Shown here one piece after another: positions 1 to 43,821 of a stretch of DNA of 43,821 nucleotides; position 1 is the first letter of the stretch, and every line of letters starts with the position of its first letter. The stretch comes from a virus (lineage: Duplodnaviria > Caudoviricetes), in IMG/VR virus record IMGVR_UViG_3300030376_002994, positions 1 through 43,821 of that record. The stretch is one strand, 5' to 3'. The notes below the pieces were generated by a model. The model saw nothing but the letters and a program-made list of their open reading frames with translations, was not told the origin of the DNA and made no database searches. Position numbers and translations under genes: made by a program.

Positions 1-1
1 A

Positions 2-55
2 GGTTCAACTAATTTTGCTTCAGGAATTTTTACTTTATATGGTTTAAAGAAATAA
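2..55 (+). CDS. C-terminal fragment of tail-fibre-associated protein (partial)
   Basis: Frame 2 reads GSTNFASGIFTLYGLKK*, the G-x-F-T-L-Y-G ending typical of the repeated tail-fibre-module proteins of marine phages. Confidence 0.6.
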   Translation, partial: GSTNFASGIFTLYGLKK

Positions 56-79
56 AAGTATGGTAACATAGGAGATATT

Positions 80-382
80 ATGGCAACAAAAGAAGAACTA
101 CAAGCACAAGCTGATGCAGAAATAGAAGCTGCTAAACCAATTACTAAGTCAGTTGATGGCGTTGTATCAGAATTTTCTGATGCAGATTACGCACAAGCTA
201 AAATAGATTTAGGTAATTCTAAGTGGAATGACCAAGAGTTTGGTTATATTGATGCAAGAAAAAATGCTTATCCATCTATAGGTGACCAATTAGATATGCA
301 GTATCATGATGCTGTTGATGGTACAACTACTTGGAAAGATGCAGTAGCTAAAGTTAAATCAGATAATCCTAAACCTGAATAA
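80..382 (+). CDS. tail fibre assembly/chaperone-like protein
   Basis: C-terminal RKNAYPSIGDQLDMQYHD...WKDAVAKVKSDNPKP motif common after tail-fibre genes in aquatic phages; AGGAG RBS. Confidence 0.65.
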   Translation: MATKEELQAQADAEIEAAKPITKSVDGVVSEFSDADYAQAKIDLGNSKWNDQEFGYIDARKNAYPSIGDQLDMQYHDAVDGTTTWKDAVAKVKSDNPKPE

Positions 383-405
383 AATTATATGATATAATGT
401 CCTCT

Positions 406-555
406 ATGGATTTTATAATTGGTTTTCTATTCGGATTTTTTTTAAAAGATATTAGTTTTTATCTTAAAAGAATAGTTAATTATTACAACATAGATAAAGA
501 ATTTAAAACAATAGTAGACATAGATAACGAATGGAACTCTGATGACCTCCCCTAA
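406..555 (+). CDS. small membrane protein, 49 aa, probably leaderless (not in ORF track)
   Basis: MDFIIGFLFGFFLKDISFYLKR...DDLP*; TGaTATAAT at 390-398, 7 nt before the ATG. Confidence 0.6.
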   Translation: MDFIIGFLFGFFLKDISFYLKRIVNYYNIDKEFKTIVDIDNEWNSDDLP

Positions 556-733
556 TGGCAATGGTTTCACACAAAAAGAAATGCTTACTTTAATATTAGA
601 AGGACAACAAGATATAAACAAACGCATAGATGAGTTACACGAAAAGGTTAATCAAAAAATTTCAAGACAAGAGTTATCGGGTTGGTTAGTTGCAATCTCG
701 GCATTGGTGGTGCTAATAAATAACTTAATGTGA
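542..733 (+). CDS. small coiled-coil protein with C-terminal transmembrane helix (lysis-cassette type)
   Basis: Heptad-like QQDINKRIDELHEKV followed by hydrophobic WLVAISALVVLI; stop overlaps next start. Confidence 0.6.
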   Translation: MTSPNGNGFTQKEMLTLILEGQQDINKRIDELHEKVNQKISRQELSGWLVAISALVVLINNLM

Positions 734-2475
734 AAAAGTTATTAGCTGTTGTAGCTTCAGTATTATTAATAGCTACTCCTGTATATGCATATCATACTGA
801 AACACAGACACCTTATGGTATAAACATATCTGTTGATAATGAAACAGGAGAGATAGAACTTACCTGGCAAGAGAGTGATGCGTTAGAAGTTAATCCACCT
901 GAGTACTATAGGTTATTCTTTGGTGATGATGACCAAGCAGCAGACTACTCTATAGATACTAGCTTTGGTTTTAATGAAGCATTGTCCTGGAGAACTTATT
1001 ACTTTACTCCTGAATATATATACGAAAAGTTTGAAACAACTACGCTTACATTCTATGCAAAGATACAAGCAAGGAATGATACAGGTGATACAATTAGTGA
1101 CTTTACAGCAGTAGTTAGTGTAGAATATGATTATGATTATGTACCTGATACAACGACATCTAGTTCGTCAACAACAACGCCCACCACGCTACCTGCGGCA
1201 GAAGATGTGGTCGAAGATGGTAACACAACCTATCTTGCGTGGGATGAATATGGTTGCGAACATCCAAACAATCCTCTATCGTTTAAAGAATATCTGGAAG
1301 CGGTAGAAAGTGGAGTTTGGTATGGGTATCAAGATGGTGATTGCTCTGATGTACCTGATGTTGTTACTATTATTATCGAGGAAGAAGAAGATTTAGATGA
1401 GTTGGACGAAGAGATACTTGGAGATGACACCTTACCAGAGGAAGATATTTTTATTGAAGAGGAAGTTATTGAGCTCACGGAAGAAGAGATAGCTGCTATT
1501 GAAGCTGAAGAGATAGATGCTGAAGAAGAATTACTTATACTTGAGGAGTTAGAAGATAGTGTAATTATTCTTGAGGATTTATCTGAAGAAGAGATACAAG
1601 AGTTTGTAGATGTCATACAAGAAATAGAAGATACTATTGAAATTATAGAAATTGTAGAAGAAGTTATAGAGCTGGACATTCCTGAAGATATCGTTAAGAT
1701 TATTGAAGAAGAGGTAAAAGATGATAATGATGTGGTATTGGTTGTGGAAGATGAGCCAGTGGAAGATATTATTGAAGAACAAATTGAAATACCAGTTGAG
1801 GACCTTACTGAAGACGAAGTAGCTGTTGAAGTTGCTGAGATTGAAGAGATTATCGAAATAGATATTCCCGAAGCTAGTGAAGAAGAGATAGAAGATTTTA
1901 CTGATGAGGAGTTAGTTGAATATGAAGAAGCAAAAGAAGAAGCTATACAAGAGTTTGTACAAGACCTTACCAATGAAGAAGCATCAGAAGTCTTAGAAGA
2001 AGTTAATGATGTTGGTGTACAAAACTTAGACCAAGTATCGGAAGAAGTACAAGAAGTTGTACAGGCAGTAGTTGAGGAGGCTATTGATAATGTTGAAGAA
2101 CTTACACAGGAGCAAGTTGAAGTTGTCGCTGAGGTATTACAAGTTGAAGCTGAAGATATTGTTATTGTTGCAGAAGCTATTAAATCAGACGAAGTAGTTG
2201 CTGAAGCAGTAGAGGAATATGTAGAGAGAGCTGTAGAGAACGCAGATGTAGAGAACTATACTCTTGCTGATGTTGTCACAGAAGTACAATATGAAGCATT
2301 CATAGAGAATCCAATAGAAGTATTCATTGATATAGACATAGAAGATATCAATATTACTGACATAGGAGATGACATGACTCAAGACCAAAAAGAAAAAGCA
2401 CAAGAAGTTGTAGTTCCTGTAATCTTGACTAGAATAGCTAGTATGGCTGCCTTTATGTTTAGGAGAAGTTTATGA
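730..2475 (+). CDS. secreted/surface-anchored, extremely Glu-rich protein with N-terminal FN3-like domain
   Basis: Signal peptide MKKLLAVVASVLLIATPVYA; FN3-like IELTW...YYRL...FYAKIQARN; Thr/Ser linker; long E/D/I/V tract; hydrophobic C-terminal anchor. Confidence 0.75.
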   Translation: MKKLLAVVASVLLIATPVYAYHTETQTPYGINISVDNETGEIELTWQESDALEVNPPEYYRLFFGDDDQAADYSIDTSFGFNEALSWRTYYFTPEYIYEKFETTTLTFYAKIQARNDTGDTISDFTAVVSVEYDYDYVPDTTTSSSSTTTPTTLPAAEDVVEDGNTTYLAWDEYGCEHPNNPLSFKEYLEAVESGVWYGYQDGDCSDVPDVVTIIIEEEEDLDELDEEILGDDTLPEEDIFIEEEVIELTEEEIAAIEAEEIDAEEELLILEELEDSVIILEDLSEEEIQEFVDVIQEIEDTIEIIEIVEEVIELDIPEDIVKIIEEEVKDDNDVVLVVEDEPVEDIIEEQIEIPVEDLTEDEVAVEVAEIEEIIEIDIPEASEEEIEDFTDEELVEYEEAKEEAIQEFVQDLTNEEASEVLEEVNDVGVQNLDQVSEEVQEVVQAVVEEAIDNVEELTQEQVEVVAEVLQVEAEDIVIVAEAIKSDEVVAEAVEEYVERAVENADVENYTLADVVTEVQYEAFIENPIEVFIDIDIEDINITDIGDDMTQDQKEKAQEVVVPVILTRIASMAAFMFRRSL

Positions 2476-2693
2476 TAAAAAAAATATGGAACTGGTTTAT
2501 AACCATAATTAAAGAAACATTAAACCTTAGCTGGACATTAGTCGGTTTGGTTATTGCGACCCTAACACTAACCGGCAGTGCTCAACAAGTTACAGGTTTA
2601 GCTACTGTAATTACATTAGCTGTATGGTTATTGACTATAGGATTTAGAAGTGATAAGCCTAAAGATAATAAGAAAAAAGGGGTGAGCAAATAA
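2472..2693 (+). CDS. two-TM membrane protein, partner of the acidic surface protein
   Basis: WTLVGLVIATLTLTGSAQQVTGLATVI hydrophobic hairpin, basic tail; ATGA overlap with upstream gene. Confidence 0.7.
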   Translation: MIKKIWNWFITIIKETLNLSWTLVGLVIATLTLTGSAQQVTGLATVITLAVWLLTIGFRSDKPKDNKKKGVSK

Positions 2694-2731
2694 TGGATTG
2701 TTGTGGCAGTTGTAATTGTGGAGGTAGATAA
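2693..2731 (+). CDS. 12-aa Cys-rich micropeptide MDCCGSCNCGGR (not in ORF track)
   Basis: Fills the intergenic gap exactly, with TAATG overlaps at both ends. Confidence 0.55.
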   Translation: MDCCGSCNCGGR

Positions 2732-3315
2732 TGGAATTAGAAGTATTAAGATTTAGTAGTCAAAAAGATTCTACATCTGGTGCATTGTTTGATGTAGTTA
2801 ATGATAAAAGAAACTTTCTTTGTTATACAATAGAAGATGAGCAAAGAGATGTAAAAGTCTGGGGTGAAACCAGGATTCCCGCTGGGAGATACAAACTATC
2901 TTTAAGAAAAGAAGGTGGATTTCATACTAGATATGTAGCTAAGTATGGTGATATGCACAAAGGTATGATACATGTGAATGATGTACCTGGATTTGAGTTT
3001 ATCTTATGGCATACAGGTAATACTGATGAACATACTGCTGGTTGTTTAATCATAGGAGATTCACAAGAAAGTAACCTTGTGAAAAAGGATGGCTTTGTAG
3101 GTTCTAGTGTCGTTGCATATAAGAAAGTTTATCCTTATGTTGCAGCTGCTATTGAGAATGAAGATACATATGTGACATACATAGATTACGATGGTGATGT
3201 ACAAAGTGATGACATAGATACTGTACAGAGTAATGACATAATGGAAAAGCTAGAAGAGATATCAGGAGAACTTCAGGTATTAATTAACAAAGAAGACAAG
3301 ACTTGGTTTAACTAA
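2731..3315 (+). CDS. DUF5675-family putative L,D-peptidase endolysin
   Basis: LR...STxG, CYTIED, TRIPAGRY, VPGFEFILWHTGN...TAGCLIIG (His/Cys motif). Confidence 0.85.
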   Translation: MELEVLRFSSQKDSTSGALFDVVNDKRNFLCYTIEDEQRDVKVWGETRIPAGRYKLSLRKEGGFHTRYVAKYGDMHKGMIHVNDVPGFEFILWHTGNTDEHTAGCLIIGDSQESNLVKKDGFVGSSVVAYKKVYPYVAAAIENEDTYVTYIDYDGDVQSDDIDTVQSNDIMEKLEEISGELQVLINKEDKTWFN

Positions 3316-6300
3316 TGCCCAGTCGTAAGAAGAAAATAGAACTTCTTGAAGAAGCATGGAAAGATTTACCTACTGCTATTCGTAATACTATTATAAATAT
3401 TTATGGTGGCCTTAATAATTTAGAAGAATCAGAACTTAATAAATTCTACGATACGGTTATTAATGATAACAATAGGTCTTGGAAACGATGGACCAAAGAA
3501 CAAGAAGCATCTAAAAGTGAATACAAGTCTGCTACAGGTTCAGTAGGTAATGCATTAGAAAGAGCTGCTGAATCACTTGGTTTAAATCTTGATGATTTAA
3601 CTACAAGAGAAGAAAAAGAATTAACACCTACTGATAAAGATACAGGTAAAGCTAGTCCTGAAATGAAAAAAAGAGCTTCTCCTAAGAGTGAACTTCCTGA
3701 AAGTGTATTGAAGTATGTTAATAATTATAAAAAACAATACATAGATTCTCAAAAAGAAATGTTAGATAGTCCTTGGTCTAAAGTAGGACAAATGTTTAGT
3801 GAAAAGAAAATGGCTTCTAAAGAAGATTATTTATATGGAGGTATTCCTCAATTTAAAGCAAGAGATAAAGATAGAATGGCAGCAGCTGCTAATGTTTCTA
3901 TTGCAAACTTAGAAATGGATTTACAAGAGGACATACTTGAATTAGAACAGCTTGTTAGAAAAAAGAATGAACTAAAAAAATGGAATGGTACTAATAAAAT
4001 AGCTAAAGAATTAACAGAATCTACTATTGAATTAGGTCAGAGAATTAAAACATTACAAACTGGTCTAGCTGATATGTATTTTGAAGCAAACATAGAGATA
4101 TTAAAAAATGATGTATTTACTGAGATTGATGGTAAATATTATTTAAATGATAGCGGTAGAACAATTCTAATACCTGAAGAAACTATTCAAGAACTAGCTA
4201 AAAGACAAGACAATATAATTAGTAGCATTTCTTTGTTAAAAAATAGTATTGTATCAGGTACTCCTAAGAGAGCTAAAGAATTTAATAGTGTTAATGATAT
4301 ACCAGGTATGGAATTAAGTGAGAGTGATAAATTACTAGTTGATTTTGATAGAAGAATAAAACATTCTGGATTTATACATGACATTGATATTAACCTTGCT
4401 ACTTTAGATGAGATTGAAATAGCTAAGCATCATTGGAAGATGGCTGGTGAAATGGCAGGTAGTGGTAAAGCAGTAGTAACTACAGAAGTAGCTTCTAATA
4501 CTTTAATAGATATGGGAGACCTAGGAGTAATTGAAGTACAAAGAGACCCTAAGTTTGAACAAGGTGGTAGGGCTAATGAGCTTGGAGTAGTAGGAGATAT
4601 TGGAGATAGAGCAAGCTTAGAAGAGGAAATGATACTTAGAGATTTAAGAAATCAACATCCTGTTTTTAATTTTTCTGGGTCTGCCAGAATCCAAATGGAA
4701 GAATTTGGATGGTTTGCAGTTGATAAAGATGGAAATGTTACACCAGTAAACGATGCTAAAACTGCAACCAACATTGGAGAAGCTTTAGAAAACTTGCAGA
4801 AAAATCCTAAAGGTGCAGAGATAGTTAAATTTTTAGGACTTGAACATTTTACAAGGAAAGAATGGATTGAAAAAAATCAGAACAAAACTGGTTTAACTGC
4901 AGATGATTTAATGAAAAAAAGAATTAGGTCAGAGATACCTTTAGGTACAACTGATGAACATATGTTTGGTAAACCATTAAAACAAGGTCCTATTGTTAAT
5001 AGCTTTATGCATGCATATTTAGATGATAATAGTATTATTCATAATCCAGAAGTATTTAAATGGGGTGATGGAACTATATCATTAAGAGATGTAGGTAAAT
5101 TACCTAAAGGAACATTACAACAAGTAGGTACTGATTACTTTAAAACATATGAAACATTACTAGCATCTGGTATGAAGTTACCAGTGAAAGAACTAGTTAA
5201 TCCTACAGGAGGTAAACATAGTCTTATTCCTTCTGTTAGTGAAACAATATTTAATAAGTATTTAGTGCAGATTGATTTCTTAAATAAAAAAGATTTTAAA
5301 GGTATACCTGACGCAGCAAAGATAGGCGAAGTAATACAAGATTTATATAGAAATATATTTGAACAAACTGATATTCCATTTGTAACAAGTAAAGGTTATT
5401 TTGCTAATTTAGGTATTCAAACTAAAGAGGTTGTAGATGTACTTGAAAAAGATTTAGTTCAAATAGTAAAAGAAATAGAGAAGATAGAAACTGGTGAAAT
5501 ATTTGGTGAGGAAAATAAAATTAATTTTGAAAATCTCACTTGGGAAAAACATCTTAGTCAAGCTAATACTAAAAAAATGATGGTCCGAACTTCATTAAAT
5601 TTAGGAACTCAAGAAGCTAAAAGAAAATTAAGATATGACCCTGATACTGGATACGAATATTATGAAGGAGGAGAATTTGATGTGAAAAAAAGAAAAAGAA
5701 ATCCAGAGTTAATTAAAACTGAAGTTATGGATGAGTACATGAAGAGAGCTAAGGAAATAGTTCCTGAATTAGATGCTAGTAAGTCTATAAAATCATCCCA
5801 TAATTTAGATATACTTATTAAAAAAGGTTATCTGTTTGCAGAATTACCTAAATCTCCTGGAGAATTTTTACAAAGAATGGATATAGTACTTAAGGAATCA
5901 AGAGTTCCAACTGATATATTACAAGATAAACCATCTGTAGAAAAAAAGATAGAAGGTTATGGAAAACGAATGATGTTTAATCAATATAAAACATATGTAA
6001 GTGAGTTAAGTAAGAGTCCAGATTTTATGAAAAATGTAACTGAGTTTCCTAATTTATCACAACAATTAGTACCATCACCTTCAACAATAACAACTGCAGA
6101 CTTACCTGGAGATATGGGAATGCATATACTTCAATCAAAAGAAATACAACATGGCCTACCTACTGGTGCTTTGTCTAGTGGAGATATAGAAACTGGTATT
6201 AGAACTGCAGCTTCATTAGAGTTCTTGAAAGATTTACAATCTACTGCTACAATATCAACAAGCGATATAACTAAGCAAGCTATACAAGGCGACTTTTATG

Positions 6301-6344
6301 ACCAACTTAAAGACGCTCTAAAGTTGCTAGTTAAAAAAGGATAG
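3315..6344 (+). CDS. large hypothetical protein, 1009 aa
   Basis: Long ORF, TAATG-coupled to endolysin; no motif recognised. Confidence 0.8.
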   Translation: MPSRKKKIELLEEAWKDLPTAIRNTIINIYGGLNNLEESELNKFYDTVINDNNRSWKRWTKEQEASKSEYKSATGSVGNALERAAESLGLNLDDLTTREEKELTPTDKDTGKASPEMKKRASPKSELPESVLKYVNNYKKQYIDSQKEMLDSPWSKVGQMFSEKKMASKEDYLYGGIPQFKARDKDRMAAAANVSIANLEMDLQEDILELEQLVRKKNELKKWNGTNKIAKELTESTIELGQRIKTLQTGLADMYFEANIEILKNDVFTEIDGKYYLNDSGRTILIPEETIQELAKRQDNIISSISLLKNSIVSGTPKRAKEFNSVNDIPGMELSESDKLLVDFDRRIKHSGFIHDIDINLATLDEIEIAKHHWKMAGEMAGSGKAVVTTEVASNTLIDMGDLGVIEVQRDPKFEQGGRANELGVVGDIGDRASLEEEMILRDLRNQHPVFNFSGSARIQMEEFGWFAVDKDGNVTPVNDAKTATNIGEALENLQKNPKGAEIVKFLGLEHFTRKEWIEKNQNKTGLTADDLMKKRIRSEIPLGTTDEHMFGKPLKQGPIVNSFMHAYLDDNSIIHNPEVFKWGDGTISLRDVGKLPKGTLQQVGTDYFKTYETLLASGMKLPVKELVNPTGGKHSLIPSVSETIFNKYLVQIDFLNKKDFKGIPDAAKIGEVIQDLYRNIFEQTDIPFVTSKGYFANLGIQTKEVVDVLEKDLVQIVKEIEKIETGEIFGEENKINFENLTWEKHLSQANTKKMMVRTSLNLGTQEAKRKLRYDPDTGYEYYEGGEFDVKKRKRNPELIKTEVMDEYMKRAKEIVPELDASKSIKSSHNLDILIKKGYLFAELPKSPGEFLQRMDIVLKESRVPTDILQDKPSVEKKIEGYGKRMMFNQYKTYVSELSKSPDFMKNVTEFPNLSQQLVPSPSTITTADLPGDMGMHILQSKEIQHGLPTGALSSGDIETGIRTAASLEFLKDLQSTATISTSDITKQAIQGDFYDQLKDALKLLVKKG

Positions 6345-6350
6345 TGTATA

Positions 6351-6632
6351 ATGTTTGATAAGTTAAAAAGAAAAAGAAATTCTGATGGTACATTCAAGAA
6401 GGATGTAGCGTGGACACCTTGGAATGAAGCATGGAGTTATAAAATGAGTGAAGAACTTAAAGATATGATAGAGCGTACAGCTTGGACCTTCATTGAAGCG
6501 TTCATTGGTGCGTTAACAGTTGCTCCATTAGTTGGTGTTGATGCTGAAGTAGTTCAGTTAGCTGCACTTGCTGGTGGTGGTGCCGCATTAGCAGTAATTA
6601 AAACTTACGCTAAGAAACAGATAAGTAAATAA
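6351..6632 (+). CDS. holin (r1t-like); alternative start at 6444
   Basis: IERTAWTFIEAFIGAL plus second hydrophobic helix; GGAG RBS 7 nt before Met32 at 6444. Confidence 0.75.
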   Translation: MFDKLKRKRNSDGTFKKDVAWTPWNEAWSYKMSEELKDMIERTAWTFIEAFIGALTVAPLVGVDAEVVQLAALAGGGAALAVIKTYAKKQISK

Positions 6633-7126
6633 TGTCTGTTTCTGATGAATTAGCAAAATACTATAAAAAAGGTGGAGGTAGCTACAGAGGTGGTTGGGGT
6701 GAAATAAATCGTGGTGTAAAGGCTACAGTTTCAAGAAATATGCCTGGTGTTATACAAAACTTTGCCAAAATTGGTGATGATATGTATATACACGCTGATG
6801 ATGTAGGTAAAGCTCTCAAAGGTGCACATGGTTCAGGTCTGGCTTCAGGTAAACTAAGTGGAGCATGGGCAGGAGCACAATTTGCTAAAACAAAAGCTGC
6901 TGATTCTGCTGCTTCTGTTGCAAAAAATGTTGCAAAAGGTGCGTTTGGTGCTGGAGCTAGAGCTATGCTTGGGCCTGCTGCTATAGCTGGTATGGCACTC
7001 CAAGCTGGATATAATGCAGGTAAGAAAAGAGCTCAAACAAATCCTGAATTTCATAGAGGAAAAATAGGAAAATCTTATTTAGATTTAAGTACTAATAAAC
7101 CTGGAAAATATGGTGTAGATTATTAA
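6632..7126 (+). CDS. Gly/Ala/Lys-rich hypothetical protein
   Basis: ORF with TAATG overlaps at both ends. Confidence 0.7.
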   Translation: MSVSDELAKYYKKGGGSYRGGWGEINRGVKATVSRNMPGVIQNFAKIGDDMYIHADDVGKALKGAHGSGLASGKLSGAWAGAQFAKTKAADSAASVAKNVAKGAFGAGARAMLGPAAIAGMALQAGYNAGKKRAQTNPEFHRGKIGKSYLDLSTNKPGKYGVDY

Positions 7127-7488
7127 TGTCTGCTCAAGAACCTAAACACGACTGGACTACACACGGTATGACAGAGCGTGAGATGAAATCACGCATTAAA
7201 TCACACGGTGCTATGGCTGCAAAAAATTTTGAGAAATGGGATAATACTAAATTACCATCAGATTTTTTAAGTCCAGAGTTCAGGACATGGGTAAAGAATA
7301 ATCCTAATTCTCCTTGGGTAACAGGTGGTGGTATGCAAAGATTAGTAGACCAACAATTTACAGCACTTGGTCATAAAAGAGCAGGACATAAATATGCTAA
7401 TACTGCTCACAAGTTAGGTAAAGCTTTAGAAAAAAGTCGATTAAGTAAATTACAAAAAAGTATAAGCAAATTAACAAGTGGGTACTAA
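7126..7488 (+). CDS. basic hypothetical protein
   Basis: ORF with TAATG overlaps at both ends. Confidence 0.7.
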   Translation: MSAQEPKHDWTTHGMTEREMKSRIKSHGAMAAKNFEKWDNTKLPSDFLSPEFRTWVKNNPNSPWVTGGGMQRLVDQQFTALGHKRAGHKYANTAHKLGKALEKSRLSKLQKSISKLTSGY

Positions 7489-7556
7489 TGCCAATAACTA
7501 AAAAAGGTAAAAAGAAATCATACGGTAAAAAGAAAGGTGGCGGTAAACGCTACTAG
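7488..7556 (+). CDS. 22-aa Lys-rich micropeptide MPITKKGKKKSYGKKKGGGKRY (not in ORF track)
   Basis: TAATG coupling to upstream gene; last ORF before the convergence point. Confidence 0.55.
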   Translation: MPITKKGKKKSYGKKKGGGKRY

Positions 7557-7560
7557 ATAC

Positions 7561-7592
7561 CTCTAACAGCCCGATAGAGCTGTTTTAAGAGA
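7561..7592. terminator. hairpin at the convergence of the two transcription arms, possible terminator
   Basis: AACAGC(7565-7570)/GCTGTT(7579-7584) stem followed by only a short T run. Confidence 0.45.
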
Positions 7593-7607
7593 TACTTTGG
7601 CCGTCTC

Positions 7608-7916
7608 CTATAACCTATGGGGATTATATAACTTATAAAAAAGGGTTAGTTCTTCTCCTGTCACAATTAACACTAGGGTTTTTAATAGGTAGCCATTTTT
7701 TGTTTCAATTAATTCACAGTTTGGCCATTCGGAATGGTTTATAAATCCACCTAATGGTGTTCTTATAAGTCCATGTTTGAAAGCATTATTATCAGTCTTA
7801 TAATGTGTAATGCCTAGTAACTTTCCTTTACGGATTGGTCTTGTTGAAAATAACCCAAGGCCCTCTACTTTAGAAGGCCTTATGGTTAAGTGTTTAGGTA
7901 ATGGCTTATAGCTCAT
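7608..7916 (-). CDS. SET-domain protein (putative lysine methyltransferase)
   Basis: IRPSKVEGLGLFS, GFINHSEWPNC, GEELTLFY; start moved to MSYKPLP. Confidence 0.9.
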   Translation of the reverse strand: MSYKPLPKHLTIRPSKVEGLGLFSTRPIRKGKLLGITHYKTDNNAFKHGLIRTPLGGFINHSEWPNCELIETKNGYLLKTLVLIVTGEELTLFYKLYNPHRL

Positions 7917-8472
7917 CAGGATATTTCCATGTCTGTTCAGGAACAAAGTATTCACTACTTGGCAAATTCCAATGTTCCATAATGTCATGTTGTGTTATAT
8001 CATTACCTACATGTATACTGTCTGCTATATATTTAAACATTAACTTAGTAGGTTTACCTTTATTAAATCCTTTAATAAATTTACCGTCTACTAAATTCTT
8101 TAATCGTTGTAAGTAGTGAAGTGTTTGTTGTGTAACTTCACCACCTCTTTTCTTTCTTAACTTTCTAGTCATTAAATTGTTAGACACAACACTTTCATTG
8201 TAATCAAAAGTATATCTATCATTAGCTAATGTTTTAATAGAAGAAAGTTTATGACTAAATTCTAATTGTAAAGATAAACTGTCTTTAATTAATTTATATC
8301 TAACATATACTGGATTATTATCTTTAGTTAATCCTAAAAATCTTTTTCCTCCATACCAAGATATATTATTTAATTTTTCTTTAGTATCTTTAACTTTAAC
8401 TTTATTTTTGTCTATTTTATTATTAGCTTTTCTTTCTGTTAAAGTATAGAATCTAGTATTGATAGCTGTCAT
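7906..8472 (-). CDS. basic hypothetical protein
   Basis: Lys/Arg-rich ORF coupled to its neighbours; RBS GAGGAG. Confidence 0.7.
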   Translation of the reverse strand: MTAINTRFYTLTERKANNKIDKNKVKVKDTKEKLNNISWYGGKRFLGLTKDNNPVYVRYKLIKDSLSLQLEFSHKLSSIKTLANDRYTFDYNESVVSNNLMTRKLRKKRGGEVTQQTLHYLQRLKNLVDGKFIKGFNKGKPTKLMFKYIADSIHVGNDITQHDIMEHWNLPSSEYFVPEQTWKYPDEL

Positions 8473-8738
8473 TACTCCTCTTCCTCCTCTGTTTCCTTAT
8501 TAGGAAGAGTCTCAGATAACATTGTAAAATTATAGTTATAATCAATAACAAATTTATTTATTAATTCGTCTACCTTCATTGTATTAGGTAGTGTATTTGT
8601 TTTGTTATCTCCTAAGTATCCTATTAATGTCACTGCCCAATGTCTTAAGTCCATTGGTGTGTTAAAGATATTACCGTCAACTTTCTTTGAGTTGATTTCC
8701 TTTTGTATATCTTTTTTGCTTGGCTTAGCCATATTCAT
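8472..8738 (-). CDS. hypothetical protein
   Basis: ORF in operon, overlapping neighbours. Confidence 0.7.
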   Translation of the reverse strand: MNMAKPSKKDIQKEINSKKVDGNIFNTPMDLRHWAVTLIGYLGDNKTNTLPNTMKVDELINKFVIDYNYNFTMLSETLPNKETEEEEE

Positions 8739-9141
8739 CTACCTTTCCCCAGCAGCTCTTACTACTATTCCAATGATGCCAACCATCATTGTAAACTAAC
8801 CATGAAGCGACTGCTGTTGATACTTCAGGGTTATATCTATTACTTGTTAACTTTAATTTGGATGTTAACCACTCCCATGTATTATCATTGAATTGCCATA
8901 GCCCAATGTCCCTTGTTCCATTAGTATTGTCATTTACTATGTAGTCTCTACCTGAAGATTCACAATATATTATTGTCAATGCTTTAGGTATATCAATTGA
9001 CTTAAAGTATTTAGCAACTAATGGTTGCCATTCTTGAACATGTTCTATTTTCTTTTCAATGTCTTTACATTGGATATACTCAGCTACGCTGTCCAGGCTC
9101 ACAGGCAAAGATAATGCACAACTGAGTAATATTCCAACCAC
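8725..9141 (-). CDS. SLT-like lytic transglycosylase with N-terminal hydrophobic/signal segment
   Basis: IIYCESSG (catalytic Glu), DIGLWQFN...TW, GWHHW. Confidence 0.85.
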   Translation of the reverse strand: MVGILLSCALSLPVSLDSVAEYIQCKDIEKKIEHVQEWQPLVAKYFKSIDIPKALTIIYCESSGRDYIVNDNTNGTRDIGLWQFNDNTWEWLTSKLKLTSNRYNPEVSTAVASWLVYNDGWHHWNSSKSCWGKVDEYG

Positions 9142-9143
9142 TT

Positions 9144-9458
9144 CTAGGCCATCGCTTTTCTTAACTTATTAAGTAAGCGTTGTCCTTTCTTTTTCATAGT
9201 TGTACTATCTGTAGGTGTACTAGCTAAATAGTAAAGGAAATGTCCTCTCTGCTTAGCTGGCATAGTTACAATGTCATAACCTTCAGCTCTAAGGTTAAAC
9301 AATGTACTACCAAATCTAGTACATCTAAGGTCGAAAACGAACTCACCATTACTAATAGGTTCTTCAAAACGATTTGTTTCTAAAGCCCACCTAATGAGTT
9401 CTTCTTTTGATTTAATATCTTCAGGAACAGTTATGCCCCTAAACGATTCTACTATCAT
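9144..9458 (-). CDS. winged helix-turn-helix protein (HTH_39-like)
   Basis: RFGSTLFNLRAEGYDIVT...Y matches the R-x6-LR-x2-G-Y-x-I-x-T pattern; AGGAG RBS. Confidence 0.7.
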   Translation of the reverse strand: MIVESFRGITVPEDIKSKEELIRWALETNRFEEPISNGEFVFDLRCTRFGSTLFNLRAEGYDIVTMPAKQRGHFLYYLASTPTDSTTMKKKGQRLLNKLRKAMA

Positions 9459-9539
9459 TTATTTCTCCTAATCTTCACCATATAATCTATACAACCTAAG
9501 TTGATACAGGTTAATATACGATGATTCTTTTTTTTAGAT

Positions 9540-9571
9540 TCTTGTAATAACTTGTTACAGTTGTTACAAGA
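9540..9571. promoter_or_regulatory. 12-bp inverted repeat built from TTGTwAyA units, candidate operator or terminator
   Basis: TCTTGTAATAAC-ttgttaca-GTTGTTACAAGA. Confidence 0.5.
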
Positions 9572-9572
9572 G

Positions 9573-10127
9573 TTATTGGTTATTCCCATCTAAGTTCCAT
9601 TCAGCAGGAACATCGGAATTATCTAGCCACCATGACTTTCTCCATTTACCTGTGTGACCACCGCATACTACAGGGTCATTAGTAGAACAAACAAAGTCTG
9701 GACTTTTGTCTGATTTTTTATTGTTTCTATTATCATAAACCATTTGTTTACAATAAGGACATTTTAAATCGTCACGAAACTTATTCTGATGTTCCATTTT
9801 AACGACTATCTTATCTGTTATGTTAGATATTCCAGCATCTGGTTCGGGTGTTATCTCAGTCACATCCCCCATTATACTAGATACTTTCTCTATGATATCC
9901 ATTTCTTCAAATTCTTTTTGATTAAATACTTCTGGCATATCTGCTAGTTTTTCTATATAATCAAAATATTTGCCTATTTGTACATCATTATAGTCAGTTA
10001 ATTTAACAGGAAACTTTCTTACTTTACCGTATTGTGCAGCAGATTGTAATATCTTTTGCTTAGTATCCTGTTGTTTACCTTCCAACATAGTACTTAAAGT
10101 TGTTCTTATAAAGTCTATGTCTTGCAT
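9573..10127 (-). CDS. protein with C-terminal Zn-ribbon / PDF-motif putative ssDNA-binding domain
   Basis: CPYC...YDNRNNK...PDFVC...C...W. Confidence 0.65.
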   Translation of the reverse strand: MQDIDFIRTTLSTMLEGKQQDTKQKILQSAAQYGKVRKFPVKLTDYNDVQIGKYFDYIEKLADMPEVFNQKEFEEMDIIEKVSSIMGDVTEITPEPDAGISNITDKIVVKMEHQNKFRDDLKCPYCKQMVYDNRNNKKSDKSPDFVCSTNDPVVCGGHTGKWRKSWWLDNSDVPAEWNLDGNNQ

Positions 10128-10669
10128 TAGAAAGGTGCTTCCGCAATAGTCCCATCATCATTTAATAACAAGTCATCCATTGGTCTTGGCTCTGGGTTTG
10201 GAACTTTGTTCTCTTTTAAACGCATGTCCTTTTTAGTGACTTCAACTGAAGCTTCTCTAGCTGTTTCTGCAGCATACTCTTCTTCAGTCTGTGTTGAACC
10301 TGACCATAGTTCTACACCTAAACCAAATCTCATACAAGCTCTCTTGAATGCATCTGATTCTGCGTCTTTTAGATTTGTGCCATCATTAAACTTCTCATTG
10401 TTTAATTTGAAGGTATCTATATCTCCGAATCCGTCATAGCTTCCCATGTCTTCTATCGTTATAGTCCCTTTAGCACCTACAATACGGTTCTCACCGTTAT
10501 GTGTTCCATATATTGGTTCACATGTCCAACTGTATTTAAGGCCACTATCTCTTAACCTTTCTACATAATTAGCATGTGGTACATAGTCTCCGAACTTCCC
10601 AGCTGGTGCTTTTCGCACCAAATTACTAGGAAAAGGAGACAATAGTTTACCGGTATCTATTTTTACCAT
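10127..10669 (-). CDS. Rad52/22-family (Sak-like) single-strand annealing protein
   Basis: LLSPFP...YVPHANYVERL...W, LKDAESDAFKRACMRFGLGVELW; acidic tail ending APF. Confidence 0.85.
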   Translation of the reverse strand: MVKIDTGKLLSPFPSNLVRKAPAGKFGDYVPHANYVERLRDSGLKYSWTCEPIYGTHNGENRIVGAKGTITIEDMGSYDGFGDIDTFKLNNEKFNDGTNLKDAESDAFKRACMRFGLGVELWSGSTQTEEEYAAETAREASVEVTKKDMRLKENKVPNPEPRPMDDLLLNDDGTIAEAPF

Positions 10670-10686
10670 AATTTCCTTCCTATATA

Positions 10687-10732
10687 TTATAAAAGAGAAT
10701 AAACATTTGGTATCCGTTAGGATACCTTCACT
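10687..10732 (-). promoter_or_regulatory. hairpin-containing promoter-like cassette, copy 1
   Basis: Plus strand TTATAAAAGAGAATAAACATTT-GGTATCC-GTTA-GGATACC-TTCACT; TATAAT on the minus strand upstream of the annealase RBS. Confidence 0.7.
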
Positions 10733-10736
10733 TATT

Positions 10737-11795
10737 CTATATATCTTCTAACTTAACTAAGTATTCTGCAGTCACACCAGTACCGTCTTTACAAAACAGT
10801 AACCACTGACATGGCCTGCCCATACTAGCTAGTTGTTCTAATGCATATGTGTTATAACTCTCTGTAGAACCATTAACCCATAACCTTATATCATTAAGAT
10901 ACATTGTTGTAGGTGTATGAAAATGGCCTGCAATAGCGTTATCAAAGTCTGGCATAAGACCGTTAGCTGCTAATGTTTTCCAACCTTGTAGCTTCTTACC
11001 GAAACCATACCATGGAAATCCACTAAAACCTCTTACATTGTCTCCGTGCCATAATAAAAACTTACATTCTTTACCTAAATTAGCTATGTCAAACCAATGG
11101 TTATCTCCTGTACTATCAGGTATTGTAAATTTTATACGCTTTTCATCTCTAAATATCATCTTCATTATGTTACCTAGCATCCTATCAGCGTTAGAATCTG
11201 GATGATAGTCTTTACGACTACGACCACCTAAATGGCCATGATTACCTATAACCCAATGAACATCTACTTCATTAAAGTTAGCAAGTAATATATCAAGGAA
11301 CTTACCTATAATTCTAGGGCCGTCAACAGTAACTTGTTTGTATAAACTGCTGTCAATTAAATGTGATTGGCCTGGAAAAATAAGCTCACCTTCTATAATA
11401 TCTCCAACTGCAAACACTGCAACTTTATTAACAGGATGAGATTGTCTTTGTAGATTAGTAATGTCAACTATCTTATGTGCATAAGCTATTACTCTTTCTT
11501 CTGCTACTTCTGAGTTATAATCAGGTGTAACTTTAGCAAGTTGTATGTCACTTAATACTGCAATAGCTATTTCTTCATCCTTAGTTTTCTTTAAGTTGCG
11601 TGGCTTTGGTATAGAAGGTTTGTCCCAAGTCCGAAGATTGGCCGATACTGCCTCATAAACGGCATCAACCATATCTTCTTTCTTCTTTTTGGCCTTCTCA
11701 AGTTGCTTTAATATATTTAAATTATCTTTTTTTAAATCTTGAACGACTTGAGATTCAATTTCAACCATTAATTTATCAATATCCTTCTTAGGCAT
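10737..11795 (-). CDS. calcineurin-like metallophosphoesterase
   Basis: LSDIQ, GDIIEG, GNHG, WHGD, GHFH motifs; N-terminal coiled coil. Confidence 0.9.
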   Translation of the reverse strand: MPKKDIDKLMVEIESQVVQDLKKDNLNILKQLEKAKKKKEDMVDAVYEAVSANLRTWDKPSIPKPRNLKKTKDEEIAIAVLSDIQLAKVTPDYNSEVAEERVIAYAHKIVDITNLQRQSHPVNKVAVFAVGDIIEGELIFPGQSHLIDSSLYKQVTVDGPRIIGKFLDILLANFNEVDVHWVIGNHGHLGGRSRKDYHPDSNADRMLGNIMKMIFRDEKRIKFTIPDSTGDNHWFDIANLGKECKFLLWHGDNVRGFSGFPWYGFGKKLQGWKTLAANGLMPDFDNAIAGHFHTPTTMYLNDIRLWVNGSTESYNTYALEQLASMGRPCQWLLFCKDGTGVTAEYLVKLEDI

Positions 11796-12030
11796 TATCT
11801 CTCTCCAATCGTTGCAAATATCGTCTCATTGCTGATTCAGATATGACAATACCATAGTTTTCTTCAAGTAATCTTGATACAACATATGGTCTCATCTTAA
11901 CTTTTTCTTTTACTACCCTGTCTTTTAAAGCAATCCAAAAAGGTTCTGCGTCTGGCGTAATTTTGCCTTCAACATAATTACCTTTTTTTCCGTTATGTGC
12001 TTCATCAAGCATGTCATTTATATTTACCAT
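11788..12030 (-). CDS. small HTH-like protein, leaderless; start moved to MVNINDML
   Basis: VVSRLLEENYGIVISESAMRRYL; the longer ORF-track start runs through the RNA gene. Confidence 0.7.
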   Translation of the reverse strand: MVNINDMLDEAHNGKKGNYVEGKITPDAEPFWIALKDRVVKEKVKMRPYVVSRLLEENYGIVISESAMRRYLQRLERDNA

Positions 12031-12037
12031 ACAGATA

Positions 12038-12065
12038 AGTATAGTAGATTTGAGATGTATGTAAA
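12038..12065 (-). promoter_or_regulatory. sigma70-type promoter
   Basis: TTTACA-16 nt-TATACT, 7 nt before the ATG at 12030. Confidence 0.65.
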
Positions 12066-12081
12066 TGATTAAAGAAGAAAT

Positions 12082-12159
12082 TGGTGGAGGTGGCCGGAAT
12101 CGAACCGGCGTTGGCATAAACAACGGGCAGCTGTTATATGCTCTAACCTGGACACCCCC
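12082..12159 (-). ncRNA. mini-tmRNA-like RNA: tRNA-like domain only, Ala acceptor identity, no D-stem, no mRNA-like domain
   Basis: GGGGGTG/CACCTCC acceptor with G3:U70, discriminator A, encoded CCA; T-arm GCCGG-TTCGATT-CCGGC; 11-nt stemless D-loop TCCAGGTTAGA; single 10-11 bp hairpin in place of the tmRNA body. Confidence 0.85.
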
Positions 12160-12166
12160 AACAGAT

Positions 12167-12228
12167 GGAATACCGTGCTTAAGGTCGGAAAGGAGTACAA
12201 CCCACTGTTGCCAGTTGCACGGTACTCC
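12167..12228 (-). ncRNA. three-way-junction small RNA with GCAA tetraloop and anti-SD loop
   Basis: P1 GGAGTACCGTGC/GCACGGTATTCC; P2 ACTG-GCAA-CAGT; P3 GGTTG-TACTCCTTTC-CGACC; G:U pairs favour the minus strand. Confidence 0.7.
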
Positions 12229-12243
12229 TAATATTATCCTTCC

Positions 12244-13755
12244 TTATACTAGCTGATTTAATTGTAAAGCAAAGTGTTTTACTTCATCTATATCTGCTAG
12301 TCTCGTTATTCCTGAACGCTTGCATATTTCTATACAATCTTTTAATAAGTTAGTTGAGTTCTCATTATGTAATCCAAATACATACATATCACTCACCCAT
12401 ATTCTTTTTTGTGGTTGTTTAGATAGCCATTGCAAAGCAGGGCCATCAACTAAGTTACCACCGCCAGTCCATCTATCTAAATAGTCTTGACTAACTCTCT
12501 TACCATTGCGTCCTATAATTCTTAACGCACCTGATTCCCATGTTCCACCTCTATCGTTATACATAGCTATAGTAACTGCAGGAAGCAGTTGCATTATTTC
12601 TAGTATATCTTCGCCACTAAAGGACATAGAACCTGACGCATCTATTAGTATCGTTCCACCATATACTCTTTGTTTTTGTTTGAATACTTTTTTATCCACA
12701 CACCAACGATTCATATACTTTGGATTTACACCGTAATCCATAGGTCTATATTCTCTACCACCTTTAATCTTCGATTGTAAATTAACACTAAGATGTGGTT
12801 TAAATATATCCATTTTACCCCATTTACCCATATTATTTGGGTCTGGTACATAGTGCATATTCCCACCATCGTTAGCTTTCGAAAATATATCTTCTTTGTT
12901 ACGGTTATTTAATTCATCAAGAGTCATTTCATCAAATTCACCTTCTTGTGGTGACTTAGCTTCCATAGTTTTCTTATTAGCAGATAAAGCTTTTTCTTTA
13001 GCTTCTTTAGCTTTGCGTGCTGACTCTAATACCTGATGTTCTTCAGGTTTTTCATTAAATTCGTCCATTAATTTATTTAAAATTAATGCAGCCTTTCTAG
13101 TTTTGGTATACTTACTAGTTTTTCTACCATATCCTCTCGTATAACTAATTATTCTATACAAATTTAATGCTTGACTATATGCAAAATTCATTTGCTGTAG
13201 TCTAAGCTTAGTCATTTGATTTGGATGGTTTGGAAAGTCCTCTTGCATAGACAAGAGTTCTTTCATCGATTGTAAAATTGCTGCATCTTCTAAGCTATCA
13301 TTTTTGGCATAATAATATCTGTTACTATTACTTGGTTTCATATTCATTAGCATCCAAGCAGTCATTTCAAATACTGAACCGTTATAAAAAACACTTTCTG
13401 TATGTTCTAAAAACTTAGAAGGACATATTGTCCAATCATCAATCACTACATCCATAACAGATAAGTTATAATTAACACGAACTTCTTCGCATATTTCTAC
13501 ACATTTTTCTGATTCGTTTTCTTTTAACTTACCTATAGTTTTAGGACTCCACTTAGCATGGCCAAGTTCATGTCTTCTAATCATTTTGTTATGGTCACTA
13601 CCACACAATATACATATCTCATCACTTGTAGGTACATACATTTCGTGTGATAGGTTAGATGTTCTAGGTTGAGTTGTATCTTCAAATATTTTCCAAGGTC
13701 CCTCTCCAGATGCTATTTCTGGAAAGGGTATCTTGTTACTCTTCTTCTTGTACAT
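12244..13755 (-). CDS. CobT-like VWA protein with N-terminal HExxH metallopeptidase-like domain
   Basis: RRHELGHAKWS...EEVRVN; MIDAS motif ILIDASGSMS; VSD. Confidence 0.85.
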   Translation of the reverse strand: MYKKKSNKIPFPEIASGEGPWKIFEDTTQPRTSNLSHEMYVPTSDEICILCGSDHNKMIRRHELGHAKWSPKTIGKLKENESEKCVEICEEVRVNYNLSVMDVVIDDWTICPSKFLEHTESVFYNGSVFEMTAWMLMNMKPSNSNRYYYAKNDSLEDAAILQSMKELLSMQEDFPNHPNQMTKLRLQQMNFAYSQALNLYRIISYTRGYGRKTSKYTKTRKAALILNKLMDEFNEKPEEHQVLESARKAKEAKEKALSANKKTMEAKSPQEGEFDEMTLDELNNRNKEDIFSKANDGGNMHYVPDPNNMGKWGKMDIFKPHLSVNLQSKIKGGREYRPMDYGVNPKYMNRWCVDKKVFKQKQRVYGGTILIDASGSMSFSGEDILEIMQLLPAVTIAMYNDRGGTWESGALRIIGRNGKRVSQDYLDRWTGGGNLVDGPALQWLSKQPQKRIWVSDMYVFGLHNENSTNLLKDCIEICKRSGITRLADIDEVKHFALQLNQLV

Positions 13756-14509
13756 TTTTCAAACTAGTATCGTTAACATTCACATCAGATAATTTGATAG
13801 CGTCCAAAAGTTCACTACCTCTTTCACCGAATATCAATTCAGCTGCCATTTTCATGCCAACACCTTTTTGTTGTAACTCAAAGTATTCTCTCCAAGCTCT
13901 AACAGATATTCTTTCTTCCATATCTTCTGATAATGATGTATCACTTATTACTTGATGCCAAGTTTTAGGAAACATACTTAATGCCATAGGATGTATGGTA
14001 TCAACATGTATCTTCACTGGGAACCTATCTTTAAGTGCCATTGGTAGGCTCTCTGGTAGGCTGTTAGTAGTAGCAATAACATTAAAACCTTTCTTAGGTC
14101 TTACTGTTTCTTTGTCGTCATTATTTAATGTCAACTGTGCTATATCTTTGTCATCAAGTATAGCATGCAAGAATGTCATAGCATCAGGACTAGCGTGGTC
14201 AATCTCATTGACTACTAGTCTTCCACCTTTTCTCCATGCTTGTATAGCAATACCGTCATGCCATTCAAATCCACCATCTGAGTTAGGCTTATAAAAGCCT
14301 TCAAGGTTTGCACTAGCAGTGTCCTCTGTCATGGTTATTTGATATACATTAGGTTCGCCTTGTAGGTTTAATCCTACTTTATTGGTTGCAGCAGCATATG
14401 TTTTACCAGTTCCTGGTGGCCCATATAGTAATATTCTATCGCTATTACCAATTGCTGTCTTTACTTTGTCCCAACAAGTTACTACTTTCGTAGCTGTATC
14501 TTCACTCAT
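13736..14509 (-). CDS. MoxR/CobS-type AAA+ ATPase (AAA_5)
   Basis: Walker A GPPGTGKT, Walker B variant LVVNEID, IATTN, ALKDRF; start moved to MSEDTATK (RBS GGGAG). Confidence 0.92.
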   Translation of the reverse strand: MSEDTATKVVTCWDKVKTAIGNSDRILLYGPPGTGKTYAAATNKVGLNLQGEPNVYQITMTEDTASANLEGFYKPNSDGGFEWHDGIAIQAWRKGGRLVVNEIDHASPDAMTFLHAILDDKDIAQLTLNNDDKETVRPKKGFNVIATTNSLPESLPMALKDRFPVKIHVDTIHPMALSMFPKTWHQVISDTSLSEDMEERISVRAWREYFELQQKGVGMKMAAELIFGERGSELLDAIKLSDVNVNDTSLKNVQEEE

Positions 14510-14520
14510 TGTTCTCCCTT

Positions 14521-14838
14521 CTAGAATGTGTTGTTCACATCCTGTAGCTTTACAAAACGACAATATATTTCTACAATGCCGTCTTCATTTTTCCTTTGTT
14601 TGACTTCAAACATACCTTTATCTTTAAGATGTCTGATATTAGTTTGAGTCATATTTTCTATATTTTGTTTAACACCTGATATCCAATTAGTAGATTCAGC
14701 TATCATATACCATTCATTAGGTGTAGATAGTAATGTTTCTACTTTATCATCTGTTAAAATTGTAGGTGTTTTACCTTTCCTACTATGATTAGAAGCCGGT
14801 GGCGTTTTTCGTACTAATTTGTTACTCTGTATCGCCAT
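14521..14838 (-). CDS. hypothetical protein
   Basis: ORF in operon, overlapping upstream gene. Confidence 0.7.
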   Translation of the reverse strand: MAIQSNKLVRKTPPASNHSRKGKTPTILTDDKVETLLSTPNEWYMIAESTNWISGVKQNIENMTQTNIRHLKDKGMFEVKQRKNEDGIVEIYCRFVKLQDVNNTF

Positions 14839-15397
14839 CGTTTTCCTCAGTTTGTTCTTTAAGCCATTCCTCTGCCATACTAGCTGTATGTTCAGAATGA
14901 TTTATAACTTCATTCATTGACCTGTTAATCATTGAATCTTCATTATCTTTCATAACTACTTGTATGCTAGTTGGTTCGCTAAAGAACATACGATTGAACA
15001 TACCACTATTACCCATATTGTGTAATATTGTATGTTGTTCTTGATAACTTTTATCGTCACTTACTCCAGATATCCAACCTGTCATTAAGCAAGCTTTACG
15101 ATACGCATCAATTCTCATTGCCGCATCAATTGCTTCTCTAGGTCCTACTGCTGTTATTTCATATCTAGATGCAACTTCATCAAGTTCTGTTAAGTTAAGA
15201 AACTTATCATCCCAAAATGATACATGTTCATCATCTCTTTGATATGTCATTACTACGATAAAGTCATACAATTTACTATTAGGTAAAACGATATTATCTC
15301 TATATCCAAACATAGCTTTTGTTATAAAGTCATCCTCATTGCAATCATGGTCACCACACTCACAATGTTCATCCTTATCTTCATATTCTTCAGTCAT
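14822..15397 (-). CDS. acidic hypothetical protein with N-terminal HCECGDHDC motif
   Basis: ORF in operon. Confidence 0.7.
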   Translation of the reverse strand: MTEEYEDKDEHCECGDHDCNEDDFITKAMFGYRDNIVLPNSKLYDFIVVMTYQRDDEHVSFWDDKFLNLTELDEVASRYEITAVGPREAIDAAMRIDAYRKACLMTGWISGVSDDKSYQEQHTILHNMGNSGMFNRMFFSEPTSIQVVMKDNEDSMINRSMNEVINHSEHTASMAEEWLKEQTEENDGDTE

Positions 15398-15698
15398 ATA
15401 TTTTCCCTTCTTCTACTTCCCAAGGTTCAAAGTTAGCGTGACATCTTTCACACCACCATAATTCTGAATTGTCATCGTCAAATAGTAAATCACCATTACA
15501 TAATGAACAATAGAATCCTTCGGGTATTTCTTCTTTGGTTACAAGTGCAAGCATATCTTCTATAATACGCTGCTCTATAAGCAGCTGTTTATTGTTATAC
15601 TTCCACCATTTAATAATATTATAATTGAAATCACTTAATCTTATATAGACTTGTAAGTAGAATCGTTTATAATCGTTATATGTCATCCTCATTGTCAA
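15390..15698 (-). CDS. hypothetical protein with C-terminal Zn ribbon
   Basis: CSLC...WWCERC. Confidence 0.65.
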   Translation of the reverse strand: MTMRMTYNDYKRFYLQVYIRLSDFNYNIIKWWKYNNKQLLIEQRIIEDMLALVTKEEIPEGFYCSLCNGDLLFDDDNSELWWCERCHANFEPWEVEEGKIYD

Positions 15699-15891
15699 CC
15701 TTAATTTCTATTAAGTCAATTGAATGACTATCAAAAGTAAACAACTCATTGTTATCAGCTAGTTTCACAAGCTCATCAACTTGTTCGTCTATCTGTTCAG
15801 TAGTTGTTTCTTCCGGGAATGTAAATGTAACTACCACATCTTTATCCCATCCTTTTTTCATTGGATTCTCATAAACATATGCTTCACTCAC
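15676..15891 (-). CDS. acidic hypothetical protein
   Basis: GTGA overlap, AGGAGG RBS. Confidence 0.7.
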   Translation of the reverse strand: MSEAYVYENPMKKGWDKDVVVTFTFPEETTTEQIDEQVDELVKLADNNELFTFDSHSIDLIEIKVDNEDDI

Positions 15892-16091
15892 TGTTCCTCC
15901 TTTTTTGCCTGATAGTTAAGTTCATTAAGAACTAATAACCTTAACCTGGCATGCTTAATCTGATTGTGTACTTTTATTTCTTCTACAATTTCATTACCAC
16001 TAAACTTTTCATAATCATTATTAATATCTTTAATAATTTTAATTAATGAACCTTTAGGTAGCAATTCTAATTGTTCGTCTAAAATAGCCAT
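15888..16091 (-). CDS. hypothetical protein; start moved to MAILDEQ
   Basis: GAGGAG RBS; the longer start lies inside a structured RNA. Confidence 0.65.
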   Translation of the reverse strand: MAILDEQLELLPKGSLIKIIKDINNDYEKFSGNEIVEEIKVHNQIKHARLRLLVLNELNYQAKKEEQ

Positions 16092-16116
16092 AACACTCCT
16101 CTCTCTATCTTTTTTT

Positions 16117-16232
16117 ATAGATAGCTCGTAACACACGATTCGTTTGCAAGCGTGGATTTTCAACCACAAGCTGTTTTTACTTGCATTCTTCTATTCTTTC
16201 CAAATAGCATTTGTGTGCTACAAGCTACCTAT
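16117..16232 (-). ncRNA. structured RNA element A (20-bp closing stem)
   Basis: ATAGGTAGCTTGTAGCACAC/GTGTGTTACGAGCTATCTAT with 3 G:U; internal CTATT/AATAG, TGCAAG/CTTGCA and GTGG-TTGAAAAT-CCAC stems. Confidence 0.7.
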
Positions 16233-16272
16233 TTCAGTCATATTGCAGCAGGGTTACAACAATATTCTTACT

Positions 16273-16400
16273 ATAGATAGCATGATATGCTCAAGGGAAA
16301 GTATGTTAGGCCACAAAGGAGGCAGCTAATGATTAACTGTCTTAGTTACTTACCTTCATACTTTTTAGCGTATAAACCTCAAACATATCATGCTACCTAC
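16273..16400 (-). ncRNA. structured RNA element B (24-bp closing stem)
   Basis: GTAGGTAGCATGATATGTTTGAGG/CCTTGAGCATATCATGCTATCTAT with 5 G:U; internal AAAGTATG/CATACTTT and CAGTTAA/TTAGCTG stems; contains CCTCCTTT. Confidence 0.7.
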
Positions 16401-16462
16401 AACTATATTCGCAAAGTAGATATTTATTTATACTTCTGTTGTAGATAGCACTGCTAGTTACA

Positions 16463-17038
16463 CTAGTCTATTAATTCTGTTATGCCAGTCATCTTATTTA
16501 TTTGTTCTTGAGACTTTTTAAAGTCATCTATATGTTTATCATATACTTCAGATGGCATTGGATATTTGTCAATATCAGTTCCTTCTTCAAACTCATACTG
16601 AACCATATCTATTATCTCAATTTCATATTTTATTGCAATATCATGCAATAGTCTCCAAGGTGGTCCCCAAGCAGATTGAAATGTGATTACTTTTTTACCA
16701 GCATTATTTCTAAATACTTCTGTATCACAATCTCCCCATTTAGTTCCCCAATTAGCATATTGCCAATCAATTACTTTGTATGTACCATACTTTTCTATTA
16801 GTTCTTCTTTACGAATGTCTAACATTGGTCTAGCACCTTCAGAATCTTCATACCAAGCATCAACTCTAACACCATCAAAATCTCTTGAACCTTGATGTAT
16901 GTCTTTAAGTTCGTCTGGTACGGGCATAAGATTGCCTAATTCATTATTATTTTTTGATAACTCATCAAAGAAAGCTTTCACTTTCTCTATCTCGCCATCA
17001 ATCACACAAGTATTTTGTGTCCAGTTAGGCATCATCAC
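16463..17038 (-). CDS. DUF1281/YubB-like ferredoxin-fold protein
   Basis: MPNWTQN, DWQYANWGTKW, FQSAWGPP. Confidence 0.85.
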   Translation of the reverse strand: MMMPNWTQNTCVIDGEIEKVKAFFDELSKNNNELGNLMPVPDELKDIHQGSRDFDGVRVDAWYEDSEGARPMLDIRKEELIEKYGTYKVIDWQYANWGTKWGDCDTEVFRNNAGKKVITFQSAWGPPWRLLHDIAIKYEIEIIDMVQYEFEEGTDIDKYPMPSEVYDKHIDDFKKSQEQINKMTGITELID

Positions 17039-17381
17039 CTCCCAAATTATCTTCTGTTTCTTTTATCATTTTAGAAATCTCTTCATTGATTTCCATATTT
17101 GTTAATTTAACTGCGTCAGGCACATCATCTCTTTCATTTAGAAACTCTGTAAAATCATCTCTAAATACTTTGTGTGCCAAAACAGTTGCTACTGCATTTG
17201 CTCTGAAATCTTTAGATTTATTACCTAAATATTCAACAGTTGCTTGTTGCAAAGCTCCAATTAGTTTTAGTTTCATATTCATATCGTTAACTTTTTTAAC
17301 TAGCAAATCCATAGCTTCATTGCTATCGATATCTAACTTAGTAACCTTTGCATTGTATTTCTCTTTTTTGGATTCACTCAT
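17025..17381 (-). CDS. hypothetical protein
   Basis: GTGA overlap, GGAGG RBS. Confidence 0.7.
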   Translation of the reverse strand: MSESKKEKYNAKVTKLDIDSNEAMDLLVKKVNDMNMKLKLIGALQQATVEYLGNKSKDFRANAVATVLAHKVFRDDFTEFLNERDDVPDAVKLTNMEINEEISKMIKETEDNLGGDDA

Positions 17382-17776
17382 TCTTCCTCCATTTGATTGA
17401 GTATGTCATCCAATACTTGTTCATTTCTTGTTACAAACGCAACATAATCATCCCATAATGTATCAAATACATTCTTTAAGTCTCCATTACCTATATCGTT
17501 TTCAGTTTGTGTTACAAGATTTATTGGCTGACCGTCTTCATCGTTTATGCTGAGTGTTAAATCAAAGAAATCATTGAAATTGTGTATTACTTTCCAATGT
17601 AGTGTTCTATTGTTTATTGTAATGTCAAACTCTATACCACCGTGATAATCTTGTATTCTTTCACCAGATGGATTGTTAGTAAGTATCATTACATTTTCTA
17701 ACATATTATACATACCTAATGGCATTAAATCTGTAATACTACCAGCACTGTATGTATTTACTTCTTTAGTAATCAT
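17378..17776 (-). CDS. hypothetical protein
   Basis: ATGA overlap, AGGAG RBS. Confidence 0.7.
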   Translation of the reverse strand: MITKEVNTYSAGSITDLMPLGMYNMLENVMILTNNPSGERIQDYHGGIEFDITINNRTLHWKVIHNFNDFFDLTLSINDEDGQPINLVTQTENDIGNGDLKNVFDTLWDDYVAFVTRNEQVLDDILNQMEEE

Positions 17777-17979
17777 TTTCCTGCTCCTTTTTTCTGATTA
17801 TCTAATTCATCGTAATAACTTAACGCATCATTACGAATACTGCCTTGTTCTCTACTAATCAATATATCTAAACTTTCATTAGCAAGTTTCTTACTTGCAT
17901 TATCATCTATTACTTTTAGTGATAGTAAGTTATTAATTGATTTGTGTAATATTTCAATATGGTCTAGTAATTTATCCAT
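17773..17979 (-). CDS. hypothetical protein; start moved to MDKLLDH
   Basis: GAAAGGA RBS before Met18 of the track ORF. Confidence 0.65.
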   Translation of the reverse strand: MDKLLDHIEILHKSINNLLSLKVIDDNASKKLANESLDILISREQGSIRNDALSYYDELDNQKKGAGK

Positions 17980-18028
17980 AATGTCCTTTCTTCGTCTCAT
18001 ATGGGTGTTACAAGAACTCCCTTGTCCC

Positions 18029-18059
18029 AAAAAAAAGGTGCTAGGGGGCGTTAGCCCCC
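18029..18059 (-). terminator. probable intrinsic terminator after the SSB-like gene
   Basis: GGGGGC-TAAC-GCCCCC hairpin, then a T8 tract 7 nt downstream on the minus strand. Confidence 0.65.
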
Positions 18060-18074
18060 CAACAGTCCCTTTAA

Positions 18075-18482
18075 CTATTCAGTGTAGCCCCATAGTTCCT
18101 TAGTCATAGCAGGTGCCTTATAGATACCTTTTATGACAAGCTGGGTGCCTCGATTTATCCATTCACCGTCATCACCTTTGTATGACTGTTCCTGAGCAAC
18201 TGCCTCAATAAGTACAGGTTCCGTTTTAGGACGCCCATTCTCACCAACAGGTGCGTTAGCGATAAGTTGTTGCAGTTGAGTTGCAGTAGCATTATCAGCA
18301 TTATTAAATGCCTTAGCGATACTACGATTGTTCTTACCTACAAACTTAACACCAAAGAAAACGCCGTTTCCCATAGTGCCCGGTTGTGTAGGGTCTTTAG
18401 TTATTGTTGTAAAGAAGCCGACTTCCCTTAGTATCCCAAGGTTAACCATTGCTCCCTCATATTCCTTTAATAAACTCATCAT
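18075..18482 (-). CDS. SSB-like OB-fold protein lacking an acidic tail
   Basis: ITKDP...AKAFNNA...PVLIEAVAQEQSYKGDDGEW...QLVI resembles the SSB pattern; strong RBS GGAAAGGAG. Confidence 0.6.
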   Translation of the reverse strand: MMSLLKEYEGAMVNLGILREVGFFTTITKDPTQPGTMGNGVFFGVKFVGKNNRSIAKAFNNADNATATQLQQLIANAPVGENGRPKTEPVLIEAVAQEQSYKGDDGEWINRGTQLVIKGIYKAPAMTKELWGYTE

Positions 18483-18529
18483 ACTCCTTTCCTTTAAGTT
18501 ATATTAATTGATTAGTTTAATATAATGAG

Positions 18530-18575
18530 TTATAAAAGAGAAAAAACATTTGGTCCTCGTTAGAGGGCCTACACT
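18530..18575 (-). promoter_or_regulatory. hairpin-containing promoter-like cassette, copy 2
   Basis: Plus strand TTATAAAAGAGAAAAAACATTT-GGTCCTC-GTTA-GAGGGCC-TACACT, collinear with 10687-10732. Confidence 0.7.
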
Positions 18576-18650
18576 ACATTTAATTTTAATAGAGATACTC
18601 CATAAGGGAACATATAAGTCTAAAGCAGTAGTAAGTTACTGCAAACTAAA

Positions 18651-18730
18651 GCGTTAGCGTTCATACCGTTAGGTTGCGTTAGCAAAGGTCGTTAGACCCA
18701 CGGATGTTAATCCGGCTGTTCGTTAGAACA
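18651..18730. repeat. array of six mini-hairpins with constant GTTA loop and different stems (candidate origin or pac element)
   Basis: GC/GC, ACC/GGT, TTGC/GCAA, GGTC/GACC, CGGAT/ATCCG and TGTTC/GAACA stems, each around GTTA. Confidence 0.85.
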
Positions 18731-18948
18731 TATGTAAGTAGTAAAAAATATGCTGGTAATTCAGTAATACAGTATAGGAGGAGAGCCTGTCAGGGCATGA
18801 GCGGGCCTATATATATTAATGTTTATGATTTAAATGTCTTTTTAATCCTTGAGTACTAGGTTTGTGTTTCTGCTTTACTGTCCTACCAGTCCCTAGCTTT
18901 CTGCACCCCGATTGCAACTTTACTTGTAATTAAATTCTTTCCAAATGT

Positions 18949-18977
18949 TTGTAATATCTTTCAATATAGCATATAAT
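18949..18977 (+). promoter_or_regulatory. sigma70-type promoter for the terminase/structural arm
   Basis: TTGTAA-17 nt-TATAAT. Confidence 0.7.
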
Positions 18978-19013
18978 AATATCTAAGCAAGTATCTAAGA
19001 AGGATTAGTTTGA

Positions 19014-20930
19014 ATGTCTAATAAGCCCCATAAAGTTTGTGCAGGAACAGGATGTAAAAAATGGTTAAAAGGGAAGCAGAGACGCTTCTGTTCTACTACT
19101 TGCAACAAAAGAACTTGGGCCCAGGAAAAAGCATCAGGTAAAGAGAATGTTACTAAAGCAATTAATAAAGAATTAAAGTCCGATACTGGTGATTATGCTT
19201 CTATAAGGAGGGGTACACACTATGAGAACTTTAAAGCAACCTATGCAGAAGACTTAGCAGGGGGCCTTATCACCACCCTAGAGGTATCAGAGGCCATTGG
19301 CACCAGTTCAGCTACTGTTTCTCGCATGCTCGCTGCCTACAAGATAGACAGAGATAATGAGATTAAAGCCGAAGACTGGCAACTAAGTGAAACCCAGACT
19401 GAAATATTACAAAATTTTTCTAGCTTTCGCTCTAAATACTTTGCTACAGAAACAGGGGAGAAATTCGAGACTGCAGACTTTCATGAAAACTGGATACTTA
19501 ACATAGAAGACAGTATAGAGAACGGTAAAGAGTTATTAATACTATCACCCCCAAGACATGGAAAGACAGAACTACTTATACACTTTGCTATATACCAAAT
19601 AATGAAGAACCCCAACATAAGAATCATGTGGGTTGGAGGTAACGAGGATATTGCCAAGAACGCATTAAGCTCTGTACTAGAACATCTTGATGACAATGAC
19701 AGATTGATAGAAGACTTCTGTCCTCCTGGAAAGAATTTTAAACCTGATAACCGTTCAGGAAAGAACTGGTCACAGAATCAATTTACTGTAGGTACAAGAA
19801 CAGTACCAGGTATTAAATCACCAACTATGGTTGCTATAGGTAAGGGTGGAAAGATTTTATCTCGTGACTGTGACTTGATTATTGCTGATGACATTGAAGA
19901 CCATCAAACAACTATGCAACCTGGTGCAAGAGAGAACACTAGACAGTGGTGGACTACTACTCTCTCATCAAGAAAAGAGGAACATACTGCTGTAGTAGTA
20001 ATTGGTTCAAGGCAACACTCAGATGATTTATATCATCACTTACTTGCTAATGATAGTTTTACAACAATAGTTGAAACAGCACATGATATAGCTTGTCCTA
20101 TACCTGACCATTTTGAATCTGAACATATTGAGTGTATGTTGTGGCCAGGCAAAAGAACTTTCACTTGGTTAATGTCTCGTATGCGTGCAGCAGAGACTAC
20201 AGGTGGTAGAAAGATTTATGAAATGGTTTATTACAATCAAGCTTTTGTTGAAGGTACACAAATCTTTACTATGGATATGGTTGATAATTGTTTCAGACCA
20301 GACTTGACGATAGGGCAAATACCAGGTGGATTGCATTTAGTTGCAGGACTTGACCCAGCTTCGTCAGGATATCAAGCAGCTGTACTATGGGGTATAAACT
20401 CTTATAGAGGTGAGCTTTTCTTAATTGATTTAGAGAACAGACAAGGTGGGGGAGTGAAACATGCTTTACAAATTATGTCTGACTGGTATCACAAATATGA
20501 TTTACAACATTGGGTTATTGAAGAAAATGGATTTCAATCTGCTATAAGACAAGATGATAAAATAAAAGAATTTGTTTTAAGGTCAGGTATAACTATGCAA
20601 GGACATGTTACTGGAAAAAATAAACATGACCCTATGTATGGTGTAGGTTCAATGGCTGGTTTATTTGAAAATCAAAAAATACATTTACCAGTTGGAAATA
20701 GTGAAAGTATGGCTAAAATAAATGCTTATAAAACACAGTTATTATATTTTGATGGAAAGCCTGTTTCTGTGCGAAACAAAGAAAAAACTGATATAGTGAT
20801 GGCTGGATGGTTTCCAATGAAAGTGTTTAGAAGAATGAACAAAGAGCAACTTGCTACTATGGGACTAGATTATAACGCAAGTCACACAAATTTCAAAGGA
20901 ACCGACTATAATGAGGCACCATGGGGATAG
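19014..20930 (+). CDS. terL: terminase large subunit with N-terminal Zn-finger plus HTH extension
   Basis: Walker A SPPRHGKT, Walker B LIIADD, IGSRQHSDD, RNase H-like AGLDPA, IEENGFQ, TDIVMA. Confidence 0.95.
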   Translation: MSNKPHKVCAGTGCKKWLKGKQRRFCSTTCNKRTWAQEKASGKENVTKAINKELKSDTGDYASIRRGTHYENFKATYAEDLAGGLITTLEVSEAIGTSSATVSRMLAAYKIDRDNEIKAEDWQLSETQTEILQNFSSFRSKYFATETGEKFETADFHENWILNIEDSIENGKELLILSPPRHGKTELLIHFAIYQIMKNPNIRIMWVGGNEDIAKNALSSVLEHLDDNDRLIEDFCPPGKNFKPDNRSGKNWSQNQFTVGTRTVPGIKSPTMVAIGKGGKILSRDCDLIIADDIEDHQTTMQPGARENTRQWWTTTLSSRKEEHTAVVVIGSRQHSDDLYHHLLANDSFTTIVETAHDIACPIPDHFESEHIECMLWPGKRTFTWLMSRMRAAETTGGRKIYEMVYYNQAFVEGTQIFTMDMVDNCFRPDLTIGQIPGGLHLVAGLDPASSGYQAAVLWGINSYRGELFLIDLENRQGGGVKHALQIMSDWYHKYDLQHWVIEENGFQSAIRQDDKIKEFVLRSGITMQGHVTGKNKHDPMYGVGSMAGLFENQKIHLPVGNSESMAKINAYKTQLLYFDGKPVSVRNKEKTDIVMAGWFPMKVFRRMNKEQLATMGLDYNASHTNFKGTDYNEAPWG

Positions 20931-22732
20931 AAAATATACAAATTAAAAATTATCAAGAAATAGTAGATAACGCTACTCAACTTGTTTCAGGGAAACCTAG
21001 TAAGCACAGACAAGTGCAAAAAGCAAGAATCAAAGCAATATTAAATGGTGGAAGTGAAGGAATGAAAGCTCTATTAGGAAATTCAATGGAGACATCAGAT
21101 GCAGATTTATTACCTGCACCTAACATGCTTCAATCTGGTATTGATAGACTTGCTCAAAAAATATCAGGTATACCAGATGTTAGAGTAGATATATTAAATC
21201 ACAATACTTCTGACAGAGCTAAGAGAAGAGCAGAGAAGTTAGAAAGAATTGTTACATCATATGATGAACATCAAAATCTTAATTTACAGTTAAGTCAGGC
21301 AGCTAGATGGTTGCCAGGGTATGGTTATGCTGCGTGGATAATAACGACAAGAACAGATAAAAATGGTTATATATACCCAACAGCAGAACTCCGTGACCCT
21401 TATGACACATTCCCTGGGAACTTTGGTCCTAACCAAGAACCTAGAGAATTAGCTGTATTAAGAAGAGTACCAAGATATAAGCTTGCTCAACTCTATCCTG
21501 AGTATGCTAAAGATATCTTAAATCCACCTGAAGAAGAAACATCTGAAACTGCTTTCGGAAGAGGTGGTGTTGGAACTCAATATCAAAATGATAAAGAAAA
21601 CAATTGGGAAGATAATACTGGGCAGGGTGTTCGAATTATAGAATACTACGATGTAGGTGGAACTTATATTGTGTTTCCGGAAAAGAAAATGATTCTGGAC
21701 TTTGTTCCAAATTATCTTTCTACTCCACCTTTTGTGTTTATGAAGAGAACTTCTTTTGATGAACTAAAAGGACAATATGACCACATCATTGGTTTAATGG
21801 GTATGATGGCCAAAATTAATATTATGTCATCAATAGCTATGGAAGACTCTGTATTTACAGAGACAAACATATCTGGAGAATTAGAATCTGGACAATATAG
21901 AAAAGGTAGATTTGCAATTAACTATCTTGCTCCAGGTACACAAGTTTCTAAACCACAAAATAATATACCTTATCAATTGTTTCAACAAGTAGATAGGTTA
22001 GAAAGACAACTTAGATTAGTAGGTGGTTATCCAGTTACTGATGATGCTCAATCACCTAACTCATTTGTTACTGGTGCAGGATTACAAGAACTTAATGGAA
22101 CTATGTCATTAATGATTAATGAATATAGAGAAATAATCAAACATGGTATTGAATCTATGGATGAAAAAAGATTAGAACTTGATAGTTTGTTATCTGCACA
22201 ATTTGAAGAATTAAGAAAAAAACCAATACAAGGTTATTATGCTGGTACTGCATTCTCAGAAAACTATTCTCCTATAGCAGATATTGGAGGAGATTATAGA
22301 ACTAGAAGAGTTTATGGAGTTATGGCTGGTTTTGATGAACCACAAAAAATTGTTACTGGTTTGCAATTATTGCAAGCAGGTGTTATAGATGTAGAAACAT
22401 TACAAGATAACATTGATGGACTTGATAATATTGCTAAAGTGCAAGAGCGTATTAGAAAAAATAAAGCTGAAAATGTTTTATTTGAATCTGTTCTTGCTAG
22501 AAGTGCTCAAGGAGACCCAGCAGCTACAATGGCAGTAATTGCTATTTATGAATATCCTTCTGAAATGACAGATATATTAAAACTGTTTTATACTCCACAA
22601 GAGCCACAAATGTCTCCTGAAGAAGAAGCATACATACAACAACAACAAATGGGTATGCAACAGCAACAACAAATGGCGGGGCCTGGACAACAAGCTCCTC
22701 CAACAGTAGCTGGTGCTTTAGGAGGAATGTAA
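20921..22732 (+). CDS. portal protein
   Basis: Directly after terL; 603 aa; GYG...LRDPYDTFP pattern; Gln/Pro/Met-rich tail typical of podovirus portals. Confidence 0.85.
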   Translation: MGIENIQIKNYQEIVDNATQLVSGKPSKHRQVQKARIKAILNGGSEGMKALLGNSMETSDADLLPAPNMLQSGIDRLAQKISGIPDVRVDILNHNTSDRAKRRAEKLERIVTSYDEHQNLNLQLSQAARWLPGYGYAAWIITTRTDKNGYIYPTAELRDPYDTFPGNFGPNQEPRELAVLRRVPRYKLAQLYPEYAKDILNPPEEETSETAFGRGGVGTQYQNDKENNWEDNTGQGVRIIEYYDVGGTYIVFPEKKMILDFVPNYLSTPPFVFMKRTSFDELKGQYDHIIGLMGMMAKINIMSSIAMEDSVFTETNISGELESGQYRKGRFAINYLAPGTQVSKPQNNIPYQLFQQVDRLERQLRLVGGYPVTDDAQSPNSFVTGAGLQELNGTMSLMINEYREIIKHGIESMDEKRLELDSLLSAQFEELRKKPIQGYYAGTAFSENYSPIADIGGDYRTRRVYGVMAGFDEPQKIVTGLQLLQAGVIDVETLQDNIDGLDNIAKVQERIRKNKAENVLFESVLARSAQGDPAATMAVIAIYEYPSEMTDILKLFYTPQEPQMSPEEEAYIQQQQMGMQQQQQMAGPGQQAPPTVAGALGGM

Positions 22733-22899
22733 TGGAAAATCTTGATAATTTATTTTGGGATATTATTGATACTGAATTTGGTGAACAACCATATGGTGAC
22801 CCAATGCCACCTATGCCACCAATGCAAATAATTAAACCATTACCAAATATAATAATAATGATTACTGATGAGGAAGGATATTATGGTACGGAAATCTAA
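22732..22899 (+). CDS. 55-aa hypothetical protein (not in ORF track)
   Basis: MENLDNLFWDIIDTEFG...GTEI*; TAATG overlap with portal; GGAGG RBS. Confidence 0.6.
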   Translation: MENLDNLFWDIIDTEFGEQPYGDPMPPMPPMQIIKPLPNIIIMITDEEGYYGTEI

Positions 22900-23290
22900 A
22901 GGTGGTTACAGACAACCAACTCCTAGTAGGAAAAATGCTGTAAGTGGACCAGGTGCATTAAGTCAAAGAACTGATGGAAATCAACCAGTTATGAGATTAC
23001 CAAATGCAGATTATGGTGAAAGTGCAGCTTTTGAACAACAACAACAAGGAGCTCCATTAGGAGATTCAGGAGGAGCTAATGCTCCATTTCCAATGCCAGA
23101 TGCAGCAGGACCAGATGTTTTCGGTGGAACAGACTTTCCAGACCAACCAGCTACACAAGGAATACCAATGGGAGAAGGGGCAGGACCATCAAGAGATATA
23201 GCTAATAATGTTGATATATTATTATCTGCTATGTATCAAGTAAATCCTCACCCTGTTATACTTCAATTACTCAATAGTAGAAGTACATAA
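22883..23290 (+). CDS. Pro/Gly-rich putative virion protein
   Basis: GGYRQP...VSGPGALSQRTDG...YGE...P.TQGIPMGEGAGP; start moved to MVRKSK (RBS GAGGAAGGA). Confidence 0.7.
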   Translation: MVRKSKGGYRQPTPSRKNAVSGPGALSQRTDGNQPVMRLPNADYGESAAFEQQQQGAPLGDSGGANAPFPMPDAAGPDVFGGTDFPDQPATQGIPMGEGAGPSRDIANNVDILLSAMYQVNPHPVILQLLNSRST

Positions 23291-26200
23291 TGTTTTTAGA
23301 CCCTTTTATGGAACAGAGCTACTACATGGCTCAAAAGATGGAACAAGATTTAGTTAAATTATATTCCAGTCCTGAATTTAGACCTATTCTTAACCAGTTA
23401 CAATCAGGTATGATTAGAGATTCTTTAGCTGCTCCAATTAAAGATAAACAATTAATTTTTGCTGAACAAGTTCTACCTGTATCAGAAACCCTTTCAAAAC
23501 AAATGTTAGCTGATGAAGCTCAAGAAGAATGGGTATTACAAGAATCAAAAAACTGGGATGAGTTATCTGCAAAGTTTAGAGATGAAAAAATAACAGATGA
23601 TATGCATCTTAGTGTTATGGATATACTTTCTGGTGGTTGGGCTCCAGGTGGTAGAACTCCTGATGAAGTAGGTGGATGGTCATTACCTATATGGGTAGTG
23701 GGTACTTTAGATGCAATTAGAGAGACTTGGAATAAATGGAATCCTTTACCAACTTCCGATGTATTACAATTTGGTGGTGGAGGTGTTCCTTATAGAGCAC
23801 AAGGTCGTATTTGGAGATATTATCAAGACCTTAGAAGATATGATGAATTATTAGAAAAAGGATATACTCCAGATGTAGCACAAGCTAATATAGCTTCTTT
23901 AGTAAATATATCTGAAGTTCCAAACTTAGGTAGAGATTTAGGTCCAGGAGAACTTGAACAAAATATTGATTTTATGAAAGAAGCAATTAAATTTTCTGGA
24001 GAAAATTATATCTGGGCTGCAGCTAAAAAAGTTATGAATGGTGAAGCTGTCAATATGGATAGAAGCAAAGTATTCTTTTTTGAATCTATACATGCTGAAG
24101 AAGACCCAATATATAAAGAACTACTTTTAAAATTTAAAGGAGATGAACAGAAAGCTAAAGATTTATATTATTTAAAGGTTGGTTCTCCTATCAAAGAACT
24201 AGATGCAAATGGAAATATTAATTACACAGGTATAGATAATCCTAATAAAATAAAAATATTTGCTGATAGAAGAACTAATTACAATGATATGAATATTACT
24301 GAGTATGCACAAAGAGAATTTTTAAATGATGCTCAACAAACACCTTATTCATGGGGTAGGTATGAATCTGGCCAGATATATCAACCAGGTACAACTGCTT
24401 ACAAAGTTACTTCTGGTTTATTAGATTTTGCTTCAGCTTTACCTGCTGAATATTTTACTGGTGGATTATTAAACTTAGGTAAGATTAAAAAATGGTCAAG
24501 AAGTACTGACCTCTTAATAGCTGAAAAAGCTAAAAGATTAAATCTTGGTCAAACTAGATATCTTGGTAATAAAAAGGAAGCTATTGAATTACACAATACT
24601 ATTGTTAAAGCTACTAAAGATAGAAGTAAAGCAGGTAAACAAGCTTGGGATAATTTAACTCCAGATGAAAAGAAAATAGCTACTGCTTTAAATAATAATT
24701 CTGAAGATTTAGCTAGGCTACAATTAAACCCTACACAACTAGATGACTTAATACCAGAAGTTAAAAAAGCACTTAAAGAAGATAGAAAGCTTAGAAGAAA
24801 ACATGGTTTAATTAATGGTAGAGTTCAATCTGTATTTGCTAAAGATTCAAGTAAGTTGATGGCTTTACCAGAATATCAAATAATCAGAAAACATATTGCT
24901 ACTAGTGATTATCACACATTAGTAAATGATAATACTTTAAAACAATGGGTACCTGATGATGCATTTTGGAAACATATTGCAGGAAAAGATGAATTAGAAA
25001 TTGATAATATATTTAAAGGTTTATTAAGTGACGGTGTTCATACAGCTCAAATGATACCACAAGGAGCAAAAGCAAATACAGTTATACAAGCTTCAGGTTT
25101 ACCTAAAGGTTTCTCTTACATGACTAATGCTGGTATTAGAAAAATGACAGGTAAGTCTGATTTTGCAATGAGAAGTCTAGGTTCTGTTCTTGGTGAACAA
25201 ACTGCTGCTGTTTGGCAGAAAAGTAAATTTGCAATGAGAACATTAAGACATTATGAGGATACTGTTCAACAAGCTAGAAAATATACACAAGCTTACAAAG
25301 TAACTGATGGTGCTGTTGATGGATTATTTGATACAGTTAGTTCATTAAGGTTTTATTATAAAAATAAAATTGACCCTAGAACTCAAGGTATTAAAAAATA
25401 TCTAGGATTTAGTTCTAACTTCATGGATGGTTCTTCAGCTTGGGTTAAAAAGATGACAGCTTTAAGAACTGCGAACTACATGACTATGACAAATGGAGCT
25501 GAAGGAACTAGACAGTTAATTGACAATATGAATTTAAATGGTTTTTCAGCAGAATATTTTAATACAAGAATGGATGAATGGTTTAAAATCTTAGAAGCAC
25601 CAGTTGAAGAACAATATCGTTTAAAAAATAATTTCTTAATTGATTATATGAATGATTCTATAAAACAAGCTACTAATAAAGTAAGAGCCAGAGCTGATGC
25701 AGCAGGAACTTCATATCAAGGTGATAATATTAATGTATTAGAAAAACATGCTAAGAAACTTATTACTGACTGGAATAGTGATAAATCATATTGGAAGAGT
25801 TCTGGTGTTGATGGTGAGGATGTTTACAACATGGTATTTCCTGGTTCATCTTCAGGTATTCTTTATGATACTAAAAAAATGTGGTTACAAGGAAAAGATT
25901 ATAATATCTTAGTACCTAAAGCTTCTACTTTAGGAGAAATGACTGAAAACTATTTCCCATTCTTAAATCAAGATATTGTAGATAGAGTTGCAGGAAAAGG
26001 TTTTTTTGCTTTAGATTCAAATGACCTTAAGAAATTTTCAGGATACAAAATGGCTAAACCTCATTATAAAGAATTTGTAAAAAGATTTAAAGCAAGTGGT
26101 AGTAAAGGTGTTAAACAATATGCAGCTGAGATAGGTGGATATATACCTACAAATAAAACAATGGATGATGCAGTTACATTGATGTTAGATAGCTATACAA

Positions 26201-29109
26201 GAAAAATATTTAAACCTTTTGTTCTTATGAGAGCTGCTTTCATTTCAAGAATATTCTTAGAAGAACAAGCTAGAGTAGCTTCTGCACAATTAGATTCAGT
26301 TTATAATCATCCATTCAGATATTTAACTTGGGTATTTTCTCATTCAGAAGACCAACAAAAAGCATTAATGAAAAAATATGGAAACAATTTTGAAAACATT
26401 TTAAATAGCCCTGAATATAAAAACTTGATGCATCAAAATAATTTTAAGAATTTATTAGCAGACCATAAGTATGATAATCAATATAAACATTCTTTTAAAG
26501 AAGTTACATTTGATGACCCTAATTATGCAGATGCAATTTATGATGGTTTATTTAAATTAAGAAATGATGAAACAACAAGAATGGTTGCACTAGAAGGTGG
26601 AGTAACACCTGCTCTTATTGAATGGTTCTTAGGAAGTGAACAAAGACAATTACTTAGAAAAAGAGGTGGTCAAGATTGGCTCAAAGTTGCAACAAGTGAT
26701 GAACATGCTATTGCTTATTTACATTCTAGAGAAAATCATATTAGACAATTAACCGGCCATACATTAGAAGAGGGTATTGATTATCAAAGATTTTCTTATA
26801 AAGATATGAAAAATATGGATGTAGATGCTTTTGAAGCAGCACAATTAAGCCATAGAACAGATACACCTTATCATGGTCATCAAGTTTTAAGAGATGCTAT
26901 TGCAGAAGGAAAATTTGTAACAAATGATGGAAAGATTCTAGATTTAATGCCTGTAACAGATGATATAGGAACTTTAAAATCTGTAGGTGTTGATGATGAA
27001 AAAGCTATTAAAGATGCTATTAGAAGATACATGGAACAATATACAGATGATTTTGATTTTGGTGTTTTATATCAAAAACAATTTGATAATGAAGTACAAG
27101 GTATTGCCAAATTAGAAAAACAATGGGATGCTGGAGTAAACTTTTTCTTTGAAAATTTAGTCGAGAAGTCTCTTAATTATTTAAATAGAAGCGTTGTCTT
27201 TAAACAGTATTATTGGGAAAAGGTTATGGATATGTGGCACTTGTTTGATGCACCATTAAGAAAACAATATATAGATGAAATTAAAGGTGTAGGATTAGCA
27301 GATATATTCAGAATAAATGAAAAAGGTACTGATTTAAAGAATGCTCCTAAATTAGGAACAAGATATGGTGTAAAAGATGCAAGTATTATAAGTGACACAG
27401 GTAAAGCTTTTGGTTTACAAGCTACAAAAGAATTGCTATATGATGTGACAAAGAGACATAACATATCTCATAAACTTAGAAACCTTATACCTTTCCCAGA
27501 AGTTTGGTTTGAGTTATTAACTACATGGCCTAAGTTACTTGCAGAAAATCCTACAATGGCCAGAAAAGTTCAGTTAGGAATTAAAGGTGGAGCAGGAGCA
27601 TCAGGCTTAGGATATACTGGTGATGGTTTCTTTTCAGAAGACCCTAATGGTTCAGGCGAACAAATGTTTGTATATCCATTTGGTGGCTATATGAGTAACT
27701 TGATATTTGGTGAAGATTCAAATATTAAAATGTCACCTAGAGGATATGTTACAGGTGTCAACTTATTAGGACAGGGTTTTGTTCCTGGACCTACTCCTGT
27801 AGCTGGATGGGCTATAGATAAAGTTCTACCTACTGGTGGAGTTGGTCAAGAACTTAGAAGTATGTTGTTTGGTGATTTTGGACCTCCTAGAGGTGATGGT
27901 TTCTTAGATGCTATTATTCCCGACCACCCTTCATTTCAAAAGTTATTTACAGCTATAGGTGCTTCTCCATTTGGAAATCAAGCTGAAATAGAATCATCAA
28001 GAGCAAGTACATCTATTGAATTGTTTAGGTTACTTAAAATGGAAGGTGCAGAAAATAGGTTACTTAACCAAGGAGAACTAGATATGTATCTAAGAGAGAT
28101 ATCATGGAAAGGTACTACAGCTGATAAATTACCACCAAACGAAGTAACACCAGATATCTTAGATTCAGCATTAAGGGCATACGCTAAAGATAAAACAAGT
28201 ACTACATTTGCATTTAGATTTATGGCACAGTTTGTGTTACCTACTGGATTTACACCTAGATATTATGCAGAAGATAAAAATGGAAAAATGTGGGCTACAC
28301 AGTTATTAGCTAAAGAGTATCAAAACTTAGTACAAAAACATCAAGGTGACCATGTAGCTGCATATGAATCATTTGTAAGATTGTATGGATATGAGCATGG
28401 TTGGATAACAACTTCTAAATCTGTATCTGCTAATAAACAAGCTTATTCTGAAAGAGTACTTGAATGGCAGAATAAAAATAGTAACTTACTAGAACAATTA
28501 CCTAGAAGTGCATTCTATGCTTTACCTGATAACCCAGCAGAACAAAGAAGTTATCAAGAAATAATTAGGCAGTACGAAATAGGAGAAAGAGAAGTCTTAT
28601 CCTTAGAAGAGTTTAATTTAGCTGCTAATGATACTATTGGTTACTTTATGTACACATCATTTAAAGAAAAATATGAAAACTCTGGTATGCCTGAAAATGA
28701 AAAGAATAAGTTATTTAGAATTTATAGAACTGCTTTAATACAACAATTGCCAGGTTTTGAAGCTACAGGTGGTTTAAAAAAACCAGCTACTTCTCAAGAG
28801 ATATTAAGAGAAATGATTACTAAATGGCCTAACCTACCTGAAATACAAGAAACAGAAGCAGGTGCAGCATTTGTTAATGTATTCTTACCTAGATGGCAAG
28901 CAATGGAAACTCAATCAGAAAGAGTAGCTCCATCAGGAAATCCAACATGGTGGTTGTCATCTACAGATAATTTAGCTATTATGATGCGTGCAGACATGGC
29001 TAACTTTATAGAAGAAATAATAGTAGAATCACCTGATTTTGCACCTATTTGGACTAATATAATTAGTAGAATGTTCAGAGATGACCATGAAATGTTTAAT
29101 CAAGGATAA
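23290..29109 (+). CDS. giant internal virion (ejection) protein, 1939 aa
   Basis: Size, position between portal and capsid module, no tape-measure periodicity. Confidence 0.65.
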   Translation: MFLDPFMEQSYYMAQKMEQDLVKLYSSPEFRPILNQLQSGMIRDSLAAPIKDKQLIFAEQVLPVSETLSKQMLADEAQEEWVLQESKNWDELSAKFRDEKITDDMHLSVMDILSGGWAPGGRTPDEVGGWSLPIWVVGTLDAIRETWNKWNPLPTSDVLQFGGGGVPYRAQGRIWRYYQDLRRYDELLEKGYTPDVAQANIASLVNISEVPNLGRDLGPGELEQNIDFMKEAIKFSGENYIWAAAKKVMNGEAVNMDRSKVFFFESIHAEEDPIYKELLLKFKGDEQKAKDLYYLKVGSPIKELDANGNINYTGIDNPNKIKIFADRRTNYNDMNITEYAQREFLNDAQQTPYSWGRYESGQIYQPGTTAYKVTSGLLDFASALPAEYFTGGLLNLGKIKKWSRSTDLLIAEKAKRLNLGQTRYLGNKKEAIELHNTIVKATKDRSKAGKQAWDNLTPDEKKIATALNNNSEDLARLQLNPTQLDDLIPEVKKALKEDRKLRRKHGLINGRVQSVFAKDSSKLMALPEYQIIRKHIATSDYHTLVNDNTLKQWVPDDAFWKHIAGKDELEIDNIFKGLLSDGVHTAQMIPQGAKANTVIQASGLPKGFSYMTNAGIRKMTGKSDFAMRSLGSVLGEQTAAVWQKSKFAMRTLRHYEDTVQQARKYTQAYKVTDGAVDGLFDTVSSLRFYYKNKIDPRTQGIKKYLGFSSNFMDGSSAWVKKMTALRTANYMTMTNGAEGTRQLIDNMNLNGFSAEYFNTRMDEWFKILEAPVEEQYRLKNNFLIDYMNDSIKQATNKVRARADAAGTSYQGDNINVLEKHAKKLITDWNSDKSYWKSSGVDGEDVYNMVFPGSSSGILYDTKKMWLQGKDYNILVPKASTLGEMTENYFPFLNQDIVDRVAGKGFFALDSNDLKKFSGYKMAKPHYKEFVKRFKASGSKGVKQYAAEIGGYIPTNKTMDDAVTLMLDSYTRKIFKPFVLMRAAFISRIFLEEQARVASAQLDSVYNHPFRYLTWVFSHSEDQQKALMKKYGNNFENILNSPEYKNLMHQNNFKNLLADHKYDNQYKHSFKEVTFDDPNYADAIYDGLFKLRNDETTRMVALEGGVTPALIEWFLGSEQRQLLRKRGGQDWLKVATSDEHAIAYLHSRENHIRQLTGHTLEEGIDYQRFSYKDMKNMDVDAFEAAQLSHRTDTPYHGHQVLRDAIAEGKFVTNDGKILDLMPVTDDIGTLKSVGVDDEKAIKDAIRRYMEQYTDDFDFGVLYQKQFDNEVQGIAKLEKQWDAGVNFFFENLVEKSLNYLNRSVVFKQYYWEKVMDMWHLFDAPLRKQYIDEIKGVGLADIFRINEKGTDLKNAPKLGTRYGVKDASIISDTGKAFGLQATKELLYDVTKRHNISHKLRNLIPFPEVWFELLTTWPKLLAENPTMARKVQLGIKGGAGASGLGYTGDGFFSEDPNGSGEQMFVYPFGGYMSNLIFGEDSNIKMSPRGYVTGVNLLGQGFVPGPTPVAGWAIDKVLPTGGVGQELRSMLFGDFGPPRGDGFLDAIIPDHPSFQKLFTAIGASPFGNQAEIESSRASTSIELFRLLKMEGAENRLLNQGELDMYLREISWKGTTADKLPPNEVTPDILDSALRAYAKDKTSTTFAFRFMAQFVLPTGFTPRYYAEDKNGKMWATQLLAKEYQNLVQKHQGDHVAAYESFVRLYGYEHGWITTSKSVSANKQAYSERVLEWQNKNSNLLEQLPRSAFYALPDNPAEQRSYQEIIRQYEIGEREVLSLEEFNLAANDTIGYFMYTSFKEKYENSGMPENEKNKLFRIYRTALIQQLPGFEATGGLKKPATSQEILREMITKWPNLPEIQETEAGAAFVNVFLPRWQAMETQSERVAPSGNPTWWLSSTDNLAIMMRADMANFIEEIIVESPDFAPIWTNIISRMFRDDHEMFNQG

Positions 29110-29111
29110 TA

Positions 29112-30740
29112 ATGACCACTGAAAATAATAAATCAAGAGAACGAGGCAAAAAATTTAGACAGTGGATTCTTAGTTTATTTAACCAACCAGCAACTCAAGA
29201 TTATCTGGAAATGAAATATGGTATTACACCTGAAGCATTACCTACATATGGTAATTGGGAATCAGATGTTGACTTTGAAAGCTGGATTTTTAATCTTGGT
29301 GGAGATGGAATGTTAGAAAGTATTGTAATAGCTGGAGTAGAAATTCCTATTAAAGAGCTTCCAAGTTATGAAGAAAATTTTAAAGAACCATTGGGTAGTA
29401 CAGGATTTTGGGGAGGTGTATTTGATTTACCTGCAGAGTGGGATGATTACGCTGTAGAAATTTTAAAAACTGAAGGTAAGATAAATACAGTACCAGAAAC
29501 ACCAGAAACATATGGACCTACTGAATCTCCTGGTGCATCATTTACTGGTGAAGCAACAGGTGAGATACAAGAAGAGATGGATGCTGAAGAAGCAGCTGAC
29601 CCTGATTTTCAAGCTTTAAAAGAAGGAACAGTAGAAGAAGAAGAACCAGGTTCTAAGTTTTATCAATGGTCAGATTTTGAAAAGAACTCATTAACTGAAA
29701 AACAATGGGAAGATTACTTAGAAGCTATCCAAAGAGGTCAAACACCAGCAGAAGCATGGGGTCAGGTTACATTTGGTGACCCAGCTAATTTCAATTACAT
29801 ATACACATGGGATGGTGAAAAAAGAAAACCAGCTTATTTTTATGATGAAGAAATTAGTCCAAATCCAATTCCAATTCCTATAGCTGCTCAACCAGTAAAT
29901 CATATATCTGAAAATCTTTTTATGGGTCAAATTCATAATCAGTTTTCTCCAGACCAAGTTGAATGGTTAAAAGATTTCTTAATTATGAGTGGTGTAGCAG
30001 AAGATGGTGATTTTGCTGCACATGGTTTTGTTGATAGAAGTTTAGAATTATATTTAGGACAGATGATTGAAATGGCTAATACTAATTATGGTCATATTGC
30101 ACATAAAAGTGATGACTATTACAAATTAATAGAATCTGGAAAATCAATATTTGGTGGAAATAAACCTGTTGGCTTAACTGAACAACAATGGTTTGAATGG
30201 GGATTGTTTGCAACAGTTAGTTCACAATATGGTGTGACTCTGGATAAATCTGCTGAAATTAAAGCAAAAGAAATAGCTCAAAAAACATTAGCTGATAATG
30301 CATTGCCAAGTAAAGAAACAATGGCTCGTAGTATTAAAGCGTTAGTTAAAGAACAAATAGGTTCTGATGCTACTGAAGAACAAATACGAGAGTACACAGA
30401 TTACTGGATAGCTAGTCAAACTGAATGGGGTAAACAAATAGAGTATGCAAATAAAGTTGCTGAAGTTGGAATGGATATAGAACATTATCATATTAAATCT
30501 GGTAGAACTCTTACTATGGAAGAAGTTATGGCTATGGAAGCTGAAGCAGGTGCAGGTGGAGATACTTTAACAGGAATAGTAGGTACTAGAGATAAAGTTC
30601 CAACAGTTACAGACCCTTGGGCTTCTACTTACGATTTAATTGTAGGTGATTTAGCAGATGAAAAAGAAATTATAGAAGCTGGTAGGAAAAAGAGAGCTAA
30701 ACAATCTGGTGTCTTACAAGCAATGGCAGGTAAGTTTTAA
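29112..30740 (+). CDS. putative internal virion protein, acidic
   Basis: Context; QVEWLKDFLIMSGV...GFVD weakly resembles a peptidoglycan-binding helix pair. Confidence 0.55.
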   Translation: MTTENNKSRERGKKFRQWILSLFNQPATQDYLEMKYGITPEALPTYGNWESDVDFESWIFNLGGDGMLESIVIAGVEIPIKELPSYEENFKEPLGSTGFWGGVFDLPAEWDDYAVEILKTEGKINTVPETPETYGPTESPGASFTGEATGEIQEEMDAEEAADPDFQALKEGTVEEEEPGSKFYQWSDFEKNSLTEKQWEDYLEAIQRGQTPAEAWGQVTFGDPANFNYIYTWDGEKRKPAYFYDEEISPNPIPIPIAAQPVNHISENLFMGQIHNQFSPDQVEWLKDFLIMSGVAEDGDFAAHGFVDRSLELYLGQMIEMANTNYGHIAHKSDDYYKLIESGKSIFGGNKPVGLTEQQWFEWGLFATVSSQYGVTLDKSAEIKAKEIAQKTLADNALPSKETMARSIKALVKEQIGSDATEEQIREYTDYWIASQTEWGKQIEYANKVAEVGMDIEHYHIKSGRTLTMEEVMAMEAEAGAGGDTLTGIVGTRDKVPTVTDPWASTYDLIVGDLADEKEIIEAGRKKRAKQSGVLQAMAGKF

Positions 30741-33700
30741 TGGCTGATATATCAAAAGAAGAGTTTATAAAGGCGTTAAAAGCTAATAATACAATACCTG
30801 AAGCTACAAAATTAGTTCTGTTAGAAGCATTAGAGAATGCACCAGCTAAACAAAAGTTTGATTCAAAAGTAAAAGATTATTTAGATGGGATAAAAGAAGG
30901 ATACTTAGAAGTAGATGAATTAATGGATTTCTTAGAAGATGAATTTGGATATGATAAATCTTCAGGAACTTTTAATGACCCAAAAGCAGCTAAAGAAGTA
31001 ACAGAGAAAGCTAAAGAAACTACATCTAAAGAAGCTCAAGCTAAAGCTGACAAAGTTACTGAAGCTCCAGATATTGCTAAACAAGTTGTCTTACAAGGTA
31101 AAGAAGATGAATTTGTAGACCAGCTTGAAGGTGTTGGTGATGATGGTATTGTAGATGAAGGTGAGGGTTTTGATGATTGGATGGATAAAAGAAATAAAAG
31201 AATAGTTAAAAGTGGTGGTACAGTACGAGCTATGCGTGGTGGTGAATTAGGTAATCCATTTTATTATAAAGGTGGTGGAAAAGATGCAATAGTAAAAGTA
31301 GGTATTGAAGAATCAGCAGATGTAGTAATGCCAAAAGGAAGTACTGAAGATGATTTAATTAAAAAAGTTGTTGAACTACATAAAGACTGGTTAACTTGGT
31401 CTAACTTACCTGAAGGTTTAAGTGATGACCAATTGTTTGAATTACAAGCTCTAAGAGATAAACAATTAACAATTATGGGTAACTTACCTGATGATTATAC
31501 ATTAGAATATTACAGACCAGATGCTGAATCCTCGCATGCTAAAACATTAGTAGATTTTATAGATAATACAGGAGATTTTGATTTAAAGGGTGATGGCATA
31601 ACACTTGAGGTATCAAGTAAAGGAGATGAATTTGGTAAACAGTTCTCTGCTTTAAATGCTACTTTTAAAGAAGGTGAATATGCTGGTAAAACTATAGAAG
31701 ATGTATGGCAAAATGAAATTAAAAAATCTGGTAAAGGTAAACCACCTGCAGAAGGAAGTGTATTATTTGGTAAATCTTTTGAAGATAGCAAAGCTGCTTA
31801 TCAAGAATTATGGGAAATGTGGGCTGTTGAGAATCCTCAATTAATAGCTGAATTGCAAGATAGAGTTAATCAAGGATATCAATTAGTAGATTCATTTGGT
31901 AAAGAAGGAACTGTAAATCAAGCAGAAGCTTTAACTAACATAATATATAATTTAAATAATGAAGAAAAAGCATTAAAAGCAGATGAAGCTAAAAGTAGAC
32001 AAGTTCCATTTGAAAAAGTACCCACTACCCAACCAGGACCTGGAGTATCAAGAGCAAACAGTAATTATTGGGGTGTAAGAACTGGAGATAATTATATAGC
32101 TGCTGCTGAAGCTGAGGGGTTTACTCTTGACTTTACAAGTGAAGATGCAGGTAGTGGTAGTACTAAAAAGTCAGGTGCTTATGAACCAAACTTAAAAATA
32201 ATGAGAGAATTTCCTCATTTAAAAGGATTATCTGATGAAGAAATACTAAATGCAACTTATAAACAAATTAAATTAACAAAAGACCTTAAATTTGCAAACC
32301 CAGATGAAGTAGCAGAAATAGCTGCATTAGTAGCAAAAGCTTTAAACAATGGTAAAACAATTAATATTGCAGGTAATCAAGTGTATAGGTTTCCAAATAA
32401 AACTCAAAATGATGTCGATAGATTATTTGCAGAATTTATGGATATGGTTCAAGATAATCCAGTTACTGATTGGAATAATGCTACTATTAGAAGTGGTGGC
32501 CAAAATGGATTTGATTTATCTGGTTTAAGATGGGCCAACTTCTTTAATATACCTTTTAGATTACATACTGGTAAAGATAAATTATATAGAATGATAGGTG
32601 GTGGAGATGTAGTAGGTGATATAAATGAATATATTCCTTTATTACAATATGATGAAAAAGGTAGATTTAATGATGAACAATTAAAAACACCAAAGAAAAC
32701 TACTTCAAGTAATAAAGCTACAACTCAACCTAAAACAACTGAGAAGTTACCTCCTGATACTAGTAAAACTCTTAAAAGGTTACAAAGCGAATTTGAAAAT
32801 ATTAAAGATTCTTCTAAAGGTGTTAAAGACCAATGGTGGAAATCATTAACACAAGACGAACAAAATTATATTAAAACTCTTATAGAACAAAAGAATGTTA
32901 CTGCATCAGCACAAGGTACACCAGATGTTAAAGCAACAGCAGAACCAGATATACCTACTAGAAAAACAGGACAAATGGAATTAGAACATTTTTGGTTAAA
33001 CAAACAATATAATGAAATGATACCTGTTTCATCTGTTGATGGTGCTTCTAGTTGGAGACGATATGTTCCAATGGGAGTTAAAATTCATGATTGGGAAACA
33101 AACAAAGCTAAGTTAATAAACGGTATGCCAGCTGGAACAGCATATGAACCTGTACAAATATTAAGAGGTTATCAAACAGGTCTAGTGCTTCCTGAGACAA
33201 TGGCTGATATAACTAAAAATCCTCAAAGCTTTATTAAAGATGGAGAAGCTACTTATCAAAGAACAAAACCAGGAGAATATGACCCTAGAACAGTTAAAAG
33301 TGTAAACAAAAAAACTGGTGAAATTAAAAAAGTACCAGGTGTTGAACCAGTTAAATTAGAAAAAGGTTCAGCAGAAGTTACAGGTTTAATTAAAGAAGGA
33401 GATATTATAACTTCAGGATTTGCAAGTGACGCTGAAAAAGATGTTACTAGATATATTAACCAAACAACAGATGTAGGAGCTAGACCTGCAGCTGGTTTTG
33501 GTGTTAATTATGGTGTACCGGTTAAAGTAGTAAAAGCTTGGCAATTACCAGAACAAATTACTGAAGAATTTTTTGATACACCATTAGCTAAAAAAATGGC
33601 TGAATCTTTAAATCTTACTGATGAAGCATTAAAAGAAAAATTACTTTTTGGTAAAAAGAATAAAGAAGGTAAAAATAGCATGATACCTTTTAATAAAAAA

Positions 33701-34900
33701 ACATTCTGGAATGGTTGGTTTTATGAAGTAGAACCTATTGCATTGAATGATGAAAATTATAAATGGGAACAAGTACAACAAAAGCATTTACAAGCTGATA
33801 TTGAAACAGATGTTGCTATGAAGAACTGGTTTGGTCATAAATATGGAATAAAGAACTTAGCTGCAGTTGGTGGCCTATTAATGAGACTAGCTCCTATAGT
33901 TGATTACGGTGAATATGCGTATGGTTTTGGTATCAAAGGTGTAAATGCTTTAATTAAACAAGCAGAAAAAGGATTCATAGGAGCTCAAGCTACTAAATAT
34001 ATACCTGGAAATATGATATATTCTAAATTAGCTAGAGATGTTGGAGATGTAAGAAAAGGCCTTTTACCTAAAACTAGAGGTTTCTTAGGTGAAATGGGTA
34101 CTAGAGCTAAAGTTACAGCATTCGGTGGTAGGGAAGCAGCTAAAGGAGCACATACAACAGGAGAACTTTTCAAAAGTAAAATAGGTAAAAGAGTAACAGC
34201 TAAAGGTGCTACAGGTTCGGTTAAATATGTAGGTCTGTATGAAAAATATAACTTCCTTTATGGTTTATTATCTGGATTACTTTTATCGGGTATAGAGACA
34301 TTAGGAATTATTGGTAAAGATACTATTGGTGAAAACAATATCAGAACTCAATTAGGTGGAGATTATGAAGCATGGGCTGAAAGTAATGGAATATTAGATA
34401 AGATAGGACCTTGGCCATTGATATCTAGCTTAGAAAGAGCTGAATCATTAGGTTATTTAGATGAAGGATTTACAGATAATTATATTAATCAAACAAATAC
34501 TAAATGGATGGGAGTAGTACACGAATTTCTAGGTACAGAACATTATGACCAAATGGATAAAGTTAATGTTCTTTGGCAAGATAAAAAAAGACCTAGAGGT
34601 TGGTTTACTAGTTTCAATGATATCTTTGGATTAAGTTCTGAAGGTGCAATAGCAAATGCTGGTGTTCTTCCTAGAACTGGTTTAGCTCCTGCTATTAAAA
34701 GGTCTCCAATAGTTTCTGGTATTGAGATACCATTTGAAAATTGGTTCTTACCTAAAGTAGGATTAGATAGTTGGGTAGTAGAAGACAAACCTTTAACAAT
34801 ACAAGATGAAGAAGATTTTGCTAATCAAGTAGGACAAATACCTGCTACAGTAGATAATAATGCATGGCTAGGAAACATAGCTGACTTTGGAGATTACTAA
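30740..34900 (+). CDS. polyvalent multi-domain protein (DUF4326-like, EVSSKGD domain, SLOG/cpYpsA-like)
   Basis: RGGELGNPF...SHAKTL; EVSSKGD..FSALNA..TIEDVWQ..NQAEAL; RTGDN..TINIAGN..IRSGGQNGFD. Confidence 0.7.
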   Translation: MADISKEEFIKALKANNTIPEATKLVLLEALENAPAKQKFDSKVKDYLDGIKEGYLEVDELMDFLEDEFGYDKSSGTFNDPKAAKEVTEKAKETTSKEAQAKADKVTEAPDIAKQVVLQGKEDEFVDQLEGVGDDGIVDEGEGFDDWMDKRNKRIVKSGGTVRAMRGGELGNPFYYKGGGKDAIVKVGIEESADVVMPKGSTEDDLIKKVVELHKDWLTWSNLPEGLSDDQLFELQALRDKQLTIMGNLPDDYTLEYYRPDAESSHAKTLVDFIDNTGDFDLKGDGITLEVSSKGDEFGKQFSALNATFKEGEYAGKTIEDVWQNEIKKSGKGKPPAEGSVLFGKSFEDSKAAYQELWEMWAVENPQLIAELQDRVNQGYQLVDSFGKEGTVNQAEALTNIIYNLNNEEKALKADEAKSRQVPFEKVPTTQPGPGVSRANSNYWGVRTGDNYIAAAEAEGFTLDFTSEDAGSGSTKKSGAYEPNLKIMREFPHLKGLSDEEILNATYKQIKLTKDLKFANPDEVAEIAALVAKALNNGKTINIAGNQVYRFPNKTQNDVDRLFAEFMDMVQDNPVTDWNNATIRSGGQNGFDLSGLRWANFFNIPFRLHTGKDKLYRMIGGGDVVGDINEYIPLLQYDEKGRFNDEQLKTPKKTTSSNKATTQPKTTEKLPPDTSKTLKRLQSEFENIKDSSKGVKDQWWKSLTQDEQNYIKTLIEQKNVTASAQGTPDVKATAEPDIPTRKTGQMELEHFWLNKQYNEMIPVSSVDGASSWRRYVPMGVKIHDWETNKAKLINGMPAGTAYEPVQILRGYQTGLVLPETMADITKNPQSFIKDGEATYQRTKPGEYDPRTVKSVNKKTGEIKKVPGVEPVKLEKGSAEVTGLIKEGDIITSGFASDAEKDVTRYINQTTDVGARPAAGFGVNYGVPVKVVKAWQLPEQITEEFFDTPLAKKMAESLNLTDEALKEKLLFGKKNKEGKNSMIPFNKKTFWNGWFYEVEPIALNDENYKWEQVQQKHLQADIETDVAMKNWFGHKYGIKNLAAVGGLLMRLAPIVDYGEYAYGFGIKGVNALIKQAEKGFIGAQATKYIPGNMIYSKLARDVGDVRKGLLPKTRGFLGEMGTRAKVTAFGGREAAKGAHTTGELFKSKIGKRVTAKGATGSVKYVGLYEKYNFLYGLLSGLLLSGIETLGIIGKDTIGENNIRTQLGGDYEAWAESNGILDKIGPWPLISSLERAESLGYLDEGFTDNYINQTNTKWMGVVHEFLGTEHYDQMDKVNVLWQDKKRPRGWFTSFNDIFGLSSEGAIANAGVLPRTGLAPAIKRSPIVSGIEIPFENWFLPKVGLDSWVVEDKPLTIQDEEDFANQVGQIPATVDNNAWLGNIADFGDY

Positions 34901-36141
34901 TGTCAATAGAAGAAAATAAAGCACAGATACTTAAAGTTGTAGATTCAGATGGAAATGAAACTGGTGATTTCTATGTTGTTATAGATACAGGTGGAGTTAA
35001 ATTTGTATTCAAACCTACTCAATCATATGAAGAAACATTAGAAATATACAAAGATGTTATAGAAGTAGAAGAAACAGATTCAACAGAAATAGATTTTGAA
35101 AAAAGATTTATTGATGATGACTTAATGGTGTATTGGGGAGAAATAGACCAGTACACAGATACTACTGAAGATGTTATTAACAGTATTAAAACAGCTAGTG
35201 CTAATGAAATATGGTGGAAAAATGAGAGCTTTAGAAATGCTTATGTAGATATTTGGGAGAATAGCCATGAGGATGGTGTATTTGATTCTGATAAATTCCT
35301 TGCTGATTTAAGAGCTTCTAATACTATAGCTGCTGCATTTGGAGAAGAAGGTGTAACTAAAGAAACTTTTAATAGGTCTATTGATGAAAGATTAGACCCA
35401 GACCAATTTATATTAGATGATACATTTGCAAAAACAATGGTATATGAAACTGCTATCGCAGGTTTAGGTCCTGATGGTGCTGATATTGTTAATGATAATG
35501 CTGATTTAAAAAGAACTTTAGATTTATTAGCTTTTAAATACAATAGTGGACATTTTGGTAAAGTAGGTGGTGATGAAGCTAAAGCACATTTGAGTGTTCA
35601 AATTACAGCTTTGATTGACCCTTCATCTAGACTAGAAAATGGTGGTTATTATGAATTAGAATCAGATGTAGCTAATTCTATTAATGGTATAGAAATACCA
35701 ACTACTACTAAAAAAGAAAGTGAAGTAGAAGAAATACTTAATCAATGGGTACCTTCAAGTCAACATGGTTCATTTGATATAGCTAGTGAAGCTGCAAAGT
35801 TAAGAAGAAATCCTTTATATAAAACAGAATTAATTGAAAAAGCTAAGAATGCTAAATTCGCACAATACTCTATGTATGATAAAGATATAGATTGGAATAC
35901 TATTAAAGCTCAAGGTGTAAATTTAATTAGTAATGCTTGGGGAGTTACTCCAAAAGATGATGACCCTATCTTGCATGAAGTATTAACATTAAATGATACT
36001 AATAAAGCAAATGCATACTTAAGAGCTGAAGGTTTAAAAGTAGGTAATGAAAAAGTTAAGAATGATTATGCTAAAGCTGTAGCTCAAGCTTATGGTGATG
36101 ACATAATCAGAACCCCTGGATTTACAGAAGGAAGGTACTAA
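34900..36141 (+). CDS. putative internal virion protein
   Basis: Context; TAATG-coupled. Confidence 0.55.
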   Translation: MSIEENKAQILKVVDSDGNETGDFYVVIDTGGVKFVFKPTQSYEETLEIYKDVIEVEETDSTEIDFEKRFIDDDLMVYWGEIDQYTDTTEDVINSIKTASANEIWWKNESFRNAYVDIWENSHEDGVFDSDKFLADLRASNTIAAAFGEEGVTKETFNRSIDERLDPDQFILDDTFAKTMVYETAIAGLGPDGADIVNDNADLKRTLDLLAFKYNSGHFGKVGGDEAKAHLSVQITALIDPSSRLENGGYYELESDVANSINGIEIPTTTKKESEVEEILNQWVPSSQHGSFDIASEAAKLRRNPLYKTELIEKAKNAKFAQYSMYDKDIDWNTIKAQGVNLISNAWGVTPKDDDPILHEVLTLNDTNKANAYLRAEGLKVGNEKVKNDYAKAVAQAYGDDIIRTPGFTEGRY

Positions 36142-37118
36142 TGGCAAAACCATTTGTTGAAGGTGAAGATTTACAAATATGGTTATATTCTCCTGATGGA
36201 CAAAGAGTTAAAAAACAATCTGGTAGAAGAAAAGGTGAAAACCAATCTGAAGCTAGTTATTACATTGATGAGTTAGGCTATACAACTAGTAATCCTAAAG
36301 CTGGAAAAATAGAAGATGTAAGAGAAATAGAAGAAGGTATGGAAAGAGCTAATCTCTTATTTAATTTTATGCCTGAACAAGTTAAAAATGAATTTGCTAA
36401 ATCATGGGTAGAATTAGGAGATGTTGAATTAGCTAAATCTAAAGCTAGGTCTACACCTGCATGGGAAAATGAATTTAGTTATTTAAGAAGAAAAGATGGT
36501 TCTTTAGTTATGTCTGAAATAGAAGCTGTAGCTACTAAAGCATCTTATAGAGAATCATTAGGAGAAGTAGGTATTGTAGATACTTCAGGATTTGAACAAC
36601 AGTTTGAACAAATGATTACTGGTGAAGTATCAGCACAAGAGTTTCAACAAAGAATAGATACTGTATGGAATACTGTTAAGAATAATATTCCACAAGTAGA
36701 ATCAATGTTTAGAAATCAATACAATATTAGTTCAGATACACCTACTATATTTGCTGCATTAATCAATCCAGAGATACAAGATAAATTATTAAACGGTGAG
36801 TTAACATCATTAAGTATAGGAGCAGAAGCTAAAGCTGGTGGATTTAATAGAAGTTTTGCAAGATTTGATGCACTTAGAAAAGCTGGTTTAGACCAAAAAG
36901 GAGCTAGACAATTATATCAAACAGCTGAACCATTACTTGACAGAGCTAGTTCAGTAGGTAATGCATTAGGTATAGAAACATTAGAAGCTGCTGCTGTAGG
37001 TGACATGAAAGCTCAACAAAGAGTATCAAGAGCACAATCAGAAATACTATCCGATAGTAGTACTGTAGTAGGAGCTGCTAAAAATAATAAACAAGTTAGT
37101 GGACTTTTAGAACAATAA
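36141..37118 (+). CDS. putative internal virion protein
   Basis: Context; helical, Ala-rich C-terminus. Confidence 0.55.
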   Translation: MAKPFVEGEDLQIWLYSPDGQRVKKQSGRRKGENQSEASYYIDELGYTTSNPKAGKIEDVREIEEGMERANLLFNFMPEQVKNEFAKSWVELGDVELAKSKARSTPAWENEFSYLRRKDGSLVMSEIEAVATKASYRESLGEVGIVDTSGFEQQFEQMITGEVSAQEFQQRIDTVWNTVKNNIPQVESMFRNQYNISSDTPTIFAALINPEIQDKLLNGELTSLSIGAEAKAGGFNRSFARFDALRKAGLDQKGARQLYQTAEPLLDRASSVGNALGIETLEAAAVGDMKAQQRVSRAQSEILSDSSTVVGAAKNNKQVSGLLEQ

Positions 37119-37127
37119 GTGTATAAT
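37119..37127 (+). promoter_or_regulatory. -10 element for the scaffold/capsid transcript
   Basis: GTGTATAAT directly after the stop codon; the same 9-mer occurs at 6344-6352. Confidence 0.6.
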
Positions 37128-37134
37128 AAAGTTT

Positions 37135-37312
37135 AAGCGTTGCAAGGTCCGCTTTAAATGACCGCACAACAGCTTTCAGGGCCTGCGTAGAAAGCTTGTA
37201 CTAAAACCGCAGAGTAAGGACTTAGGATTAAAACCCTACCAAATTCTAAGTCAAGTGTGAAGGTAGGGCCGCAACTAATGTCCACGGGATTAGTTTGTAA
37301 GGTAAAACCGTG
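37135..37312 (+). ncRNA. structured 5' leader with four tandem H-type pseudoknots
   Basis: Four stem-loops whose loops each pair with a downstream segment (4-7 bp); detailed in findings. Confidence 0.72.
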
Positions 37313-37325
37313 TGGAGGTACGATT

Positions 37326-37790
37326 ATGAGTGAATTTGACGGTATTGAAAATACTGGCGTAAAAGCAATGCGTGATACCATTGATAGAAAAAATGAAGAA
37401 ATCGCTAAATTACAAGGTGAACTTCATCAACATAAGGATGCAAAGCTAAGTACTGTTGTAAAACAGATAGGTTTAAATCCAGACAATGGTTTAGGAAAAG
37501 CATTAAAACAAGTGTATGACGGTGAGGCAACAGCCGAAGCTGTCGCAGAGTTTGCTAAGACTGAGTATAGTTATGAGCCAACAGTAGGACTTCAGGAGGT
37601 CACACAGACTGAACTCCCACCAGTTGTTCAAGACGATGCAAGGGCTAGAGTAGCTACACTTGACGATTATTCACAAAGTGATGTGCCAAGAGATGTTCTG
37701 AACGACCTTCAGGAAATCATTAGCAAGGGTACTCCGAAAGATAGTATCCGAGCAAGACTTACTCTGATGGAAGACGAAAAGAACAAATAA
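37326..37790 (+). CDS. capsid scaffolding protein; start moved to MSEFDG
   Basis: Directly upstream of capsid gene; coiled coil; GGAGG RBS. Confidence 0.75.
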   Translation: MSEFDGIENTGVKAMRDTIDRKNEEIAKLQGELHQHKDAKLSTVVKQIGLNPDNGLGKALKQVYDGEATAEAVAEFAKTEYSYEPTVGLQEVTQTELPPVVQDDARARVATLDDYSQSDVPRDVLNDLQEIISKGTPKDSIRARLTLMEDEKNK

Positions 37791-37825
37791 GTATAAGTAC
37801 AAGATAGAGTTTACGGAGGTAAATC

Positions 37826-38950
37826 ATGGCAAGCATAAGCTTGACAAATAACGCTATTTACTCACAGAAGATTAATAACTTTTCTGGTGAGTTATTCCGT
37901 GTAGGTGGTCAAAGAACTCCTTTCTTATCTGCAACTGGTGGATTAAACGGAGGTAAGGTTTTACAATCTACTTTCTGGCAAATCCAAGCAGCTGACAGTC
38001 ACACAGTATCTTCTGAGCCAACAAAAGGCCAAGAAGGTGCACAACCAACTGAATATCTCGGAAGAGATAGAGTTGCGTTTACAGGTGTGACGCAGGTATT
38101 CCATAAAGGTGTCAAGATGACCTATACTGCAATGGCGACTTTTCAACATCAAAATCCATTTGACTTGAGTGCAAATATTATTAACTCATCAGATGGTGAC
38201 GGAACAGTTACAGCAGCTGATAAATTATCATTAGCTGGTGGTAACCCAATTGTTGACGAGTTCTCAGAACAACTAACTCTCGCTCTTGAAAAGGTAGCTC
38301 GTGAAGTTGAATGGTTCGCATTCAATGGTACTTTTGCCGATGGTGCTAATACCACCCCAGGTTCAGGTACTAGAGAAATGAGAGGACTTTCAGAATATAT
38401 AGCATTAAATGCTAATGCTAATAATACAGTAGCTCCAACTGGTACTGGCGGAAATGTTTATTATAACGACTCTGCTGGTGACGGTTCTGCTGCTGCTAGA
38501 GTTCTTTCATGGGATGCAATCGCAGGTGCTATGAAGCGTCTATATGATGCTCACGCACCAATGATTCAACCAGTGCTTTGTGTAAATCCAAAGCAACTAC
38601 TTGACCTTAACAAGGAATTGTTAACTGGTACAGTAGGTATTACTGGAACTATCCTACCAAGAGATAGAAGTATCGCTGGTATCGACATTGATACTATCGT
38701 TACTCCTTTCGGTGCAATTGGTCTTATGGTCATCGACCCTAACATCATGCCTGCCGATAGTGCATTTATCCTTGACTTTGCTTTCATACAACCAGTATTC
38801 ACAAATATCCCAGGATATGGTACTGTGTTCGTGAGAGACTTAGACCAAGACGATTATGCAAGAGTTGGAAAAGCAGTTTACATGGAAATGGGATATGACT
38901 TTGGTCCGCCAAGTTATCATCTCAAATTCGTTGATGCTGATTCAGCATAA
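37826..38950 (+). CDS. major capsid protein (HK97 fold, DUF5309/SU10-like)
   Basis: TPFLS, TQVFHKGVKMTYTA, REVEWFAFNG, REMRGL, IVTPFG; GGAGGT RBS; followed by a terminator. Confidence 0.9.
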   Translation: MASISLTNNAIYSQKINNFSGELFRVGGQRTPFLSATGGLNGGKVLQSTFWQIQAADSHTVSSEPTKGQEGAQPTEYLGRDRVAFTGVTQVFHKGVKMTYTAMATFQHQNPFDLSANIINSSDGDGTVTAADKLSLAGGNPIVDEFSEQLTLALEKVAREVEWFAFNGTFADGANTTPGSGTREMRGLSEYIALNANANNTVAPTGTGGNVYYNDSAGDGSAAARVLSWDAIAGAMKRLYDAHAPMIQPVLCVNPKQLLDLNKELLTGTVGITGTILPRDRSIAGIDIDTIVTPFGAIGLMVIDPNIMPADSAFILDFAFIQPVFTNIPGYGTVFVRDLDQDDYARVGKAVYMEMGYDFGPPSYHLKFVDADSA

Positions 38951-38969
38951 ATAAAAAATATTGAAGATT

Positions 38970-39000
38970 AGGGTGGGAATCCACCTCTCACCCTTTTCTT
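38970..39000 (+). terminator. intrinsic terminator after the capsid gene
   Basis: AGGGTGGGA/TCTCACCCT stem followed by TTTCTT. Confidence 0.8.
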
Positions 39001-39019
39001 CTGCTATAGTAGAGAGACA

Positions 39020-39352
39020 ATGATTAAAGTAAAAACAGTTTTAATAGACATATCGGAAGATAATAGTAACTCACTCAGTTTTAAGACTGATGGTCTATTG
39101 TTATCAGGAATTAAATTTCCTGCAGCAATGACAGGTTCTACAATTACATTTGACCATTCAATGGATAACTCCACATGGGCTGATGTAAAAGAAACTGATG
39201 GAAGTGATGTAAGTTATACTATATCAGTTGGAGATATAGTAAGACTTGACCCTAGTGGTTGGGCCTTTGCATCAGAAGGTTGGTTAAGAATTACATCTTC
39301 TGGTAATGAAGCGGCAGATAGAAGTTTAGAAGTATACCTAAGACATAGTTAG
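39020..39352 (+). CDS. small beta-rich structural protein (decoration/spike-base-like)
   Basis: Jelly-roll-like ITFDHSMDNSTW...WLRITS; upstream TGcTATAGT. Confidence 0.6.
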   Translation: MIKVKTVLIDISEDNSNSLSFKTDGLLLSGIKFPAAMTGSTITFDHSMDNSTWADVKETDGSDVSYTISVGDIVRLDPSGWAFASEGWLRITSSGNEAADRSLEVYLRHS

Positions 39353-39360
39353 GAGGTTTT

Positions 39361-40392
39361 GTGAGTAATACAATAGCCGACCTAATTAATAGGACATATA
39401 GAGAATATCTAGAACCAGTAGATTCTGTAGAAAGTTATTCTTATATAACTAATACAGATTCTTTAAGTAGTGGTACTGGATTAACTTCATCAGGCACAAC
39501 AGTAAAGTATGACGGTAATTTGTTTTCTGTTGAAGAAGAAGATGCATTAGATGCTGGTGCAATTATAGAGATTGGCCAAGAGTTAATGTATTCTACTGCA
39601 TTAAATACAACAGCTAACGAGATTACAGTTAAAAGAGGACAAAGAGGAACTACAGCTGCTGAGCATGCTAATGGTTCTCTAATTAAAATAGCTCCTGCAT
39701 TTCCTAGAAAAAATATTTATGATGCAGTCATTGACCAAGTTAAAAATTTATATCCTACATTATTTGCTGTAGAAACAATAGATGTTACAAGTGGTACAGG
39801 TTATAGAATATTAGGAAATTATGGTAGTGACCAAGATAGTTATAACTATTTAGTTACTCCAATTAAAGCTATATCGCAATATACAGATTGGAGTGCAGGT
39901 TCAGACCAAACAGGATTAACTTATAAACCTGTAGGTATTGAATTAATAGACTTACCTAATCCATTTACTTGGACAGATGATACAAGCACAGAAAGAACTA
40001 AAACATACACAACAGGCCCAGATGTAGTACATGCATTACAATTTGCAGGTATAGCTTCAGGCCATACAACATATGTAACTTTTAAAAAGAAATTTGTAAT
40101 ACCAACTTCTGAAGCTACTACATTAACAGCAGTAGGTTTAGAAACAGAATACGAACCTATAATTATGGCAGGTGTGGCTGCACAGTTACTTGCTGGAAAA
40201 GATATTAATATGGTGGATACTCCTTATATAACTGAACAATTAGAAGCTGCAGTATATCCTGTAGGTAGTTCTAGTTCTATTAGAAATTCATTATTACAAT
40301 ATCAACAAGTACTTATAAGCCAAGCTAGAAGTAATTTGAGGTCTAAATATCCGGAGGCTGTCCTATTACAAGGCGTTAGTTATCCTTCGTAA
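39361..40392 (+). CDS. head-tail adaptor / tail tubular protein A-like
   Basis: TIADLINR N-terminus; inserted IEIGQELM...VKRGQRGTTAAEH domain; position. Confidence 0.65.
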   Translation: MSNTIADLINRTYREYLEPVDSVESYSYITNTDSLSSGTGLTSSGTTVKYDGNLFSVEEEDALDAGAIIEIGQELMYSTALNTTANEITVKRGQRGTTAAEHANGSLIKIAPAFPRKNIYDAVIDQVKNLYPTLFAVETIDVTSGTGYRILGNYGSDQDSYNYLVTPIKAISQYTDWSAGSDQTGLTYKPVGIELIDLPNPFTWTDDTSTERTKTYTTGPDVVHALQFAGIASGHTTYVTFKKKFVIPTSEATTLTAVGLETEYEPIIMAGVAAQLLAGKDINMVDTPYITEQLEAAVYPVGSSSSIRNSLLQYQQVLISQARSNLRSKYPEAVLLQGVSYPS

Positions 40393-42359
40393 TGCCTAGA
40401 ATAGCCACTACTGATTTAATTGCTAACCCTAGAAGATATGGGTATGACTTTAGAATTGATAGATTATTACTTCGTGCTGCTATAGGTCCTGAAAGGCCTA
40501 TGACTATACAGTCATCAGATGTTCAAGAAGGCCAATCAATTAATGTTAAACAAAATCCTGAAGATTTTACTTCTAACATAGGTCGTGTATTTTCAAGAAG
40601 TAATTTTTCTGCAGGCCAAGGGTTAGATACTGCACATAGAAGCAATGGACAACCTGATGATGTAAATAGATTTTGGGATAGTAAGGGTATAGATGTATTT
40701 CATGCAGATGATGAAACATCATATAGTGTACATTTATTACATACAATGCAAGATGAAGGCATCAACTTTACTAGTAGCAATAATTATTTGACACAAACTA
40801 CAGATGGAAAACTATGGGTAACTGATGCTAATAAAATTTATAAATCAATTAATTACGGTGATACATGGACACAAGAAACAACAGGTAACACACATAACTT
40901 TACAGGTATAACTTCTGTAGGTAATAGAGTATTTGCTACTACTGCTAATAATGATAATACTGCTTCAGAACTTTTAGAATACACTAGTAGTTGGAATGCA
41001 AGAACAACTGCACAAACATCAAGTGGTGGTTTAAATGGTATATGGTTTTATAAAGGTGTATTAATTATTGCTGGAGATGATGCGACTGTAGAAAGAGTAT
41101 GGGTTATAACTCCTTTTAATCAAACTTGGAGTTCATCAGACTTAGCAGATGGTGATGCTTTAGTTAGTTTTGAAAGTACACATAGTGTTTCACAAGTTAT
41201 AGATGCTGGTGCTGTAATACTTGTAGCTAGTACTAATGGAGATATATATTCTATTAAAGATAATGCTGGTACTTGGGCTTTAAGAGGTCAGACACATATA
41301 CCTTTTGAAGAAGTACATTCTATTGCAGCTACAGAAGGTATTGTATTTTTTGGAACAAAAGATAAATCTTCAGATGTAGGAAGATTCTATCGTGCAGAAT
41401 TATTAGTTGCTAACGATTTACATGTACTAGGTCAAAGACAATTAATTAAAGAATGGAATATATCAGGACAAAATACTACACCTAAATTTATGTTTGTATC
41501 AAGAGACAGTGTTTATATGGGTATTAAAGAAGGTTCAAGTGAATCATATTTGTGGCGATATTATCTACCAACAGGTGGTATAGCTAGAGATTTGAAAGCA
41601 AGTGCTGGTGGTCTTGTTACTGGAATTACTAATTCTGCTGGTAAATTTATAATGGTTGTAGCTGGTGCTGATATATGGAGAGAAACATCTACATACGAAA
41701 GTACAGGTTATCTTATAACATCTGCAGCAGATTTCTTTACAGCTGAATCAAAACAGTTTGTAGGTGCAGAGTTATCTACAAAAGAACTAGATGCAAATGT
41801 ATCAGTAGATTTATATTATAATAATAATTTTGAAGATTTAGATAATCCTGATAGTACTAATTATAACAGAGCTATTAACCAAATATCTGGTACAGGTGAT
41901 ACTGAAAAGCAAATAAAACCTGTAGCAAGATATATTATAGGTAAATTAGTTTTAAATTCTGAAAATGGTGTAAATACACCTTATGTTAAATCTATACAAT
42001 TTAGAGCATTAGCAAGACCAGAACTTGTAGTAGCACAAATACCTGTAAATATATCAGATAGAGTAGAAAGGCCTGGAAGAAAACCTCTTAGGGTTAAATC
42101 TTTAGGTGAATCTGTTTATCAAGAGTTAAGATTGTTAGAAGGTGATGCTGTTACATTAGAAATATTTGACCCTAATGAAGTAATTAAAGGTGTAGTAGAG
42201 CAAATAAGTTATCCTATTACAACTAACTCTGAAAGAGGTTCTGTATTAACATATGCTACTATAACTGTAAGAGGTACTAGACAAACAACAGTTGTGGAAC
42301 CTTCTTCTACAGTTGTCTTCGGTATTGGAAAATTAGGTGAAGTAAGATTTGGTGGATAA
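40392..42359 (+). CDS. tail nozzle / tubular protein B-like beta-propeller
   Basis: Propeller-like repeats (IYKSINYGDTW); size; position. Confidence 0.65.
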   Translation: MPRIATTDLIANPRRYGYDFRIDRLLLRAAIGPERPMTIQSSDVQEGQSINVKQNPEDFTSNIGRVFSRSNFSAGQGLDTAHRSNGQPDDVNRFWDSKGIDVFHADDETSYSVHLLHTMQDEGINFTSSNNYLTQTTDGKLWVTDANKIYKSINYGDTWTQETTGNTHNFTGITSVGNRVFATTANNDNTASELLEYTSSWNARTTAQTSSGGLNGIWFYKGVLIIAGDDATVERVWVITPFNQTWSSSDLADGDALVSFESTHSVSQVIDAGAVILVASTNGDIYSIKDNAGTWALRGQTHIPFEEVHSIAATEGIVFFGTKDKSSDVGRFYRAELLVANDLHVLGQRQLIKEWNISGQNTTPKFMFVSRDSVYMGIKEGSSESYLWRYYLPTGGIARDLKASAGGLVTGITNSAGKFIMVVAGADIWRETSTYESTGYLITSAADFFTAESKQFVGAELSTKELDANVSVDLYYNNNFEDLDNPDSTNYNRAINQISGTGDTEKQIKPVARYIIGKLVLNSENGVNTPYVKSIQFRALARPELVVAQIPVNISDRVERPGRKPLRVKSLGESVYQELRLLEGDAVTLEIFDPNEVIKGVVEQISYPITTNSERGSVLTYATITVRGTRQTTVVEPSSTVVFGIGKLGEVRFGG

Positions 42360-42383
42360 AAAAAATATGGTAAGATATTAATT

Positions 42384-42560
42384 ATGTCAATATTGATAAT
42401 GCTAAAGGAAGGTGGTAGTCTTGATATAGATGGTAATCCACCACCTATTGATGAAGACATTGACTTTACAGATGATGTAAGCTATTCTGCTATAGTAGGA
42501 TTAGCAAGTTTTGGATTATCACAATTTGGTAATACAGTGAATACGGAGAAGAAAGCGTAA
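42384..42560 (+). CDS. 58-aa hypothetical tail-region protein, probably leaderless (not in ORF track)
   Basis: MSILIMLKEGG...FGLSQFGNTVNTEKKA*; TGgTAAGAT 7 nt before ATG; TAATG overlap with next gene. Confidence 0.6.
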   Translation: MSILIMLKEGGSLDIDGNPPPIDEDIDFTDDVSYSAIVGLASFGLSQFGNTVNTEKKA

Positions 42561-43498
42561 TGACATTACAAACAGCAAAGTATAGTAACTTTTTTGAAAC
42601 AACCTTAGATGGTGCAGTAGGTGCTTCAGATACTAATATGACTTTAACAGCAGCTCCAACAGACGGAGCCTCAAATATTTCTGCACCTTATTATTTAGTA
42701 TTAGACCCAGATAGTGTAACTAAAAGAGAAGTAGTTTTAGTAACAGGTTCATCTGGTACTACATTAAGTGCAGTAACAAGAGATGTAGAAGGAAGACATT
42801 CACCAGACCCATCACATGCTGATGATGTAACAGTCCGTATGGCTGTTGTTGGAGAAATGTTTGAAGATTTACATGACAGACTTAATGATGTAGCTTTAAC
42901 AGGAGATGTTACAGGTACTATTAGTTCATCTACACAAGATATAGCTACAACAATAGGTGCTAGCTCTGTACAAGTAGGTAACATAGATTTCTTAGTTGAT
43001 GAAGATAACATGTCTTCTGACTCAGCAGTCAAGGTTCCTACACAACAATCAGTTAAAGCATATGCAGATACTATGTTACCTAAAGCAGGTGGAACATTAA
43101 CAGGTGGATTAAATGCAGGAGACCAACAAGTAAGTGCTCTTGTATTAAAAGATTATGCTGAGTTAGAAGTAGCGGTTACATCAGCAACAACATTAGCAAT
43201 TAATTTAGCTAATGGTAATTGTGGCACAGTAACATTAGGACACAATGTAACAGATATAGATTTTACAAATGTGCCAACAGATTTTGCTACATTTACTTTA
43301 GTAGTAACACAAGACGGAACTGGTTCTAGAACAATGGCAATCAACGCAATAACTGTTAATGCAGATAGTCATCAAACAGCTAAGACTGCAGGTGGTGCAG
43401 GACTAACACTATCAACCGCAGCAGCATCTTTAGATATAATTACATTTTTATTTGTAAATGAAACACCATACTTATTTAGCCAGCTAGCGTTTGCATAA
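42560..43498 (+). CDS. tail fibre protein
   Basis: LTGDVTG, VPTQQSVKAYAD, LPKAGGTLTGGL, TLVVTQDGTGSRT motifs. Confidence 0.8.
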   Translation: MTLQTAKYSNFFETTLDGAVGASDTNMTLTAAPTDGASNISAPYYLVLDPDSVTKREVVLVTGSSGTTLSAVTRDVEGRHSPDPSHADDVTVRMAVVGEMFEDLHDRLNDVALTGDVTGTISSSTQDIATTIGASSVQVGNIDFLVDEDNMSSDSAVKVPTQQSVKAYADTMLPKAGGTLTGGLNAGDQQVSALVLKDYAELEVAVTSATTLAINLANGNCGTVTLGHNVTDIDFTNVPTDFATFTLVVTQDGTGSRTMAINAITVNADSHQTAKTAGGAGLTLSTAAASLDIITFLFVNETPYLFSQLAFA

Positions 43499-43821
43499 TG
43501 GCTCCATTAGGTGCGGCTAGGGCCTTAATCACAAGTGGTGGTGACTTAGGTAAATTAGAATTAATAGCACCAACACAAACTATCACAAGTAATCAAGCTG
43601 CAGTAGAGTTTACTTCACTTCAAGAAAGTTCATACAATGTTCACTTATTAACAATATCTAGAATGAAACCAAGTGTAGATAATAAAGCAATAGAAATTGC
43701 AGTATCAAATGATGGTGGCAGTGGTTATGAAGGTTCTAACTATGATTGGGCTTGGATGTATATGAAAGGTAATGGAACATTTTCAGAAAAAAACAATACA
43801 AGTGGTGGAGATTTTACAATA
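43498..43821 (+). CDS. tail-fibre-associated protein, N-terminal part (partial)
   Basis: MAPLGAARALITSGGDLGKLELIAPTQT...; open to the window end. Confidence 0.7.
   Translation, partial: MAPLGAARALITSGGDLGKLELIAPTQTITSNQAAVEFTSLQESSYNVHLLTISRMKPSVDNKAIEIAVSNDGGSGYEGSNYDWAWMYMKGNGTFSEKNNTSGGDFTI

What the first reader, a model, noticed from the sequence alone, without database searches (positions are those of the whole stretch)
12082..12159. Natural mini-tmRNA: alanine-accepting tRNA-like domain with no message
Seen (minus strand): GGGGGUG-UCCAGGUUAGA-[GCAUAUAACAG CUGCCCG UUGUUUAUGC]-CAAC-GCCGG UUCGAUU CCGGC-CACCUCC-A-CCA. It has a perfect acceptor stem with G3:U70 and A73, a perfect T-arm, and a stemless D-loop with GG ending in GA. 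Established: this combination defines the tmRNA TLD bound by SmpB and charged by AlaRS; full tmRNAs carry roughly 300 nt more, with pseudoknots and a tag ORF. Message-less tmRNAs are described from some protist mitochondria. Here both tmRNA ends are joined by a 28-nt hairpin. Inference: a phage-encoded SmpB/EF-Tu decoy, or a tag-less ribosome rescue RNA that blocks SsrA tagging of phage proteins. I do not know a described phage example.
Basis: partly seen in the sequence, partly recalled or inferred. Interest (0 to 1): 0.92.

Follow-up and report, generated by a model that had tools for sequence, protein, structure and literature searches.

The report
Phage tmRNA head without a message
This phage carries a 78-base gene that copies only the tRNA-like head of the bacterial ribosome-rescue RNA (tmRNA), a form published for one mycobacteriophage that recurs in many uncultured phages, and it likely competes with the host's rescue-and-tag system.

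Summary
Observation confirmed: a 78-nt tmRNA tRNA-like domain (TLD) with the message replaced by a 28-nt hairpin, in a 43.8-kb phage, probably of marine Actinobacteria. It is not a private deletion: 13 of 27 related phage records carry it, at two sites, with compensatory changes; none has a full tmRNA at this site. It is not new in kind: mycobacteriophage DS6A has a published 'TLD only' tmRNA (PMC4131195, PMC11915505), which my model finds, and this scan met the form before on other DNA (7 notes). The scale is not in the papers my searches reached: about 980 IMG/VR stretches estimated against 9 no-CDS standard genes among 97,179 curated tmRNAs. G3·U70 stays in 101 of 103 perfect-stem loci when not forced, so alanylation probably matters. 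Likely mechanism: alanine-charged competitor for host SmpB and stalled ribosomes that lowers SsrA tagging; main rival: tag-free poly-alanine rescue. This copy has a non-canonical SmpB-side joint. Expression not shown. A separate conserved three-way-junction RNA with an anti-Shine-Dalgarno-like loop and no Rfam match lies 7 nt upstream.

The parts
12082..12159 (-). TLD-only (message-less) tmRNA gene, 78 nt
   Evidence: model R1 64.9 bits (the window was in the training set)
12153..12159 (-). acceptor stem 5' strand, G3 of the G3·U70 alanine determinant
   Evidence: sequence; G3·U70 in 101 of 103 perfect-stem loci when unforced
12143..12152 (-). stemless D-loop with GG, ending UUAG (variant of the usual UUCGA)
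   Evidence: joint analysis
12113..12142 (-). central hairpin standing in for tmRNA helix 2 and everything inside it; no conserved anticodon, no tag frame
12110..12112 (-). connector AAC; its middle A is the equivalent of E. coli A334
   Evidence: A invariant in 59 of 59 rows of A1, where it was not forced; A334 contacts SmpB (PMC8363625 passages)
12093..12109 (-). T-arm, 5 pairs and 7-nt loop
12082..12092 (-). acceptor 3' strand, discriminator A and encoded CCA
12167..12228 (-). separate conserved three-way-junction RNA motif with a 10-nt loop UACUCCUUUC (12188-12197); neighbour, not shown to be part of the same system
   Evidence: fold z -5.34; 25 of 28 pattern hits fold the same way; present in relatives with and without the TLD; no Rfam match
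12244..13755 (-). upstream co-oriented 503-aa gene (DxSxS motif read from the sequence; vWA label recalled), after an AAA_5 ATPase gene at 13736-14563; context only
   Evidence: no Pfam hit for the 503-aa protein, phrog_33218 unknown function
12038..12065 (-). promoter-like site 7 nt before the start of the downstream 80-aa gene (11788-12030); context only
   Evidence: 10 of 12 consensus; 5 sites found against 4.0 expected, so weak

Best explanation
The gene holds only the tRNA-like head of tmRNA, and its RNA is likely charged with alanine by the host and likely competes with the host's full tmRNA for SmpB and for stalled ribosomes, which would lower SsrA tagging and proteolysis during infection. 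Shown here: the structure, its conservation by compensatory change, retention of G3·U70 and of the A334 equivalent, absence of a tag frame, absence of a phage SmpB. Inferred: co-transcription with the leftward operon and release by RNase P and 3' trimming; alanylation by host AlaRS; binding of host SmpB and EF-Tu; entry into ribosomes stalled on nonstop mRNA, where it can add alanine but has no stop codon to end on; net effect a dominant-negative brake on trans-translation, with release left to the host's back-up rescue factors.
For: Covariation in 59 hand-picked sequences: 93.7% of cells paired against 68.5% shuffled and 46-57% in slid controls; all 7 pairs of the central helix change on both sides. 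Within the clade plus DS6A, 95.0% paired. G3·U70 in 102 of 108 loci with 6 or more acceptor pairs and 101 of 103 with 7, while pair 5:68 takes six forms. SmpB family in 0 of 50 carrier records, 0 of 23 near-complete ones, so the partner must be the host's. No shared partner gene in 80 loci; neighbours are ordinary head, packaging and DNA genes; 63 of 80 follow a co-oriented upstream ORF. Published: a similar molecule inhibits tmRNA strongly, perhaps by titrating SmpB (Mao et al. 2009 as cited in PMC4131195 and PMC11915505; the original was not available); TLD plus SmpB alone enters ribosomes and transfers alanine (PMC2481249, PMC3929946 passages); loss of ssrA restored lambda infection in a recoded E. 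coli, so tagging can hinder a phage (PMC6207430 passages).
Against: No expression, charging or binding data. The cited inhibition occurs whether or not the RNA is chargeable, so a pure sponge does not explain why G3·U70 is kept; one clade member (L144) has A3-U70. The joint facing SmpB is non-canonical here: last D-loop base and first connector base are G and A (15 of 94 dereplicated TLDs), a form seen in 0 of 75 anchored full-length tmRNAs, so SmpB binding may differ. Some phages need trans-translation (lambda-immP22 c2-dis, PMC2481249 passages) and about 1300 IMG/VR stretches hold full tmRNAs. The gene is dispensable in the clade: absent from 3 of 6 near-complete relatives.
Confidence: 0.55

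Rival explanations
1. Tag-free helper of ribosome rescue: charged TLD plus host SmpB adds one or many alanines to stalled chains (template-free poly-alanine tail) and so helps clear ribosomes for phage translation, rather than blocking the host system.
For: G3·U70 kept in 101 of 103. TLD plus SmpB makes polyalanine in vitro without template (PMC2481249, PMC3929946 passages). Message-less tmRNAs persist with SmpB in mitochondria and two plastids (PMC11915505). Four Patescibacteria-group genomes hold a TLD-like copy beside a full tmRNA and SmpB.
Against: No stop codon or release factor is supplied; none is a recurrent neighbour. A similar RNA is reported to inhibit tmRNA in vivo. Poly-alanine tails are themselves ClpP degrons in B. 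subtilis (PMC8373112 passages), so proteins would not be spared. L144 lacks G3·U70.
Confidence: 0.25
2. Decoy for host defence enzymes that recognise tmRNA or tRNA elbows, soaking them up during infection.
For: Strong virus enrichment (about 980 viral stretches against roughly 90 in 185,579 genomes), patchy presence and relocation within one clade, as is common for counter-defence genes (own knowledge). CoCoNuT systems carry SmpB-like domains predicted to bind tmRNA (PMC11090510 passages).
Against: That target is only predicted. No link to any defence system was tested here. Alanine identity would not obviously be needed.
Confidence: 0.1
3. A phage attachment site for integration at host ssrA, or a processing signal (RNase P cut site) in a polycistronic transcript.
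For: ssrA is a common integration site (PMC11915505 abstract). 63 of 80 loci follow a co-oriented ORF, and in 10 of 104 unique sequences a TAG closing an open frame of 55 or more codons shares its G with base 1.
Against: No integrase among the 43 window proteins scanned; tyrosine integrase in only 7 of 50 carrier records, 6 of 23 near-complete (serine integrases not searched). An att core needs no 5' acceptor strand, D-loop or covarying central helix, and the T-stem differs between close relatives. Neither role needs G3·U70.
Confidence: 0.06
4. A degenerate alanine tRNA or a decaying pseudogene.
For: tRNA-like length (78 nt); RF00023 local scores of this size are also reached by probable tRNAs; L125-L127 and L138 have altered D- and T-loops.
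Against: No D-stem, ARAGORN calls nothing; the central loop differs in sequence and length among clade members, with no conserved anticodon; stems are kept by compensatory change across vWA-like proteins only 48-50% identical.
Confidence: 0.04

Closest known systems
TLD-only (CDS-less) tmRNA of Mycobacterium phage DS6A (PMC4131195 Table 2, tmID 11587; PMC11915505)
   Same: Standard gene order, 7-bp acceptor with G3·U70, stemless D-loop, closed central hairpin, T-arm, no tag frame; similar Rfam score (43.2 bits); found by model R1, which was built without it, at 58.9 bits.
   Different: 78 nt against 83 nt; encoded CCA against CUA; joint UUAG/AAC against UCGA/CAC; simple bulged hairpin against two-part helix; low-GC phage with no integrase hit, whereas DS6A has an annotated tyrosine integrase about 10 kb away.
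Standard bacterial tmRNA (Rfam RF00023)
   Same: Both ends align to the model; alanine determinants and A334 equivalent kept.
   Different: 326 model positions (pseudoknots, resume codon, tag frame) replaced by 31 nt; joint type absent from 75 anchored full-length genes.
Message-less organellar tmRNAs (mitochondrial RF02544; about 65-bp Mallomonadaceae plastid genes, PMC11915505)
   Same: TLD without a tag frame.
   Different: Those are the organelle's own, mostly permuted, genes with a dedicated SmpB; this one is a phage extra beside a host that presumably has a full tmRNA, and no RF02544 match was listed.

Membership tests
TLD-only tmRNA (DS6A kind) | 7-bp acceptor with G3·U70 and discriminator A | tested here: met
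TLD-only tmRNA (DS6A kind) | stemless D-loop with GG, helix 2 closed by a short loop, 3-nt connector, T-arm, standard (unpermuted) order | tested here: met
   R1 scores DS6A 58.9 bits
TLD-only tmRNA (DS6A kind) | no tag reading frame or pseudoknots | tested here: met
   only 31 nt between the aligned ends
TLD-only tmRNA (DS6A kind) | canonical SmpB-contact joint (G19, A20·G333, A334 in E. coli numbering) | tested here: inconclusive
   A334 equivalent kept; joint is the G·A variant, 15 of 94; a purine sits at the G19 position in either register, but the register cannot be fixed without a structure
TLD-only tmRNA (DS6A kind) | expressed, alanylated, bound by SmpB, inhibits tmRNA | not testable with these tools
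   RNA-run contigs gave no usable cover
Standard tmRNA (RF00023) | mRNA-like domain with resume codon, tag frame and pseudoknots | tested here: not met
   score 45.4 below gathering 47
Permuted two-piece tmRNA | T-arm/CCA piece upstream of the 5' acceptor strand, separate coding piece | tested here: not met
   order is standard; only a chance alpha_tmRNA match at E 0.31 inside the terminase gene
tRNA-Ala | D-stem and conserved 7-nt anticodon loop | tested here: not met
Bacterial Y RNA (YrlA; considered from recall) | Ro60/TROVE partner gene and Ro-binding stem | tested here: not met
   no TROVE hit in 43 window proteins; no Y RNA family

The most novel reading that the evidence does not exclude
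Around a thousand uncultured-phage records carry an alanine-charged tmRNA head that, with host SmpB, adds template-free alanine tails on stalled ribosomes in vivo, an RNA-only phage takeover of ribosome rescue; in this clade it sits beside an undescribed anti-Shine-Dalgarno-loop RNA, making a two-RNA cassette for control of host translation, and its swapped joint tunes it to the host's SmpB.
Probability: 0.2. Interest if true: 0.8.

Novelty: new member of a known kind. Interest (0 to 1): 0.5.

Why it matters
A form known in print from one phage and 9 of 97,179 curated tmRNA genes turns out to be of the same order of abundance in IMG/VR as full tmRNAs (about 980 against about 1300 estimated stretches; 38 of 80 listed full ones lie within 1.5 kb of a contig end, as host genes at prophage edges would). 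ARAGORN misses it. If these RNAs brake trans-translation they are natural inhibitors of a pathway pursued as an antibiotic target and a new kind of RNA host-takeover tool; if they add alanine tails they give an in vivo case of the template-free reaction so far shown in vitro. Natural variants in one clade (with, without, A3-U70, swapped joint) make the question directly testable.

Tried and rejected
Expression: the one run search gave 8 marine runs with small shares; laying 4 of them gave only contigs, none covering the gene in the three runs on record as RNA (one 32-nt piece at the 3' end runs on into unrelated sequence); this is no evidence either way. Cultured test phages: blastn hits in mycobacteriophage Bricole and Stenotrophomonas phage Marzo scored only 36.1 and 33.6 bits with R1 (neighbouring tRNAs 28-32) and lack a pairing 5' acceptor strand nearby, so they are 3' ends of longer or two-piece genes, not TLD-only; no cultured phage covered 80% of either of two queries, which blastn would miss for so diverse a family (it missed DS6A among listed rows). 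Genome scan: 99 of 120 hits were 3' ends of full tmRNAs and were dropped, and 8 more were set aside by eye as probable such ends or imperfect stems. First viral scan: 35 of 120 failed the stem filter, mostly Ala and Tyr tRNAs, and further tRNA-like rows and duplicates were removed by eye before alignment A1. Ro60/Y RNA idea: no TROVE domain. Stop-codon overlap as a nonstop-mRNA switch: seen in 10 of 104 but several are one family, in which L331 keeps a whole stop codon; not pursued. Mao et al. 2009 was not held. The supplement search of PMC11915505 found none of four terms in the one file held, so the taxonomic split of the 9 no-CDS genes was not seen. The host was not identified by a direct test. 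No serine-integrase search and no metagenome scan were run.

Full report
Observation. It folds into a 7-pair acceptor stem, a central hairpin and a T-arm at -31.2 kcal/mol, z -3.13, with 1 of 200 shuffles as good. Rfam's tmRNA model matches both ends at 45.4 bits (gathering score 47; E 5.7e-15 for the window) with 326 positions replaced by 31 nt; one lower-scoring match of the same clan was left out. ARAGORN finds no tRNA or tmRNA in the window. The Rfam score is not diagnostic by itself, since tRNA-sized matches in bacterial genomes reach 44.6 bits; the case rests on anatomy and relatives.

Context. The window is a whole 43,821-base virus record of 30-39% GC with terminase, P22-like portal, SU10 capsid, holin and transglycosylase genes. 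The best capsid matches, at 26-29% identity, are mostly phages of Mycobacterium, Propionibacterium and Bifidobacterium (22 of 24 records), so an actinobacterial host is likely; a marine low-GC lineage is my inference and was not tested. The gene lies in the leftward block, 84 nt after a 503-aa gene that follows an AAA_5 ATPase, and 51 nt before an 80-aa gene with its own weak promoter-like site. No integrase or SmpB hit was found among the 43 proteins scanned.

Relatives. The 503-aa protein gave 27 viral loci. Nine carry the element at the same site, four (L141-L144) carry a homologous one about 1.6 kb upstream of that gene, 13 have the site without it and one is cut short. Over whole records model R1 finds one copy in 13 of 27, and in 3 of 6 near-complete ones. 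No relative has a full tmRNA at this site. On a tree of 19 of the 28 proteins the two site groups are each one starred clade and nine non-carriers form a third, with L145 outside: the gene moved and was gained or lost, order unresolved. In eight clade members plus DS6A 95.0% of cells pair, against 77.4% shuffled and 48-59% in slid controls. The central loop has no fixed sequence or length, which excludes a tRNA. L144 has A3-U70.

Family. A pattern for a short TLD hit 120 loci in 8 of 64 parts of IMG/VR, about 980 stretches estimated; stretches are not species. Of these 120, 119 have 7 of 7 acceptor pairs; 4 drew an ARAGORN tmRNA call, though R1 places a complete 78-85-nt element in each; of the other 116, 86 have a central helix of 5 or more pairs against 14.8% of shuffles. 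In 59 hand-picked sequences 93.7% of cells pair (68.5% shuffled, 46-57% slid) and all 7 central pairs change on both sides; invariant pairs there were forced by the pattern. All viral loci together gave 146 distinct sequences of 62-98 nt. In 185,579 genomes the same pattern gave about 810 stretches, but 99 of 120 were ends of full tmRNAs and 13 were TLD-like with perfect acceptor stems, roughly 90 in all; of 8 examined one lies among capsid genes, one beside an integrase and one among housekeeping genes. Full-length tmRNAs in a 30-nt length band number about 1300 viral stretches (119 of 120 real); by my hand count 38 of the 80 listed lie within 1.5 kb of a contig end.

What is under selection. 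With pairs 3:70 and 4:69 left free (CCA, A73 and the outer pairs still forced), 102 of 108 loci with 6 or more acceptor pairs and 101 of 103 with 7 keep G3·U70, while pair 5:68 takes six forms among 91 distinct sequences. The A before the last connector base, equivalent to E. coli A334, is invariant in A1; A334, U17 and G19 contact SmpB (PMC8363625, passages). The last D-loop base and first connector base covary (A with G 43, G with A 15 of 94 dereplicated sequences; MI 0.387, 0 of 5000 permutations, relatedness not corrected). The window has the G/A form, seen in 0 of 75 anchored full-length genes. It may be a flipped purine pair or a shortened D-loop; SmpB binding is therefore likely but not assured. 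SmpB is absent from 50 of 50 carrier records, a tyrosine integrase present in 7 of 50. Among 80 loci no partner gene recurs beyond ordinary phage modules, 63 follow a co-oriented ORF and 4 lie in tRNA arrays.

Mechanism. Best reading (0.55): the RNA is cut from an operon transcript, alanylated, binds host SmpB and EF-Tu, and competes with host tmRNA, lowering SsrA tagging. Every step after the anatomy is inferred. Support from print: a similar molecule inhibits tmRNA whether or not chargeable, perhaps by titrating SmpB (PMC4131195, passages; PMC11915505, results section read whole; both cite Mao et al. 2009, which I could not see); TLD plus SmpB suffices for ribosome entry and polyalanine synthesis in vitro (PMC2481249 and PMC3929946, passages); ssrA deletion restored lambda infection of recoded E. 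coli (PMC6207430, passages). Against: conservation of G3·U70 is more than a sponge needs and fits tag-free rescue (0.25) as well; some phages require trans-translation; poly-alanine tails are degrons (PMC8373112, passages). Defence decoy (0.1; PMC11090510, passages), att site or processing signal (0.06) and decayed tRNA (0.04) are weaker. No expression evidence was obtained.

Comparison with the known. DS6A's gene lies at L148:8479-8561 (83 nt, 43.2 bits) and scores 58.9 bits with R1, which was built without it. The window's gene meets all testable features of that kind and fails those of standard tmRNA, permuted tmRNA, tRNA-Ala and Y RNA. The 2025 database lists 9 standard no-CDS genes of 97,179 and searched RefSeq viruses, not IMG/VR. 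Five paper searches on short, tag-less or phage tmRNA and one on phage inhibition of trans-translation showed, at the level of listings, no report of a widespread phage class; the library lacks most subscription papers, and one supplement file gave no matches. This scan's own notes report the same form and the same DS6A link on seven other genomes; I had reached DS6A before reading them, and two of them prompted the joint analysis.

Neighbour. Seven nucleotides upstream lies a 62-nt three-way junction (12167-12228) with a GNRA hairpin and a 10-nt loop UACUCCUUUC; z -5.34. A pattern scan gave 28 loci, 25 folding into the same junction with differing stems, one (L669) with an alternative best fold and two chance hits. 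It has no Rfam match, no earlier scan note shown and no paper in one search. The loop is complementary to GAAAGGAG, which stands before a start codon in L141; its likeness to the anti-Shine-Dalgarno end of 16S rRNA is recalled, not tested. It occurs with and without the TLD, so it is a separate element and deserves its own follow-up.

Verdict. Real, conserved, a new member of a known but barely studied kind. Interest 0.5: the form is published and its function untested here, but the scale, the selection on alanine identity and the natural variants make the question tractable.

Noticed in passing
window 12167-12228 (-); L643-L670: Conserved three-way-junction RNA with GNRA hairpin and loop UNCUCCUUUC, complementary to GAAAGGAG ribosome-binding sites; 25 of 28 pattern hits fold alike; no Rfam match. 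Candidate undescribed phage small RNA.
   Followed up: partly
L144:1317-1392 (+): Clade member with A3-U70 in place of G3·U70 but intact stems: a natural probably unchargeable variant.
   Followed up: partly
L125:3874-3952 (+), also L126, L127, L138: D-loop GG changed to AG and T-loop to UUAAACU together; either compensatory elbow change or early decay.
   Followed up: no
L182:4001-4070, L239:301-370, L162:4001-4071, L240:298-362: Patescibacteria-group genome bins hold a TLD-like short gene in addition to a full tmRNA and SmpB; L182 lies among housekeeping genes next to pheS.
   Followed up: partly
L284, L294, L319, L355, L356, L289, L304, L308, L359, L272: An upstream TAG shares its G with base 1 of the TLD, so RNase P release would leave a nonstop mRNA; not kept in relative L331.
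   Followed up: partly
L469, L498: Identical 91-nt TLD-shaped elements with G3-C70 and a perfect acceptor stem.
   Followed up: no
L016, L023, L042, L015, L028, L061 and others: Many phage tRNA-Ala(UGC)-like genes with very short D-arms and, in one group, a shifted acceptor register; some are missed by ARAGORN.
   Followed up: no
window 7608-7988 (-): A SET-domain protein gene in a small phage (PF00856, E 2e-08).
   Followed up: no
window 16170-16460: Long non-coding gap with a 21-nt match to a repeat found twice in the L141 region upstream of its TLD; possible regulatory or origin region.
   Followed up: no

Follow-up and report, generated by a model that had tools for sequence, protein, structure and literature searches.

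The DNA at positions 12167-12228 on the minus strand of the window (the whole stretch analysed here, a 43.8-kb phage record, 97% complete by CheckV and 34% GC) encodes a three-way-junction RNA that belongs to a real, well-covarying and uncatalogued RNA family of marine phages. The fold sits after the stop codon of a vWA gene in more than 100 related marine phage loci, and one of its hairpin loops copies the 16S rRNA 3' tail, GGAUCACCUCCUUUCU, of the likely host. With a probability that we put at roughly 0.55, the junction RNA masks GAAAGG-type ribosome binding sites (RBSs) of early phage messages, lowering their translation; both the pairing and the repression are proposed because known RNAs with anti-Shine-Dalgarno (anti-SD) loops act in this way.

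A covarying three-way junction behind the vWA gene

The RNA is closed by P1, a helix of 12 bp (12217-12228 with 12167-12178), and contains P2, a 4-bp hairpin reading ACUG-GCAA-CAGU with a GCAA tetraloop (12204-12215), and P3, a 6-bp hairpin (12182-12203) with the loop UACUCCUUUC (12188-12197); J3/1 is UAA, and all parts lie on the minus strand. This is the architecture drawn in the earlier note from the sequence, and it stands: the element folds at -28.2 kcal/mol (z -4.54), and none of 200 shuffled sequences was equally good. Within the P3 loop, CCUUUC (12188-12193) forms an invariant core with the same sequence as the 16S tail in the likely host family. When single sequences are folded without constraints, the loop is open in 41 and paired in 45 of the 86 distinct elements, which were located by the hexamer CCUUUC. 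The AGGAGUAC/GUACUCCU pairing, previously suggested to hide the loop, forms when a partial transcript of 54 nt is folded (-16.5) and is lost once the element is complete.

Conservation was assessed along several routes. All 26 vWA-fetched loci with flanking sequence carry the fold after the stop codon, and a pattern scan found 33 stretches, 32 of them in related phages (the other, in L041, is an unrelated match). In an alignment of 21 sequences, 94.8% of cells are paired and both partners vary in 18 of 22 pairs (0 of 500 shuffles), versus 36-43% paired in control alignments slid out of register; RNAalifold recovers the identical helices of the junction, and the many G:U pairs indicate that the RNA is read from the minus strand. 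A covariance model gave 60 matches in 100 sources, with none in those of their loci whose exonuclease is 56-64% identical, and 63 matches in 100 further sources fetched mostly via the ATPase. For 35 other, divergent sequences 96.2% of cells are paired and 19 of 22 pairs are two-sided, in an alignment that was fitted to the covariance model and hence leans towards structure; aligning 62 divergent members by sequence alone brought back P2 and no other helix, owing to misregister. The loop gives a count free of any RNA filter: CCUUUC lies 15-75 nt past the vWA stop in 87 of 87 loci fetched by their ATPase protein and having 80 nt of flank, where the background in distant loci is about 0.035 per 115 nt. 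The base before the hexamer is U in 79 of the 86 distinct elements and the next one out is U in 48, C in 33 and A in 5, while the P2 tetraloop is GCAA in 72 of 86. The earlier proposal of a structured RNA displaying an anti-SD sequence in a loop is thus borne out among homologues.

Other identities for this stretch fared poorly. Rfam returned no match over 12167-12228 at E <= 10. A 13-codon GTG frame lies within the RNA (12220-12179, minus strand), and the earlier note had weighed whether this overlapping frame was the conserved item; its start is at the same offset in 11 of the 86 distinct elements and it is open through the loop in only 12, so a small-protein gene is rejected. A host small RNA is rejected as well: across 65 host-family genomes the sole match of the covariance model is a phage contig of one metagenome-assembled genome (MAG), the model is absent from the 64 others, and 400 kb of host DNA gave no match. 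Literature searches found no description of this RNA family; it may be among the unnamed candidates of PMC10690425, and its supplementary files 3-6 held no match to motif or contig terms.

Host, genomic setting and transcription

Two related phage contigs are binned in the MAG 'Actinomycetota bacterium RS345', and the GTDB family of that MAG has genomes of 0.6-1.1 Mb (as available) with ~33% GC, similar in size and GC to those known for Ca. Actinomarinales (PMC7771536). Because of this binning and the fitting genome traits, the host is likely an Actinomarina-like marine bacterium. In the likely host family, all 22 16S ends that were read have GGAUCACCUCCUUUCU at the 3' end, and the tmRNA acceptor stem is the same as in the mini-tmRNA described below. 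A 4-nt SD word precedes 108 of the 396 called host genes and GAAAGG precedes 4; the latter four (L375, L377, L382 and L390, in G022) are presumably DnaK-like, a solute-binding lipoprotein, MraZ and SAH hydrolase, going by their N-terminal sequences. As a separate observation, GATC-containing hexamers are absent (O/E 0) from the pooled late coding regions of 29 phage genomes, unlike host DNA, which points to strong restriction-site avoidance.

The element is placed at the end of the early block, after an ATPase-vWA gene pair on the same strand: a MoxR-like AAA ATPase gene (13736-14509, Pfam AAA_5, likely start 14509), preceded by the RBS GAAGGGAG (14514-14521) that matches the loop over 8 bp with one G:U, and the gene of a vWA protein with a MIDAS motif (12244-13755), whose stop codon the RNA follows in related loci. 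Downstream, a promoter-like TTTACA-16-TATACT (12038-12065, minus strand) stands 7 nt before an ATG at 12030, and the gene starting there looks leaderless and separately transcribed; because it has its own promoter-like site and no SD, a role of the RNA as its leader is unlikely.

The RNA itself probably arises as a 3' tail on the ATPase-vWA message, by separate transcription from the -10 box located at the vWA stop, or in both ways. The candidate box, TAGTAT (12246-12251, minus strand), overlaps the vWA stop and agrees at 4 of 6 positions in the window, with a predicted transcription start near 12239; at the same place most relatives have TATAGT, TACAAT or TATAAT. A -10-like box at 5/6 or better occurs in 67 of 86 versus 113 of 429 control windows and is retained when the vWA stop codon shifts, although its end falls 4-8 nt ahead of the folded P1 in only 32 of 75 and the box in the window is weak. 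Contigs from two RNA runs of one study, in which DNA is possibly present, cover a relative's element, stop at 12161 and extend into the vWA coding tail; such contigs carry no strand, end or level, and they are not counted as evidence here. The shares of matching words in RNA runs were small. In one of these runs, again with DNA possibly present, contig depth was 15.6 versus 3 for a nearby piece.

A spacer of 7 nt (AUCUGUU, 12160-12166) separates the junction from a TLD-only mini-tmRNA at 12082-12159 on the same strand, and is 7-10 nt long in the subclade with the mini-tmRNA. This neighbour has the makings of a TLD-only tmRNA (a tmRNA-type acceptor stem with G3:U70, a T arm, CCA and no tag frame) and matches the Rfam tmRNA model at 45.4 bits (E 6.5e-17), below the gathering score of 47 bits; 76-nt host loci reach 40 bits on the same model, and ARAGORN made no tmRNA call at 12082-12159. 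The earlier note's placement of an anti-SD RNA 7 nt upstream of the mini-tmRNA is correct for this genome but not for the family, since the two adjoin in 4 of the 86 distinct elements. The mini-tmRNA is an optional neighbour outside the conserved unit, and a fixed two-RNA cassette is rejected, a different RNA standing in that place in 62 of 86. RNase P release, which had been suggested for both RNAs, is a plausible prediction for the mini-tmRNA-bearing subclade only.

Several further observations concern this flank. The mini-tmRNA is mobile among family members, being adjacent, ~3.2 kb upstream (in one lineage) or degenerate (window 12082-12159, L021:6366 and L144 ~760-840); its middle hairpin covaries, and several copies have no encoded CCA. 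The RNA that takes its place behind the junction in 62 of the 86 distinct elements is a second conserved structured RNA of ~90-115 nt (L206:10200-10320, and L220, L250, L266, L273, L283, L288, L294, L331 and L070), with a closing stem, GAAUAGAG, a hairpin with a GAGAA-type loop and GUGAACA, for which Rfam gave no match. One or the other of these RNAs lies directly behind the junction in 66 of 86. In several lineages (L025:9500-10000, L039, L051, L125 and L129), the interval from the junction to the next gene holds further non-coding stretches of 200-500 nt that are GC-rich and apparently structured.

Candidate targets and competing explanations

The earlier note gave the RNA one target, the RBS of the first early gene, there called SSB, where GGAAAGGAGTA (18482-18492, minus strand) is an 11-nt complement of the loop plus one stem base. 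The complement is real, and no further exact copy occurs in the window. With up to one mismatch there are 3 matches (one being the element itself) against 0.75 expected, as in 4 of 100 shuffles, and the match is only mildly unusual, both sides being SD-like by nature. The label is weaker: the protein has no Pfam or PHROG match, and SSBs are the best Foldseek rows for its single-sequence model (pLDDT 53.4) at E of at least 0.03 and TM ~0.2, weak structural hints that leave the SSB identity putative. Of 16 near-complete relatives, 2 have the gene. Its RBS reads GGAAAGGAGU, AAGGAAGGAGU, AAAGAGAGGAGU or AUAGGAAGGAGU while the loop and element are identical, so that four RBS forms face one unchanged loop and the covariation sought between them failed to appear. 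A fixed cassette, from which RNase P would free the mini-tmRNA and an SSB-specific antisense RNA together, would account for the exact match over 11 nt that this genome shares with one near-identical relative, for the tie of this RBS for best loop duplex in the window and for the 7-10 nt spacing to the TLD within the subclade. Given a gene found in so few relatives, an RBS that drifts under a constant loop and a TLD adjacent in 4 of 86, we find this model barely credible, and as a family-wide function it is refuted. The data favour instead the caveat attached to it, that anti-SD loops match many RBSs generically.

RBS usage differs strongly by genome region. Using a simple gene caller on 17 near-complete genomes and scoring GAAAGG 3-12 nt before each candidate start, we found it at 54 of the 198 early starts, 16 of the 169 middle ones and 1 of the 399 late ones, versus 4 of 396 in 400 kb of one host-family genome, where early, middle and late are positional labels and genes across genomes are not independent. 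Counted by protein family, with single-member families left out, the figures are 14/28, 5/13 and 1/42. Late genes do carry SDs (GGAGG in 53 of 399), and among SD-led genes GAAAGG is found in 51 of 125 early, 16 of 64 middle and 1 of 203 late. GAAAGG is also depleted in late coding sequence (O/E 0.33), which did not separate from control phages (O/E 0.54 in the controls vs 0.38 in that comparison, p 0.33). The controls, 11 related phages without the fold, avoid GAAAGG at late starts too (1/144 in the controls vs 0/378). They are not clean either way, because most of them (9 of 11) are predicted to form other folds on the early strand that display CCUUU or CCUCCU loops.

The loop itself has a conserved pyrimidine seed in a hairpin, complementary to the SD, as in the known anti-SD mode. 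Of 45 starts in the window, those giving the 9 strongest loop-RBS duplexes all belong to the early/middle strand, with the SSB-like RBS tied for first and the ATPase RBS fourth. Across the family, the AAA ATPase RBS is the most consistently kept candidate target: it has GAAAGG in 41 of 70 distinct loop/RBS pairs versus 1 of 70 for vWA, and a run of at least 7 pairs in 58 of 70, with several lineage-specific 10-bp matches at positions that depart from 16S. A lineage's own loop fits this RBS 0.4-0.5 kcal/mol better than permuted loops do; the median p is ~0.01 at 51 or 36 lineages and 0.11 at 14. The remaining early RBSs show no such gain (p 0.14-0.20), and loops that depart from 16S outside the hexamer fit the ATPase RBS at -9.19 versus -8.66 for the 16S 10-mer (39 pairs). 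The ATPase RBS is best among the early RBSs in 11 of 52 genomes, where chance gives 9.7. These comparisons suggest a weak covariation of the loop with the AAA ATPase RBS. Taken over all early sites, fine covariation is weak as well: GAAAGGAG makes up 38 of 99 sites in genomes with C in the loop versus 20 of 201 in those with U, and none of 17 sites facing UCCC-loop variants had the matching GAAAGGGA.

In the mechanism that we favour, the junction would hold the 16S-tail copy CCUUUC single-stranded in a hairpin loop, free to base-pair with GAAAGG-type RBSs of early phage messages and most consistently with that of the AAA ATPase gene, two genes upstream of the RNA. The duplex would keep the 30S subunit from binding and thereby lower early protein synthesis, while late genes, which use the other anti-SD half (GGAGG/U) or coupling, would escape. 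Against masking, the invariant seed is only 6 nt, and since the loop has the sequence of the 16S tail, ribosome binding by itself would already lead one to expect RBS matches. The same identity would suit a decoy that draws off a protein acting on the 3' tail of 16S, either one that binds it (a protein of the ribosome or of its assembly) or a toxin that cleaves the anti-SD, such as MazF-mt3, with the RBS partition an unrelated trait of early genes. A decoy would fit the invariant core, the GNRA hairpin that precedes it as h45 does in 16S (GCAA in 72 of 86), the other RNA mimics next door and the presence of the partition in phages without the fold. Yet the loop positions beyond the hexamer depart from 16S in most members, the departing loops fit the AAA RBS slightly better (by the energies above), and the variants UCCCUUUC and UACCUUUC have no UCCUU, all of which make a decoy unlikely in our judgement.

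We are similarly doubtful that the element serves as a stability or processing structure, or a switch, at the 3' end of the ATPase-vWA message, its loop pairing with its own purine-rich 5' flank, as in the alternative helix of the earlier note, and perhaps thereby controlling release of the second RNA behind. Distant relatives carry terminator hairpins at this site, 45 of 86 elements pair their loop when folded freely and another RNA follows directly in 66 of 86, but the loop-flank duplex ranges from -15.4 to -0.9 kcal/mol with no fixed register and is near-absent in several lineages, and the invariance of CCUUUC would be left unexplained. Pairing might also activate, delivering or stabilising early messages in a host with few SD genes (108 of 396 with a 4-nt SD word, 4 with GAAAGG); GAAAGG is a signature of the phage early genes. 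This is quite improbable, as SD pairing competes with 16S, the RNA is encoded downstream of the genes to be helped and known loop anti-SD RNAs repress (icaR, PMC3868564).

Masking could also be taken further, to a switch in which the 16S-tail mimic silences all GAAAGG-led messages at the early-to-late transition and GGAGGU-led late genes escape, which we consider somewhat unlikely. Were it true, the targets would be the phage's early genes together with a small number of host genes that are strongly led, e.g. the DnaK-like one, and it would offer a testable answer to the purpose of actinophage start-associated sequences. To our knowledge, few regulatory RNAs of phage lytic development have been characterised, and this one is a compact, uncatalogued family in phages likely infecting Actinomarina-like marine bacteria. 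The masking prediction involves a 6-nt loop and one RBS class and is open to ordinary reporter assays; if true, it would add a layer of temporal control encoded in SD choice.

Relation to distant phages and known RNAs

Distant relatives without the fold have CCUUU- or CCUCCUU-loop hairpins, some of them just after vWA, and in one distant clade CCUUUC follows vWA in only 4 of 15 distinct sequences. Six loci of the distant clade (L081:661, L085:1085, L086:1078, L087:1480, L094:1129 and L098:1847, plus strand) have a long CCUCCUU-loop hairpin that begins ~7 nt past a box reading TATACT or TATAAT. It lies antisense to the last part of a gene on the late strand; its G:U pairs favour this orientation, and many early-strand genes of the clade are led by AGGAGG. 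Elsewhere (G090:3947, minus strand; G091:12729 and G092:11436, plus strand), a different multi-stem fold with a CCUUUCU loop lies downstream of a Rad52-like gene, and vWA is followed instead by a junction with GCAA-loop hairpins and a terminator. Past the vWA terminator of L081-L131, repeated ATGCATATGCAT palindromes, possibly an operator or origin, precede a leaderless HTH-like gene of the distant clade.

Among phage RNAs, P4 CI is a C4-like antisense RNA. C4 of phages P1 and P7 has a specific loop a' and an RBS-directed loop b', and its own 5' end is the site of RNase P cleavage (PMC5320573). Like C4, the junction RNA is a small three-stem phage RNA with loop(s) predicted to cover an RBS; here a single loop is conserved, and a GCAA tetraloop (72 of 86) replaces the specificity loop. 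With no match of the element to the Rfam covariance model of C4 and no covariation with SSB, membership of the C4/CI type is rejected. The mini-tmRNA has its own counterpart in mycobacteriophage DS6A, which encodes a TLD-only tmRNA, and a similar molecule inhibits tmRNA, perhaps through SmpB titration (PMC4131195, PMC11915505). The neighbour at 12082-12159 is of the same kind, a tRNA-like domain without a tag frame, and the likeness covers this optional passenger and not the junction RNA.

The C-rich loops of RNAIII, RsaE and RoxS bind several mRNAs. Likewise, the 6C small RNA of Actinobacteria acts on several mRNAs through a pyrimidine loop seed without a chaperone (PMC6486639). All share with the junction RNA a pyrimidine seed displayed in a loop, but ours is phage-encoded, its seed is a U-rich hexamer equal to the 16S tail and not a C run, and Rfam gave no match of it to the 6C, RNAIII, RsaE or RoxS families. 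The nearest genomic arrangement is that of the start-associated sequences of cluster K mycobacteriophages, a 13-bp GGGATAGGAGCCC that departs from 16S, for which the authors allowed for binding by an RNA or a protein (PMC3203893). Both have an extended RBS word common to a subset of genes and a single copy on the complementary strand; the cluster K account, in the part used here, describes no structured RNA, whereas here the word is 6-7 nt, fully 16S-compatible and joined to a covarying RNA scaffold. A further parallel is the icaR mRNA of Staphylococcus aureus, in which a UCCCCUG motif of the 3'UTR has been shown by experiment to pair with the SD in the 5'UTR and block initiation (PMC3868564). 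In both, a pyrimidine-rich, SD-complementary motif lies downstream of a stop codon, but icaR is a single chromosomal gene, while the phage element is a predicted three-way junction after a two-gene module, with a possible promoter of its own and many candidate RBSs. The loop anti-SD mode of action is thus already known, and it is the phage RNA family that is uncatalogued.

Follow-up and report, generated by a model that had tools for sequence, protein, structure and literature searches.

A GTTA-loop hairpin array near the predicted genome end of a marine phage, best read as a variant of known hairpin signals

Between the divergent gene arms of a virus from marine samples lies an array of six GTTA-loop mini-hairpins, which is best read as a variant of known hairpin signals that falls outside the N4 and G4 families. 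The window analysed here is the whole stretch of DNA, positions 1-43,821 of the record (43,821 nt). Structure and a G-N-T-A loop have been selected together, in one clade only: the hairpins have compensated stems and are biased to one strand and one gene arm, and related copies stand at a 19-nt spacing from a TCTWTTRTR motif that is followed by a ribosome-binding site. Tentatively, we propose that the array is a set of early promoters of the hairpin type, amplified at the entering end of the genome and read by the host polymerase with a phage factor, a reading that we hold to be quite possible though short of probable. From sequence comparison, the array very probably lies at a packaging end near 18733, where it would form the predicted last ~83 nt of the right terminal repeat. 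The features discussed are collected in Table 1.

Table 1. Coordinates of the features discussed, as positions in the window
Feature	Position	Strand	Remarks
Six GTTA-loop mini-hairpins, 2-5-bp stems	18651..18730	+	Template strand of leftward early genes
Leftmost array unit	18651..18663	+	Degenerate here; complete element (5-6-bp stem and full downstream motif) in ~half of the clade
Stand-alone element: 7-bp GTTA hairpin (18552-69) and minus-strand TCTWTTRTR, 19 nt from loop, motif 9/9	18529..18569	+	Upstream of first early gene
Second stand-alone element	10686..10726	+	39 nt upstream of Rad52-family annealing gene
Same loop, 11-pair stem with G-U pairs and U8 tail, without motif	18031..18064	-	Intrinsic terminator-like
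102-aa helix and zinc-ribbon protein	15390..15698	-	Array-bearing genomes only; candidate hairpin reader
Dyad-like motif (T)TGAC-N8-GTYAA	18693..18710		Under hairpins 4 and 5; family-wide, 68/85 distinct loci in register
GTA / A-tract / TGGTAA block	18731..18759		Family-wide; near gap-free spacing from dyad
Predicted physical right end of packaged genome	18732..18734		By homology: with three cultured BF phages, whose end lies 23 nt past TGTTAA
Predicted structured RNA	18788..18955	-	Family-wide; nested multi-stem junction and pseudoknot
Predicted RNA promoter: extended -10 TG-n-TA-nnn-T (18971-63), TTG (18990-88)	18963..18990	-	Column conservation 0.87-1.0 (130 loci)
Sigma-70-type promoter, terminase/virion operon	18949..18977	+	Back to back with, and overlapping, the RNA promoter
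Leftward genes	from 18482	-	Small genes, AAA ATPase, exonuclease, Rad52-family annealase
Rightward genes	from 19014	+	TerL, portal-like protein, very large ejection-type proteins, SU10-type capsid, tail genes
TerL with N-terminal Cys-rich extension	19014..20930	+	Top cultured matches by E-value are Streptomyces cluster-BF phages

The hairpin array and its conservation

All six hairpins of the original prediction are present with the stems assigned to them, and five of the six close with C-G as claimed, the exception being the fifth (18701-14), which closes with T-A. Three outlying copies had also been listed. Those at 10709-26 (7 bp) and 18044-59 (6 bp) are real, whilst the third amounts to four perfect pairs at 18555-66, or to seven pairs with one G-T when counted from 18552. 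An additional 2-bp GTTA copy at 18253 lies within an ORF. As a chance statistic we took the largest cluster of same-loop hairpins (stem of at least 2) within 80 nt, observed here as 6. The proposed scan against shuffled controls bore the array out, with 1000 dinucleotide shuffles of 18483-19013 peaking at 4 (4/1000); 60 mononucleotide shuffles of the whole window peaked at 5 (1/60) and none reached 6. Moreover, the array is identical in contigs from other sequencing runs (X2/X3, 17500-18772; X4, 18517-18924), with 0 differences.

At least three top-strand C-GNNA-G hairpins occur at the array site in 14 of 132 distinct related loci and are absent from 118. Over all loci, such hairpins number 90 on the top strand vs 8 on the bottom strand. 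On a TerL tree, a branch with support 100/98 separates the array-bearing rows (16/48) from all others. Being confined to one clade, the array is not a family-wide origin, and an essential origin or pac signal is not supported, since the 118 loci without it keep the underlying terminus motif. Across 12 sequences of the array, 84.6% of stem cells are paired and 17 of 32 pairs have changed on both sides, which upholds the view that structure is selected. The 2-bp GC-GTTA-GC cores are retained, pair 233-240 being G-C in 12/12. Loop variants GCTA and GATA, found in one lineage, keep the top-strand G..A pair, as fits DNA GNNA loops. The claim of freely varying stems under a constant loop stands as far as selected pairing is concerned; it does not extend to hairpins 4 and 5, which overlie an older, family-wide GAC-N8-GTTAA motif and whose loops are therefore not simply free repeats.

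The TCTWTTRTR motif is never present in five of the six array units. At the leftmost unit the motif score is 7-9/9 in six relatives (G002, G004, L005, L006, L007, L009) and 2-5/9 in four others (L022, L060, G003, L098); the window's own unit did not pass the stem filter, and L222, a near-identical relative, scores 2. To the left, ~125 nt from the predicted end, GGAAC at 18606-18612 is invariant in 12 array-clade sequences and is possibly the left boundary or a second site of the terminal repeat. In non-array clades the same slots hold repeated hairpins of their own (L211, L213-L215, L217-L218; G006-G010, upstream of the annealase and first early genes). These comprise CCCC/GGGG stems in G006, bulged TCCGAC/GTCGGA stems in G007 and G009 and, before the annealase gene, long bulged stems that resemble RNA structures.

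Stand-alone elements and the promoter reading

The two stand-alone elements of the window have 19 of 20 flanking letters in common. Throughout the array clade, 6-7-bp copies mostly lie 35-75 nt ahead of leftward genes, and a count of hairpins with at least 5/7 pairs over 12 sources (105 and 90 kb) gives 57 for the template strand of the early arm, while the three remaining combinations of strand and arm have 1, 5 and 8. Of the 36 stand-alone hairpins, 24 have TCTWTTRTR at offset 19 past the loop, on the transcript strand, and no alternative offset between 8 and 33 accounts for more than 2, the motif having been derived from the sequences scored and homologous sites counted more than once. The element repeats at unrelated sites within single genomes (four plus an array unit in each of G004 and G002, three plus in L007), and ribosome sites usually come ~6-25 nt after the motif. 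The original prediction had missed this recurrence of the hairpin ahead of early genes at a constant distance from a second motif; the recurrence points to transcription.

As a promoter cluster, the array would be the tandem form of a G-N-T-A hairpin that is otherwise placed singly before early genes. At the predicted end it would act as a loading pad and first promoter for the host RNA polymerase, with a helper that is likely phage-made. On this view the genome would be linear and its short terminal repeat would stop near 18733; such an end would sever the right-end early genes from the leftward promoter at 18963-90, so that they would need promoters of their own. We envisage hairpin extrusion on the template strand, on the model of the N4 early promoters, at the place of a -35 element; TCTWTTRTR would be the melting and start region, and the extra motif-less array units would be added binding sites. 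The leftmost unit may be a full promoter in some lineages that has decayed in the window. A phage protein would read the hairpin, with the clade-specific zinc-ribbon protein and an ejected protein as possible candidates.

The early promoters of coliphage N4, as described in PMC4496689, are read by a virion RNA polymerase and consist of a template-strand hairpin whose pairing is kept and whose stem letters are free, with a G-A pair in a conserved loop; this podophage has several of them at its early end. The present elements are alike in all of these sequence features and include template-strand hairpins of 5-7 bp with variable stems. According to the same source, the N4 loop consists of 3 nt, all purines, with its centre at -11; transcription starts 11 nt away from it, and the polymerase is T7-like and packaged in the virion. 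Here the loop is a 4-nt GNTA, the conserved motif lies 19-27 nt away and the tandem copies lack the motif. Sequence methods (motif scan, Pfam/PHROG, and a PDB profile of the 1939-aa family) identified no virion RNA polymerase, and the N4 mechanism therefore cannot apply directly. By language-model features (0.93), LPD38-type ejection proteins are the closest match to the 1939-aa protein. In Pfam/PHROG family searches none of the 43 ORFs matched a polymerase, primase, helicase or deformylase. This agrees with the original picture of a phage lacking its own replisome and leaves no peptide deformylase to be its "PDF protein", which is probably the KSPDF-motif ORF at 9573-10127.

The zinc-ribbon gene is present in 8/8 array records and 0/41 others, many of the latter being fragments. 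It was found at 14 loci, of which 11/11 checked carry the hairpin element and the other three are contigs already counted. The link between this gene and the array is a single evolutionary event in one clade. The protein had no match at E<=0.001, and its predicted fold (pLDDT 80) gave no function. A 71-aa neighbour was considered as a clade-specific protein and rejected, being present in 20/49.

The promoter reading gains from the array loci showing no excess of canonical leftward promoters within 940 nt left of the structured RNA (3 in 9 loci vs 2.3 expected) and from the loop being no habit of the host, since 0/39 hairpins in 400 kb of a probable host had it. Among the points against the reading, non-array clades are also without canonical promoters (13 in 58 loci vs 18.6 expected), and the 18044 copy is terminator-like. 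A host ECF-sigma reading of CTAACG-N18-TCTWTT was rejected, having 0 matches in five probable host genomes and leaving the stems unexplained.

The same letters may instead work as RNA. On the leftward transcript they give c(UAAC)g hairpins with a U/C-rich box, which could be terminators, processing sites or boxB/boxA-like antitermination sites; the array would then lie where a transcript starting at 18955 has its 3' end and would offer many sites, as a sponge or a loading stretch. We think this unlikely, although it has substance: the conserved leftward promoter faces the array, and the downstream motif has what we take to be a resemblance to boxA. The 18044 copy has a minus-strand fold of -23 kcal/mol and a U8 tail, with a GAAA loop in a non-array relative. 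On the minus strand, however, a U run straight after a GC-rich stem occurs at 18044 only, and not at 10709, 18552 or the array; most elements have 3-4 U in the 8 nt past the stem and conserved letters 12-20 nt beyond. As minus-strand RNA, cognate flanks fold at -17.97 v -16.89 kcal/mol for shuffled partners (p 0.015, 26 elements; top strand, p 0.32), and the favoured lower stems include G-U pairs. Against this, several elements are without a lower stem, and many array units retain just two pairs, too weak as RNA alone. The core stems, unlike the neighbouring RNA, show no wobble bias (G-U counts, strand vs strand, of 5 v 5 in stand-alone copies and 1 v 3 in the array), a test that is uninformative for short stems and whose filter for T at loop position 3 was applied to the array units but not to the stand-alone copies. 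Loops of the UAAC type are mimics of GNRA, and according to PMC12550061 the CUAACC loop of phi21 boxB is bound by N peptide. UAAC fits that loop, but the UAUC variants (GATA on top) do not and lie outside UMAC/UNAC. The elements share with lambdoid nut sites such as phi21 boxB a CUAAC loop, a short stem, a U/C-rich box and a place on the early transcript; unlike nut sites, they come in many copies, place the hairpin before the box and include UAGC/UAUC variants.

The predicted genome end and its neighbouring RNA

The predicted right end derives from three cultured BF genomes, Immanuel3, FlowerPower and WRightOn, whose terminal repeats measure 275, 253 and 264 bp and which have an A-rich tract shortly past the right end. 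A BF podophage with a 265-bp repeat is also reported in PMC13097060. In the marine family, GTA follows GAC-N8-GTYAA at 79/85 loci. A profile of 81 marine loci, its blocks picked after viewing the alignment, placed the Immanuel3 end 2nd-4th of 92,018 positions, or 34th without the A-tract block; the WRightOn end ranked 1st, while the FlowerPower end came no higher than 16th (within 700 nt, both strands). Among 29 matches, which are assembled contigs, 0 ended at the predicted terminus and there was no pile-up of ends, a result that speaks neither for nor against the prediction. As judged from these alignments, the terminus motif predicts genome ends for the whole marine family. The original idea of a pac or ejection signal survives as a very probable packaging end, by homology with cluster-BF termini, and is unsupported as regards the array being an essential pac signal. 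Streptomyces cluster-BF podophages (Beephvirinae) likewise begin with TerL and have early genes that point inward from the right end; TGTTAA and an A-tract surround that end, and their palindrome-rich terminal repeats measure 253-275 bp. Immanuel3 matches the window in TerL, portal, a 140-aa protein and a tail protein, in identical gene order. Unlike the window, it is without the GTTA array, has its own primase and helicase as well as TTGACA promoters near the right end, and gave 0 matches to the covariance model of the structured RNA.

At such an end the hairpins might also serve as single-stranded DNA. The top strand would become the right-end 3' tail after 5' resection or strand displacement, and its hairpins could block 3' exonucleases, exclude SSB for the Rad52-like annealase or offer DnaG start sites. 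The last hairpin does stop ~3 nt before the predicted end, the 2-bp cores are kept in all 12 sequences, an exonuclease and an annealase are encoded beside 0 primase matches, and BF terminal repeats are rich in palindromes (11 in 275 nt vs 3 expected). Moreover, GCGTTAGC is, according to PMC13037366, a measured ssDNA mini-hairpin of the St-1 and alpha3 DnaG primase origins, and SSB has a poor affinity for a related mini-hairpin repeated in tandem, in line with the stability of GNNA loops in ssDNA that the original prediction cited. The GCG-NN-AGC mini-hairpin of the G4/St-1/alpha3 origins occurs at 18651-58 and 18676-83. Further likenesses to these origins are adjacent hairpins and reliance on host replication proteins. 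The origins have an ssDNA template and one essential origin, whereas here a dsDNA tailed phage has 5-6 equal-loop units, with copies before genes, in one clade. This function seems doubtful to us, as it leaves the fixed motif and the stand-alone copies 8-9 kb inside the genome unexplained, and 118/132 relatives manage without an array. It and the promoter reading can both hold. That the array itself is the family's terminase (pac) recognition site or replication origin is improbable. In its favour are the overlap of the array with the predicted end and with the point at which GC skew turns, and a TerL that has an N-terminal extension with no separate small terminase recognised in the window. 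Against it, the skew follows gene direction, and the terminus motif that the array covers and adjoins persists, free of hairpins, in non-array clades whose TerL is 70-84% identical.

The structured RNA that adjoins the array is the more surprising object of the two and may be a new class. Its consensus fold has -17.98 kcal/mol vs -6.37 for the other-strand alignment, and over 32 sequences 97.3% of cells are paired and 20 of 28 pairs are compensated; one stem has 70 G-U and 0 A-C among 492 cells. The pseudoknot joins loop 18910-07 with ~18805-02 (loop-to-3'), beside a covarying tertiary pair, 18906-18872. It reads CGGG/CCCG in 113 loci and CGAG/CUCG in 9, concordant in 122/123, the exception being a chance bacterial match. 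Pattern scans found the RNA in at least 119 stretches, with ~370 viral contigs estimated, and the covariance model recovers distant members; three pattern matches in the genome collection were two phage contigs in MAGs and one chance match. Where flanks sufficed, terL lies divergent within 1.5 kb of the RNA at 137 of 147 loci, and the others viewed have genes inserted there. In L144 (767-1012) and L151 a host-derived ferredoxin gene sits between the RNA and terL, and in other relatives a nuclease-like or methyltransferase-like gene. Rfam 15 gave no credible match at E<=5-10 for the window or for the RNA in 20 relatives, only chance hits. Likenesses to c-di-GMP-I, ZTP, SAM-I and hairpin-ribozyme cores, suggested from recall, had no model support in Rfam and were set aside. 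A protein-coding reading of 18790-18950 was also rejected, with no ORF of at least 60 aa and covariation by base pairing.

The predicted transcription of the RNA heads toward the predicted end, and A6 at 18743-48 becomes a U6 tract on the leftward transcript about 10 nt before it. By inference only, the RNA could antiterminate in the manner of put, serve as the precursor of a primer, or take part in packaging or in the duplication of the terminal repeat. The pause at the concatemer junction in T7 would be a parallel. The pRNA of phi29 is encoded at the genome end near the packaging machinery. Like that pRNA (PMC7617512) and like HK022 put RNA, which also comes just downstream of a promoter, the neighbouring RNA is a structured RNA of a phage; unlike both, it is ~165 nt long, with its own junction and pseudoknot and no Rfam family match. 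A broader proposal joins host-polymerase hairpin promoters, working with no phage polymerase, to a new pseudoknotted, terminus-directed RNA that would couple a paused polymerase to terminase cutting or repeat duplication and so replace the small terminase; we offer it as a speculative combination with a modest chance of being right.

We found no literature account of the array, the hairpin-motif element or the RNA. The RNA is not among the readable supplements of PMC10690425 (Fremin 2023), whose alignment archives lay outside the search and whose 8,495 unnamed candidates may include it or a piece of it. The available parts of PMC7771536 and PMC5628999, on Actinomarina phages, do not mention array, element or RNA. 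If the promoter reading is true, a hairpin promoter read by host polymerase would be a new phage route to seizing transcription, and the element is short enough for oligonucleotide tests. The terminus prediction would supply physical ends for a large family of uncultured phages of a major ocean actinobacterial group. The covariation of the RNA is of ribozyme or riboswitch grade with no known family, suited to probing, cleavage and binding assays, and the RNA may be relevant to the duplication of short terminal repeats by a phage that has no polymerase of its own.

Gene content and probable host

The host is probably a streamlined marine actinobacterium, judging from a gene carried by a relative. 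The ferredoxin of L144 is 89-96% identical to that of 28/31 genomes of the order of an Actinomycetota MAG, all ~1 Mb, and the order that we infer from it is Ca. Actinomarinales; one 88% match carries a Pelagibacter label. The phage TerL is present in 1/65 genomes of the probable host order, as co-binned phage contigs. An Actinomycetota MAG (G050 contigs C36 and C30; L200, L219-L221) contains family contigs with three strong TerL matches, probably co-binned.

By eye, TerL at 19014-19350 has an N-terminal Cys-rich segment and a helix-turn-helix-like stretch. At 30740-34900 lies a 1386-aa protein of the ejection cluster whose sole family match is phrog_9995; the protein in this slot measures 538 to 1514 aa in relatives and has a modular look, in the style of polyvalent proteins. 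ARAGORN found no tRNA or tmRNA. The 191-aa early protein and the 135-aa first early protein had no usable match, and their SSB-like character is an impression only. The early arm also encodes a SET-domain protein (7608-7988) and a transglycosylase (8725-9141; SLT/resuscitation-factor-like). The complete relative G010 carries a ParB-N-domain gene and a 204-aa neighbour without a Pfam match (L218:5466-6850), both missing from the window. A MoxR-type AAA ATPase and its 503-aa partner (12244-14563, minus strand) are kept in the early arm of nearly all relatives examined.
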